DNA from: an uncultured Hyphomicrobiales bacterium
GTDB lineage: Bacteria; Pseudomonadota; Alphaproteobacteria; Rhizobiales; JACESI01
NCBI GenBank assembly: GCA_964553335.1
Contig: CAZKKW010000004.1
Location: 14,842 to 56,385, forward strand
DNA: 41,544 nt
Reading direction: 5' to 3'
Shown: one piece after another, positions 1-41,544 of the stretch
How positions within the stretch are numbered: the stretch's first letter is position 1
Layout: every line of letters begins with the position of its first letter
Made by a program: the position numbers and the translations under genes
Notes under the pieces: model-generated
What the model was told of the DNA's origin: nothing
The model's input: the letters and a program-made list of their open reading frames with translations, nothing else
Databases searched by the model: none

Positions 1-86
1 AAGAAGATGCGGAGCCACATTATGATGTGGATAGCGTTTTCGGCAAGCTTGCAGATCTTAAAAATGATGAAGGTGGCGAGGCTTAA
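1..86 (+). CDS. 3' end of a gene entering the window, probably DUF1013 family (TrcR-like)
   Basis: Frame starting at base 3 reads EDAEPHYDVDSVFGKLADLKNDEGGEA-stop (TAA 84-86) and is followed by a terminator. The DSVFxKL acidic tail and the position near prpE/DUF465/purE match my recollection of rhizobial DUF1013 genes. Confidence 0.5.
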   Translation, partial: EDAEPHYDVDSVFGKLADLKNDEGGEA

Positions 87-109
87 AGAGCGCTGATCAT
101 CGATTGTTT

Positions 110-137
110 AAAACCCAGCCTTTGAGCTGGGTTTTTT
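110..137. terminator. Bidirectional intrinsic terminator
   Basis: AAAACCCAGC-ctttga-GCTGGGTTTT stem-loop with A and T tracts, between convergent genes. Confidence 0.85.
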
Positions 138-167
138 GTTGGGTAAGGGGGCGGGCATTTGCACAGC

Positions 168-836
168 TTATAGTTTCCCCTCCGCCAGAATGATGCTTTT
201 CGGTTCTTGGATGGATTGAAACGGTTTTTTGCCCTGATACTCAAAGTGCTCAAATGAAATTTCTGCTCGTTTTATGTGGCCCAATTTGTTCAAGACAAAG
301 TGCTGTGTTGCGGCGGATGATAATTCGCCGATGACGGATTGATAGCCCAGTTTCTTTGCATTTGAGTGGGCAAACCCTCTCATCTCTTGGTAGATGCCTT
401 GCCCAAGATAAGCAGGTGCGATGGCTGCCATGTCTAAATAGGCGATTTCACCAAGCTTGGGTTTGCGTTGTTCAATAAAGGATTGGCACAGGGCCGTTGA
501 TAAGGCGCTGAGTGGTGCAAATTTGGGGGGCGTGGTGCTCTTGCTTTTTATGTGGTGATAAAAATCACAACCGATCAAACAACCAATCACCTCTTGTGTT
601 TTTGTATCAATCGCCACCACTGACAGGCCTGATGAAGCCATTTCTTCATAGGATGCTTTAAGGTAGGGGCGGTATTCTTCCAGACTAATGTTGAGCGCTT
701 TGTGCAAGGTGCTTGCGTTCACGAATACCTCGGTCACCAAGTCAAAAGCTGCTTGCTCATGGGTTGATGTGAGGGGATGGAACTGGATGGGCATGAGGTA
801 GCTTGCTTGTTGGAGACCATCGAAAGTCTCTATCAT
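168..836 (-). CDS. GNAT-family N-acetyltransferase (arylalkylamine N-acetyltransferase-like)
   Basis: Acetyl-CoA motif A (AIAPAYLGQGIY), C-terminal ELSSAATQ..LNKLGH. ATGA overlap with the upstream oxidase; the start could instead be the internal MPIQF. Confidence 0.75.
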   Translation of the reverse strand: MIETFDGLQQASYLMPIQFHPLTSTHEQAAFDLVTEVFVNASTLHKALNISLEEYRPYLKASYEEMASSGLSVVAIDTKTQEVIGCLIGCDFYHHIKSKSTTPPKFAPLSALSTALCQSFIEQRKPKLGEIAYLDMAAIAPAYLGQGIYQEMRGFAHSNAKKLGYQSVIGELSSAATQHFVLNKLGHIKRAEISFEHFEYQGKKPFQSIQEPKSIILAEGKL

Positions 837-1891
837 GCGTCGTTATTTATCAATGTATCGGCGGTTGTTTGTGCAGCGGCAAGTGCGCCTTCTAAATATC
901 CACCCATCTCAGGGGCTACTTCGGTGACGCAAAGGTGGAAATTGCGGTGAGGAAGGGTTTTGAGTGCGTTTGGTAGGCCATAGTTTGGATGATGCCTCAG
1001 TGGGGCAAGGTCGAGTTCGTTTGCAGTATGGGGGTCAAAAGCCCAATCTTTATAAATGAGCTCGATTGGGTTTGCAGCTTCTTCACCAAAAAGACGAATG
1101 AGCTGCGCTTGCACCGCGGCTAGAATGGCATATTCATTGTTTCGTCGATGGGGTGCAGGAACCCCAAGAAAGCCGAATAAGCCCGCAGGTGAATTTGGTG
1201 TGTTGGGTGATGCATCGTGGATTTCGACCATTGGGCCATGCCTGCTTGATGCATCGCCTGAAAGGCCTGCTGTACGCCAAAACGGTTTTTCATAAAGGGC
1301 AAGAATTTTTGCGTGGCCCGCCATCCACGTTGAGATGGAGCGCATAGTGTCACTTTGTGCCTGATCTAAAGGAGGCTCGATCGTGAGGTCTGGGATCAAC
1401 CGAGGCGGTAAGGCGAAGACGATTTGTTGTGCTTTACATGTGCTGCCATTGGCGAAAGTTATGCCGCTCTCAGTGTCGATGGTTTCGGCTTTAAATTGGG
1501 TATGGATGCAGTCTTTCGGCAGTCCATCAGCAATGGCTTGAATGATTTTTCCCATGCCGCCATCAACACGCCATGACCCTTGCATGGAGGCAAATCCTTG
1601 ATCGCGGATGACGTCGCCAGTTTCTGTTTCATAAAGCTGCATGCCGATCGCAAATTGCTCAAAACAGGTAAGGCCGAGATCAGATGTGAGTGTTTCCATT
1701 CTTGATTGGCCAGACCAAAACCACGCGGGGCCGAGATCATAGCTTGCATCTTCCAATTGATGGGTTTTGATGCGACCGCCAAACCTGTCGCGCGCTTCAA
1801 AAAGTTGGAAATTGAGGCCAGCTTTGTGCAAATGCCGCGCGAGAGAAAGGCCCGCAAGCCCGCCGCCTATAATGGCGATATTGGTTTTCAT
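833..1891 (-). CDS. Flavin-dependent amine oxidase family protein
   Basis: IIGGGLAG dinucleotide motif, FEARDRFGGR, DLGPAWFW, C-terminal GGYLEGALAA. Start taken at MKTNIAII (1891); 1909 is an alternative. Confidence 0.85.
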   Translation of the reverse strand: MKTNIAIIGGGLAGLSLARHLHKAGLNFQLFEARDRFGGRIKTHQLEDASYDLGPAWFWSGQSRMETLTSDLGLTCFEQFAIGMQLYETETGDVIRDQGFASMQGSWRVDGGMGKIIQAIADGLPKDCIHTQFKAETIDTESGITFANGSTCKAQQIVFALPPRLIPDLTIEPPLDQAQSDTMRSISTWMAGHAKILALYEKPFWRTAGLSGDASSRHGPMVEIHDASPNTPNSPAGLFGFLGVPAPHRRNNEYAILAAVQAQLIRLFGEEAANPIELIYKDWAFDPHTANELDLAPLRHHPNYGLPNALKTLPHRNFHLCVTEVAPEMGGYLEGALAAAQTTADTLINNDA

Positions 1892-1956
1892 CGCGTTCTC
1901 AGGGGCCATTGGTTATCCAGTTATCGTCATTTTTGTCGGATAACAAGACGCCAAAA

Positions 1957-2751
1957 TTAAGCTTCGTCCGGCACGGGCACAACATAGTTGAGGCCTAAAC
2001 GCCCGCCATCTGCGTAGATGGTTTGGCCGGTGATATAGCTTGCATCATCAGAGGCTAAGAAGGAGACGACGGAAGCGATTTCTTTCGGGTCGCCAAGCCT
2101 TAAGGCCGGTGTGCGAGAGAGCATACGGGCGCGGGCTTCTGGGTCGTGATTTACGGCCTCCAACATCGGCGTCATGATAGAACCTGGGCCAACGGCATTA
2201 ACGCGGATGCCGTGTTTGGCAAGGGCGAGTGAGGCGACTTTTGTCAGTTGGTTCACACCGCCTTTTGAAAGGGAATAAGGAATTTGGTTCTCAATCGCGA
2301 CCACTGAGTTGATCGACGACATATTGACGATTGAACCCGGTTTAGAGCCTGCTTCGGCACGTTCCACCATGTGTTTTGCAACCGCCTGCGACACGAGGAA
2401 CGAGCCCTTGAGGTTGATGTCCATTACGCGGTCAAAATCTTCTTCGGTAATTTCCAAAAACGAGGCGCCATGAACAACGCCTGCATTATTGACCAGAATA
2501 TCAATGTCGCCATAAGCATCTAAGGTGCTTGCCACAAGGTTATGAACATCAAGGCGCTCGGCAACATTGCAGTGAACATATCTGACAGGACCATATTCAC
2601 CCAAGGCTTGAACCGCTTCGCTTGCCAGATCATCATTTATGTCGGCGATAACCACGCGAGCGCCATCACGAAGAAGTCGCTCACAAATTGCATAACCAAT
2701 GCCTTGCGCACCGCCGGTTACAATCGCCACACGATTTTGATGTTCAGCCAT
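1957..2751 (-). CDS. SDR-family oxidoreductase (classical, probably NAD-dependent)
   Basis: TGGAQGIG, NNAG, YSLSK catalytic motif, Asp at the end of beta2 (IADIN). Confidence 0.92.
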   Translation of the reverse strand: MAEHQNRVAIVTGGAQGIGYAICERLLRDGARVVIADINDDLASEAVQALGEYGPVRYVHCNVAERLDVHNLVASTLDAYGDIDILVNNAGVVHGASFLEITEEDFDRVMDINLKGSFLVSQAVAKHMVERAEAGSKPGSIVNMSSINSVVAIENQIPYSLSKGGVNQLTKVASLALAKHGIRVNAVGPGSIMTPMLEAVNHDPEARARMLSRTPALRLGDPKEIASVVSFLASDDASYITGQTIYADGGRLGLNYVVPVPDEA

Positions 2752-2796
2752 GTTTGTACCCTTTATATCTTTTAACTCAGCACTCAGCTTTGCAAC

Positions 2797-4683
2797 TTAT
2801 TGAGACAGCGCTTCGCGTATTTCATCAATAATGGCTGGATCGTCAATAGTGGCTGGCACTGCAACGTCCTCGCCATCTGCAATTGCACGCATGGTGGCAC
2901 GCAAAATTTTACCCGATCGGGTTTTTGGAAGGCGAGCAACGCAGACTACTTTCTTGAAAGCAGCAACGGGCCCAATTTCTTGACGCACCAATGCAACGAC
3001 TTCTTTTTCTATCTCTGCTGGGTCACGATTGACGCCTGAATTGATGATGAGGAAGCCTGCTGGAATTTGACCTTTCAGTTTATCTGCAATGCCAACGACC
3101 GCACATTCAGCCACATCTGGATGGCCTGCAACCACTTCTTCCATGCCGCCCGTTGAAAGGCGGTGGCCTGCCACATTGATGATGTCGTCGGTGCGGGCCA
3201 TGATGAAGATATAGCCATTTTCGTCAACATAGCCTGCATCAGAGGTTTGGTAGTAGCCGGGGAATTCTGAGAGGTAGCTTTCTTTAAAGCGCTCGTCATT
3301 TTCCCAAAGGGTTGGAAAGGCGCCGGGTGGCAAAGGCAGTTTGATGACAATATTGCCGAGTTGCCCTGCTTCAACCTCTTTGCCCTCATCATCTAAAACC
3401 TGAAGGTCATATCCCGGCATCGCAACGGTTGGTGAACCAAGCACGACGGGCAGGGGTTCAATGCCCATAGGGTTGCCCGCAATTGTCCAGCCTGTTTCTG
3501 TTTGCCACCAATGATCAATCACCGGCACGTCAAGTTTATCTTGCGCCCATGTGATGGTATCTGGATCGGCGCGTTCGCCAGCTAGGAACAACGTTCTGAA
3601 ATGGCTGAGGTCATAATTATTGATCAGATCCCCGTTCGGGTCTTCTTTCTTGATGGCCCGAAACGCAGTTGGTGCAGTGAACATTGAGACGACTTTGTGC
3701 TCACTAATCACTCGCCAGAAGGTGCCAGCGTCTGGTGTTCCAACGGGCTTTCCTTCAAACAGGATAGTTGTGCAGCCATGGGTTAAGGGAGCGTAGACGA
3801 TATAGGAATGGCCAACCACCCAACCCACATCGGAAGCGGCCCAAAACACTTCACCCGGTTTAATGTCGTAAATGAATTCCATGGTCCATTTACCAGCGAC
3901 CAAATGGCCGCCGTTATCGCGAACAACGCCCTTTGGAACGCCTGTTGTGCCGGAGGTGTAAAGCACATAAAGCGGGTCTGTTGCTTTAACAGGAACACAG
4001 GGTACCTCGCGACCACGCCTTGCATCCGTTGCGCTTTTCATGTCTTCGTCGCGGCCTTCAACCAAATCGCAGATCAATTGTTCGCGCTGTAAGATAAGGC
4101 AATAGGCGGGTTTGCTTGTTGCAAGGTCAATGGCTTCATCAAGCAGGGGTTTATAGGCAACGGTCCGACCTGGCTCTAAGCCGCATGAAGCGGATATGAT
4201 TGCTTTGGGTTTGGCATCATCAATGCGGATTGCGAGTTCGCGAGCGGCAAAACCACCGAAGACCACCGAATGTACTGCCCCGATGCGGGCGCAGGCGAGC
4301 ATGGCAAAAGCTGCCTCAGGCACCATTGGCATATAGATGATGACGCGGTCACCTTTTTCAACGCCTTGGTCTTGTAAAACGGCTGCCATTGCTGAGACTT
4401 CGCTCAGCATATCATTATAGGTGAATTTCCTTTGGCTGCCCGTCATTGGGCTGTCATAGATGATGGCGTTTTGTTCGCCGCGCCCGTCAGCAATTTGTTT
4501 GTCGATTGCGTTAAAGCAGGTGTTGCATTCACCACCAACATACCAGCGACCATAAATGCCCGCATCTGGATCAAAAGTTTTGTCGAAGGGTTTTGACCAT
4601 TCTATTGCTTGAGCGGCTTCTTCCCAAAATTTCTCTGGTGCGGCCTTCCACTGGTCATAAACTGCTTGATATGTACCTGCCAT
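2797..4683 (-). CDS. prpE: Propionyl-CoA synthetase (acyl-CoA synthetase short-chain family)
   Basis: YTSGTTGVPKG AMP-binding loop, DHWWQTETG, PKTRSGKILR; GGAG ribosome-binding site upstream. Confidence 0.88.
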   Translation of the reverse strand: MAGTYQAVYDQWKAAPEKFWEEAAQAIEWSKPFDKTFDPDAGIYGRWYVGGECNTCFNAIDKQIADGRGEQNAIIYDSPMTGSQRKFTYNDMLSEVSAMAAVLQDQGVEKGDRVIIYMPMVPEAAFAMLACARIGAVHSVVFGGFAARELAIRIDDAKPKAIISASCGLEPGRTVAYKPLLDEAIDLATSKPAYCLILQREQLICDLVEGRDEDMKSATDARRGREVPCVPVKATDPLYVLYTSGTTGVPKGVVRDNGGHLVAGKWTMEFIYDIKPGEVFWAASDVGWVVGHSYIVYAPLTHGCTTILFEGKPVGTPDAGTFWRVISEHKVVSMFTAPTAFRAIKKEDPNGDLINNYDLSHFRTLFLAGERADPDTITWAQDKLDVPVIDHWWQTETGWTIAGNPMGIEPLPVVLGSPTVAMPGYDLQVLDDEGKEVEAGQLGNIVIKLPLPPGAFPTLWENDERFKESYLSEFPGYYQTSDAGYVDENGYIFIMARTDDIINVAGHRLSTGGMEEVVAGHPDVAECAVVGIADKLKGQIPAGFLIINSGVNRDPAEIEKEVVALVRQEIGPVAAFKKVVCVARLPKTRSGKILRATMRAIADGEDVAVPATIDDPAIIDEIREALSQ

Positions 4684-4821
4684 TTTACTCTCCTCCAGAC
4701 GTTGCTCACGTCATAACTTCAAGCGGGTTATAGCCAATAAAGCCGCTTACAGAAATTATTAAATTGGATGAAGTTGGATTAATTGCAGAAATAAACGGCG
4801 AAAACCCGCCAATTGCGGATG

Positions 4822-4842
4822 TTTGCAAAGTGGCTTTGCATT
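4822..4842. promoter_or_regulatory. Candidate ScfR/PccR-type operator upstream of prpE
   Basis: TTTGCAAA-gtggc-TTTGCATT, which contains the 7-3-7 inverted repeat TGCAAAG-tgg-CTTTGCA. Confidence 0.4.
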
Positions 4843-4907
4843 GTTTAGCCGAGAGGTGGTGTGTTTGGTCCAGAGGTGATGTTTGCTTGGAAGCAATAAG
4901 ATTGAAG

Positions 4908-4933
4908 TGAAACCGCATGCCGCTGCGGTTTCA
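4908..4933 (-). terminator. Stem-loop downstream of the minus-strand DUF465 gene (possible terminator)
   Basis: TGAAACCGCA-tgccgc-TGCGGTTTCA, perfect 10-bp stem with a weak U tract. Confidence 0.55.
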
Positions 4934-4974
4934 ATGTTTGGATGTCTCAATCAAATTCCAACTGTTTTCAGTCG

Positions 4975-5154
4975 TCAATGATGCAATTCATTGCCTGAAA
5001 GCCGGTGAATTTGGTCTTTCAAATAAAGCTTTTTTCTTTTGAGTGCAGCAATTTCCAGCGGATTTTGACTTGGATGCATGCCTGCATCTTTGATCTGCTG
5101 TTCTAGGTTGCTATGCCGTTTGGTTAGTTCTTCAAGATGCGATTCCATCGACAT
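4975..5154 (-). CDS. YdcH/DUF465 family small coiled-coil protein (59 aa, not in the ORF track)
   Basis: Manual translation MSMESHLEELTKRHSNLEQQIKDAGMHPSQNPLEIAALKRKKLYLKDQIHRLSGNELHH; H..L and LKxxKLxLKDxI motifs; AAGGGA ribosome-binding site. Confidence 0.9.
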   Translation of the reverse strand: MSMESHLEELTKRHSNLEQQIKDAGMHPSQNPLEIAALKRKKLYLKDQIHRLSGNELHH

Positions 5155-5482
5155 TCATGTATCCCTTTCAAGTTGGCAACAATGTAAGTTCTTCAGTGTA
5201 ACTGACTAACTTTCGTCACTATGTGATTTAAAAGGATGCCATACAAAGAGTGAAACAACAGCAAGTTTTACAACACACAATGACAATTTTGACAGCGTAG
5301 CAAATGAAGTCTGAAGCGCAACGGTAAGTTTTTAAAAGTCTGTCGTTTTTAAAATTCTAGGCGTTCTCCACAGTCAATTTGTGGAAAAAGCGGCATAGTA
5401 TGGCAAAATGTGAGAGGGTAATGAGGCAATTTTCTTTGGTCCTTAATAGATGCCAATACAAAAAACGAATCGAGCTTGTTGC

Positions 5483-5689
5483 GTGACTGACGATGAAGAA
5501 AAAGAAATCCGAATTGAAATTGGAAAATTGCGACAAGAACACCGTGATTTAGATGTCGCGATTGATGCGTTAATGGAGTCAGGCAAATCTGATCCGCTTA
5601 GGGTGCAGCGTTTAAAGAAACAAAAATTGCGATTGCGTGATAAAATCACAACGTTGGAAGATGGTCTCTTTCCCGATATTATCGCCTGA
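5483..5689 (+). CDS. YdcH/DUF465 family protein
   Basis: LRQEHRDLDVAI..QRLKKQKLRLRDKI..PDIIA. Start taken at GTG 5483; the ORF track extends it to 5450. Confidence 0.9.
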   Translation: MTDDEEKEIRIEIGKLRQEHRDLDVAIDALMESGKSDPLRVQRLKKQKLRLRDKITTLEDGLFPDIIA

Positions 5690-5843
5690 TTTGCACTTAT
5701 TTTAAGGCTGTTTCAGCCGTTTTGCTTTCATTGCAGGGATAAACTTTAAGTTTAATAGCAAAGTTTTACGCTTTTCCTTGCGTCAGCAACGATGCTGAGT
5801 ATAGTCGCGCCTTCTCTTGATACGGTTGAATGAAAGACATGAT

Positions 5844-6338
5844 ATGGGTGATGGGTCCCCAAGAGTTGCAATTATTATGGGAAGCCAGTCTGACTGGCCG
5901 ACGATGAAACATGGCGCGGACATCCTTGATGAACTGGGTGTGAGCTACGATGCAAAGATCGTTTCTGCCCACCGCACACCAGATCGCCTTGTGGAATTTT
6001 CCAAAGGGGCGAAGGCTGCGGGCTATCAAGTAATTATTGCGGGTGCCGGTGGTGCGGCTCATTTGCCGGGCATGTGTGCGTCTATGACACCCTTGCCCGT
6101 TTTCGGCGTGCCCGTTCAGTCAAAAGCGCTTTCTGGCCAAGACAGTCTTTTATCCATCGTTCAAATGCCCGCAGGCATCCCCGTTGGAACGCTTGCAATT
6201 GGTAAAGCGGGTGCTGCCAATGCGGCTTTGCTTTCAGCGGCTGTCTTAGCGCTACAAGATAGTGATTTAGCAGATAAACTTGACCAATGGCGCGCGGCTC
6301 AAACCGCGAAAATTGCGGAAGAACCGCAAGATGAGTAA
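5844..6338 (+). CDS. purE: N5-carboxyaminoimidazole ribonucleotide mutase
   Basis: [38 protein letters not shown]. Confidence 0.97.
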
Positions 6339-7440
6339 GGCGCGCATTGGTGATGATGAAGCGCTTCCGCTCGGCGGCACCATCGGCATTTTGGGCGGTG
6401 GGCAACTGGGTCGGATGCTCGCCTTGGCTGCAAGCCCGCTTGGATTTCGCTGCCATGTCTATAGCGCGACAACAGGCCCAGCCTTTGATGTTTGCGTTGA
6501 AGGAATGACGGCCAAATATGAAGACCGTGCCGCCTTGGCAGAATTTGCAAAAAGCGTTGATGTGGTCACCTATGAGTTTGAAAACATTCCGGTTTCTACT
6601 GTTGAGTTCTTATCGCAATTTTGCCCTGTAAGGCCAAATCCGCGTGCGCTGGAAGTCTCGCAGGACCGTTTGGTTGAAAAACAATTCTTACAAAAATGTG
6701 GTGCCACCGTTGCAGGGTTTGCAGCCATTGAAACGGGAGCAGAGCTTGAAGAAGCGCTTGCTGGGTTTGGCGGCAATGGCGTCTTGAAAACGCGTCGTTT
6801 TGGTTATGACGGCAAGGGGCAGGTGATGCTTCGGGCTGAAAAGCCAATGCTAGCTGTTGAGGCCGTCAATCAACTAGGCAACGTGCCGTTGATTTTAGAA
6901 GAATTGATCCCGTTTAGCCGCGAAGTTTCTGTTATTGCTGTTCGTGGGTTGAATGGTGAAACCTGTAGTTATGATGTGGCTGAAAATGTGCATGAAAACC
7001 ATATTTTGAAAACATCCACTCTGCCCGCCAACCTTCCTGAAAAAGCAAAGACAGAAGCGCGGCTTATTGCTGAAAAAATTCTGACTGAGCTTGAATATGT
7101 CGGCACAATGGGCGTTGAATTTTTCGTTGTTGGTAATGGCGATGAGACTCGAATGTTGGTCAATGAAATTGCGCCGCGTGTACATAATTCTGGCCACTGG
7201 ACGATGGATGCTTGCTCGTATTCACAGTTTGAGCAACACATGCGCGCTGTTGCGGGTTGGCCTTTGCAGCCCTGTGAGCGCCATGCAGATGTGGTGATGA
7301 CCAATTTGCTGGGTGATGATATTCACAAATGGGCTGATTATGCAGCTGAACGTAACGTTCATTTTCATGACTACGCCAAGCATCAGGTTAAAGCTGGCCG
7401 TAAAATGGGGCATATCAACCGTTTGTCTCCTATTGGGTAG
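6331..7440 (+). CDS. purK: N5-carboxyaminoimidazole ribonucleotide synthase
   Basis: [42 protein letters not shown]; ATG overlaps the purE stop. Confidence 0.97.
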
Positions 7441-7609
7441 GGATTCAAATAGGTTAAATTGCCCTGATTTTTTCGCGACTTTTCGCACCTGTGCCATAGA
7501 CAGACACCCTGCTTTCTGGTATCAACCGCCCACTTGATGGCGCTATCGGGCTGTGAAGCCCCCTTTTTATTGCGCTTTTCGCAAAAATTAACAAAGATAG
7601 GAAGAACGA

Positions 7610-7834
7610 GTGCAAGTACTGGTTCGTGACAACAATGTTGACCAAGCGCTTCGTGCGCTGAAAAAGAAAATGCAACGTGAAGGCATTTTCCGTGAAATGA
7701 AGCTTCGTAACTTTTATGAGAAGCCGTCTGAAAAAAGAGCGCGGGAAAAGGCTGAAGCCATCCGTCGCACGCGGAAACTTGCGCGCAAAAAAATGCAGCG
7801 CGAAGGGCTCTTGCCAAGCAAGCCTCGCCGCTAG
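7610..7834 (+). CDS. rpsU: 30S ribosomal protein S21
   Basis: [31 protein letters not shown]; GTG start. Confidence 0.98.
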
Positions 7835-7860
7835 TATTTTCGCGAAGTAATTCAAATTCA

Positions 7861-7903
7861 GGGCTGGGACGTTGATTGAAACGTATCCCGGCTCTATTTA
7901 TTT
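7861..7903 (+). terminator. Probable intrinsic terminator after rpsU
   Basis: Imperfect stem GGGCTGGGACGTT...AACGTATCCCGGCTC followed by TATTTATTT. Confidence 0.55.
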
Positions 7904-8000
7904 GTAACTATAACGTGTATTGTTGTTTAAACACTACTTATGATTTGACCTGTGAGCATCTTCGTGGTCATAAGGTGGTGTCTTAACTGGGCGAGAAGAG

Positions 8001-8840
8001 ATGGCGTTACAGATGAAACCACTTAGAACAGCTTGGCCGCTTTTGCTTGGTCTTGTGCTTGCAGGTTGTCAGTCCAATAGTTCATTTATTGAACTTGAAG
8101 CAGTTGACCCAGCTACCGCCTCAGCTGGCAACATCGCGTCATTAACCGAAGTCATTCGTAACAGCCCAAATAATGCCACAGCGTTTAACACGCGTGGTTC
8201 TGCTTATGGCTCAGCGGGGCGTTTCAAAGACGCATTGGCAGATTTCAATCAGGCGCTACGCATTGATAATAAATTTTATCAAGCTTACGCAAATCGCGCG
8301 CTTGTTCGGCGTGCAACTGGTGATCAGCAAGGCGCTCTTCAAGACTACAACAAAGCATTGCGCATAAACCGCTCTTATGATGTGGCTTATATTGGGCGTG
8401 GTAACTTGTATCGTTCGCAAGGAAGAGCGGATGATGCGCTTCGAGATTACAATCAAGCGATTTCTTTGGGTACGACTGACCCGCGCGCTTTCCATAATCG
8501 CGGATTATTGTTCCAGATTAATGATCGCAACAATGAAGCCATTGATGATTTTACAACCTCAATTTCATTAGCGCCCCGTGCTGCGGCTCCTTGGAATGGC
8601 CGTGGTGCGAGTTATTTGGCAATTGGCAATGTGAAAAGTGCGCTTGTTGATTTCAATGAAGCGCTGAAGCGAGATGGAAACTCGCATACGGCTTGGACGA
8701 ATAGAGGTTTTGCAGAAGAGCAACTTGGTGAAAAACGCGCTGCGAAATCTTCTTTTCAGCGGGCCTTGCTCATTAAACCAAAACACAAACCGGCTTTAGA
8801 TGGACTAGCGCGGGTAGGCGGAAAGCCTAAAGACGCTTAA
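8001..8840 (+). CDS. TPR-repeat lipoprotein
   Basis: Lipobox LAGC after a hydrophobic segment; about seven 34-aa repeats of type AYxNRG..ALxDFNxAL. Confidence 0.9.
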   Translation: MALQMKPLRTAWPLLLGLVLAGCQSNSSFIELEAVDPATASAGNIASLTEVIRNSPNNATAFNTRGSAYGSAGRFKDALADFNQALRIDNKFYQAYANRALVRRATGDQQGALQDYNKALRINRSYDVAYIGRGNLYRSQGRADDALRDYNQAISLGTTDPRAFHNRGLLFQINDRNNEAIDDFTTSISLAPRAAAPWNGRGASYLAIGNVKSALVDFNEALKRDGNSHTAWTNRGFAEEQLGEKRAAKSSFQRALLIKPKHKPALDGLARVGGKPKDA

Positions 8841-8905
8841 ACGGCACTATGCGGCGCCGTTAAATGATCTATGCTCAATGAACTAAAGTCGGGGCTAAAT
8901 AAAAT

Positions 8906-8933
8906 AAAGGCGGGTTTTGAACCGCCTTTTTTT
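8906..8933. terminator. Bidirectional intrinsic terminator
   Basis: AAAGGCGG-gttttgaa-CCGCCTTT followed by a T run, A-rich on the 5' side, between convergent genes. Confidence 0.85.
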
Positions 8934-8952
8934 GTTTTCTTGAGACCTGCGA

Positions 8953-9084
8953 TTAGAGCAGGAAAATTGCCATCAAAACCAAAATCAGGATCACAGCAAT
9001 TGTACCCCATTTCGCCATGCCCAAAAACAGTGCGTATGTTTTGTTGTGCTCTGGATAATCCATCACTGGTTCTTTATCAGCCAT
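8953..9084 (-). CDS. ctaH: aa3-type cytochrome c oxidase subunit IV (43 aa, not in the ORF track)
   Basis: Manual translation MADKEPVMDYPEHNKTYALFLGMAKWGTIAVILILVLMAIFLL; MDYxEHxxTYxxF motif plus one transmembrane helix; GAGGGA ribosome-binding site. Confidence 0.85.
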   Translation of the reverse strand: MADKEPVMDYPEHNKTYALFLGMAKWGTIAVILILVLMAIFLL

Positions 9085-9166
9085 TGTGCTTCCCTCGAAC
9101 TTGAATTTTAACCGCTATAGCGAACAGGCTGAAATTAGGCAAGCGCTATGAGGCAACGTTTGGTGG

Positions 9167-10549
9167 TTATTCTGCAGCTTCTAGGGCTGGAAGAGAAACA
9201 CGGCTTAGGGCTGCGTCTTGTGATTTCTTCAAAACGTCAATGTCGAAGTTTTCAATTTGCTCATTAAACAACTCATAAAAATTCATTTTTGCCCGCATAT
9301 GCAAGAAAACGCCGCCAAGCCCGATAGCCGCACGATCCATGAATACAAACTCTTGCGGAATGGTCACTGGCCCATGTTCGCGCAGGGCTTTGTGAACGTT
9401 GAACGCTTCTTTGCGGCCATAATCTCCTGGTTTAATGCCGTCTGCAATTTCGCGTACGCGGTCATCAAGTAGCGGCCCGTAAATGAACTTCGCCCAAATG
9501 GTCATGGCATCGATTAATGGTCTGCTTAAACCCTTAAAGCCCCATTCTTCATAAGCATTAACAACGCGGGCTTCATCGCTGGTTCTAAGGCCGTGATAAA
9601 GATCTAGGACAGCAGCGGCAAAGCGGGGTTCGAAAATGCGGATACATCCAAAATCAAGCAGGTTGATGCCTGAAGGTTGTCCGTCTTCTTCAAATACGGT
9701 GTAGTTGCCAAGATGCGGGTCGCCATGGATGACGCCGATATTATAAAGCGGATACCACCACGCTTTGAACATGGCGGTACAAAGGCGATTTCTATCTTCT
9801 TGTGAATGCTCTTTGTAAGTGAGCATCTTGTTGCCTTGAAGCCATTCCATCGTTAGCAAGCGGTCTGATGAAAGTTCCGCATTATATGTTGGGACGCGGA
9901 CTAATTTTTCATCTGCGAGAATGTTGGCATACATCTGCATGTGTTTACCTTCACGCAGATATTGTAATTCTTCTCGAAGCCGCGCGCCGATTTCTTTGGC
10001 AATCTCGCTGGTATCAATGGCGCGTTCAACACGGCTAAAGAGGGAGAATATCAAGTGCAGTTGATTAAGGTCTGCTTCGACAGCACTCGCCATATCAGGA
10101 TATTGTAATTTGCAGGCAAGGGCTTTGCCATCAAGCGCTGTTGCTTTATGGACTTGGCCAAGTGAGGCGGCGGCTGACGGTTCTTTGTCAAAATGTTCAA
10201 ACTTTGATTGCCAACTCGCCCCAAGTTCAGAGCGCATGCGGCGTTTAACAAAGACCCAGCCCATTGGCGGTGCGTCAGATTGAAGCTGGCTTAGTTCAGC
10301 GGCATATTCTGCTGGCACGGCTTCAGGGATGGTGGCAATTAATTGCGCAACCTTCATAATTGGGCCTTTGAGATTGCCAAGGGCGCTCGCAAGTGCTGCA
10401 GCGTTTTTGTCGTCATCGACATTGAGGCCAAAGAAGCGTTTGCCTGCCATCTTTGCCGCAATCCCGCCTACGCCCGTACCCACTTTTGCATAGCGTGACA
10501 GGCGGCCTGACATTCTGTTGTCTTCAGATTTATAATCGCCTGTGGCCAT
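9167..10549 (-). CDS. ABC1/AarF/UbiB-family atypical kinase
   Basis: MKVAQ (KxGQ-like), AAASLGQVH, KLQYP, HGDPHLGN, LLDFG. Confidence 0.93.
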   Translation of the reverse strand: MATGDYKSEDNRMSGRLSRYAKVGTGVGGIAAKMAGKRFFGLNVDDDKNAAALASALGNLKGPIMKVAQLIATIPEAVPAEYAAELSQLQSDAPPMGWVFVKRRMRSELGASWQSKFEHFDKEPSAAASLGQVHKATALDGKALACKLQYPDMASAVEADLNQLHLIFSLFSRVERAIDTSEIAKEIGARLREELQYLREGKHMQMYANILADEKLVRVPTYNAELSSDRLLTMEWLQGNKMLTYKEHSQEDRNRLCTAMFKAWWYPLYNIGVIHGDPHLGNYTVFEEDGQPSGINLLDFGCIRIFEPRFAAAVLDLYHGLRTSDEARVVNAYEEWGFKGLSRPLIDAMTIWAKFIYGPLLDDRVREIADGIKPGDYGRKEAFNVHKALREHGPVTIPQEFVFMDRAAIGLGGVFLHMRAKMNFYELFNEQIENFDIDVLKKSQDAALSRVSLPALEAAE

Positions 10550-10641
10550 TTGGAAACTCGAAATAGCGTTTGTCTTACTTCTTTTTATATAGGTCTGCTC
10601 AGTTCGTACACCAACGCTTGTTCACAATAAAATGCAGGAAC

Positions 10642-11232
10642 TTATCTGCGTAAATCGTCGCAGAGTTTGGCAAGAACTGGATCTTCAATTCCTTCAGCTT
10701 CCAATTGATCAAAGGTGGAAAGCACATAGTCAATATTATTGCCGGAGCCACCCACACCTTGGCGCACGTAACGAACAAGCGCCTCATGGGAAAGGGTGCC
10801 AGCATATTGGTTGTGATCTTCAACGGCTGTGTAAAACAGTGCGTTTACCTGACGGGGGGACGCACCGTTAAGTGTAATCGGCCCTTGCGCTTCTTGATAA
10901 ACATTGGTGACGAGTTCACGCGCGCGCAACATTTCAACGGTTGCTGCTTGTGCATGAGGGGGGATTTTGAAGGCAACGCCCTGACAATGAATGTCGCCAA
11001 CGGCATCTCCGCGATGAAGGCCAAACACGAGGCCGGGGGTTTCTTGTGTGCCACGATGGACCCATGAATAAATGCAAAGGGCGCGACAATAGTTTGAAAG
11101 GACGGCAGGTTGGCGATCTGTGAACTCGAAATCGGGTTTCCACATCAAAGAACCGTAAGCAAAGACCCAAAAATCGTCACTATTATCATTGAAGAGTTCC
11201 GCATCGGGCAAAGTCGTCGTATAGAGTGTCAT
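10642..11232 (-). CDS. chaC: Glutathione-specific gamma-glutamylcyclotransferase
   Basis: WVFAYGSLMW, HRGT.E.PGLVFGL, LRARE, GxSGxNxDY. Confidence 0.9.
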   Translation of the reverse strand: MTLYTTTLPDAELFNDNSDDFWVFAYGSLMWKPDFEFTDRQPAVLSNYCRALCIYSWVHRGTQETPGLVFGLHRGDAVGDIHCQGVAFKIPPHAQAATVEMLRARELVTNVYQEAQGPITLNGASPRQVNALFYTAVEDHNQYAGTLSHEALVRYVRQGVGGSGNNIDYVLSTFDQLEAEGIEDPVLAKLCDDLRR

Positions 11233-11292
11233 GATGATGTCCTAGCAAGCGCCCATCTTGGGCACAAGAACGCTGTTTATAAAGATTGAAAG

Positions 11293-12324
11293 TTGTCAAT
11301 GAAAACTCGCTTTAAACTTCTTATTGCCGTCGTGTTGCTCGTTTCTATCGGTTGGGGCTTTGGTTGGAATTTCGTTTCTGCAAAGGCGCAAGAACAGCTT
11401 GATCAAGCATTGGCTCAGGTGAATACGGGCGACCGGAAACTTAGCTGTGAGAATCGCCGGTCTGGCGGATTTCCTTTTCGTCTTGTTGTTTCCTGTGATG
11501 AGACCGTTTTTGAACGTGGAGGGGAACTTGCTGTTAATTTTGCAGGGCTTGATGCACAGGCATTTGTTTATCGGCCGCTTCACCAAGTTTTGGATTTCAA
11601 ATCACCGGCACGCATTAAAACCAAGCAATTAGGTACTGTTGAGATCACGTGGAAAAAGGCGCGTCTTGGCTCCAAACTTCAAGGTAATGGTGTGAGTGCT
11701 GCAACGGCCCGTGTTGAAGATGCCAGAGCACGGCTTCTTAATGCGCCGCCAGAGGTTGCAGGGACGTCGCTTTTTGCAAAATCTGTATTGTTGAGCGCGA
11801 GGCGCACCACGCAGGACGAACAACCCGATTCCATCGTCCTTGGCACCATCACTCAAGCGGTTGAAATGCTGGGTTCGCAGTACAAGCTTCCGCCTGTGGA
11901 TATTGAAGGGTCTGTGGTTGCCCATGATATTGCACCCGCCTTTAGTGGCAAAGGTAAACCGCTGCATTTGTGGATACAAAAAGGGGGCGAGGCAGATATT
12001 CAGGGCATTAGCCTGTTGTCAGGCAATGCTGAGTTGTTTGCTAAAGGTTGGGTGAAGCTGGACTTGGATGGGTTTTTGAACGCTGATCTTGATGTCGATA
12101 GCGCCAACCTGAATGATTTCGTCGATGCGATGGGGCCAGAGCTTGTACAAATTCAATCTGTCGCGCGCGCTGTGATTGGGGCAATGGAAGGGTTTGGTAC
12201 GGATTCAACATTAAACGGCAAGCCCGCAAAACGGGTGCGTGTTGAAATCAGACGCGGTTTTGTCAAAATCGGCTTCATTCCACTTGGAACAATTCGCCAA
12301 TTTGATCTGTCGCGTTTTAGATAA
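11293..12324 (+). CDS. DUF2125 domain membrane-anchored protein
   Basis: N-terminal transmembrane helix with W residues, C..GGFPFRL..C, C-terminal GFIPLG; lies between chaC and tyrC. Confidence 0.8.
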   Translation: MSMKTRFKLLIAVVLLVSIGWGFGWNFVSAKAQEQLDQALAQVNTGDRKLSCENRRSGGFPFRLVVSCDETVFERGGELAVNFAGLDAQAFVYRPLHQVLDFKSPARIKTKQLGTVEITWKKARLGSKLQGNGVSAATARVEDARARLLNAPPEVAGTSLFAKSVLLSARRTTQDEQPDSIVLGTITQAVEMLGSQYKLPPVDIEGSVVAHDIAPAFSGKGKPLHLWIQKGGEADIQGISLLSGNAELFAKGWVKLDLDGFLNADLDVDSANLNDFVDAMGPELVQIQSVARAVIGAMEGFGTDSTLNGKPAKRVRVEIRRGFVKIGFIPLGTIRQFDLSRFR

Positions 12325-12340
12325 AGCGTAAACCTCGACC

Positions 12341-13285
12341 CTAGTCGTCTTCACCGTCGTTGCGGCCAAAGTTTGCTTCTGCGACATCTTGGCCCGCGTC
12401 GATGATGGACCGCCTGATTTCGCGGGTGCGGGAGAAGAGATCAAACAACTTGTCGCCCTCGCCATATCTGATCATGCGTTGCAGGGATGATAAGTCTTCA
12501 GAAAACCGCGATAGCATTTCAAGCAATGCTTCTTTGTTGTGAAGACAAACATCACGCCACATGGTGGGGTCTGATGCGGCGATGCGGGTGAAATCGCGAA
12601 AACCTGCAGCTGAATATTTGATGACTTCTGATTTCGTCACCTGCTCAAGATCGTCTGCTGTGCCAACAATGTTGTAGGCAATAAGGTGAGGTAGGTGTGA
12701 TGTGGTGGCGAGCACCAAATCATGATGGGTTGGATCCATACACTCAACGTTTGAGCCAAGCGCTTCCCAAAACTCGGTGAGTTTTGCGGTCGCGGCTTTA
12801 TCATCATTGTTTTGTGGCGTCAGGATGCACCAGCGATCTTCAAAAAGACTTGAAAAGCCTGCTGACGGACCAGAATATTCTGTACCCGCGATTGGATGAC
12901 CTGGAATGAAATGCACATGGTCTGGAAGGTGTGGCGCCATTTGATCGACAACCGATTGCTTGACCGAACCAACATCACTGACAATTGCACCGTCGCTCAA
13001 GTGTAGGGCGATGGATTTTGCAACAGCTTCAGACGCGCCAACAGGCACGCAAACAATCACGAGGTCAGCATCTTTTACGGCTTCTGCCGCATCAAGTGTA
13101 TATTGATCACCGAGCGAGAGGTTTTGTGCCTCTGCCAATGTTTCTTCGCGACGTGTGGTGATGCTGATTGTTTCAACTAAATTCGCACGCTTTGCGGCAT
13201 GGGCAATCGAGGAGCCAATCAACCCGATACCAATCAGGGTGAGTTTTTTGAAAAGTGGTTTTGAGCGTGGGGTGATTTTCGGCAT
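12341..13285 (-). CDS. tyrC: Prephenate/arogenate (cyclohexadienyl) dehydrogenase
   Basis: IGIGLIGSS, DVGSVK, HPIAGTE.SG, SHLPH, GFRDFTRIA; 1-nt overlap with the hisC stop. Confidence 0.93.
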   Translation of the reverse strand: MPKITPRSKPLFKKLTLIGIGLIGSSIAHAAKRANLVETISITTRREETLAEAQNLSLGDQYTLDAAEAVKDADLVIVCVPVGASEAVAKSIALHLSDGAIVSDVGSVKQSVVDQMAPHLPDHVHFIPGHPIAGTEYSGPSAGFSSLFEDRWCILTPQNNDDKAATAKLTEFWEALGSNVECMDPTHHDLVLATTSHLPHLIAYNIVGTADDLEQVTKSEVIKYSAAGFRDFTRIAASDPTMWRDVCLHNKEALLEMLSRFSEDLSSLQRMIRYGEGDKLFDLFSRTREIRRSIIDAGQDVAEANFGRNDGEDD

Positions 13286-14427
13286 TATAAAACTGGTGCT
13301 TCAACACCCATAAAGTCTGCAAGATGGGAAACCACATCGCGGTTTGCTTGTTCTGTTCCAACGGTCATGCGTAGGCCATTGGGAAAACCATAGCCTGTAA
13401 CACGGCGCAAGATACACCCGCGATCAAGCAAATAGGCATCGGCTGCCTCCGCTGATTTTTCACCGTCAGGGAAATGCATCAAGATGAAATTGCCAACACT
13501 CGGCGTTACTTTAAGGCCGATTTTTTCTAAGCCATCAGTTAGCCGAGGCAGCCATTCTTCGTTGTGGATTACGGCAGAGGCCACAAAATCGCGGTCTTTG
13601 ATTGCGGCAATGCCAGCACTGATCGCTGCACCATTCACATTAAACGGCCCGCGAATACGGTTGAGCGCATCCAGCATATGGTCTGGTCCATAAGCCCAAC
13701 CAAGGCGCAAGAAGGCGAGGCCGTGCACTTTGGAAAACGTGCGGGTCATGATGACATTCTCGCTGTTTGAAACAAGTTCAATGCCTGCTTCATAATCATT
13801 GCGACGCACATATTCAGCGTAAGCTGCATCCAGCACCAAAATAACATGCGGCGGTAGTCCTGCGTGCAGGCGTCTTACTTCATCAAATGGCAAATAGGTG
13901 CCTGTTGGATTGTTCGGATTGGCCAAAAAGACGATTTTGGTCTTCTCGCTCAAACAGGCAAGGATTGCGTCGACATTGGCACAGGCATCGGTTTCTTTTG
14001 CCACAACAGGCAATGCGCCAGCCGCACGAATGGCAATATCATAAACCAAGAAGCCATGTTCTGTATGGATTGCCTCATCACCATCAGACAAATAGGCGTA
14101 TGAAATGAGGCTTAAAATCTCGTCAGACCCTGTGCCGCAAATAATTTGGTCGCCGTGAAGGCCATAAGTTGAGGCAATGGCTTCACGCAGCGCGGTTGAT
14201 GCACCGTCTGGGTAAAGCTCAAGCGCTGCGCCCGATTGTTTATAAGCTTCTATCGCCTTCGGGCTTGGACCAAGCGGCGTTTCATTGGATGAGAGCTTGT
14301 GCAAGGTCGCAACATCGCCGGATGCTTTCGTTTTACCCGGTATATAAGGTGCAATATCCATCACTCCCGCTCTTGGTTGAGGGCGGGTGGCTTTGGTTGA
14401 TGTTGAATTATTGGCTTGTGTCGTCAT
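13285..14427 (-). CDS. hisC: Histidinol-phosphate aminotransferase
   Basis: [37 protein letters not shown]. Start uncertain (14427 or 14469). Confidence 0.93.
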
Positions 14428-14550
14428 AACGGGTTGCTGCACAATTTGTTGTTTGGGCGATTTTGCCATGAAAAAACCATGTCAAAACGCTGAAATAGAG
14501 GTTCAGGCCGCTATTCATAATCAAGGACTTGAATAAGCGCAAAAGAAAAG

Positions 14551-14590
14551 TGCGTCGTTTCAACGTTGAAACTAGACGCAAATGTTGACA
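14551..14590. promoter_or_regulatory. Palindrome and TTGACA -35 element in the hisC/metX divergent region
   Basis: Perfect 16-bp palindrome GTTTCAACGTTGAAAC (14557-14572) flanked by TGCGTC/GACGCA; TTGACA at 14585-14590. Confidence 0.5.
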
Positions 14591-14633
14591 TAAGGGCTCT
14601 TCTAACAGCCTGCATTTGCAAACGGAACTATAA

Positions 14634-15824
14634 ATGGGACGCGAAAAGCTGCCACTTACCAATGACAATGCCGAGACGGTGCGTGAACTTGCGCTTCGTG
14701 AAGCGCGCACGCCTTCCAGTCAATCTGTCCATATTAAAAAGGGGTTGCGGCTTGATTGCGGGGCGATGCTGCCCGAAGTGGTGGTGGCCTATGAGCAATA
14801 TGGTGAACTGAATGAAGAGCGCACAAATGCAATCTTAGTGTGTCAGGCACTGACAGGTGATCAATATGCGGCGTCACAACACCCAGTGACCGGCAAGCCG
14901 GGTTGGTGGCTCACGATGATTGGCCCGGGCAAAGCGCTTGATACAGACCGCTACTGCGTGATTTGTCCGAATGTTTTGGGGTCATGTCTTGGTTCGACAG
15001 GACCGTTGTCGATTAATCCTGACACGGGCCGCGCTTATGGGCTGGACTTACCCGTGATTACCATTCGCGATATGGTCAATGCGCAAAAGCTTCTGGTTGA
15101 AGAACTTGGCATTGATACGCTATTTGCTGTCGTCGGTGGTTCAATGGGTGGCATGCAAGTGCTGCAATGGGCGGCGAGTTATCCTGATCAAGTTTTCGCG
15201 GCAGTGCCTATTGCAACGGGTGCCCGTCATAGCCCGCAAAATATCGCGTTTCATGAAGTAGGGCGACAAGCGATTATGGCAGACCCTAATTGGTCAGGCG
15301 GTAATTATACTGATCATGGGCTTGTTCCTTCAAAAGGGCTTGGCGTTGCCCGAATGGCAGCGCACATTACTTATTTGTCTGAAGAAGGCTTGCAACGAAA
15401 GTTTGGGCGTAATCTTCAAGATAAGGAAGAGGTTGGTTTTACCTTCGGGACAGATTTCCAGATTGAGAGCTACCTCCAGCACCAAGGTCTGACATTTGTT
15501 GATCGCTTTGATGCAAACTCTTATCTTTATGTCACCCGCGCAATGGATTATTTCGACCTAGCGTCAGATTATGACGGTGTGCTTGGCAAGGCATTTATGG
15601 GCACGAAAACGCGGTTTTGTTTGGTGTCCTTCTCATCAGACTGGCTGTTTCCAACAGAAGAAAGCCGTTCTGTGGTTCACGCTTTGAATGCGGCGGGAGC
15701 AGGCGTTTCCTTTGTGGAAATTCAAACCGACAAAGGCCACGATAGTTTCTTGCTTGATATGCCTGAAATGTTTGAAACCGTTGATGGCTTTTTGCAGTCT
15801 GCTGCTCGTGCGCGTGGAATTTAG
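14634..15824 (+). CDS. metX: Homoserine O-acetyltransferase
   Basis: [20 protein letters not shown] nucleophile elbow, RFDANSY, GHDSFLL. Confidence 0.95.
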
Positions 15825-15832
15825 AGGCCGAA

Positions 15833-16462
15833 ATGATGGATCAAGTAACACAACCTATCACCCATGTGCGTCGCTCTGATTTTGATGTCATTGTTGATCT
15901 AATTGACCCAGGCTCACGCGTGCTGGATATCGGCTGCGGCGATGGCACGCTTCTTCGCATGTTAGTGGCGCAAAAAAATGTCGATGCACGCGGCATTGAG
16001 ATTAGCCATGCGGGTGTGACCCAGTGTCTTGAAAAAGGTTTGTCTGTTATTCAAGGCAATGCGGATTCTGATCTTGATCCCTATCCTGATAAGTCTTTTG
16101 ACTTTGCGATTTTGAGCCAGACCATACAAGCGGTTGAAAACCCCAAGGCTGTGCTGCAACAATTGGTGCGTATCGGCAAAAAGGCTGTGGTCTCGTTTCC
16201 CAATTTTGGCCATTGGCATATTCGTTGGCAGGTCGGCGTTGAGGGTCGTATGCCCATGAGCGAGCACTTGCCGGAAAAATGGTACGAGACGCAGAATATC
16301 CATTTTTGCACGATCAGAGATTTTCGTGATTTGCTGGAAGAACTGGACCTTAAAACCGAGAGCCATCACGCCCTTCGCTCTGATGGAAAGCCGATTGCCT
16401 TCCGTCATCCTTGGCTTTGGAATATGTTTGCGCGCGAAGCGATTTTCGTGATCTCTGAATAA
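15833..16462 (+). CDS. metW: Methionine biosynthesis protein MetW
   Basis: VLDIGCGDG SAM-binding motif, LSQTIQ, SFPNFGHW, NIHFCTI.DF; follows metX. Confidence 0.95.
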   Translation: MMDQVTQPITHVRRSDFDVIVDLIDPGSRVLDIGCGDGTLLRMLVAQKNVDARGIEISHAGVTQCLEKGLSVIQGNADSDLDPYPDKSFDFAILSQTIQAVENPKAVLQQLVRIGKKAVVSFPNFGHWHIRWQVGVEGRMPMSEHLPEKWYETQNIHFCTIRDFRDLLEELDLKTESHHALRSDGKPIAFRHPWLWNMFAREAIFVISE

Positions 16463-16480
16463 GTTGAATTCAAGCGCTCG

Positions 16481-17329
16481 CTAGGCGTGATGGTTGTAGA
16501 GGACGGTGTGCTCTTTTAAGGCCACGCCTTTTGCTTTTTGTTCGGGTATTGCAAAGGTCTGTTGTGATGGATAAATGCCGCTTTCTATTGAGGCAGCATA
16601 GTCATCCAAGCCGTATTTCAACATGGTCTTAATGGCGCTCATGTGATCATAGGTAAAACTCTTATGAGAGAAGCTAATTCCCTGATCCGTTGCCTCAATC
16701 AGTGAGTGCCAAACCCGCGGTGTGCCATCATTGGCGGGCATGCCGACCACCCCCGCATTGTGCCAAATACAGTCATCAACCTGTTCAGTGAATGGTAAGC
16801 CGCTGTGTCCTGAAATGATGATGTCTGCCTCTGTGTTTAAAAGATCACGACGCTTTATCGCGGGGTCTGTGGATGGGAAAATGAACTCGTTGATTTGCTT
16901 GTCCGATCCATGCAGGACATGCACTTTTTTGCCGGCGAAATTAAATGTCAGGCGATGGGGCAGGTTACCCATCCAGTCTTTGTTCTCGTTGCTTGTTGCA
17001 ATTTTTGAATGCGCGTACCAGCTTACTGAAAGTTTGGAGCATTCATTTTCACCATCAAATCCGCAGCCGCAGTCTTCACGGTCTGCTGCGAGGCTTTCTT
17101 CGCAATTTCCTTGCACGACATGAATGCCAGATTGCCTAATCAGCGTGCTGGTTTCTTCTGGGTTGCCGCAATAAGCGGTTACATCACCGGTGCAAATAAT
17201 CCTCTCGGCTGGAATGCCAAGTTTTTGCGCCTCATCCAACGCGGTACGGGTTGCCTCAAAATTGCTATAGGGACCGCCGAAAACAAACAGAGGGCCTGAT
17301 AAGTTGCCGAGGTCTTTTACTATGGACAT
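16481..17329 (-). CDS. Calcineurin-like metallophosphoesterase family protein with variant motifs
   Basis: Motif order FGGPYSN / CTGD / GNCEE / LHGS / GHSG / NAG plus a CGCGF..C insert; overlaps the upstream gene by 10 nt. Confidence 0.8.
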   Translation of the reverse strand: MSIVKDLGNLSGPLFVFGGPYSNFEATRTALDEAQKLGIPAERIICTGDVTAYCGNPEETSTLIRQSGIHVVQGNCEESLAADREDCGCGFDGENECSKLSVSWYAHSKIATSNENKDWMGNLPHRLTFNFAGKKVHVLHGSDKQINEFIFPSTDPAIKRRDLLNTEADIIISGHSGLPFTEQVDDCIWHNAGVVGMPANDGTPRVWHSLIEATDQGISFSHKSFTYDHMSAIKTMLKYGLDDYAASIESGIYPSQQTFAIPEQKAKGVALKEHTVLYNHHA

Positions 17330-18084
17330 GGGTTGCTTTTTCTTTGGGATGGGGAGGGGCTTGGTTGTGGGGACGGAATGAGCACAGGCTTGAACGCGGG
17401 TTTAAAGGCTCTTTGCTTTTTTGCGGGGATGCCTTGATACATTTCTTTCGTGGCTTCCATCAAAAACGCGCCCGAAAGCCGCGTCCAAAACCGCGCACCA
17501 CCATTTTCCATCCATTTTCTGGTTAAAAATGATCGCCGTTCAATCGGTGGTGTGTGAAGGGCGCTGACCCAGCCGACAGGTGAGAACATCGCGTCACGCA
17601 AAAGGTGGGTTAGTTGTCCGCGACTGAAAGGACGGCCATAGCCAAAGGGTGTGTTTTCCATTCTCGCCCATAACCCCGTTCGGTTCGGCACGATAATGAG
17701 GAGGCGTCCACCCGGTGATAAAATGCGCCAAACTTCAGATAAAAGCTCGCGCGGATTGTCGGTCATTTCAAGAGAATGAGTGAGCAGAACGCGATCAACG
17801 GCTGCATCTGCAAGAGGTAGCATATCATCGGTTACAAGACTGGTGATCGATGGTCCATCTGCCGGCCAGCGGAATACGCCTTGTTGTGCGGGCATGAAGG
17901 CAATGACACGTTCTGCCTCTTGCATGAAGGGGCGTAAAAACGGTGTTGGATACCCCAAGCCCAAAACGCGCTCACCTTTTACTGTTGGCCAGACGTGACT
18001 AATTTGTTCCCGCAATTTTGTGCGCGTTTGACGCCCAAGCTGCGAACTATAAAAATTTCGAAGATCAATTGCGTCAAGATACAT
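17320..18084 (-). CDS. Class I SAM-dependent methyltransferase (YafS-like)
   Basis: FY.S.LG, LPLAD..VD..L.HSLE, WRILSPGGRL, PFGYGRPF; divergent from gloB as is typical. Confidence 0.88.
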   Translation of the reverse strand: MYLDAIDLRNFYSSQLGRQTRTKLREQISHVWPTVKGERVLGLGYPTPFLRPFMQEAERVIAFMPAQQGVFRWPADGPSITSLVTDDMLPLADAAVDRVLLTHSLEMTDNPRELLSEVWRILSPGGRLLIIVPNRTGLWARMENTPFGYGRPFSRGQLTHLLRDAMFSPVGWVSALHTPPIERRSFLTRKWMENGGARFWTRLSGAFLMEATKEMYQGIPAKKQRAFKPAFKPVLIPSPQPSPSPSQRKSNPCP

Positions 18085-18252
18085 TGAGCAGAGGGTTCCA
18101 AACTGGGTTTTGACAGGCTTTGGCGGGTTGAAACGCTTGGTTCAATATTTGTTGTTTATGAAGCCTTTTGCAAGGGGGATGTAAGAGTTGACCTTAATGC
18201 GTAAAGTCCCATACTTGTCATCAAAGATCATCCAACCAAAGTGAAACGTATT

Positions 18253-19023
18253 ATGGCTTCTCTTGAAATTCATCAATTCCCTTGCCGATCAGATAATTTT
18301 GGCGTGCTTATCCATGACGCAGAGGCGGGTGTTACGGCCTCAATTGACGCACCTGAAGGGGCAGCTGTTGAGCGCGCGCTTGCTGATACAGGTTGGACGC
18401 TGACACATATCATCACGACCCACCATCATGGCGACCATGTGGAAGGGAATTTGATGTTGAAGGAAAAATATAACGTCCAAATTATTGGTCCAGAGGCTGA
18501 AGCGTCAAAAATTCCGGGCATTGATGTAACAGTGCGCGAGGGGGATAGCTTCAAATTTGGGTCCTTCAATGTTGAGGTGATTGAAACACCAGGGCACACG
18601 CTCGGTCAGGTCAATTACTTTTTGCCAGAAGCGAAGGTGGCTTTTACAGGTGACACGTTGTTTGCGCTTGGATGCGGCCGTCTTTTTGAAGGCACACCGG
18701 CCCAAATGTGGGGCTCGATGGTGAAGCTAAAGAAATTGCCGGAGGACACCACGGTTTACTGTGGCCATGAATATACGTTGGCCAATGCGAAATTTGCTTT
18801 GACTGTGGACCCTAATAATCCAGCGCTTGTTGAACGTGTGGCTGAGATTGAGGCTTTGCGAGCACAAGACAAGCCAACTTTGCCAACAACCATGGCACTT
18901 GAACTTGCAACAAACCCATTTTTGCGCCCTGACGATGCGGCGATTAGAGCGCATCTTGATATGGAAGACGCCAGTGACGAAGCAGTGTTCACTGAAATTC
19001 GCCACCGCAAGGATGTGTCTTGA
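18253..19023 (+). CDS. gloB: Hydroxyacylglutathione hydrolase (glyoxalase II)
   Basis: THHHGDH, TPGHT, FTGDTLF..GCGR, CGHEYT, TNPFLR. Confidence 0.96.
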   Translation: MASLEIHQFPCRSDNFGVLIHDAEAGVTASIDAPEGAAVERALADTGWTLTHIITTHHHGDHVEGNLMLKEKYNVQIIGPEAEASKIPGIDVTVREGDSFKFGSFNVEVIETPGHTLGQVNYFLPEAKVAFTGDTLFALGCGRLFEGTPAQMWGSMVKLKKLPEDTTVYCGHEYTLANAKFALTVDPNNPALVERVAEIEALRAQDKPTLPTTMALELATNPFLRPDDAAIRAHLDMEDASDEAVFTEIRHRKDVS

Positions 19024-19475
19024 TGCTGGGTGTTTCAACAGAAACTCAATCTGCAAAAGACATCATTCAAACATTAGGGCTAAAGCCTCACCCTGAAGGT
19101 GGCTATTACACCGAGACTTACCGCGATGAAGCGGGCGGTGAACGCGGACACTCGACGGCTATTTATTACCTTTTAGAAGTGGATGATTGTTCACAGTGGC
19201 ACCGTGTGACGGATGCTGTTGAGGTTTGGCATTATTATGCGGGTGCGCCGCTTGCTCTCACGTTGTCGAGGGATGGTAAGAGTGCTGAAGCACATCGCTT
19301 GGGTCCGAACATTGATTTTGGTGAGCGCCCGCAAGTGGTTGTTCCTGCCAATTGGTGGCAAACAGCTGAAAGCTTGGGCGAGTGGACATTGGTTGGCTGC
19401 ACTGTCGCGCCCGGATTTGAGTTTTCAAGTTTTGAAATGGCGCCAAAAGATTGGCGACCTCAACTTCAACGCTAG
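19023..19475 (+). CDS. Cupin_5 (DUF985) family protein
   Basis: L.PHPEGGYY, TAIYYLL, WHR...E.WHYY.G, LVGCTVAPGFEF; TGATG overlap with gloB. Confidence 0.9.
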   Translation: MLGVSTETQSAKDIIQTLGLKPHPEGGYYTETYRDEAGGERGHSTAIYYLLEVDDCSQWHRVTDAVEVWHYYAGAPLALTLSRDGKSAEAHRLGPNIDFGERPQVVVPANWWQTAESLGEWTLVGCTVAPGFEFSSFEMAPKDWRPQLQR

Positions 19476-19476
19476 T

Positions 19477-19893
19477 CTAGCGTTGCCGATCTGTTTGTGT
19501 ACTTTGCGCCCACGTAAACCAAAAGTTGTTCAAACTTTCTGCTAGTGACCTATATTCAGCGGGCGATTGCGGCTTAACGATATAGGCATTTGCGCCTAGC
19601 TTTTGACTGTTTATGACGTCTTTTCTGGCGTCCGACCCTGAACAAACCAAAACGGGTATGGTGGCATAAGTCGAATTACCGCGTATTTCGCGCAGAACAT
19701 CATACCCACTGATACCTGGCATAACCAGATCAAGTATGATTAAATTTGGTGACCATTCGTTCAATATTTGGAGCGCTTTAGTCCCGTCGGACGCTCGAAT
19801 GACCTCTATTTCTGGATGGCATTTCGTAAGTGCCTTTTGTAGAAAGTCAGCATCTGTATCATCATCTTCTACAAGTAAAATACCAATACTCAT
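19477..19893 (-). CDS. Single-domain response regulator, Rcp1/RcpA-like
   Basis: LLVEDD, ILDLVMP, GANAYIVKP, C-terminal NFWF; ATGA overlap with the kinase. Confidence 0.9.
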   Translation of the reverse strand: MSIGILLVEDDDTDADFLQKALTKCHPEIEVIRASDGTKALQILNEWSPNLIILDLVMPGISGYDVLREIRGNSTYATIPVLVCSGSDARKDVINSQKLGANAYIVKPQSPAEYRSLAESLNNFWFTWAQSTQTDRQR

Positions 19894-21905
19894 GCTTCTG
19901 GAACTTCATCATTTGGCATTACTTTTGGCAAATTGAAATGGATGCTGGTTCCTTCTGAATAATCCGTATCAACCCAAATTCTACCACCGTGAGACTGAAT
20001 AATGCGTTGGCAAATTGCGAGCCCGACACCCTCTCCTTGTTGATGTAGGCCATCAGGTAGCCGTTGAAACATGCGAAAAACATTTGTTGCTTGGTCTTTC
20101 GGAATACCTATACCGTTGTCATTGAATTGAAAACTAATCATCATTTCTCCTTCTTGATACTTCAGATCAAACATGGGTGTTTTATCCGATCTATATTTGA
20201 TTGAATTTTCAATGAGATTGGTGAAAAGCTGAATGATCAAACTCTCATCCCCCTTTACCGACGGTAAGCCGCCGACGGGGAAGAAGGCGTTTGAGATATC
20301 GAATTTATCTTTGAGCTCCGCTTTTACTGTATGAAGCACCTTGTTAATCGAGACAGTTTTAAAAATAAGGCTATGGCGCCCAACACTTGCAAACTCGGTC
20401 AGGGTCCGCACCATGTTTTGTGCTTGTTGGGCTGATTCTATAATTTTAAGTGCGGTTTGTGTTGTTTGGTTGGGGTCATCAATATCTTCCAAGAGCAATT
20501 CAGCAAACAAATTCATATGCCGTATTGGGCGTTTGAGGTCATGAGCGACGATTGAGTTAAACTGATTTAGAATATCGTTTGTTTGTCGCAATTCAGCATT
20601 GGTTTCTTGAAGTTGGATTTCGGTGGATTTAATTTGATGGATTGAGATGAAAGAGATGGTGACGCCATCTTTGCCCGTTGGTACAGCGGAGACACGATGC
20701 CATCCATTAAGATGAGTTTCTTGCAAATAAGTTTCAAAAATAATCGGTTCACCAGTTTCTGCTACCCGCTTATATTTGTCGAAAATTCCTTGCTCTATTC
20801 GTTGTGGGAAATCGCCACGGATTGTTTTGCCAATTAGTGCTTCTGGTGTGCGGTTTAGTATTTTTCCAACAGTTGGATTGGCCGCAACAAATCGAAAATC
20901 AAAGATTTCTCCCATGGCGTCATAAATTGCCTGCATACTTAAAATGCCCGCTTCAGAAGAATCGAAAATAGCTTGGTTCAAGTCGGCCAGTTTCTTGAGG
21001 TGTTCCTCGTTATGTCGCTTTTCCGTGATGTCCATGCAAATTGCTATGAATATTTCATCATCACCCACATGATCTCTCTCTAAGCGAACATCGACTGGAT
21101 ATATTTCACCATTCTTTCGTTTGTGAAGTGAGCTAAAATGTTGTTGGGCTATCTCATTTGAACGCAGGGGGATTAAGAGCTTTTCTAATTCGTTCTTACC
21201 CATATCCACCTTAACGTCGAGAGGGCACATTTGCAGCATTTCTTCTTTGGTATATCCTAAATTATCGCAAGTTCGTTTGTTGACATACCGGTATTTCATT
21301 GTTGCGCCGTCTAGCACATAAAACTCGTTGCCTGACCGTTCAATCATACTGCCCAAATGAGCTGTTTGGTCTTCTGCGTCATGCAGCCTTTTCGACGTCT
21401 TCGTATATTCCATTGTTTGAGCGCGTAAGCTGTAATTTTCAAGCGTTGCAAGACAAACTCGGCCAAGATTAGCAAGGTTTTCTCGATCGCTGTCTGAAAA
21501 CTCTCTAGGTTTGGAATCAATGATACACAAGGCGCCGAGCTCGAGACCATTTTGCAAGATCAGTGGGAAACCTGCGTAGAATACGATGTTCGTTTCCCCA
21601 ACCATGGTTGGACGCGTTTTAAAAAATGTGTCTTTCGTTGCGTCTTCTACAACAAGAATTTCTTTATTTTTAAGGGCTACGCCACAAAACGAATCTTCTG
21701 CTGGTATGTGGACGAAGTTTGTGTCTTTAAGCGATGTAAATATCGGCTGATGTTTGCCAACTATGGTTACGACGGATTCAGGCACGTTGAAAATTGAACG
21801 AGCAAGCGTGGTAATATGATTCAGAGTTGGATCTTTTTCCGTCGTCGGCCATTCTAGATTTTGCTGTTCGGTTTTGTCAGGCTCATTTTTGACGTTTACG
21901 TTCAT
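19890..21905 (-). CDS. Cytoplasmic GAF-PAS-PAS sensor histidine kinase
   Basis: GAF (SFC..FYAGFPL..G.LC..D.KPR), two PAS domains, H-box AHDLKRP, N-box NLIENSIKY, DNGIGIP, GEGVGLAIC; no transmembrane segment. ATG 21905 has a GAGG ribosome-binding site. Confidence 0.92.
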   Translation of the reverse strand: MNVNVKNEPDKTEQQNLEWPTTEKDPTLNHITTLARSIFNVPESVVTIVGKHQPIFTSLKDTNFVHIPAEDSFCGVALKNKEILVVEDATKDTFFKTRPTMVGETNIVFYAGFPLILQNGLELGALCIIDSKPREFSDSDRENLANLGRVCLATLENYSLRAQTMEYTKTSKRLHDAEDQTAHLGSMIERSGNEFYVLDGATMKYRYVNKRTCDNLGYTKEEMLQMCPLDVKVDMGKNELEKLLIPLRSNEIAQQHFSSLHKRKNGEIYPVDVRLERDHVGDDEIFIAICMDITEKRHNEEHLKKLADLNQAIFDSSEAGILSMQAIYDAMGEIFDFRFVAANPTVGKILNRTPEALIGKTIRGDFPQRIEQGIFDKYKRVAETGEPIIFETYLQETHLNGWHRVSAVPTGKDGVTISFISIHQIKSTEIQLQETNAELRQTNDILNQFNSIVAHDLKRPIRHMNLFAELLLEDIDDPNQTTQTALKIIESAQQAQNMVRTLTEFASVGRHSLIFKTVSINKVLHTVKAELKDKFDISNAFFPVGGLPSVKGDESLIIQLFTNLIENSIKYRSDKTPMFDLKYQEGEMMISFQFNDNGIGIPKDQATNVFRMFQRLPDGLHQQGEGVGLAICQRIIQSHGGRIWVDTDYSEGTSIHFNLPKVMPNDEVPEA

Positions 21906-22016
21906 AAGATTTAGCCTCTGTCTCAAGATGGACTCGATTTTAGTTAAAACTTCACTGTATGTGGAATTTATACTTTCATCATCCGCAGTTTATGTCGGCT
22001 ACACGTTATATTGCAA

Positions 22017-22044
22017 TTGACATTAGTAATACTAATTATATGAG
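22017..22044 (+). promoter_or_regulatory. Candidate sigma70 promoter overlapped by a 7-1-7 palindrome
   Basis: TTGACA at 22017-22022; ATTAGTA-A-TACTAAT at 22022-22036; weak -10 TATGAG. Confidence 0.45.
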
Positions 22045-22063
22045 TAGTATAGGGGAGCACTAT

Positions 22064-22984
22064 ATGTTGCAAAATAAAGATCCGCGCGAACTCAATGTCC
22101 TCATATTGGATGATGATGAGGCTGACGTGCTTTTGTTAGAGCGTCAACTTGCAAAAGTTGAAGATTACGACTTCAACACTTTTTCTGCCAAAAATGGCAA
22201 TGAAGCTATTGCGATTTGTGGTTATGAAGACGTCGATATGGTGTTTTCAGATTTTGCATTGGCCGAAGGCAGTTGTGTGGATTTCTTGAGAGACCTGCGT
22301 CACCTTAAAGCGTCCGTGCCGATCGTTCTGGTATCAGGCATGCCTGGTCGATTTGTTCGCAGTCTAGGATTTCCTGCTGGTGCCAAAGCTTTTGTATCAA
22401 AGGATGATCTTTCACCAACCTTGATTGAAGCTGCGATAGATACAGCTGAACATGCATTGATGATCGAACAACAGCTCAGTCAACTTGTGCACAGTGTGCA
22501 AACAGCTTCGGTTGTTCGTGAAGATCGACTTTTTGATCTGTGTTCGGTCGTGAATGAATTTGTGAATACACTCGATAGTGACGTGAACGCTGTGCCAGCT
22601 TCATTGCGTCAAGACATGAATGACTTGAAAGAGTTGGTGGGTGAGTATACGCGACCAACCCGCGATACCACACCAAGCATTGCCTCTTCATCCTTTCAAG
22701 GGTCTCAGATGGAAGAACAGGCATTGGTTGGCGTGTTCAAAACTATGAGCCATTATTTTTTCGTCGATGAGGAGGACGGTGAGCCTTCAATCTCGACGCG
22801 ACATGATGAAAATTTGCTCATTATTGACGTTGTCTTGCCAGATAATATAACCGCCTCATCCCATAGTGAAGGGGTGAATACACTTGCTGATACGGCTCAA
22901 AAATTGGGTGGACGTCTGGAAATAAACAAAGACCTGTCTGGAACGATCTTTACGATTGAATTACCGGCTCAAAACGCTGAGTAA
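22064..22984 (+). CDS. Response regulator: receiver domain plus degenerate histidine-kinase-like C-terminus
   Basis: LILDDD..VFSD..VSG..SK receiver motifs; tail LGGRLEI..GTIFTIELP resembles the end of HATPase_c; GGGGAG ribosome-binding site before ATG 22064. Confidence 0.75.
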   Translation: MLQNKDPRELNVLILDDDEADVLLLERQLAKVEDYDFNTFSAKNGNEAIAICGYEDVDMVFSDFALAEGSCVDFLRDLRHLKASVPIVLVSGMPGRFVRSLGFPAGAKAFVSKDDLSPTLIEAAIDTAEHALMIEQQLSQLVHSVQTASVVREDRLFDLCSVVNEFVNTLDSDVNAVPASLRQDMNDLKELVGEYTRPTRDTTPSIASSSFQGSQMEEQALVGVFKTMSHYFFVDEEDGEPSISTRHDENLLIIDVVLPDNITASSHSEGVNTLADTAQKLGGRLEINKDLSGTIFTIELPAQNAE

Positions 22985-23028
22985 GCTGGTTTTAAGCCGG
23001 TACTATTCAACAATTTGATCTTTGGCCT

Positions 23029-23760
23029 CTAGCCATTAGCGAAATATTGGCCGCCATTTGCTGTTAGGACAGAGCCAGTAATAAAGCCAGAATCATCCGA
23101 CGCTAGAAAAACGACGCAGCGGGCAATTTCTTCAGGTTCACCCAAACGGCCAACTGGAATGTGCGGCAGAATTTTCTCATTCAACACTTTCTCAGGAATA
23201 GCCTTCACCATCTCAGTGCCGATGTAACCGGGACAGATAACATTTGCGGTGATGCCTTTTGAAGCACCTTCTTGGGCGAGTGATTTCATCAGGCCGATGT
23301 CACCCGCTTTAGACGCTGCATAATTTGCCTGACCTGCTTGTCCTTTTTGTCCATTGATTGATGAAATGGTGATCACACGGCCAAAACCGCGTTCTCGCAT
23401 GCCGGGCCAAATTGGGTGGGTCATGTTGAACACGCCGTTGAGGTTTGTTGATAAAACCTCTTGCCACTGTTCTGGTGTCATCCGGTGAAACATGGAGTCC
23501 CGCGTAATGCCAGCGTTGTTGACGAGCACATCAATTGGACCAAGGTCTGCTTCTACGCTGGCAATGCCTTCTTTGCAGGCATCGTAGGATCCCACATCCC
23601 ATTTATATGTTTTGATGCCGGTTTCAGCGGTAAAGGCTGCCGCCTTTTCCTCGTTGCCCGCATAACTGGCCGCAACTGCATAGCCTGCTTCTTTCAAAGC
23701 AATCGCAATGGCTGCACCTATTCCGCGAGAACCGCCTGTTACTAACGCTACTTTTGTCAT
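23029..23760 (-). CDS. phaB: Acetoacetyl-CoA reductase
   Basis: TGGSRGIG, NNAGITRD, SSINGQKGQAGQANYAASKAG; downstream of the thiolase. Confidence 0.95.
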   Translation of the reverse strand: MTKVALVTGGSRGIGAAIAIALKEAGYAVAASYAGNEEKAAAFTAETGIKTYKWDVGSYDACKEGIASVEADLGPIDVLVNNAGITRDSMFHRMTPEQWQEVLSTNLNGVFNMTHPIWPGMRERGFGRVITISSINGQKGQAGQANYAASKAGDIGLMKSLAQEGASKGITANVICPGYIGTEMVKAIPEKVLNEKILPHIPVGRLGEPEEIARCVVFLASDDSGFITGSVLTANGGQYFANG

Positions 23761-23797
23761 GTTAAGTCCTTAAAATATTGGGAGGTTTAATTTCAAT

Positions 23798-24988
<1,191 letters not shown>

Positions 24989-25021
24989 TCAGGATGTAAA
25001 TTTAATTGACTAAAACCAAAT

Positions 25022-25036
25022 TGCTGCAATGCAGCA
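25022..25036. promoter_or_regulatory. PhaR-type operator
   Basis: Perfect palindrome TGCTGCA-A-TGCAGCA (CTGC-N3-GCAG core) between divergent phaA and phaR. Confidence 0.7.
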
Positions 25037-25214
25037 TTTTTAGGGTCATACTATAGTTAACGTTAAAAAGTAAACGTTGGAAACGGCTTATTGGCCATAT
25101 TTGCAAAAAACATTTGTGATCAAGGTAATTTCATCAAGTTTTGAGCTTATCTCATTGTGCTCTGCGACAACACAGTTATGGTAGAGACAGGAACAGTCGT
25201 GCTTGGAGGGCAAA

Positions 25215-25793
25215 GTGGCCAAATCAGAAGATAGTATCGTTATCAAGAAATATGCGAACCGGCGATTATATAACACTGGCACAAGCACTTATGTGACCCT
25301 CGAAGACCTCGCCGTCATGGTGAAATCCGAGGAAGATTTTATCGTGGTTGATGCAAAAAGCGGCGAAGATATTACACGCTCTGTGCTCACTCAAATTATC
25401 TTTGAGCAGGAAGCAAAAGGTCAAAACCTACTGCCTGTGACTTTTCTTCGCAATCTTATTCAATTTTACGGAGACAGCGTCCAATCGATCGTTCCAAGTT
25501 ATCTTGAACATTCAATGGATTCCTTTCGTGAACAGCGGGAATCCTTCCAAGAGCAAATGGGGGCAGGCTTTGATCCATCAAATGCTATGGACATGATGGC
25601 AGAGCAAACCCGCAAGAACACAGAGATTTTCCAAAACGCAATGCGCATGTTTATGCCGTTTGCTTCAGGCGAGGCGGGCGAACCTACACCGCCAATTGAT
25701 CCAGAAAAATCAAAAGATTCTGATGAACTGGAAGCGATGAAGGCACAACTTGCTGAAATGCAGGCGACAATTAAGTCGATGTCTGAGAAGTAA
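25215..25793 (+). CDS. phaR: Polyhydroxyalkanoate synthesis repressor PhaR (AniA)
   Basis: IKKYANRRLYNT.TS.YVTL, DAKSGEDITRSVLTQII.EQE; GGAGG then GTG at 25215. Confidence 0.95.
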   Translation: MAKSEDSIVIKKYANRRLYNTGTSTYVTLEDLAVMVKSEEDFIVVDAKSGEDITRSVLTQIIFEQEAKGQNLLPVTFLRNLIQFYGDSVQSIVPSYLEHSMDSFREQRESFQEQMGAGFDPSNAMDMMAEQTRKNTEIFQNAMRMFMPFASGEAGEPTPPIDPEKSKDSDELEAMKAQLAEMQATIKSMSEK

Positions 25794-25920
25794 TTTACGA
25801 GAAACTGACAAGTAATTGATCGGGCCGCCCTTAATTGGCCCACCCTTTGCTCCTACCTAAGTGGGACGCTGCGAAACTGGGGATTTTTGTTTCGCTTTGA
25901 CGCAAAGGTAGCTTTGAACG

Positions 25921-26235
25921 ATGAAAATTGTATCAAAACGGCACAACCAATATGAAACGAAACGGGTTCTGCCTGTTGAGTTCACTAAAAAAGCGGCGAA
26001 TGATGAGCGTTCTTTTGAAAAGCCCCCGCAATCGACCCGCCTCCACAAACCGATAAATCATTTTGCAGGTCAAAGTGCAATTTTGGCGCAAATCATCGTC
26101 TCTCGCGAAGATGAGACTGTGATCAATGGGTTTAATGCTGCACAAACACTTGCGGCAAACAGCGGCTATGGCGAAGCGTTAGACCGCAAGCAGGTACGGA
26201 TGAAAACAGGAAGTTATTTGGCTGATGTTGCCTAA
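25921..26235 (+). CDS. Hypothetical protein (104 aa)
   Basis: ATG-initiated ORF filling the gap between phaR and the coiled-coil gene; no family recognised. Confidence 0.55.
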   Translation: MKIVSKRHNQYETKRVLPVEFTKKAANDERSFEKPPQSTRLHKPINHFAGQSAILAQIIVSREDETVINGFNAAQTLAANSGYGEALDRKQVRMKTGSYLADVA

Positions 26236-26308
26236 TAAAATATTGTTTTTATCAGGCAACTCAGTGTTTGTTTTTGAATAGATAATATTACAGAGCTATT
26301 ATTTTTAT

Positions 26309-27670
26309 TTAATGACGTGCAGCAATGGCTTCTTCATCATTTGAAATTTTATTCGGAACCGTTAACAGGTCGATATTTACCTGGTTACTATTAACATCGG
26401 GCATGGAAACACGATACTCATTGATCAATTTTTTCAGCTGCTCATTCTGCTCGATCGCCTGTTCGTATCTTATTTTGGTGCCTTCTGCTTTTTTCGATTC
26501 TTCGTTTAATTTCTCGATGCGCGAAGTGAGATCGTGATTTTTATCTTGCTCTTGCTGTAATTCGAAAATGTTAGCATCATATTTCAGATTTAATTCCTGA
26601 AGCTTTGTATTGATTTCCTCAATTTCTTCACTGTAACGATCCTTTTGTATACGCATCTTTTCCAGATCATTTTCGGTTGTTTCAATGTGGCGAAAGCTTC
26701 TGATTTCCTTTTCTTTCAACGCTTTTACCTCTTTGATCTGTTCCTTGTGAGAAGTTTGGGAAAGTCTCAGTTGTGATCTGATATTCTCAATTTCTGTTTT
26801 CAAGGAAAACGTCATGTTGTGGTGTTTGCGTTTTGTAAGTTCGGCTTGCCGCTTTAAGTTGTCAATCTCATCTGTCGATGTGCCAATGAATGCTTCTAAT
26901 TTTGCGAAATCTTCCTTCAAGGCAATATACTTGGTATTGACGGCAGATACCTCTTGCGTCAAGGCATTGTTGTGCTCATTAAGAGTTTCAATGGTCTTGT
27001 CTTTTTCGCTGATTTCCGCATCTAGTTGGATCATTCGTTTGGATAATCCATCCAGTTCAAAACTGTAGCCATTCTTTTGATTGATGGCCACCTCTAGTTT
27101 GGTTTCTAAATCGGCACACTCATTTTCTTTTTGAAAAAGCTTATTTTTTTGGTTTTCATTTTCAGCAAGAGTGTCTTTGAAGAGATCTGCAGCTCTTTTA
27201 CTGCTTGTTTTAATGTTGAAAATGATTTCACGTGCTTCAGTAAGCGCTTCTTTGTTCGCTTGCTCCGAATTTGTAACAGTGGCAAGTTCAATTGAAAGTT
27301 CTTCTAATTCACTTGTTGCACGGCGTTTTTCATCTTCAATCTGCCGCATTTCAATGGCCGCAACTTGCATTTCCTTTTCCAACCTCAACTTGGACAGAAG
27401 TGTCGTTTTTGCTAGCGCACTTAGGTGCTCAATAGCAGAATGGTTTTTGGAAATTTCTGCAGTTTGTTCGGAAATGTGGTTGACTACGTCACCAACCTTG
27501 CGCGCCCGGTATATATCTTTTTCTAATTTCATCATTTCGTCGTTTCGAGAGAAATCCTCGATAAAATCGGTGGTTTCTTCCGATGGTTCATTCGACAATG
27601 AAAGATCTGGTTTTGTTTGATTTAGGGGGAAATTTTTAGGTTCATTTGCACTCGAAAAAATACTAAACAT
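26309..27670 (-). CDS. Long coiled-coil protein, crescentin/intermediate-filament-like
   Basis: About 453 aa from ATG 27670 (MFSIFSS): Pro-containing head, Pro-free E/K/L-rich heptad rod of about 390 aa, short tail, no transmembrane segment or ATPase motif. Confidence 0.7.
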   Translation of the reverse strand: MFSIFSSANEPKNFPLNQTKPDLSLSNEPSEETTDFIEDFSRNDEMMKLEKDIYRARKVGDVVNHISEQTAEISKNHSAIEHLSALAKTTLLSKLRLEKEMQVAAIEMRQIEDEKRRATSELEELSIELATVTNSEQANKEALTEAREIIFNIKTSSKRAADLFKDTLAENENQKNKLFQKENECADLETKLEVAINQKNGYSFELDGLSKRMIQLDAEISEKDKTIETLNEHNNALTQEVSAVNTKYIALKEDFAKLEAFIGTSTDEIDNLKRQAELTKRKHHNMTFSLKTEIENIRSQLRLSQTSHKEQIKEVKALKEKEIRSFRHIETTENDLEKMRIQKDRYSEEIEEINTKLQELNLKYDANIFELQQEQDKNHDLTSRIEKLNEESKKAEGTKIRYEQAIEQNEQLKKLINEYRVSMPDVNSNQVNIDLLTVPNKISNDEEAIAARH

Positions 27671-28081
27671 TATACGCCTATAAAAATACAATTAATTTAT
27701 GAGGCGAGTTTTTATTGAATTAAATTATGAATGTAAACCTATAATCTCAAATGAGGTGGATGATTTACGTGTATTTGATCGTGAAATGAAGTTAATTGAA
27801 TTTGTATGCCATTGAATTATTTAAGCTTATTTTTCAAAATAATATTATGCACAGTTAGTCCACATTTATACGATAAATTTTTTTCGGTTATATTTATATC
27901 AATTTAAGGTTGATATTGTTTTTACTTCAACTTTTAGTTGCTCTCTGCTGTGACGGTTTTTTGACTTATTCATAAATGGGTTTCTAAGTTGGAAGGAGTA
28001 CGTCCAAATAAACGCCTCAATGCCCCGCCTTCAACCAGTATCTTCTAATTTTTGACAGTAAATTGCCGATTTATTGCTGAC

Positions 28082-29917
28082 TTAAGCGTCCATTGCTTCC
28101 AATTGATCGATAAAGCCTTCGATTAACGACAGACCTTTTTGCCAAAAAGCTGGGTCAGCTGCATCAAGTCCGAATGGTGCAAGTAACTCGGAATGGTGTT
28201 TTGTACCGCCGGCTTTTAGAAGGTCGAAATATTTTTCCTGAAAACCATCTTCAGCGCCTTCGTAAACGGCATAAAGCGAGTTTACGAGGCAGTCACCGAA
28301 TGCATAGGCATAGACGTAAAATGGTGAATGGATGAAGTGCGGAATATAAGTCCAGAATGTCTCATAGCCTTCACCGCAGACGATTGCTGGGCCTAAGCTT
28401 TCTTTTTGAACACCCATCCAGATGTCACCAATTTGCTCTGACGTCAGCTCGCCTTCGCGCCGTGCTGTGTGGACACGTCGTTCAAAGGTGTAAAATGCGA
28501 TTTGGCGCACCACCGTGTTGAGCATGTCCTCAACCTTGGAGGCGAGCATGATTTTGCGCTCTTGCTTGTCTTCAATACCATCCAAGATAGAGCGGAAAGT
28601 GAGCATCTCACCAAACACGCTGGCCGTTTCTGCAAGCGTTAGCGGTGTGGGGGCCATTAAAGCCCCTTGTGGGCTTGCTAGCACTTGGTGCACGCCGTGG
28701 CCGAGCTCATGGGCAAGTGTCATCACATCACGAATTTTGCCTTGATAATTCATCAAAACATAAGGGTGGGCGCTTGGCACGGTTGGGTGGGAGAAAGCGC
28801 CGGGCGCTTTGCCTTCACGCACAGGTGCATCAATCCAACCCTTGTTGAAGAAGTCTGCTGCAATGTCGCGCATTTCAGGGGAGAAGGCGCCATAGGCTGA
28901 TAGGATCGTTTCTTGGGCGCTTTCCCATGTAATTGGTTTTGTTTCTTTGCGCGGGAGTGGTGCGTTGCGGTCCCAATGGTTCAAGGTTTCTTGACCGAGC
29001 CACTTTGCTTTGAGTTTATAGTAGCGATGAGAAAGGCGCGGGTAGGCGTCGCTCACGGCTTTTTCCAGCGCGTCAACGACCTCGCGTTCAACGCGGTTTG
29101 CAAGGTGGCGGCTATCTGCCACATCTTCAAAACCACGCCAGCGGTCAGAAATTTCATTGTCTTTTGCAAGTGTGTTGGTGATGAGTGTGAAAAGGCGCAG
29201 ATTTTCGCCAAACACTTTGGCAAGTGCATCAGATGCTTGCTTGCGCTTCGCCCCATCATCATTGACCAAAAGATTGAGCGTTTGTTCAAGAGCAAGGCTC
29301 GTGCCGTCAACGTCAAAGCGCAGAGCAGCCATTGTCTCGTCAAACAGTCGATTAAAAGCACCACGACCTGTGACAGATTTTTCGAGGAATAATTCCTCGG
29401 TTTTTTCATCCAGTTGGTAAGGTTTATCAAGGCGCAAATCTTCAAACCATGGGCGATAATAGGCAAGGCCCTCATGGGTCAGCGCTGATTCAATGATGTC
29501 ATCGTCAATGGTGTTGAGTTCGAGGCCAAAAAACAAAAGGTTCGAGCTAATCGTTGTGATTTGCTCATTCATATCGCCATAAAATTTGGCGCGCACTGGG
29601 TCTGATGTGTTGCTTGCATAAGACAGGCCTGCAAATGAACCGATACGGCCAAGACGGTCTTGTAAAGCTTCGAATTGTTTGATCGCGGTAAAAAGGTCAT
29701 CAGGAGAGTTTTTCGCAAACTCTTCGAGTTTTCCGCGATAGGTGGCCGCGAATTCTTCGGCCTCTTTGGTTGATAATTCTAAGTCCTTTTCTAACTCAGC
29801 GCTGCCAATCGCCGGATAAAGGTCGCTCAAGTCCCATTCTGGCAAATTACCTAAGTCGATCTCTTGTGCGGTGGCGGTGTTTTGAGAGTGAGCGGGGTGA
29901 GGCAGGGAAAAAGGCAC
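28082..29917 (-). CDS. pepF: M3B-family oligoendopeptidase F
   Basis: WDLSDLY, GK..GAF, TLAHELGHGVH zinc motif, LAETASVFGE, IPHF..PFYVYAY; GTG start with GGAG. Confidence 0.93.
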   Translation of the reverse strand: MPFSLPHPAHSQNTATAQEIDLGNLPEWDLSDLYPAIGSAELEKDLELSTKEAEEFAATYRGKLEEFAKNSPDDLFTAIKQFEALQDRLGRIGSFAGLSYASNTSDPVRAKFYGDMNEQITTISSNLLFFGLELNTIDDDIIESALTHEGLAYYRPWFEDLRLDKPYQLDEKTEELFLEKSVTGRGAFNRLFDETMAALRFDVDGTSLALEQTLNLLVNDDGAKRKQASDALAKVFGENLRLFTLITNTLAKDNEISDRWRGFEDVADSRHLANRVEREVVDALEKAVSDAYPRLSHRYYKLKAKWLGQETLNHWDRNAPLPRKETKPITWESAQETILSAYGAFSPEMRDIAADFFNKGWIDAPVREGKAPGAFSHPTVPSAHPYVLMNYQGKIRDVMTLAHELGHGVHQVLASPQGALMAPTPLTLAETASVFGEMLTFRSILDGIEDKQERKIMLASKVEDMLNTVVRQIAFYTFERRVHTARREGELTSEQIGDIWMGVQKESLGPAIVCGEGYETFWTYIPHFIHSPFYVYAYAFGDCLVNSLYAVYEGAEDGFQEKYFDLLKAGGTKHHSELLAPFGLDAADPAFWQKGLSLIEGFIDQLEAMDA

Positions 29918-30068
29918 TTTAATGTCTCCAAAATATTAATAGTTGAATCAATAAGGCGCTTGCCTAGAAACACAAGTGACAAAATAACAATTGTTTTTGG
30001 TCATGTTTCGAGATTGTCGCGGCTTGGATGTGAAAAAAATCCGCTTGTGCCGAAATGAAGCGCAAACA

Positions 30069-30084
30069 TTAAGAGCGCATTAAC
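30069..30084 (+). promoter_or_regulatory. CtrA-binding box (consensus)
   Basis: TTAA-gagcgca-TTAAC about 80 bp upstream of the sigma-54 activator, with GATTC (GANTC) at 30086-30090. Confidence 0.75.
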
Positions 30085-30164
30085 CGATTCACCCGCATTT
30101 TAGAGGGGGGCTTCGAAGGCTGCGATGCCTCTTTTTTGGAATTTGGACTAAGGTTTAGCGTTTT

Positions 30165-31679
30165 ATGAAAACGAAAATTCTGATCGTTGATGATGATCCG
30201 GTACAATTGCGTTTGCTCGATGGTGTTTTAACAAAATTTGGATGTGACGTAATCTCCGCAAGTGGTGGGGAAGAAGCGCTGTCTATGCTTGAAGAACATG
30301 ATGTGGATGTGGTGGTGCTTGATCTTGTTATGCCTGACGTTGATGGCATGACCGTTTTAGAACGCAAACGAAAAGCTGGCAATCATGTCCCTGTTATCGT
30401 GCAGACATCACAAGGTGGTATTGATACAGTTGTGAGTGCCATGCGTGCGGGTGCCCATGATTTTGTGGTTAAACCGTTTTCACCAGAACGCCTTAATGTT
30501 TCCATTCAAAATGCATTAAAAATCAACGCGCTAGAAACTGAGTTGCAGCGTGCTAAGCGAACCATTTCCGGTAAGCTAACCTTTAAGGATATGATCACAT
30601 CTAGCCCGCGTATGCATCGGGTGATTGATTTGGGTGAGCGGGCAGCTTCGTCCAATATTCCGATTTTACTGGAAGGTGAATCGGGTGTTGGTAAAGAGAT
30701 GATGGCGCGGGCCATTCAAGGCTCTTCCAATCGTCAATCGAAACCATTTGTCACGGTTAACTGTGGTGCCATTCCTGAAAACTTAGTCGAGTCCATTCTG
30801 TTTGGGCATGAAAAAGGCGCATTTACAGGTGCTGTTGAGAAACAGATTGGTAAGTTTCAAGAAGCCAATGGCGGCACGCTATTTCTGGATGAAGTTGGTG
30901 AGTTGCCGCTTGATGTTCAGGTGAAGTTGCTGCGCGCGATCCAAGAAGGTGAAGTTGACCCTGTTGGTGCAAGGGCGCCAGTGAAGGTTGATATTCGCAT
31001 TATTTCCGCCACCAATCGCAGCTTGCTTGATATGGTGAAAGAAGGCGCTTTTCGTGAAGACCTTTATTATCGATTGAATGTGTTTCCAATCACTATCCCG
31101 CCTTTGCGTGATCATGTCGAAGACATTCCAGAACTTGCCCGCCATTTTACAACGCGATTTGCCGTGGAAGAAGGGCGGCGCCATATTCGCGGTTTAACCA
31201 AACATGCGATTGAAATGTTGATGGCATATCCATGGCCTGGCAATATTCGGCAGTTGGAAAATGCTGTTTTTCGTGCAGTGGTGCTTTGCGATGAGGCGGA
31301 ACTAACGCCTGCCGAATTTCCACAAATTGCCACCGTTGTTGATGGCAATGCAGATCGAGCCATGCCAGATCCACTGCCGACAATGCCACAAACCTTGTCG
31401 ATGTCGGATCTCCATCGTTTTGATGATCCGAACATGATCGGCGCTCATGAAGGTTTTTCAAGCAGTGTTGAAGATGAGCAAGATGCCGCAATGCATTTGA
31501 TGGATGTGACCGATAATGTGCGTCCATTGGATGAGCTGGAAGCGGAAATTATCGAGACCGCGGTGCGTCATTATGGCGGACAAATGTCGGAAGTTGCCCG
31601 TCGCCTAGGAATTGGACGTTCAACACTCTATCGAAAAATCAAGGAATACGACATTGATGTCGATGTGAATGCGGCCTGA
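30165..31679 (+). CDS. tacA: Sigma-54-dependent response regulator (REC-AAA+-Fis HTH), TacA-like
   Basis: Receiver domain, Walker A GESGVGKE, GAFTGA, FLDEVG, WPGNIRQL, LGIGRSTLYRK. The tacA assignment is inferred from the CtrA box and the position divergent from pepF. Confidence 0.75.
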   Translation: MKTKILIVDDDPVQLRLLDGVLTKFGCDVISASGGEEALSMLEEHDVDVVVLDLVMPDVDGMTVLERKRKAGNHVPVIVQTSQGGIDTVVSAMRAGAHDFVVKPFSPERLNVSIQNALKINALETELQRAKRTISGKLTFKDMITSSPRMHRVIDLGERAASSNIPILLEGESGVGKEMMARAIQGSSNRQSKPFVTVNCGAIPENLVESILFGHEKGAFTGAVEKQIGKFQEANGGTLFLDEVGELPLDVQVKLLRAIQEGEVDPVGARAPVKVDIRIISATNRSLLDMVKEGAFREDLYYRLNVFPITIPPLRDHVEDIPELARHFTTRFAVEEGRRHIRGLTKHAIEMLMAYPWPGNIRQLENAVFRAVVLCDEAELTPAEFPQIATVVDGNADRAMPDPLPTMPQTLSMSDLHRFDDPNMIGAHEGFSSSVEDEQDAAMHLMDVTDNVRPLDELEAEIIETAVRHYGGQMSEVARRLGIGRSTLYRKIKEYDIDVDVNAA

Positions 31680-31829
31680 ATGCTTCATCTTCATGCAATT
31701 TTACCTAAATTTGCTGTTTTTTAGGGAATTCAGTGTAAAAACTGAAACATAAAAACCACATTGGGTTATAACTAGAACGAATCACGTGTTTTTGTGTTGT
31801 CTAAAGTGTGGAATTTTTGTTTCTAAGCT

Positions 31830-33650
31830 GTGAAATCGAAACAAGGTCTAAATTGGATGATTCTAAAACGTTTTTTGCTTGTTAGCACCGCACTTGCCAT
31901 GACCGCTACAGTGGTTTTGACAAATGACGTGGACGCGCAGTCTTCCGAGACCTTAGAGGAAACAAAGCTCGCAGCTTTGACAGGGGCTGAAAGTACGCTT
32001 GCTCAACCAGAGCTGTTGAAGGTACAAAAACACGCAACCCTTTCGACACCACTTTCTGATACCGATAAACTGCTCAATAATGCGCCTGAAGCTGATAATG
32101 CGCCTGAAACTGGTGATGTGGATGCTTTCATACCTGAGACGGCTGCTAATGATGCTGTCGCTGTGGCGATTGAGAGCATTGTCGGCGAACTCTACAATAC
32201 AGGTGATGCTGTTGATCGCAAAAATCGCGAAGCAATTGCCGATTTTTATGGTGAGCGCGGTTACCAACCTGTTTGGGTTAAAGACGGTGTTTTAACGCAA
32301 GAAGCCAATCTTTTGATTGAGCGGCTTAATGATGCTGCCATCGATGGTTTGGATCCATCTGACTATCCCGTTTATGAGCTTGATGGCTTTGAAGATGCTG
32401 ATTCAGTTGCAGGCGCGGAAATGCAATTGACGGAGACGCTTCTTAAATATGCTCGCCACGCACAAGGTGGCCGATTGATCCCAAGCAAAGTAAGCAACGG
32501 TTTTAAAAATAAGCCCGTTTACCCAGAGCCTGCGGAAGTATTGGTGAAGATTGCAAACAGTGTCGACAAAGTCGCGGCCCTGTCTAGCTACAATCCTCCG
32601 CATAAGGGTTTTAAGGCACTAAAAGCAGAACTTGCACGGTTGCAAGCGGCAACTGCCGTTGAGCCTAATGTCATCATTCCCGCTGGGGACACCCTTTATA
32701 AAGGTGTGCGCAGTGACCGCGTTGCTATATTGCGCGAGCGATTGAATGTGCCGGTGATTAACAACGAAGATCCGAGAAAATTCGACAAGCCGCTTCAAGC
32801 GGCAGTTCGTGCTTTCCAAAAAGAACATCATCTTGTTGCTGACGCTGTTGTCGGCGCAAAGACGTTGAGGTTTTTGAACGGCAAAACGAGCAATCGGGTC
32901 CATGACATTGTCGCAAATATGGAACGCTGGCGTTGGTTGCCGCGTGACATGGGCAATTTGCATGTTGTGTCGAATATTCCTTCTTATAATGCGACCGTTT
33001 ATAAGAATGGCGAGAATATTCACCGCACCCGCGTGGTGGTTGGTAAAACCAAACACGCCACACCAATCTTTTCAGACCACATGGAATTTGTGGTCGTGAA
33101 TCCACATTGGAATGTGCCGTATTCAATCGCTTCTAAAGAGCTGTTGCCGAAGATTAGATCCAACCCATCCTATGTGAGTAGCCGCAATTACGAAATTCTT
33201 CGTGGTGGACGTGTGGTTGATCCAACATCGGTCAATTGGGATGAAAACAGTTTCAGGAAAGTGCGTATTCGCCAGAAACCGGGTGGCCGTAATGCGCTTG
33301 GTCTTGTGAAGTTCTTGTTCCCGAATGAACATGCGATTTATTTCCACGATACGCCGTCAAAAAGCCTTTTCCAACGTGTCTCACGGGCCTACAGCCACGG
33401 GTGTGTGCGCATTCATAACCCATTTAAATTTGGCGATGTGTTGATGAAACATGCAAAAGGTTGGGATAACGGCCGTTTGCGCTCAATGGTTGGTGGTAGA
33501 GAAAAGTACATTAAGCTCAAAGGTGATGAGCGCATTCAAGTGCACTTAACCTACTTCACGGCTGTTGCTGATGAAGATGGAAAAATCTCATATAAATCAG
33601 ATCTTTATGGACACCATAAGCGTGTAAAACGTGCGCTTGGGCTTCTGTAA
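31830..33650 (+). CDS. L,D-transpeptidase (YcbB/LdtD-type: scaffold, peptidoglycan-binding and YkuD domains)
   Basis: Signal peptide, DGLDP.DY, AVRAFQ..H.L..D..VG, NMERWRW, NALG.VKF.FPN, HDT..SHGCVR; alternative start ATG 31857. Confidence 0.93.
   Translation: MKSKQGLNWMILKRFLLVSTALAMTATVVLTNDVDAQSSETLEETKLAALTGAESTLAQPELLKVQKHATLSTPLSDTDKLLNNAPEADNAPETGDVDAFIPETAANDAVAVAIESIVGELYNTGDAVDRKNREAIADFYGERGYQPVWVKDGVLTQEANLLIERLNDAAIDGLDPSDYPVYELDGFEDADSVAGAEMQLTETLLKYARHAQGGRLIPSKVSNGFKNKPVYPEPAEVLVKIANSVDKVAALSSYNPPHKGFKALKAELARLQAATAVEPNVIIPAGDTLYKGVRSDRVAILRERLNVPVINNEDPRKFDKPLQAAVRAFQKEHHLVADAVVGAKTLRFLNGKTSNRVHDIVANMERWRWLPRDMGNLHVVSNIPSYNATVYKNGENIHRTRVVVGKTKHATPIFSDHMEFVVVNPHWNVPYSIASKELLPKIRSNPSYVSSRNYEILRGGRVVDPTSVNWDENSFRKVRIRQKPGGRNALGLVKFLFPNEHAIYFHDTPSKSLFQRVSRAYSHGCVRIHNPFKFGDVLMKHAKGWDNGRLRSMVGGREKYIKLKGDERIQVHLTYFTAVADEDGKISYKSDLYGHHKRVKRALGLL
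32077..32108 (+). repeat. Short in-frame tandem duplication in the L,D-transpeptidase linker
   Basis: ATAATGCGCCTGAA twice with an 18-nt period (NNAPEA/DNAPET). Confidence 0.6.
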
Positions 33651-33697
33651 AACTTTATTTTAAGACCCGTTTTTACTGGTTGAATCCGGTTTCATTG

Positions 33698-33822
33698 TTA
33701 ATCTTTGATTAGCCATGATTGATGAGATTTGATCAATTGTGATGTGCTGCCCCAATCTTGTCATAGTCAAAGATCAAAAGAAGGTGGAACAATGAGGCAT
33801 TTCTTGGTAAATGTCTGTTAAC
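33698..33822. promoter_or_regulatory. Two near-consensus CtrA boxes upstream of the DUF882 gene
   Basis: TTAA-tctttga-TTAGC (33698-33713) and GTAA-atgtctg-TTAAC (33807-33822), one mismatch each; GAATC at 33682. Confidence 0.55.
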
Positions 33823-33908
33823 GCTAAACACCGATAATAGAAACTGGGGAAGCTGAAGTTGTGCTAAGTATCGGTGTAGGAACAACGCTTTTGAGAAACA
33901 ACATTGTA

Positions 33909-36092
33909 ATGAATTTTGCGCAGCGCGCATTTGCGCGGGCTCTTGGTAAATCAAAAGCGGTGAAAAGATTGGCGAACGCCACGCTTTCCGCAGCGCTTAG
34001 CATTGGCGTATTGGTTGCTCCAATTCCGTATCAAGGTGTTAGTGAAGCGAATGCCGCTGGCGGCACGCGTACCCTTTGGGTTCATTTTACCCATACGGGT
34101 GAAGAGAAAAAGATCACCTTCCGTCGCAATGGCCGTTATGTCCAAAAAGGCCTTAGAGAGCTTGAGTGGATTGTGAGAGATTTCCGCCGTAAGCAATCGA
34201 CGAAGATGGACCCACGCTTGTTTGACCTGATCTGGTCTGTCTATCAAGAGTCAGGCGCCACAAAAGCGATCCGTGTTGTTTCTGGTTATCGTTCTTTGAA
34301 AACAAACAATCAACTTCGTCGTCGCTCACGCGGTGTTGCAAGAACCAGCCAACATACAGCTGGTAAAGCGATGGATTTCTTCATCCCAGGCGTGCCTGTT
34401 CGCCGATTGCGTGAAATTGGTCTGCGTCTCCAGGCCGGAGGTGTTGGCTATTATCCTGGTTCAAGAACACCTTTCGTGCATATGGATACGGGACGTGTGC
34501 GCCATTGGCCGCGCATGACACCCAAACAGCTTGCGCGTGTTTTCCCGAAAGGCAAAACGCTGCACGTGTCAACAAATGGCCGCAAGCTTGCTCGTTATTC
34601 ACAAGCGCTTGCTGAATATAATGCGAATAAGAAGCGCGTCATTCAGCCGTTGAGCAAATCGAAACGCACAGTCATCGCCTCTGCTTCTAAGAAAAAGAAG
34701 AAAAATGGTGGCGTCCTTGCTGGTCTGTTTGGCAAGAAGAAAAACACTGCAGTGACAGCCACGGCGGAAAAACCAATTGTTGTAGCTGCGAAGGTGCGTA
34801 AGAAACCTGCGCCAGCGAAAAAGGTGCCGGTTCCTGTGAAAAGGGCACCAACGCCTGAGCAAAAAGTTCCAGCGACAACGCCAGCCGTTATTGCAAATAG
34901 GCTTGATCCAAATGATACAACGCCGATCCCATCCCGTGTTGGTCGTGTTGATGAACCACCAAAAGCAACGCAACAAGCAACTTCAAAACCAGTTGGTGCG
35001 CCGTTAGCGCTTGCTGCTGCCAATGTGCCTGCACCGCGTGCTTTGCCAAGCGGACTGCGTGAACAATTTGCACCGCCTTCTGCCATTGTGATTGCCAAAG
35101 CACCAACACCGCAACTGCGTCCTGATTATGCGCCAACAAACTTAGAAGTTGGTCAACCTCAAGTGATCGCAGCTAATATCGCACCTAGTGCAAATGAAAG
35201 CTCAGTTGCGATTGATCCGACGAAAACGGCAGCTCTTACGCGCGAAAGCTTTAAAGTGCCGACGCCGGAAGTTGTTAGAAATCGTCTAGGCAGTGCGAGT
35301 GACCCGACCCAATTGGTTTTGAATGAAACACCTAGAAAGAAGCCTGAGCTTGCTCAACCGGCAACGCCGACGCTTGCCTATGCTGTTGCAAATCCACCTG
35401 CAGCTCGCATAAGCGCAGATTCGTTTAATGATCGCTTTGGAAGCTTTAATGCTGACATTCGTTCCGGCAATTTACCACCTGTAAAACCTGCCGCTGAGAC
35501 AAAGAAGATTGCGAAAGTTAAAGCCGCGCCGAAAGCCAAAGAAGCGCCTAAGGAAGAGTTTAATCGCTTTGCAGCATTTGATGAAGTGACGCCAGCGGCA
35601 ACTGTGACATTGAAAGGTTTGGACCTTGGTGAATCGAGCCGTAGTTTAGCTCTTCGCAAATCACTGGGTGTGCCTGATACGGTGGAGCTTCGCAAAAAAC
35701 TGCTTAAGACGCAGCATGCGAACCTTACACCGCCAGCGCCAATTCCGACTCCTCGTCGAACAAACCCCGCTCCTACGAACCCTGTTAAATTAGCTGAATC
35801 GTTGACAGACACAGCGGCAAAATTGGATTTTTCTGGTGAGCACAAGCAGATCGTAACGGCGCTTCTTGCAAAAGCCTCATTGCTTGACGAAACGCACAGC
35901 AAGTTGGCATTACCAAAGCCGAACAAGATGCCAAGCTTGTTTGTTAGTCCAAGCCGTACCTTCAAAGGTGCATTCACGGTTGCATCTAGCAAAGGCTTTG
36001 AGACGAAGTTTGAGGGTGATGCAATCGCGATCACACCAACGGTTGATTTCAGTGCGGGCACGGGCCTAAAAGTTACTTGGTTACAAAACTAA
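33909..36092 (+). CDS. DUF882/YcbK (MepK-like, peptidase M15) protein with a long low-complexity C-terminal extension
   Basis: MDPRLFD, SGYRS..TN, SQH..GKAMDF, GGVGYYP, FVHMDTG..R.W. Start uncertain (33861 or 33909). Confidence 0.88.
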   Translation: MNFAQRAFARALGKSKAVKRLANATLSAALSIGVLVAPIPYQGVSEANAAGGTRTLWVHFTHTGEEKKITFRRNGRYVQKGLRELEWIVRDFRRKQSTKMDPRLFDLIWSVYQESGATKAIRVVSGYRSLKTNNQLRRRSRGVARTSQHTAGKAMDFFIPGVPVRRLREIGLRLQAGGVGYYPGSRTPFVHMDTGRVRHWPRMTPKQLARVFPKGKTLHVSTNGRKLARYSQALAEYNANKKRVIQPLSKSKRTVIASASKKKKKNGGVLAGLFGKKKNTAVTATAEKPIVVAAKVRKKPAPAKKVPVPVKRAPTPEQKVPATTPAVIANRLDPNDTTPIPSRVGRVDEPPKATQQATSKPVGAPLALAAANVPAPRALPSGLREQFAPPSAIVIAKAPTPQLRPDYAPTNLEVGQPQVIAANIAPSANESSVAIDPTKTAALTRESFKVPTPEVVRNRLGSASDPTQLVLNETPRKKPELAQPATPTLAYAVANPPAARISADSFNDRFGSFNADIRSGNLPPVKPAAETKKIAKVKAAPKAKEAPKEEFNRFAAFDEVTPAATVTLKGLDLGESSRSLALRKSLGVPDTVELRKKLLKTQHANLTPPAPIPTPRRTNPAPTNPVKLAESLTDTAAKLDFSGEHKQIVTALLAKASLLDETHSKLALPKPNKMPSLFVSPSRTFKGAFTVASSKGFETKFEGDAIAITPTVDFSAGTGLKVTWLQN

Positions 36093-36119
36093 GCCGAATG
36101 CTTTTTATATTTTGAGACG

Positions 36120-36150
36120 AAAAAACCGACGGTGAACCGTCGGTTTTTTT
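36120..36150. terminator. Bidirectional intrinsic terminator
   Basis: AAAAAA-CCGACGG-tgaa-CCGTCGG-TTTTTTT. Confidence 0.93.
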
Positions 36151-36181
36151 ATGCGTTTTTATGGGTTTGTTTTCGGGGTCG

Positions 36182-36451
36182 CTATTCGTCGTCACTTGAT
36201 GACGGGGCAACCATGCCAAGGGCGTGCATATAAAGATCAAGCATTGCTTCTTGCTCTTGGCGTTCAGCCGTTTCTACTTTGCGAAGCGTGACGATTTTGC
36301 GAAGTGTTTTGGTGTCATAACCGTTTGCTTTAGCTTCTGCATAAACTTCTTTTACGTCGTCAGCGATGGCTTTTTTTTCTTCTTCAAGCCGTTCAATGCG
36401 CTCTACGATGGTGCGAAGTTGATCTGCTGCGACGCCGCCAATATCTGACAT
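36182..36451 (-). CDS. gapR: Nucleoid-associated protein GapR (DUF2312/UPF0335)
   Basis: [46 protein letters not shown]. Confidence 0.93.
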
Positions 36452-36549
36452 ACTGTTACCTTTTGACTTTGTATAAATTGTGAGACCTTGGGGTGCCAGA
36501 ACAGGCTGGCTTGGTCAATAGATTGTTGCGGTTGTTACCGCTGAGTGCG

Positions 36550-36855
36550 TCAATGCTGTGGAGGATTGGCTTTAAAAGTGGCCTTTTGCTCTGCTGTTGC
36601 CTCCGTTTGATATTTATCGCGCCATTCTGAATAGGGCATGCCGTAGACAACCTCGCGCGATGCTTCTTTGTCCATCTCAATGCCTTGTTCAGCGGCGGCT
36701 TCACCGTACCAGCGCGACAAGCAGTTGCGACAAAAGCCGGAGAGGTTCATCAAATCAATGTTTTGAACATCGGTGCGTTCGCGAAAATGGGCGACAAGCC
36801 TGCGAAAGGCTGCAGCTTCCAGTTCCGTTTGTGTTTTTTCATCAATTTTTGACAT
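36550..36855 (-). CDS. DUF1244 family protein
   Basis: ELEAAAFRRL..H...R.DVQNIDLMNL.GFCRNCL..WY, VYGMPY.EW; start at MSKIDE with AGGA ribosome-binding site. Confidence 0.9.
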   Translation of the reverse strand: MSKIDEKTQTELEAAAFRRLVAHFRERTDVQNIDLMNLSGFCRNCLSRWYGEAAAEQGIEMDKEASREVVYGMPYSEWRDKYQTEATAEQKATFKANPPQH

Positions 36856-36930
36856 CGTGTGTTCCTGCGTTTGTTTGCGCCAGTTTAGGAAATGGTAAAG
36901 CGCCATGCAACGATACTTTGCGTGATTGAC

Positions 36931-37734
36931 TTACCGTTCTGTTCTGGATGGGTAGAAAGTGTGTTCACCTAAAATTGGGTTGTTGAATTGCTCTTTTAAG
37001 AGTGGAGCTAGTCGTTCTGCCCATTCCTCTGCCCCTTTACGGTCTGCAATCAAATCTTGCCGTAACTCAACCAAAGCATGGGCGCGGCCCCTCTTTGTAC
37101 CGTGTTGGAACATACAATCATTTTTCAAGGCGCCGTCATAAGGAACATTATCGCCAACTGTAAGCGCGGGGTCTGCTCTTAATCCTTCAAGCAGTGGTTT
37201 TGGCAACCTTGGATCGCTATCCCACAAAATTGTGATCTCCCAAGGGCGAGGCGTGCCGCGCCAATTGGGGGTGAAGGAGTGAACGGAAAAAATGAAGGCT
37301 GCTTGCCCATCCCTTGCCGTTTCAATGGCGAGTAGTTCATCGTCTATTTGTTGATGATAGGGCGCGTGATAAAGCCGCCGGCGTTTTTCAACCTCTGCAC
37401 TGTCAGCTTTTGCATTTTCTGGGATCAATGCCCCATCAGAAATGCGCATCATCAAAGTTGGATCATCATGGCCACGGTTGGGATCAATCAGCAACCGTGA
37501 GAAATTTGATAAAACCGCAGGCACATCAAGGGCTTTTGCAAGGGCCAGCGTGACGTCTTGAGCGCCAATATCGTAAGCGATGTGACGTGATAATTGATCT
37601 TCACCCAACCCCAGCTTGTTATAAGCAGGCGGTATGGTTGCTGTGGCATGATCGCAAATGAGCAAAAGGCCTTTTTTGCGATCACCGCGAACGTGAGTGA
37701 AGGGAGAATAATTTTTTGTCGTCGCTGAGGTCAT
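36931..37734 (-). CDS. N-formylglutamate amidohydrolase family protein
   Basis: CDHA, HIAYDIGA, SRLLIDPNR, HSFTP, GDN.PY, ELRQDL. Confidence 0.9.
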   Translation of the reverse strand: MTSATTKNYSPFTHVRGDRKKGLLLICDHATATIPPAYNKLGLGEDQLSRHIAYDIGAQDVTLALAKALDVPAVLSNFSRLLIDPNRGHDDPTLMMRISDGALIPENAKADSAEVEKRRRLYHAPYHQQIDDELLAIETARDGQAAFIFSVHSFTPNWRGTPRPWEITILWDSDPRLPKPLLEGLRADPALTVGDNVPYDGALKNDCMFQHGTKRGRAHALVELRQDLIADRKGAEEWAERLAPLLKEQFNNPILGEHTFYPSRTER

Positions 37735-37913
37735 TGAAAGTCGAAAAGTTGAATAATTGCTGTTATATTTCCTTATCAGCTTCTTTGTTTTGCTGCATTA
37801 GCATTCAACTAGATGGTTGAACAACTTTGACAGCTATTGTGTGAGCGTTGACAAGGCTGAGCCTCGCAGCAATACATAGGTTTAACGATAAACGAATCGA
37901 TTTTATTCGACAC

Positions 37914-38384
37914 ATGAAAAAAATAGCTTGCACTTTTTTGTCACTATGCCATTACACCACCATAACGGCATTTTTTGGTGGTTCTCTCACTATTGGCGCG
38001 GCGTCAGTCGCTCATGCAGACTTGAGATTGTGCAATAAAACGTCGAGCAAAATCAGTGTTGCCATAGGTCACAAGAATGATGGTTCTTGGAAGACTGAGG
38101 GTTGGTGGAATTTTAGCCCAACCGATGACGACAATGCTTGCAAAGTTTTATTGCCAGGGCCACTGACGTCTCGCTTTTATTATGTCTACGCAATGGACAT
38201 AACAAAGGGCGGTGAGTGGGGTGGAACGGCTTTGCTTTGCACCCAACAAAAAGAATTCACCATTGAGGGGATCGAAAATTGCATCCCGCGTGGTTATGAA
38301 CAGACCGGCTTTTTTGAAGTCGATACCAGCAAACAGGAAAGTTGGACAATCCAACTGACCGATCCAGAACAAGACGGAACATGA
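37914..38384 (+). CDS. DUF1036 family exported protein
   Basis: Signal peptide AHA-D, LCN.T, W.TEGWW, RFYYVYA, C..RGY...GF.EVDT; ATGA overlap with pyk. Confidence 0.85.
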   Translation: MKKIACTFLSLCHYTTITAFFGGSLTIGAASVAHADLRLCNKTSSKISVAIGHKNDGSWKTEGWWNFSPTDDDNACKVLLPGPLTSRFYYVYAMDITKGGEWGGTALLCTQQKEFTIEGIENCIPRGYEQTGFFEVDTSKQESWTIQLTDPEQDGT

Positions 38385-38386
38385 TT

Positions 38387-39823
38387 ATGAGAAGAGAACG
38401 CAAGGTCAAGATTTTAGCTACACTTGGGCCTGCATCATCTTCCCCGGAAATGCTTCGAAAACTATTTGAGGCTGGCGTGGATACCTTTCGTATCAACATG
38501 AGCCACTCAAGCCATGAATTGCTCAATTCCCTTGTTGATGACATTCGGCAAGTTGAAGCCGATGTGAAGCGTCCTATTGGTATTTTGGCTGATTTACAGG
38601 GGCCAAAGCACCGTCTTTCGGCATTTGCCGATGATAAAATCAAGCTTACTGTGGGCGATGAATTTGTTTTGGATTCAAATGATATTCCAGGTGATCAGTC
38701 ACGGGTTTATTTGCCGCATCCAGAAATTTTTGAATCTGTAGAAGCGGGTCATCGGTTGCTTTTGGATGATGGTAAAGTTCGTCTTCGTTGTGTCAGCAAT
38801 GACGGCAAGCGGATTGTCACAACAGTGGAAGTAGGCGTTAGCCTTGCAAGCCGCAAAGGTGTTTCGATGCCTGATAGCAGCTTGTCTGTTGGTGCCTTGA
38901 CTGAGAAAGATTTGTCGGACCTTAACGCCGCTTTGGCTGCGAAAGTGGACTGGATTGCCCTGTCATTTGTTCAACGCCCTGATGATATTGCGGAAGCGCG
39001 CAAAATCGCCCGTGGTCGTGTCGGTATCATGACCAAGGTTGAGAAACCTCAAGCGCTGCAGTGTTTGAACGAAATTATTGAATTGTCTGATGCCATTATG
39101 GTTGCGCGTGGCGACCTTGGTGTTGAAATGCCTTTGGAGGCAGTGCCCGGTATTCAAAAACGCTTAACACGGGCGGCCCGTCGGGCAGGTAAGCCGGTGG
39201 TTGTTGCGACACAAATGCTGGAATCCATGATTACGGCGCCAGCACCAACACGGGCTGAAGTCTCCGATGTTGCAACGGCAGTGTTTGAAGGTGCTGATGC
39301 TATTATGCTTTCCGCCGAATCAGCTGTTGGCGACTTCCCGACTGAAGCGGTTGCAACCATGAACCGCGTCGCCATTGAAGTTGAGAGTGACCAAAATTAC
39401 GAAAACATTATGCGCGCGCAACGCACAGAGCCTGAATCAACGGGGGCTGATGCGATTTCTGCCGCAGCCCACCAGATTGCAGAAACACTGGGCTTAGCTG
39501 CCATTTGTTGTTTCACGTCTTCTGGTTCAACAGGAATTAGAGCATCGCGTGAACGTCCGACGACACCAATCATTGCTTTGTCGCCGATCCCTAGTACGGC
39601 ACGCCGTTTGGCGCTTGTATGGGGTCTACACTGTGTCGTTGGTGAGGATGCAAAGGATTTGGATGATATGGTGGATACAGCGTGTAACATTTCGCTTTCT
39701 GAAGGGTTTGCTCGTTCTGGTGAGCGTGTGATCATTTCTGCAGGTGTGCCACTTGGAACGCCGGGTGCGACCAACATGCTACGTGTTGCCTTCGTTGGAG
39801 CACAAGGTACTGGTGGCATCTAA
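38387..39823 (+). CDS. pyk: Pyruvate kinase
   Basis: KILATLGP, FRINMSH, DLQGPK, MVARGDLGVE, ATQMLESM, PTRAEVSDV; start 38381 or 38387. Confidence 0.97.
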   Translation: MRRERKVKILATLGPASSSPEMLRKLFEAGVDTFRINMSHSSHELLNSLVDDIRQVEADVKRPIGILADLQGPKHRLSAFADDKIKLTVGDEFVLDSNDIPGDQSRVYLPHPEIFESVEAGHRLLLDDGKVRLRCVSNDGKRIVTTVEVGVSLASRKGVSMPDSSLSVGALTEKDLSDLNAALAAKVDWIALSFVQRPDDIAEARKIARGRVGIMTKVEKPQALQCLNEIIELSDAIMVARGDLGVEMPLEAVPGIQKRLTRAARRAGKPVVVATQMLESMITAPAPTRAEVSDVATAVFEGADAIMLSAESAVGDFPTEAVATMNRVAIEVESDQNYENIMRAQRTEPESTGADAISAAAHQIAETLGLAAICCFTSSGSTGIRASRERPTTPIIALSPIPSTARRLALVWGLHCVVGEDAKDLDDMVDTACNISLSEGFARSGERVIISAGVPLGTPGATNMLRVAFVGAQGTGGI

Positions 39824-39826
39824 CGC

Positions 39827-40828
39827 TTACTCAGCAGCTGATTGATGTGCTGGCCTAACCTCTTCGATCAATAACTGAATTTCTTCTACAAAAAGGTCAA
39901 CCGCATCATGGTGCGGCATATGGCCTGCGTCTTTGAGGCGTATAAAACGGGTGCGTGGATCTTTAATGTCCCGCGCCAAGCCTTCTGAATGGACCCACGG
40001 CAGAACAACTTGATCTTTGTCTCCCGTGATAATCGTGGTCGGCACGGTAATTTCACCATAGCGCTTTGATTGTTCGACCACAAAGTCTCGCAGCACAGCA
40101 ATATCATTTGCGTTGGCGCGAAAACGTTTGGGCGTCAGCACCATATTGTTCCCAATATCATGATGATACATGTTGGGAACTGTGCTTGGCCAAAATACTT
40201 TTTGGGTCGCACAGTCTAATTGGCGCAGGCCGATCGGTAATGTGAGCGTATTGCAAAACAGGGGGCCGATTATGGGATGGGAGGCTAGATGGTAGTACCA
40301 ACTCACACCGCCGGGCCACGGGTGGCTGACAGGTGAGTTAAACAACAGACCTGCAACGCGCTTGGGATAATCAAGAGCGATATTCGCGATTAATGTGCCG
40401 CTATAAGAATGCCCGATGAAAATGGCAGTCTTAACACCAATCTCATCCAACAGACCCATCACTTGCTTTGCCTGTTGATCGGGCATGTTCATTGTTTCAT
40501 CACGGGTGCTCCAGCCGTGGCCGGGGCGGTCGATGAAGATCAGGCGGGCATCATCAATGAGGCGGTCTTTGAAAACGTGCAAAGGGTCGCGCAGGTTGCC
40601 GCTAGCGCCATGCAGGAAGACCACAGCAAAACCTGTTTCTTGGTCTCTAGCGTCCCCCTTTGTGTCGATATAATGGACATCTTGTCCGTTGATTGTGGTC
40701 ATCTCACCAATAGGTGGAAACGCGTCGAGAATTTTCTCCGTTTCGCGGCGTGTGATTTTGGCGAGCCACAACAGCCAAGCGGCGATCGCGCAGATAAGGG
40801 CTAAAACCAATATGAAAGCGATTTGCAT
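39827..40828 (-). CDS. Alpha/beta hydrolase with N-terminal membrane anchor
   Basis: LHGASGN, DRPGHGWS, GHSYSG nucleophile elbow, GDKD, AGHMPH. Confidence 0.9.
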   Translation of the reverse strand: MQIAFILVLALICAIAAWLLWLAKITRRETEKILDAFPPIGEMTTINGQDVHYIDTKGDARDQETGFAVVFLHGASGNLRDPLHVFKDRLIDDARLIFIDRPGHGWSTRDETMNMPDQQAKQVMGLLDEIGVKTAIFIGHSYSGTLIANIALDYPKRVAGLLFNSPVSHPWPGGVSWYYHLASHPIIGPLFCNTLTLPIGLRQLDCATQKVFWPSTVPNMYHHDIGNNMVLTPKRFRANANDIAVLRDFVVEQSKRYGEITVPTTIITGDKDQVVLPWVHSEGLARDIKDPRTRFIRLKDAGHMPHHDAVDLFVEEIQLLIEEVRPAHQSAAE

Positions 40829-40861
40829 CCCGTCACCATTTTAAAAAGAGCCAAGCGAGCG

Positions 40862-41544
40862 TTAAACGCCCCGACCTTCAATCTTCTTGCGTAAGATCTC
40901 TACCCGTTTCTTTAGATGCTCAAGTGACGGGTTGATTTCAAGAGCGCGTTGCATGAATTCCAGCGCGCGAGCCTCTTCATTATAATCCAAAAGCATAATG
41001 CCAAGACCTGCTAAGGCTCCAAAATGGCGTGGTTCAAGTTCTAAGGTCCGTTCAACATCAGCAATAGAAAGACCAAAATTCTCGTTGAGAAAATGCACTG
41101 TCGCGCGCTTGTTCCAGCCTTCTGCATAGTCTGGTTTCAGTCGGACCACGTTATCAAGAAAATCGAGCGCTTTGCCATATTCTTTGTTGTTAGCAGCTTC
41201 ACCTGCCCATTCGACCAGAAGGTCAATCGTATCACTGCCCGATTTTGACCAGATGGATTCAATTTCTTGAACGGCCTTTTGTGATAGTTGCTTATTTTTG
41301 GCGTCTTTTAAAATCGCAAACAGCTGATCGAGACGTTCTTCCCGCTCTTCGCTGAGAAGCGGGAGTTCGGTGCCGGAAATGTTTCTCTGTGCTTCTTCCA
41401 GTGCGCGGGCATCTGCTTCGTTGCGATCTTTTTGCGCGTTGCGGTCTGCTTCCGTTTCTGATTCGGGATTTGGTAGGGGAACTGGCGCCTCTGATTGAAC
41501 GTTGATGAGGCTATTTGCATCATTTGCTTTTGCACCTGAAAGGG
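40862..41544 (-). CDS. TPR-repeat protein, 5'-truncated by the window end
   Basis: The frame stays open from the window end (..LDQLFAILK..IESIWSKSGSDTIDLL..) into P.YAEGWNKRAT..LEPRHFGAL.GLG; the ORF track shows only the last 95 aa. Confidence 0.88.
   Translation of the reverse strand, partial: LSGAKANDANSLINVQSEAPVPLPNPESETEADRNAQKDRNEADARALEEAQRNISGTELPLLSEEREERLDQLFAILKDAKNKQLSQKAVQEIESIWSKSGSDTIDLLVEWAGEAANNKEYGKALDFLDNVVRLKPDYAEGWNKRATVHFLNENFGLSIADVERTLELEPRHFGALAGLGIMLLDYNEEARALEFMQRALEINPSLEHLKKRVEILRKKIEGRGV

Follow-up and report, generated by a model that had tools for sequence, protein, structure and literature searches.

Textbooks present crescentin as the bacterial counterpart to intermediate filaments, and a gene from an uncultured Hyphomicrobiales bacterium raises the question of whether a long coiled-coil rod protein of much the same layout belongs to the crescentin family or is a rod of another kind. 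The gene lies in a stretch of 41,544 nucleotides of contig CAZKKW010000004.1 (assembly GCA_964553335.1), referred to here as the window, and a sequence-only reading of that DNA had proposed it as a candidate crescentin-like cytoskeletal protein outside Caulobacterales. The premise that a crescentin there would be new is outdated: crescentin-like proteins bearing PF19220 were published in 2025 from 13 Hyphomicrobiales families, including Chelatococcus reniformis, and one of them was shown to restore curvature (PMC12700997, parts of the text), expression in a Caulobacter creS deletion being the test applied to the Chelatococcus homologue. In our own sample, PF19220 crescentin-like proteins occur in 5 of the 401 genomes from the order of the window.

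The open reading frame listed for the window starts with TTG and spans 26309..27691 on the minus strand (460 aa), and an in-frame ATG at 27670 gives a protein of 453 aa beginning MFSIFSS, a choice supported by the N-termini of homologues (MFSIFFN, MFNIFFN, MFSIFSK and MGIFSK). Read from the translation, the protein has the layout first described for it, with the MFSIFSS start, a head containing proline (residues 11, 15, 21 and 29), a proline-free stretch of 394 residues and a short tail, the next prolines being residues 424 and 439. The DNA is also AT-richer than its neighbours, as had been noticed: GC is 0.35-0.39 across 26001-28000 versus 0.43-0.51 in the surroundings, and 35.8% in a block of 1855 bp versus 48.6% and 47.8% in the two flanks. 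The promoter presumably lies within the spacer upstream of the gene; a scan for promoters and terminators returned nothing exceeding shuffled sequence. The CtrA-type box has the form TTAA-N7-TTAA, and none was found upstream of the gene, the sole match in the window being at 30069 (0.77 expected by chance). Beyond the stop codon, a 98-nt stretch with the candidate hairpin folds at -23 kcal/mol (z -5.7), and none of 200 shuffles folds as well. Among sequencing runs, none of RNA is listed, and the four of DNA come from one marine-metagenome study, two of them being possibly the source. The coordinates of these and the following features are collected in the table.

Table. Features of the rod-protein locus, in window coordinates
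Feature	Position	Strand	Basis or remark
CDS of the 453-aa coiled-coil rod protein	26309..27670	-	stop codon 26309-26311; full-length intact relatives
N-terminal peptide MFSIFSS, residues 1-7	27650..27670	-	candidate membrane-targeting peptide, function inferred
Remaining head, residues 8-45, Pro-containing, acidic, predicted disordered	27536..27649	-	pLDDT <50 for 1-47
Rod, residues 46-418, 373 aa, heptad repeats	26417..27535	-	one uninterrupted predicted alpha-helix
Conserved polar stretch with R-K-H-[DH]-N motif, residues 277-287	26810..26842	-	stutter
Tail, residues 419-453, ~35 aa, predicted disordered	26312..26416	-	pLDDT <50 for 415-453
AT-rich upstream spacer, 411 bp	27671..28081		between pepF stop and start codon; GC 0.348 for 27001-28000
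Candidate terminator hairpin, without U tract	26222..26264	-	45 nt past stop codon
1855-bp indel carrying only the rod gene and spacers	26228..28082		absent from the two closest same-genus genomes

The predicted structure is that of a single rod. AlphaFold2, given a 41-sequence alignment, places residues 46-418 in a helix with a mean pLDDT of 75 and no fold-back, and at the usual rise per residue we estimate that such a rod would measure about 55 nm; the homodimer prediction scored 0.27-0.28, the mark being 0.42, and speaks neither for nor against a dimer. Four segments of constant heptad phase cover residues 52-80, 96-285, 286-391 and 392-421. The polar stretch in mid-rod coincides with a heptad shift of +4 at 285/286, visible as an 11-residue gap between hydrophobic core columns (residues 276 to 287), and its R281, K282 and N285 are nearly invariant across the 41 sequences. 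A second discontinuity, of +3, falls at 391/392, some 30 residues short of the rod's C-terminal limit, with a 10-residue hydrophobic gap (371-381). At the N-terminus, the 41 sequences share the consensus M-G-[IL]-F-S-K with a nearly invariant F5, and head residues 8-45 are poorly conserved in family alignments. The window copy lacks the FSK lysine, its first lysine being residue 12 with no basic residue earlier, and its membrane peptide may therefore be weak. No further domain was recognized, Pfam yielding only sub-threshold coiled-coil families. The eukaryotic Filament model (PF00038) does not place the 453-aa protein among intermediate filament proteins, giving no match at E <= 10; weak matches occur in 5 of 15 family members (best E 0.0002), among generic coiled-coil families.

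The protein is a member of a small family of coiled-coil rods, as yet unnamed and uncharacterized. Among 1.84 billion representatives, 19 relatives were found at E <= 0.001, and full-length relatives occur in 13 of the 401 genomes sampled within the order. Using a family member from another genome as query, 48 named loci were located, and the window's own 453-aa protein as query returned no loci. Members are collinear over their full length at 20-57% identity, and as far as searched they come from marine members of the Hyphomicrobiales, namely Roseibium, Labrenzia, Stappia, Tepidamorphus and a small number of others. With the window protein as query, a copy is undetectable in four of five genomes of the same genus; close relatives can thus do without the protein. 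Alignments of 15 and of 41 sequences conserve the motifs RKH(D/H)N and NLxY; conservation is strongest not at core positions alone but in polar surface motifs of mid-rod and near the rod end, and short conserved peptides occur in the head and tail. Comparison of the window with 10 other loci revealed no conserved gene neighbourhood, the neighbours scanned at nine of 52 other family loci (30 ORFs, Pfam) are unrelated housekeeping genes, and small adjacent ORFs resemble each other only between two genomes of one genus. Within this genome, the 10 other strongly coiled ORFs scanned are nine chemoreceptors and one SMC, and therefore no second stand-alone rod is found among them. Database searches returned no characterized family member and the ESM Atlas only generic coiled-coil clusters. 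A word-indexed search with the 41-sequence profile gave only eight proteins at E <= 10, none of them linking the family to crescentins, a result that says little because Roseibium members, too, went unreturned. PF24161, precomputed on two of the relatives, is a generic eukaryotic CCDC39 coiled coil without a match in this genome, and was set aside.

How the gene came to its present place is suggested by two closely related genomes. In the two closest genomes of the genus, the flanks match the window at 84-86% identity (blastn) and the 1855-bp block is absent, the pepF stop lying about 20 bp from the conserved DNA that follows downstream. The gene is some 12 GC points below its flanks, unlike the 52 other family loci, in which the GC of the gene equals that of the flanks (mean difference -0.006). 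Since the block is compositionally foreign and missing in the nearest relatives, the rod gene was probably acquired horizontally in this genome. Around the block there is no flanking repeat of note, and within it no integrase or transposase. The adjoining phaR, phaA and phaB had hinted at a phasin or PHA-granule role, which we discarded, since these genes are neighbours in this genome alone, as a result of the indel.

In CreS, the first 27 residues attach the filament to the membrane, and a stutter of four residues lies about 38 residues before the rod end. Written as a heptad plan, the family gives 29 aa / net +3 / 190 aa / +4 / 106 aa, beside 35 / +3 / 205 / +4 / 143 for one Hyphomicrobiales crescentin-like protein and 24 / +3 / about 170-190 / +4 / 137 for Caulobacter-type CreS, a likeness that may be rare or common among other natural families of long, unbroken dimeric rods. 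The phase method is crude and recovers the published CreS stutter, with its break at 402/403; the positions given for that stutter are 403-406 and 406-409 (PMC10873595, part of the text).

The residues were compared at several levels. The CreS strings cited in the sequence-only reading are correct and present in CreS proteins passing the Pfam cut-off (HLKAIEPL at position 58, NALLQ at 148, DVEGL at 177, NQDNALL at 203, DLARL at 226, LESQVEANRAE at 269, LQATIERL at 413 and ALAEG at 425). The gap-free alignment of about 80 residues that it had drawn from them does exist, offset by 28 residues (four heptads), but it is no better than coiled-coil chance: its 17 identities in 83 positions sum to 58 in BLOSUM62, while a non-collinear diagonal of the same pair reaches 61 and CreS against the SMC of this genome 56 over 83 residues. 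By Smith-Waterman, the real CreS pair scores 109, reversed CreS scores 101, and heptad-class shuffles average 83 +/- 11, with 5 of 200 equalling or exceeding the real score. Against Rod_CreS (PF19220), a model of 359 positions with a curated cut-off of 100 bits, the protein scores 17.5 bits (E 0.0022) over model positions 52-139 only; true members span positions 1-359 and reach 100-394 bits. At E <= 0.05 the model recognizes only two of the 15 family members; it gives 19.3-30.3 bits to proteins that plainly have nothing to do with crescentin (HlyD, OmpA-family and M23), and with the limit at E <= 10 it matches coiled coils in 12 of the 14 control genomes. A check set beforehand, that CreS should outscore generic coiled coils, came out the other way, SMC models scoring 33.7-35.7 bits versus the 17.5 bits of Rod_CreS: the top named model is SMC_prok_A (35.7 bits, E 2e-9), another SMC/Rad50 arm follows at 33.7 bits, and NCBIfam gives nothing besides such arms, far under the cut-offs of the two models (729 and 567 bits).

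Profile searches run in either direction agree with this. With a CreS HMM built from nine sequences, the rod ORF is absent from the 167 matches in its own genome at E <= 100; with one built from 15, it ranks 10th among 5870 own ORFs (6.1 bits, bias 44.9); and with a Hyphomicrobiales crescentin HMM, it is not listed for its own genome. Conversely, the family profile matched the crescentin gene in none of five crescentin-bearing genomes, its best matches being other genes, and a direct HMM search gave Hyphomicrobiales crescentin-like proteins -9.1 to 10.5 bits. In a PDB search, crescentin ranks 11-12, below a membrane protein, designed coils, prefoldin, keratins, a tropomyosin fusion and BAP31, the keratin fragments scoring 20-21 bits, similar to other coils.

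Comparison of profiles with profiles lifts the pair above several of its controls. Under hhalign, pairing the family with crescentin-like proteins yields 90 across 360 columns; the reversed control yields 62, and shuffles of 70-column blocks 51 +/- 8, none of 25 reaching the real score. Shuffles that preserve the architecture score 70.9 +/- 7.5, one of 30 reaching the real 87.2, and most of the score thus stems from heptad architecture, less from residue order. Caulobacter-type CreS alone gives 50-53, and when the comparison is confined to 80-150 columns at a time, the collinear pairing does no better than off-diagonal or reversed ones. As a positive control, Caulobacter-type against Hyphomicrobiales crescentin reaches 180 over 433 columns, twice the family pair. 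The probabilities reported by hhalign are untrustworthy here because a reversed alignment received 92.6%; on coiled coils, neither these nor Rod_CreS matches are evidence without decoys. Applied to single crescentin-like sequences, the family profile scores 20.5-49.1, compared with 13-22 on SMC arms and 18.9 against a chemoreceptor profile; identity to crescentins is 14-15%, mostly heptad-driven. By these sequence measures, the rod protein appears no closer to crescentin than to other coiled coils. What survives of the original proposal is an intermediate-filament-like build with a crescentin-like pattern of segments, and what finds no support, on Rod_CreS and the reciprocal profiles, is membership of the crescentin family.

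Taken together, these results make it somewhat likely that the gene product is a structural rod of coiled coil standing on its own, self-assembling and tethered to the membrane, from a small unnamed family that is not demonstrably crescentin. By analogy with other bacterial intermediate-filament-like proteins, the rod protein would form parallel dimers, and these may assemble without nucleotides into filaments or a lattice, which the arrayed N-terminal peptides would tether to the inner face of the cytoplasmic membrane. For the family as a whole, we infer dimer, filament and membrane binding alike.

Three other explanations have to be weighed against this rod. Many bacterial coiled-coil proteins of similar size are adaptors, and the protein may be a non-polymerizing adaptor or spacer, either a polar or division-site scaffold or a tether acting through RKHDN, NLxY and the terminal peptides. 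The polar surface motifs among its most conserved positions, and the short conserved peptides of head and tail, which are typical of docking motifs, would suit such a role; no conserved neighbour gene suggests a partner, however, and an uninterrupted rod of 373 residues without another domain exceeds what most adaptors need. We regard this as rather unlikely, and the adaptor and filament readings are computationally indistinguishable. Cargo of a mobile element or phage that plays no part in the cytoskeleton, for instance a defence component or a fragment resembling a tape measure, is brought to mind by the location of the gene within a 1.85-kb AT-rich indel and by the suggestion that crescentin itself possibly derives from phage tape-measure proteins (PMC12700997, parts of the text). 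None of three family members matches PHROGs at E <= 0.01, PADLOC gives only weak SMC-like arms (LmuB/JetC, 12-21 bits), the block carries neither integrase nor transposase nor flanking repeat, and at 52 other loci the gene has chromosomal GC, with ordinary housekeeping neighbours at the nine of them scanned. We regard such a cargo as highly improbable.

The third explanation is that the protein is a true but very divergent crescentin, with PF19220 ancestry, a one-sided filament and a role in cell bending. It draws on the first three elements of segments and shifts, which follow in the same order, on similar total lengths and like N-terminal peptides, and on crescentin-like proteins being found within the same order of bacteria, with which the rod family has no taxonomic family in common within the sample. 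The collinear hhalign score also exceeds all the controls that scramble the architecture and rises from the value for Caulobacter-type CreS alone, and the scores of the family profile for single crescentin-like sequences reach higher than those for SMC arms and a chemoreceptor profile. Against it stand the Rod_CreS score, far below the cut-off and exceeded by unrelated proteins, the positive control at twice the family pair, the failure of profile searches in both directions and of the direct HMM, and the off-diagonal and reversed windows that score equally. Roseibium, Labrenzia and Stappia, moreover, are described as plain rods. The near-terminal shift is +3, not the +4 stutter that crescentin needs in order to function (PMC3087291, in part). 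We consider a divergent crescentin unlikely; the resemblance is one of architecture, and common descent from crescentin was not demonstrated by the sequence tests run.

To the question of the origin and range of crescentin, the family adds an uncharacterized rod protein from the same order, one that reproduces much of the crescentin heptad plan and shows no kinship detectable in its sequence. Should the likeness reflect descent, the crescentin lineage would be wider than Pfam sees; if it reflects convergence, the segment plan would be a favoured solution for a membrane-tethered rod. A speculative and rather doubtful version of the former is that crescentin has in this family a deeply diverged sister, which kept the ancestral segment plan of about 30 aa, a +3 shift, about 190 aa and a stutter, together with the membrane peptide, while its similarity sank below HMM detection. 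Membrane-bound filaments of crescentin type would then exist in marine Hyphomicrobiales known as straight rods, the crescentin-type cytoskeleton would be older, more widespread and used beyond cell curvature, and a single-gene cassette would move between genomes, as the 1.85-kb indel suggests.

Compared with known systems, the stand-alone rod favoured here is set apart from SMC, Rad50 and JetC, since it is a predicted single helix without an ATPase head or hinge, Pfam finding no SMC_N or AAA domain in it; the likeness to their arms is generic coiled-coil similarity, used here as the noise level. Bactofilins offer a parallel at the N-terminus, where their membrane-targeting peptide (MFSKQAKS, consensus MFSKKKK) has a low affinity, binds stably only when arrayed on the polymer and can substitute for crescentin's own membrane segment (PMC12448750, part of the text). 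The FSK-type peptide of the family (MGIFSK, MFSIFSK) equals the core of the bactofilin peptide given there, but sits 2-3 residues further from the N-terminus and lacks lysines in the window copy, and apart from it there is no relation to the bactofilin beta-helix. Proteins of the FilP/Ccrp type are defined by architecture, a long coiled-coil rod with no other domain, and assemble independently of nucleotides (PMC2680258 and PMC2776988, each in part). The family has this architecture, with filament assembly there and only a predicted rod here, and the searches run gave no sequence relation to FilP or Ccrp.

The closest parallel in layout is crescentin itself. Lengths are 453-500 aa in the family and 444-540 aa in crescentins; a single uninterrupted rod between head and tail spans 373 residues here and about 364 in CreS (PMC10873595, part of the text); and segments and shifts follow in the same order through the mid-rod +4. 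Both have a short tail and a short head with an N-terminal peptide of hydrophobic-basic type, crescentin-like MSSIFRR, MSSLFRK and MRLLSK standing beside MFSIFSS and MGIFSK, and both have a patchy, accessory distribution within genera, as far as the partial accounts for crescentin extend. The family differs from crescentins in a second rod segment about 30 residues shorter, in a near-terminal discontinuity of +3 where crescentins have their functional +4 stutter, and in its RKHDN and NLxY motifs, which crescentins lack.

P0001, a coiled-coil rod protein, was described correctly by the sequence-only reading. An in-frame ATG within its open frame gives the proposed protein (Table), and the equivalent methionine starts all close relatives (MFSIFFN, MFNIFFN, MFSIFSK) and, as MGIFSK or MGLFSK, the remoter ones. 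The prolines lie at residues 11, 15, 21 and 29 and next only at 424 and 439, which agrees with the proline-containing head and long proline-free rod described earlier, and a GC content of 0.35-0.39 over 26001-28000, against 0.43-0.51 on either side, bears out the AT-richer DNA. Otherwise the window is unremarkable alphaproteobacterial chromosome, with genes for acetyl-CoA synthetase, purK, tyrosine and methionine biosynthesis, phaR-phaA-phaB, an NtrX-like regulator, an L,D-transpeptidase and pyruvate kinase. The source assembly has 238 contigs, 2.83 Mb and a completeness of 91%, and the stretch is present in marine-metagenome sequencing runs. Separately, the DNA of a histidine kinase and its adjoining regulator has about 42% GC against about 49% around it, and the regulator is also found in G003 and G002, the nearest two genomes of the genus.

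Table. Coordinates of the features of the window
Feature	Position	Strand	Description
ORF	168-836	-	222 aa; no Pfam family at E <= 1e-5
Histidine kinase with adjoining response regulator	19890-22984	- (kinase)	Kinase GAF-PAS-HisKA-HATPase, 678 aa; regulator 341 aa, receiver-domain match at residues 47-155 only
ORF	25921-26235	+	104 aa, between phaR and the indel; no Pfam match
Stable hairpin	26222-26264		Holds the far end of the 1855-bp block
AT-rich block	26228-28082		1855 bp, 35.8% GC, beginning directly after the pepF stop codon (28082)
Open frame of P0001	26309-27691	-	460 codons from TTG
P0001	26309-27670	-	453 aa from ATG at 27670
L,D-transpeptidase	31830-33650	+	Scaffold domain
DUF882/M15 protein	33861-36092	+	743 aa; only recognised domain DUF882/M15 peptidase at residues 65-216, about 500 residues unexplained; adjoins the L,D-transpeptidase

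The family to which P0001 belongs is real but small. Searched exhaustively with phmmer, 1.84 billion representatives contained 19 relatives at E <= 0.001, of which 11 reach <= 1e-10 and 5 reach <= 1e-30; most have 437-502 aa and align from about residue 55 to 425. Matches occur in three of the nine genomes of the taxonomic family, the source genome counted, and order-wide in 13 of 401 sampled genomes (7 of 149 genera). Of the five other genomes of the same genus, one has a match (30% identity); P0001, as a single-sequence query, finds no copy in the other four. A scan of named genomes with the member from genome G058 yielded 48 loci, nearly all from Roseibium/Labrenzia, the remainder being one each titled Stappia, Tepidamorphus, Rhodobacterales bacterium and Pseudomonadota bacterium. 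Family sequences align collinearly in sets of 15 and 41, with conserved F5 at the N-terminus and, in the rod, R281, K282, N285, an EIxNLxSQ stretch, NLxY364, K/I400 and Y419. The family has no name in any of the libraries: Pfam and NCBIfam return only coiled-coil models below threshold, PHROGs no match, PADLOC only SMC-like arms and the ESM Atlas only generic coiled-coil clusters.

A published survey reports that 23.8% of Caulobacteraceae species have creS (crescentin) and that PF19220 (Rod_CreS) proteins of 13 Hyphomicrobiales families form a fully supported clade; it also reports a Chelatococcus reniformis homologue that restores curvature in a creS deletion, and a possible phage tape-measure origin of crescentin (PMC12700997). 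Our searches, with true crescentins collected at the Pfam Rod_CreS cut-off, agree with it on both Caulobacteraceae creS and the Hyphomicrobiales clade: 9 of 201 genomes (2 genera) in the order of G766, and 5 of 401 in the order of the window, where one more reaches 83 bits. A crescentin in a rhizobial-type host, outside Caulobacterales, is therefore no longer a novelty. Judged by the PF19220 model, P0001 is not one of these crescentins; what remains is an uncharacterised family of a broad coiled-coil-rich kind with a crescentin-like segment plan. A non-exhaustive search of the literature on crescentin and related subjects turned up no paper about this family.

Among Pfam models Rod_CreS formally heads the matches of P0001, but with 17.5 bits (E 0.0022) where the cut-off is 100, and the match covers only model positions 52-139, the gap-free stretch of about 80 aa that the sequence-only reading had aligned with CreS. 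That stretch exists, with 17 identities in 83 positions, and its lack of specificity is seen in its score of 58, against 61 for a non-collinear diagonal and 56 for CreS paired with the SMC protein of the source genome. Rod_CreS is a noisy model whose sub-threshold matches are not to be taken as crescentin leads: at E <= 10 it has matches in 12 of 14 control genomes, only Caulobacter vibrioides passing the cut-off, and its four listed matches in the source genome are all to other ORFs, the best an HlyD-family and the second an OmpA-family protein. Overall it gives HlyD-family, OmpA-family and M23 peptidase proteins 19-30 bits (loci L001, L019, L020 and L021), one protein of each kind elsewhere in the class reaching 28.5-30.3 bits. 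Two of the 15 family members match it at E <= 0.05, TPR_MLP1_2 being found in six and CENP-F, Filament and APG6_N in five each, and SMC models give P0001 35.7 and 33.7 bits.

HMMs built from the collected crescentins and searched against the 5870 ORFs of at least 100 aa in the source genome do not pick out the P0001 ORF. It is absent from the 167 matches of the CreS HMM at E <= 100, is not listed by the Hyphomicrobiales crescentin HMM and ranks 10th with the combined HMM (6.1 bits, bias 44.9). Reciprocally, the family profile has matches in three of five genomes with a true crescentin gene, that gene being among none of them, and scores six Hyphomicrobiales crescentin-like proteins directly at -9.1 to 10.5 bits. 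Its best match in one such genome, G183, at G183:C6:93498-93896 (-) with an open frame of 497 aa (16.2 bits, E 0.005), is distinct from the crescentin gene. With P0001 as phmmer query, crescentin is not among the 8 PDB matches at E <= 10; the 15-sequence profile places it at ranks 11-12 (19.9 bits, E 0.003), below a membrane protein, designed coiled coils, prefoldin, keratins, a tropomyosin fusion and BAP31. Smith-Waterman alignment with CreS scores 109; with CreS reversed it scores 101, and heptad-class shuffles give 83 +/- 11, 5 of 200 reaching or exceeding 109, and hhalign of the single sequence against the CreS profile gives 21.9, where 14 other coiled ORFs of the source genome span 14.2-22.6. 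At this level CreS scores no better than generic coils or shuffled controls, the outcome that the sequence-only reading had named as refuting it, and by these sequence tests P0001 is not a crescentin.

Profile-profile comparison paints another picture. Against Caulobacter-type CreS, the family scores 53 in hhalign (probability 86%, 254 columns, 13-14% identity), compared with 30 reversed, 41 with both reversed and 32 +/- 6 for 28-column block shuffles (maximum 44.6; 0 of 40 reach the real score). Against the six Hyphomicrobiales crescentin-like proteins the score is 90 (probability 97%, 360 columns), compared with 62 reversed, 81.5 with both reversed, and 24 +/- 4, 41 +/- 9 and 51 +/- 8 for blocks of 7, 28 and 70 columns (0 of 25 each reaching it); as a positive control, Caulobacter-type and Hyphomicrobiales crescentins aligned with each other reach 180 over 433 columns. 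Architecture-keeping shuffles, in which heptads are permuted within phase segments, rise to 70.9 +/- 7.5, one of 30 reaching the real 87.2. Compatible placement of the heptad discontinuities therefore accounts for most of the excess over scrambled controls, and residue order for little of it. The reversed crescentin alignment was itself given 92.6%; hhalign probabilities are therefore inflated, and uncalibrated for long coiled coils, which makes reversed and architecture-preserving shuffles the required controls. An analysis by diagonals likewise points to architecture: in windows of 80-150 columns off-diagonal and reversed pairings equal the collinear one, and only at 250 columns is one collinear diagonal distinct (30.4 vs 13.9), because it alone holds the two long segments in phase. 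Scored with the family profile, single crescentin-like sequences reach 20.5-49.1; the only natural decoys, a chemoreceptor profile (18.9) and SMC arms (13-22), include no family of long continuous dimeric rods and do not gauge the rarity of the shared plan.

AlphaFold2, run on the 41-sequence alignment, predicts one uninterrupted helix over residues 46-418 (mean pLDDT 75, above 90 over about 90-260), flanked by a disordered head (1-47) and tail (415-453). Heptad phase, tracked along the family alignment by a simple hydrophobic a/d score, divides the rod into segments 52-80, 96-285, 286-391 and 392-421, joined by shifts of net +3, +4 (285/286) and +3 (391/392). The +4 shift is an 11-residue gap from core position 276 to 287 and coincides exactly with the conserved polar RKH(D/H)N stretch. 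Applied to Caulobacter-type CreS, the same method puts a +4 shift at 402/403, which matches the published stutter at 406-409 (PMC10873595) and makes the method usable, though crude.

No conserved neighbours were found among the other family loci compared. In G005, of the same genus (L030:5942-7027), an M15/DUF882 peptidase gene immediately precedes the homologue on its strand; the window also encodes a DUF882/M15 protein (Table), and this adjacency may be chance or may hint weakly at cell-wall remodelling. The flanks of the AT-rich block match G003 and G002 at 84-86% nucleotide identity, both having about 20 bp in its place. The 104-aa ORF beside the indel lies in this aligning flank and so may be either a genuine small gene or non-coding DNA that is conserved. 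At 52 other loci the family gene does not differ from its flanks in GC content (difference -0.006 on average, between -0.043 and +0.049), so the AT-rich window copy was most likely acquired from an AT-richer relative. The block holds no integrase and no flanking repeat of note; we consider cargo of a mobile element very improbable.

We lean towards a structural rod: P0001 is a stand-alone conserved rod of 373 predicted helical residues that carries a stutter, has disordered ends and a conserved hydrophobic peptide at the N-terminus, and contains no other domain. The crescentin-like reading is partly supported: it stands for architecture (rod, heptad plan, N-terminal peptide) and falls for family membership by HMM, reciprocal and pairwise tests; a deeply diverged relative of crescentin, which if true would be more interesting, is unlikely, and a true divergent crescentin that bends cells is decidedly doubtful. 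As a structural rod, P0001 would dimerise in parallel and then build nucleotide-independent higher assemblies, by analogy with architecture-defined bacterial intermediate-filament-like proteins. A non-polymerising adaptor, a rod without such assembly, is improbable.

Arrayed N-terminal peptides would tether the assembly to the membrane in the manner of the bactofilin MFSK peptide, which binds stably only from a polymer and can substitute for crescentin's own membrane segment (PMC12448750). For P0001 itself this step is weakened, since the lysines of the motif are missing from the window copy. Set beside the crescentins, the family has a like segment plan: 29 aa / +3 / 190 / +4 / 106 / +3 / 30, compared with 35 / +3 / 205 / +4 / 143 / +4 / 50 or more in a Hyphomicrobiales crescentin-like protein and 24 / +3 / about 170-190 / +4 / 137 / +4 / 49 in Caulobacter-type CreS. 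Their N-terminal peptides resemble each other as well (MSSIFRR, MSSLFRK and MRLLSK in crescentin-like proteins, MFSIFSS and MGIFSK in the family), and what the P0001 family and the crescentins have in common is architecture.
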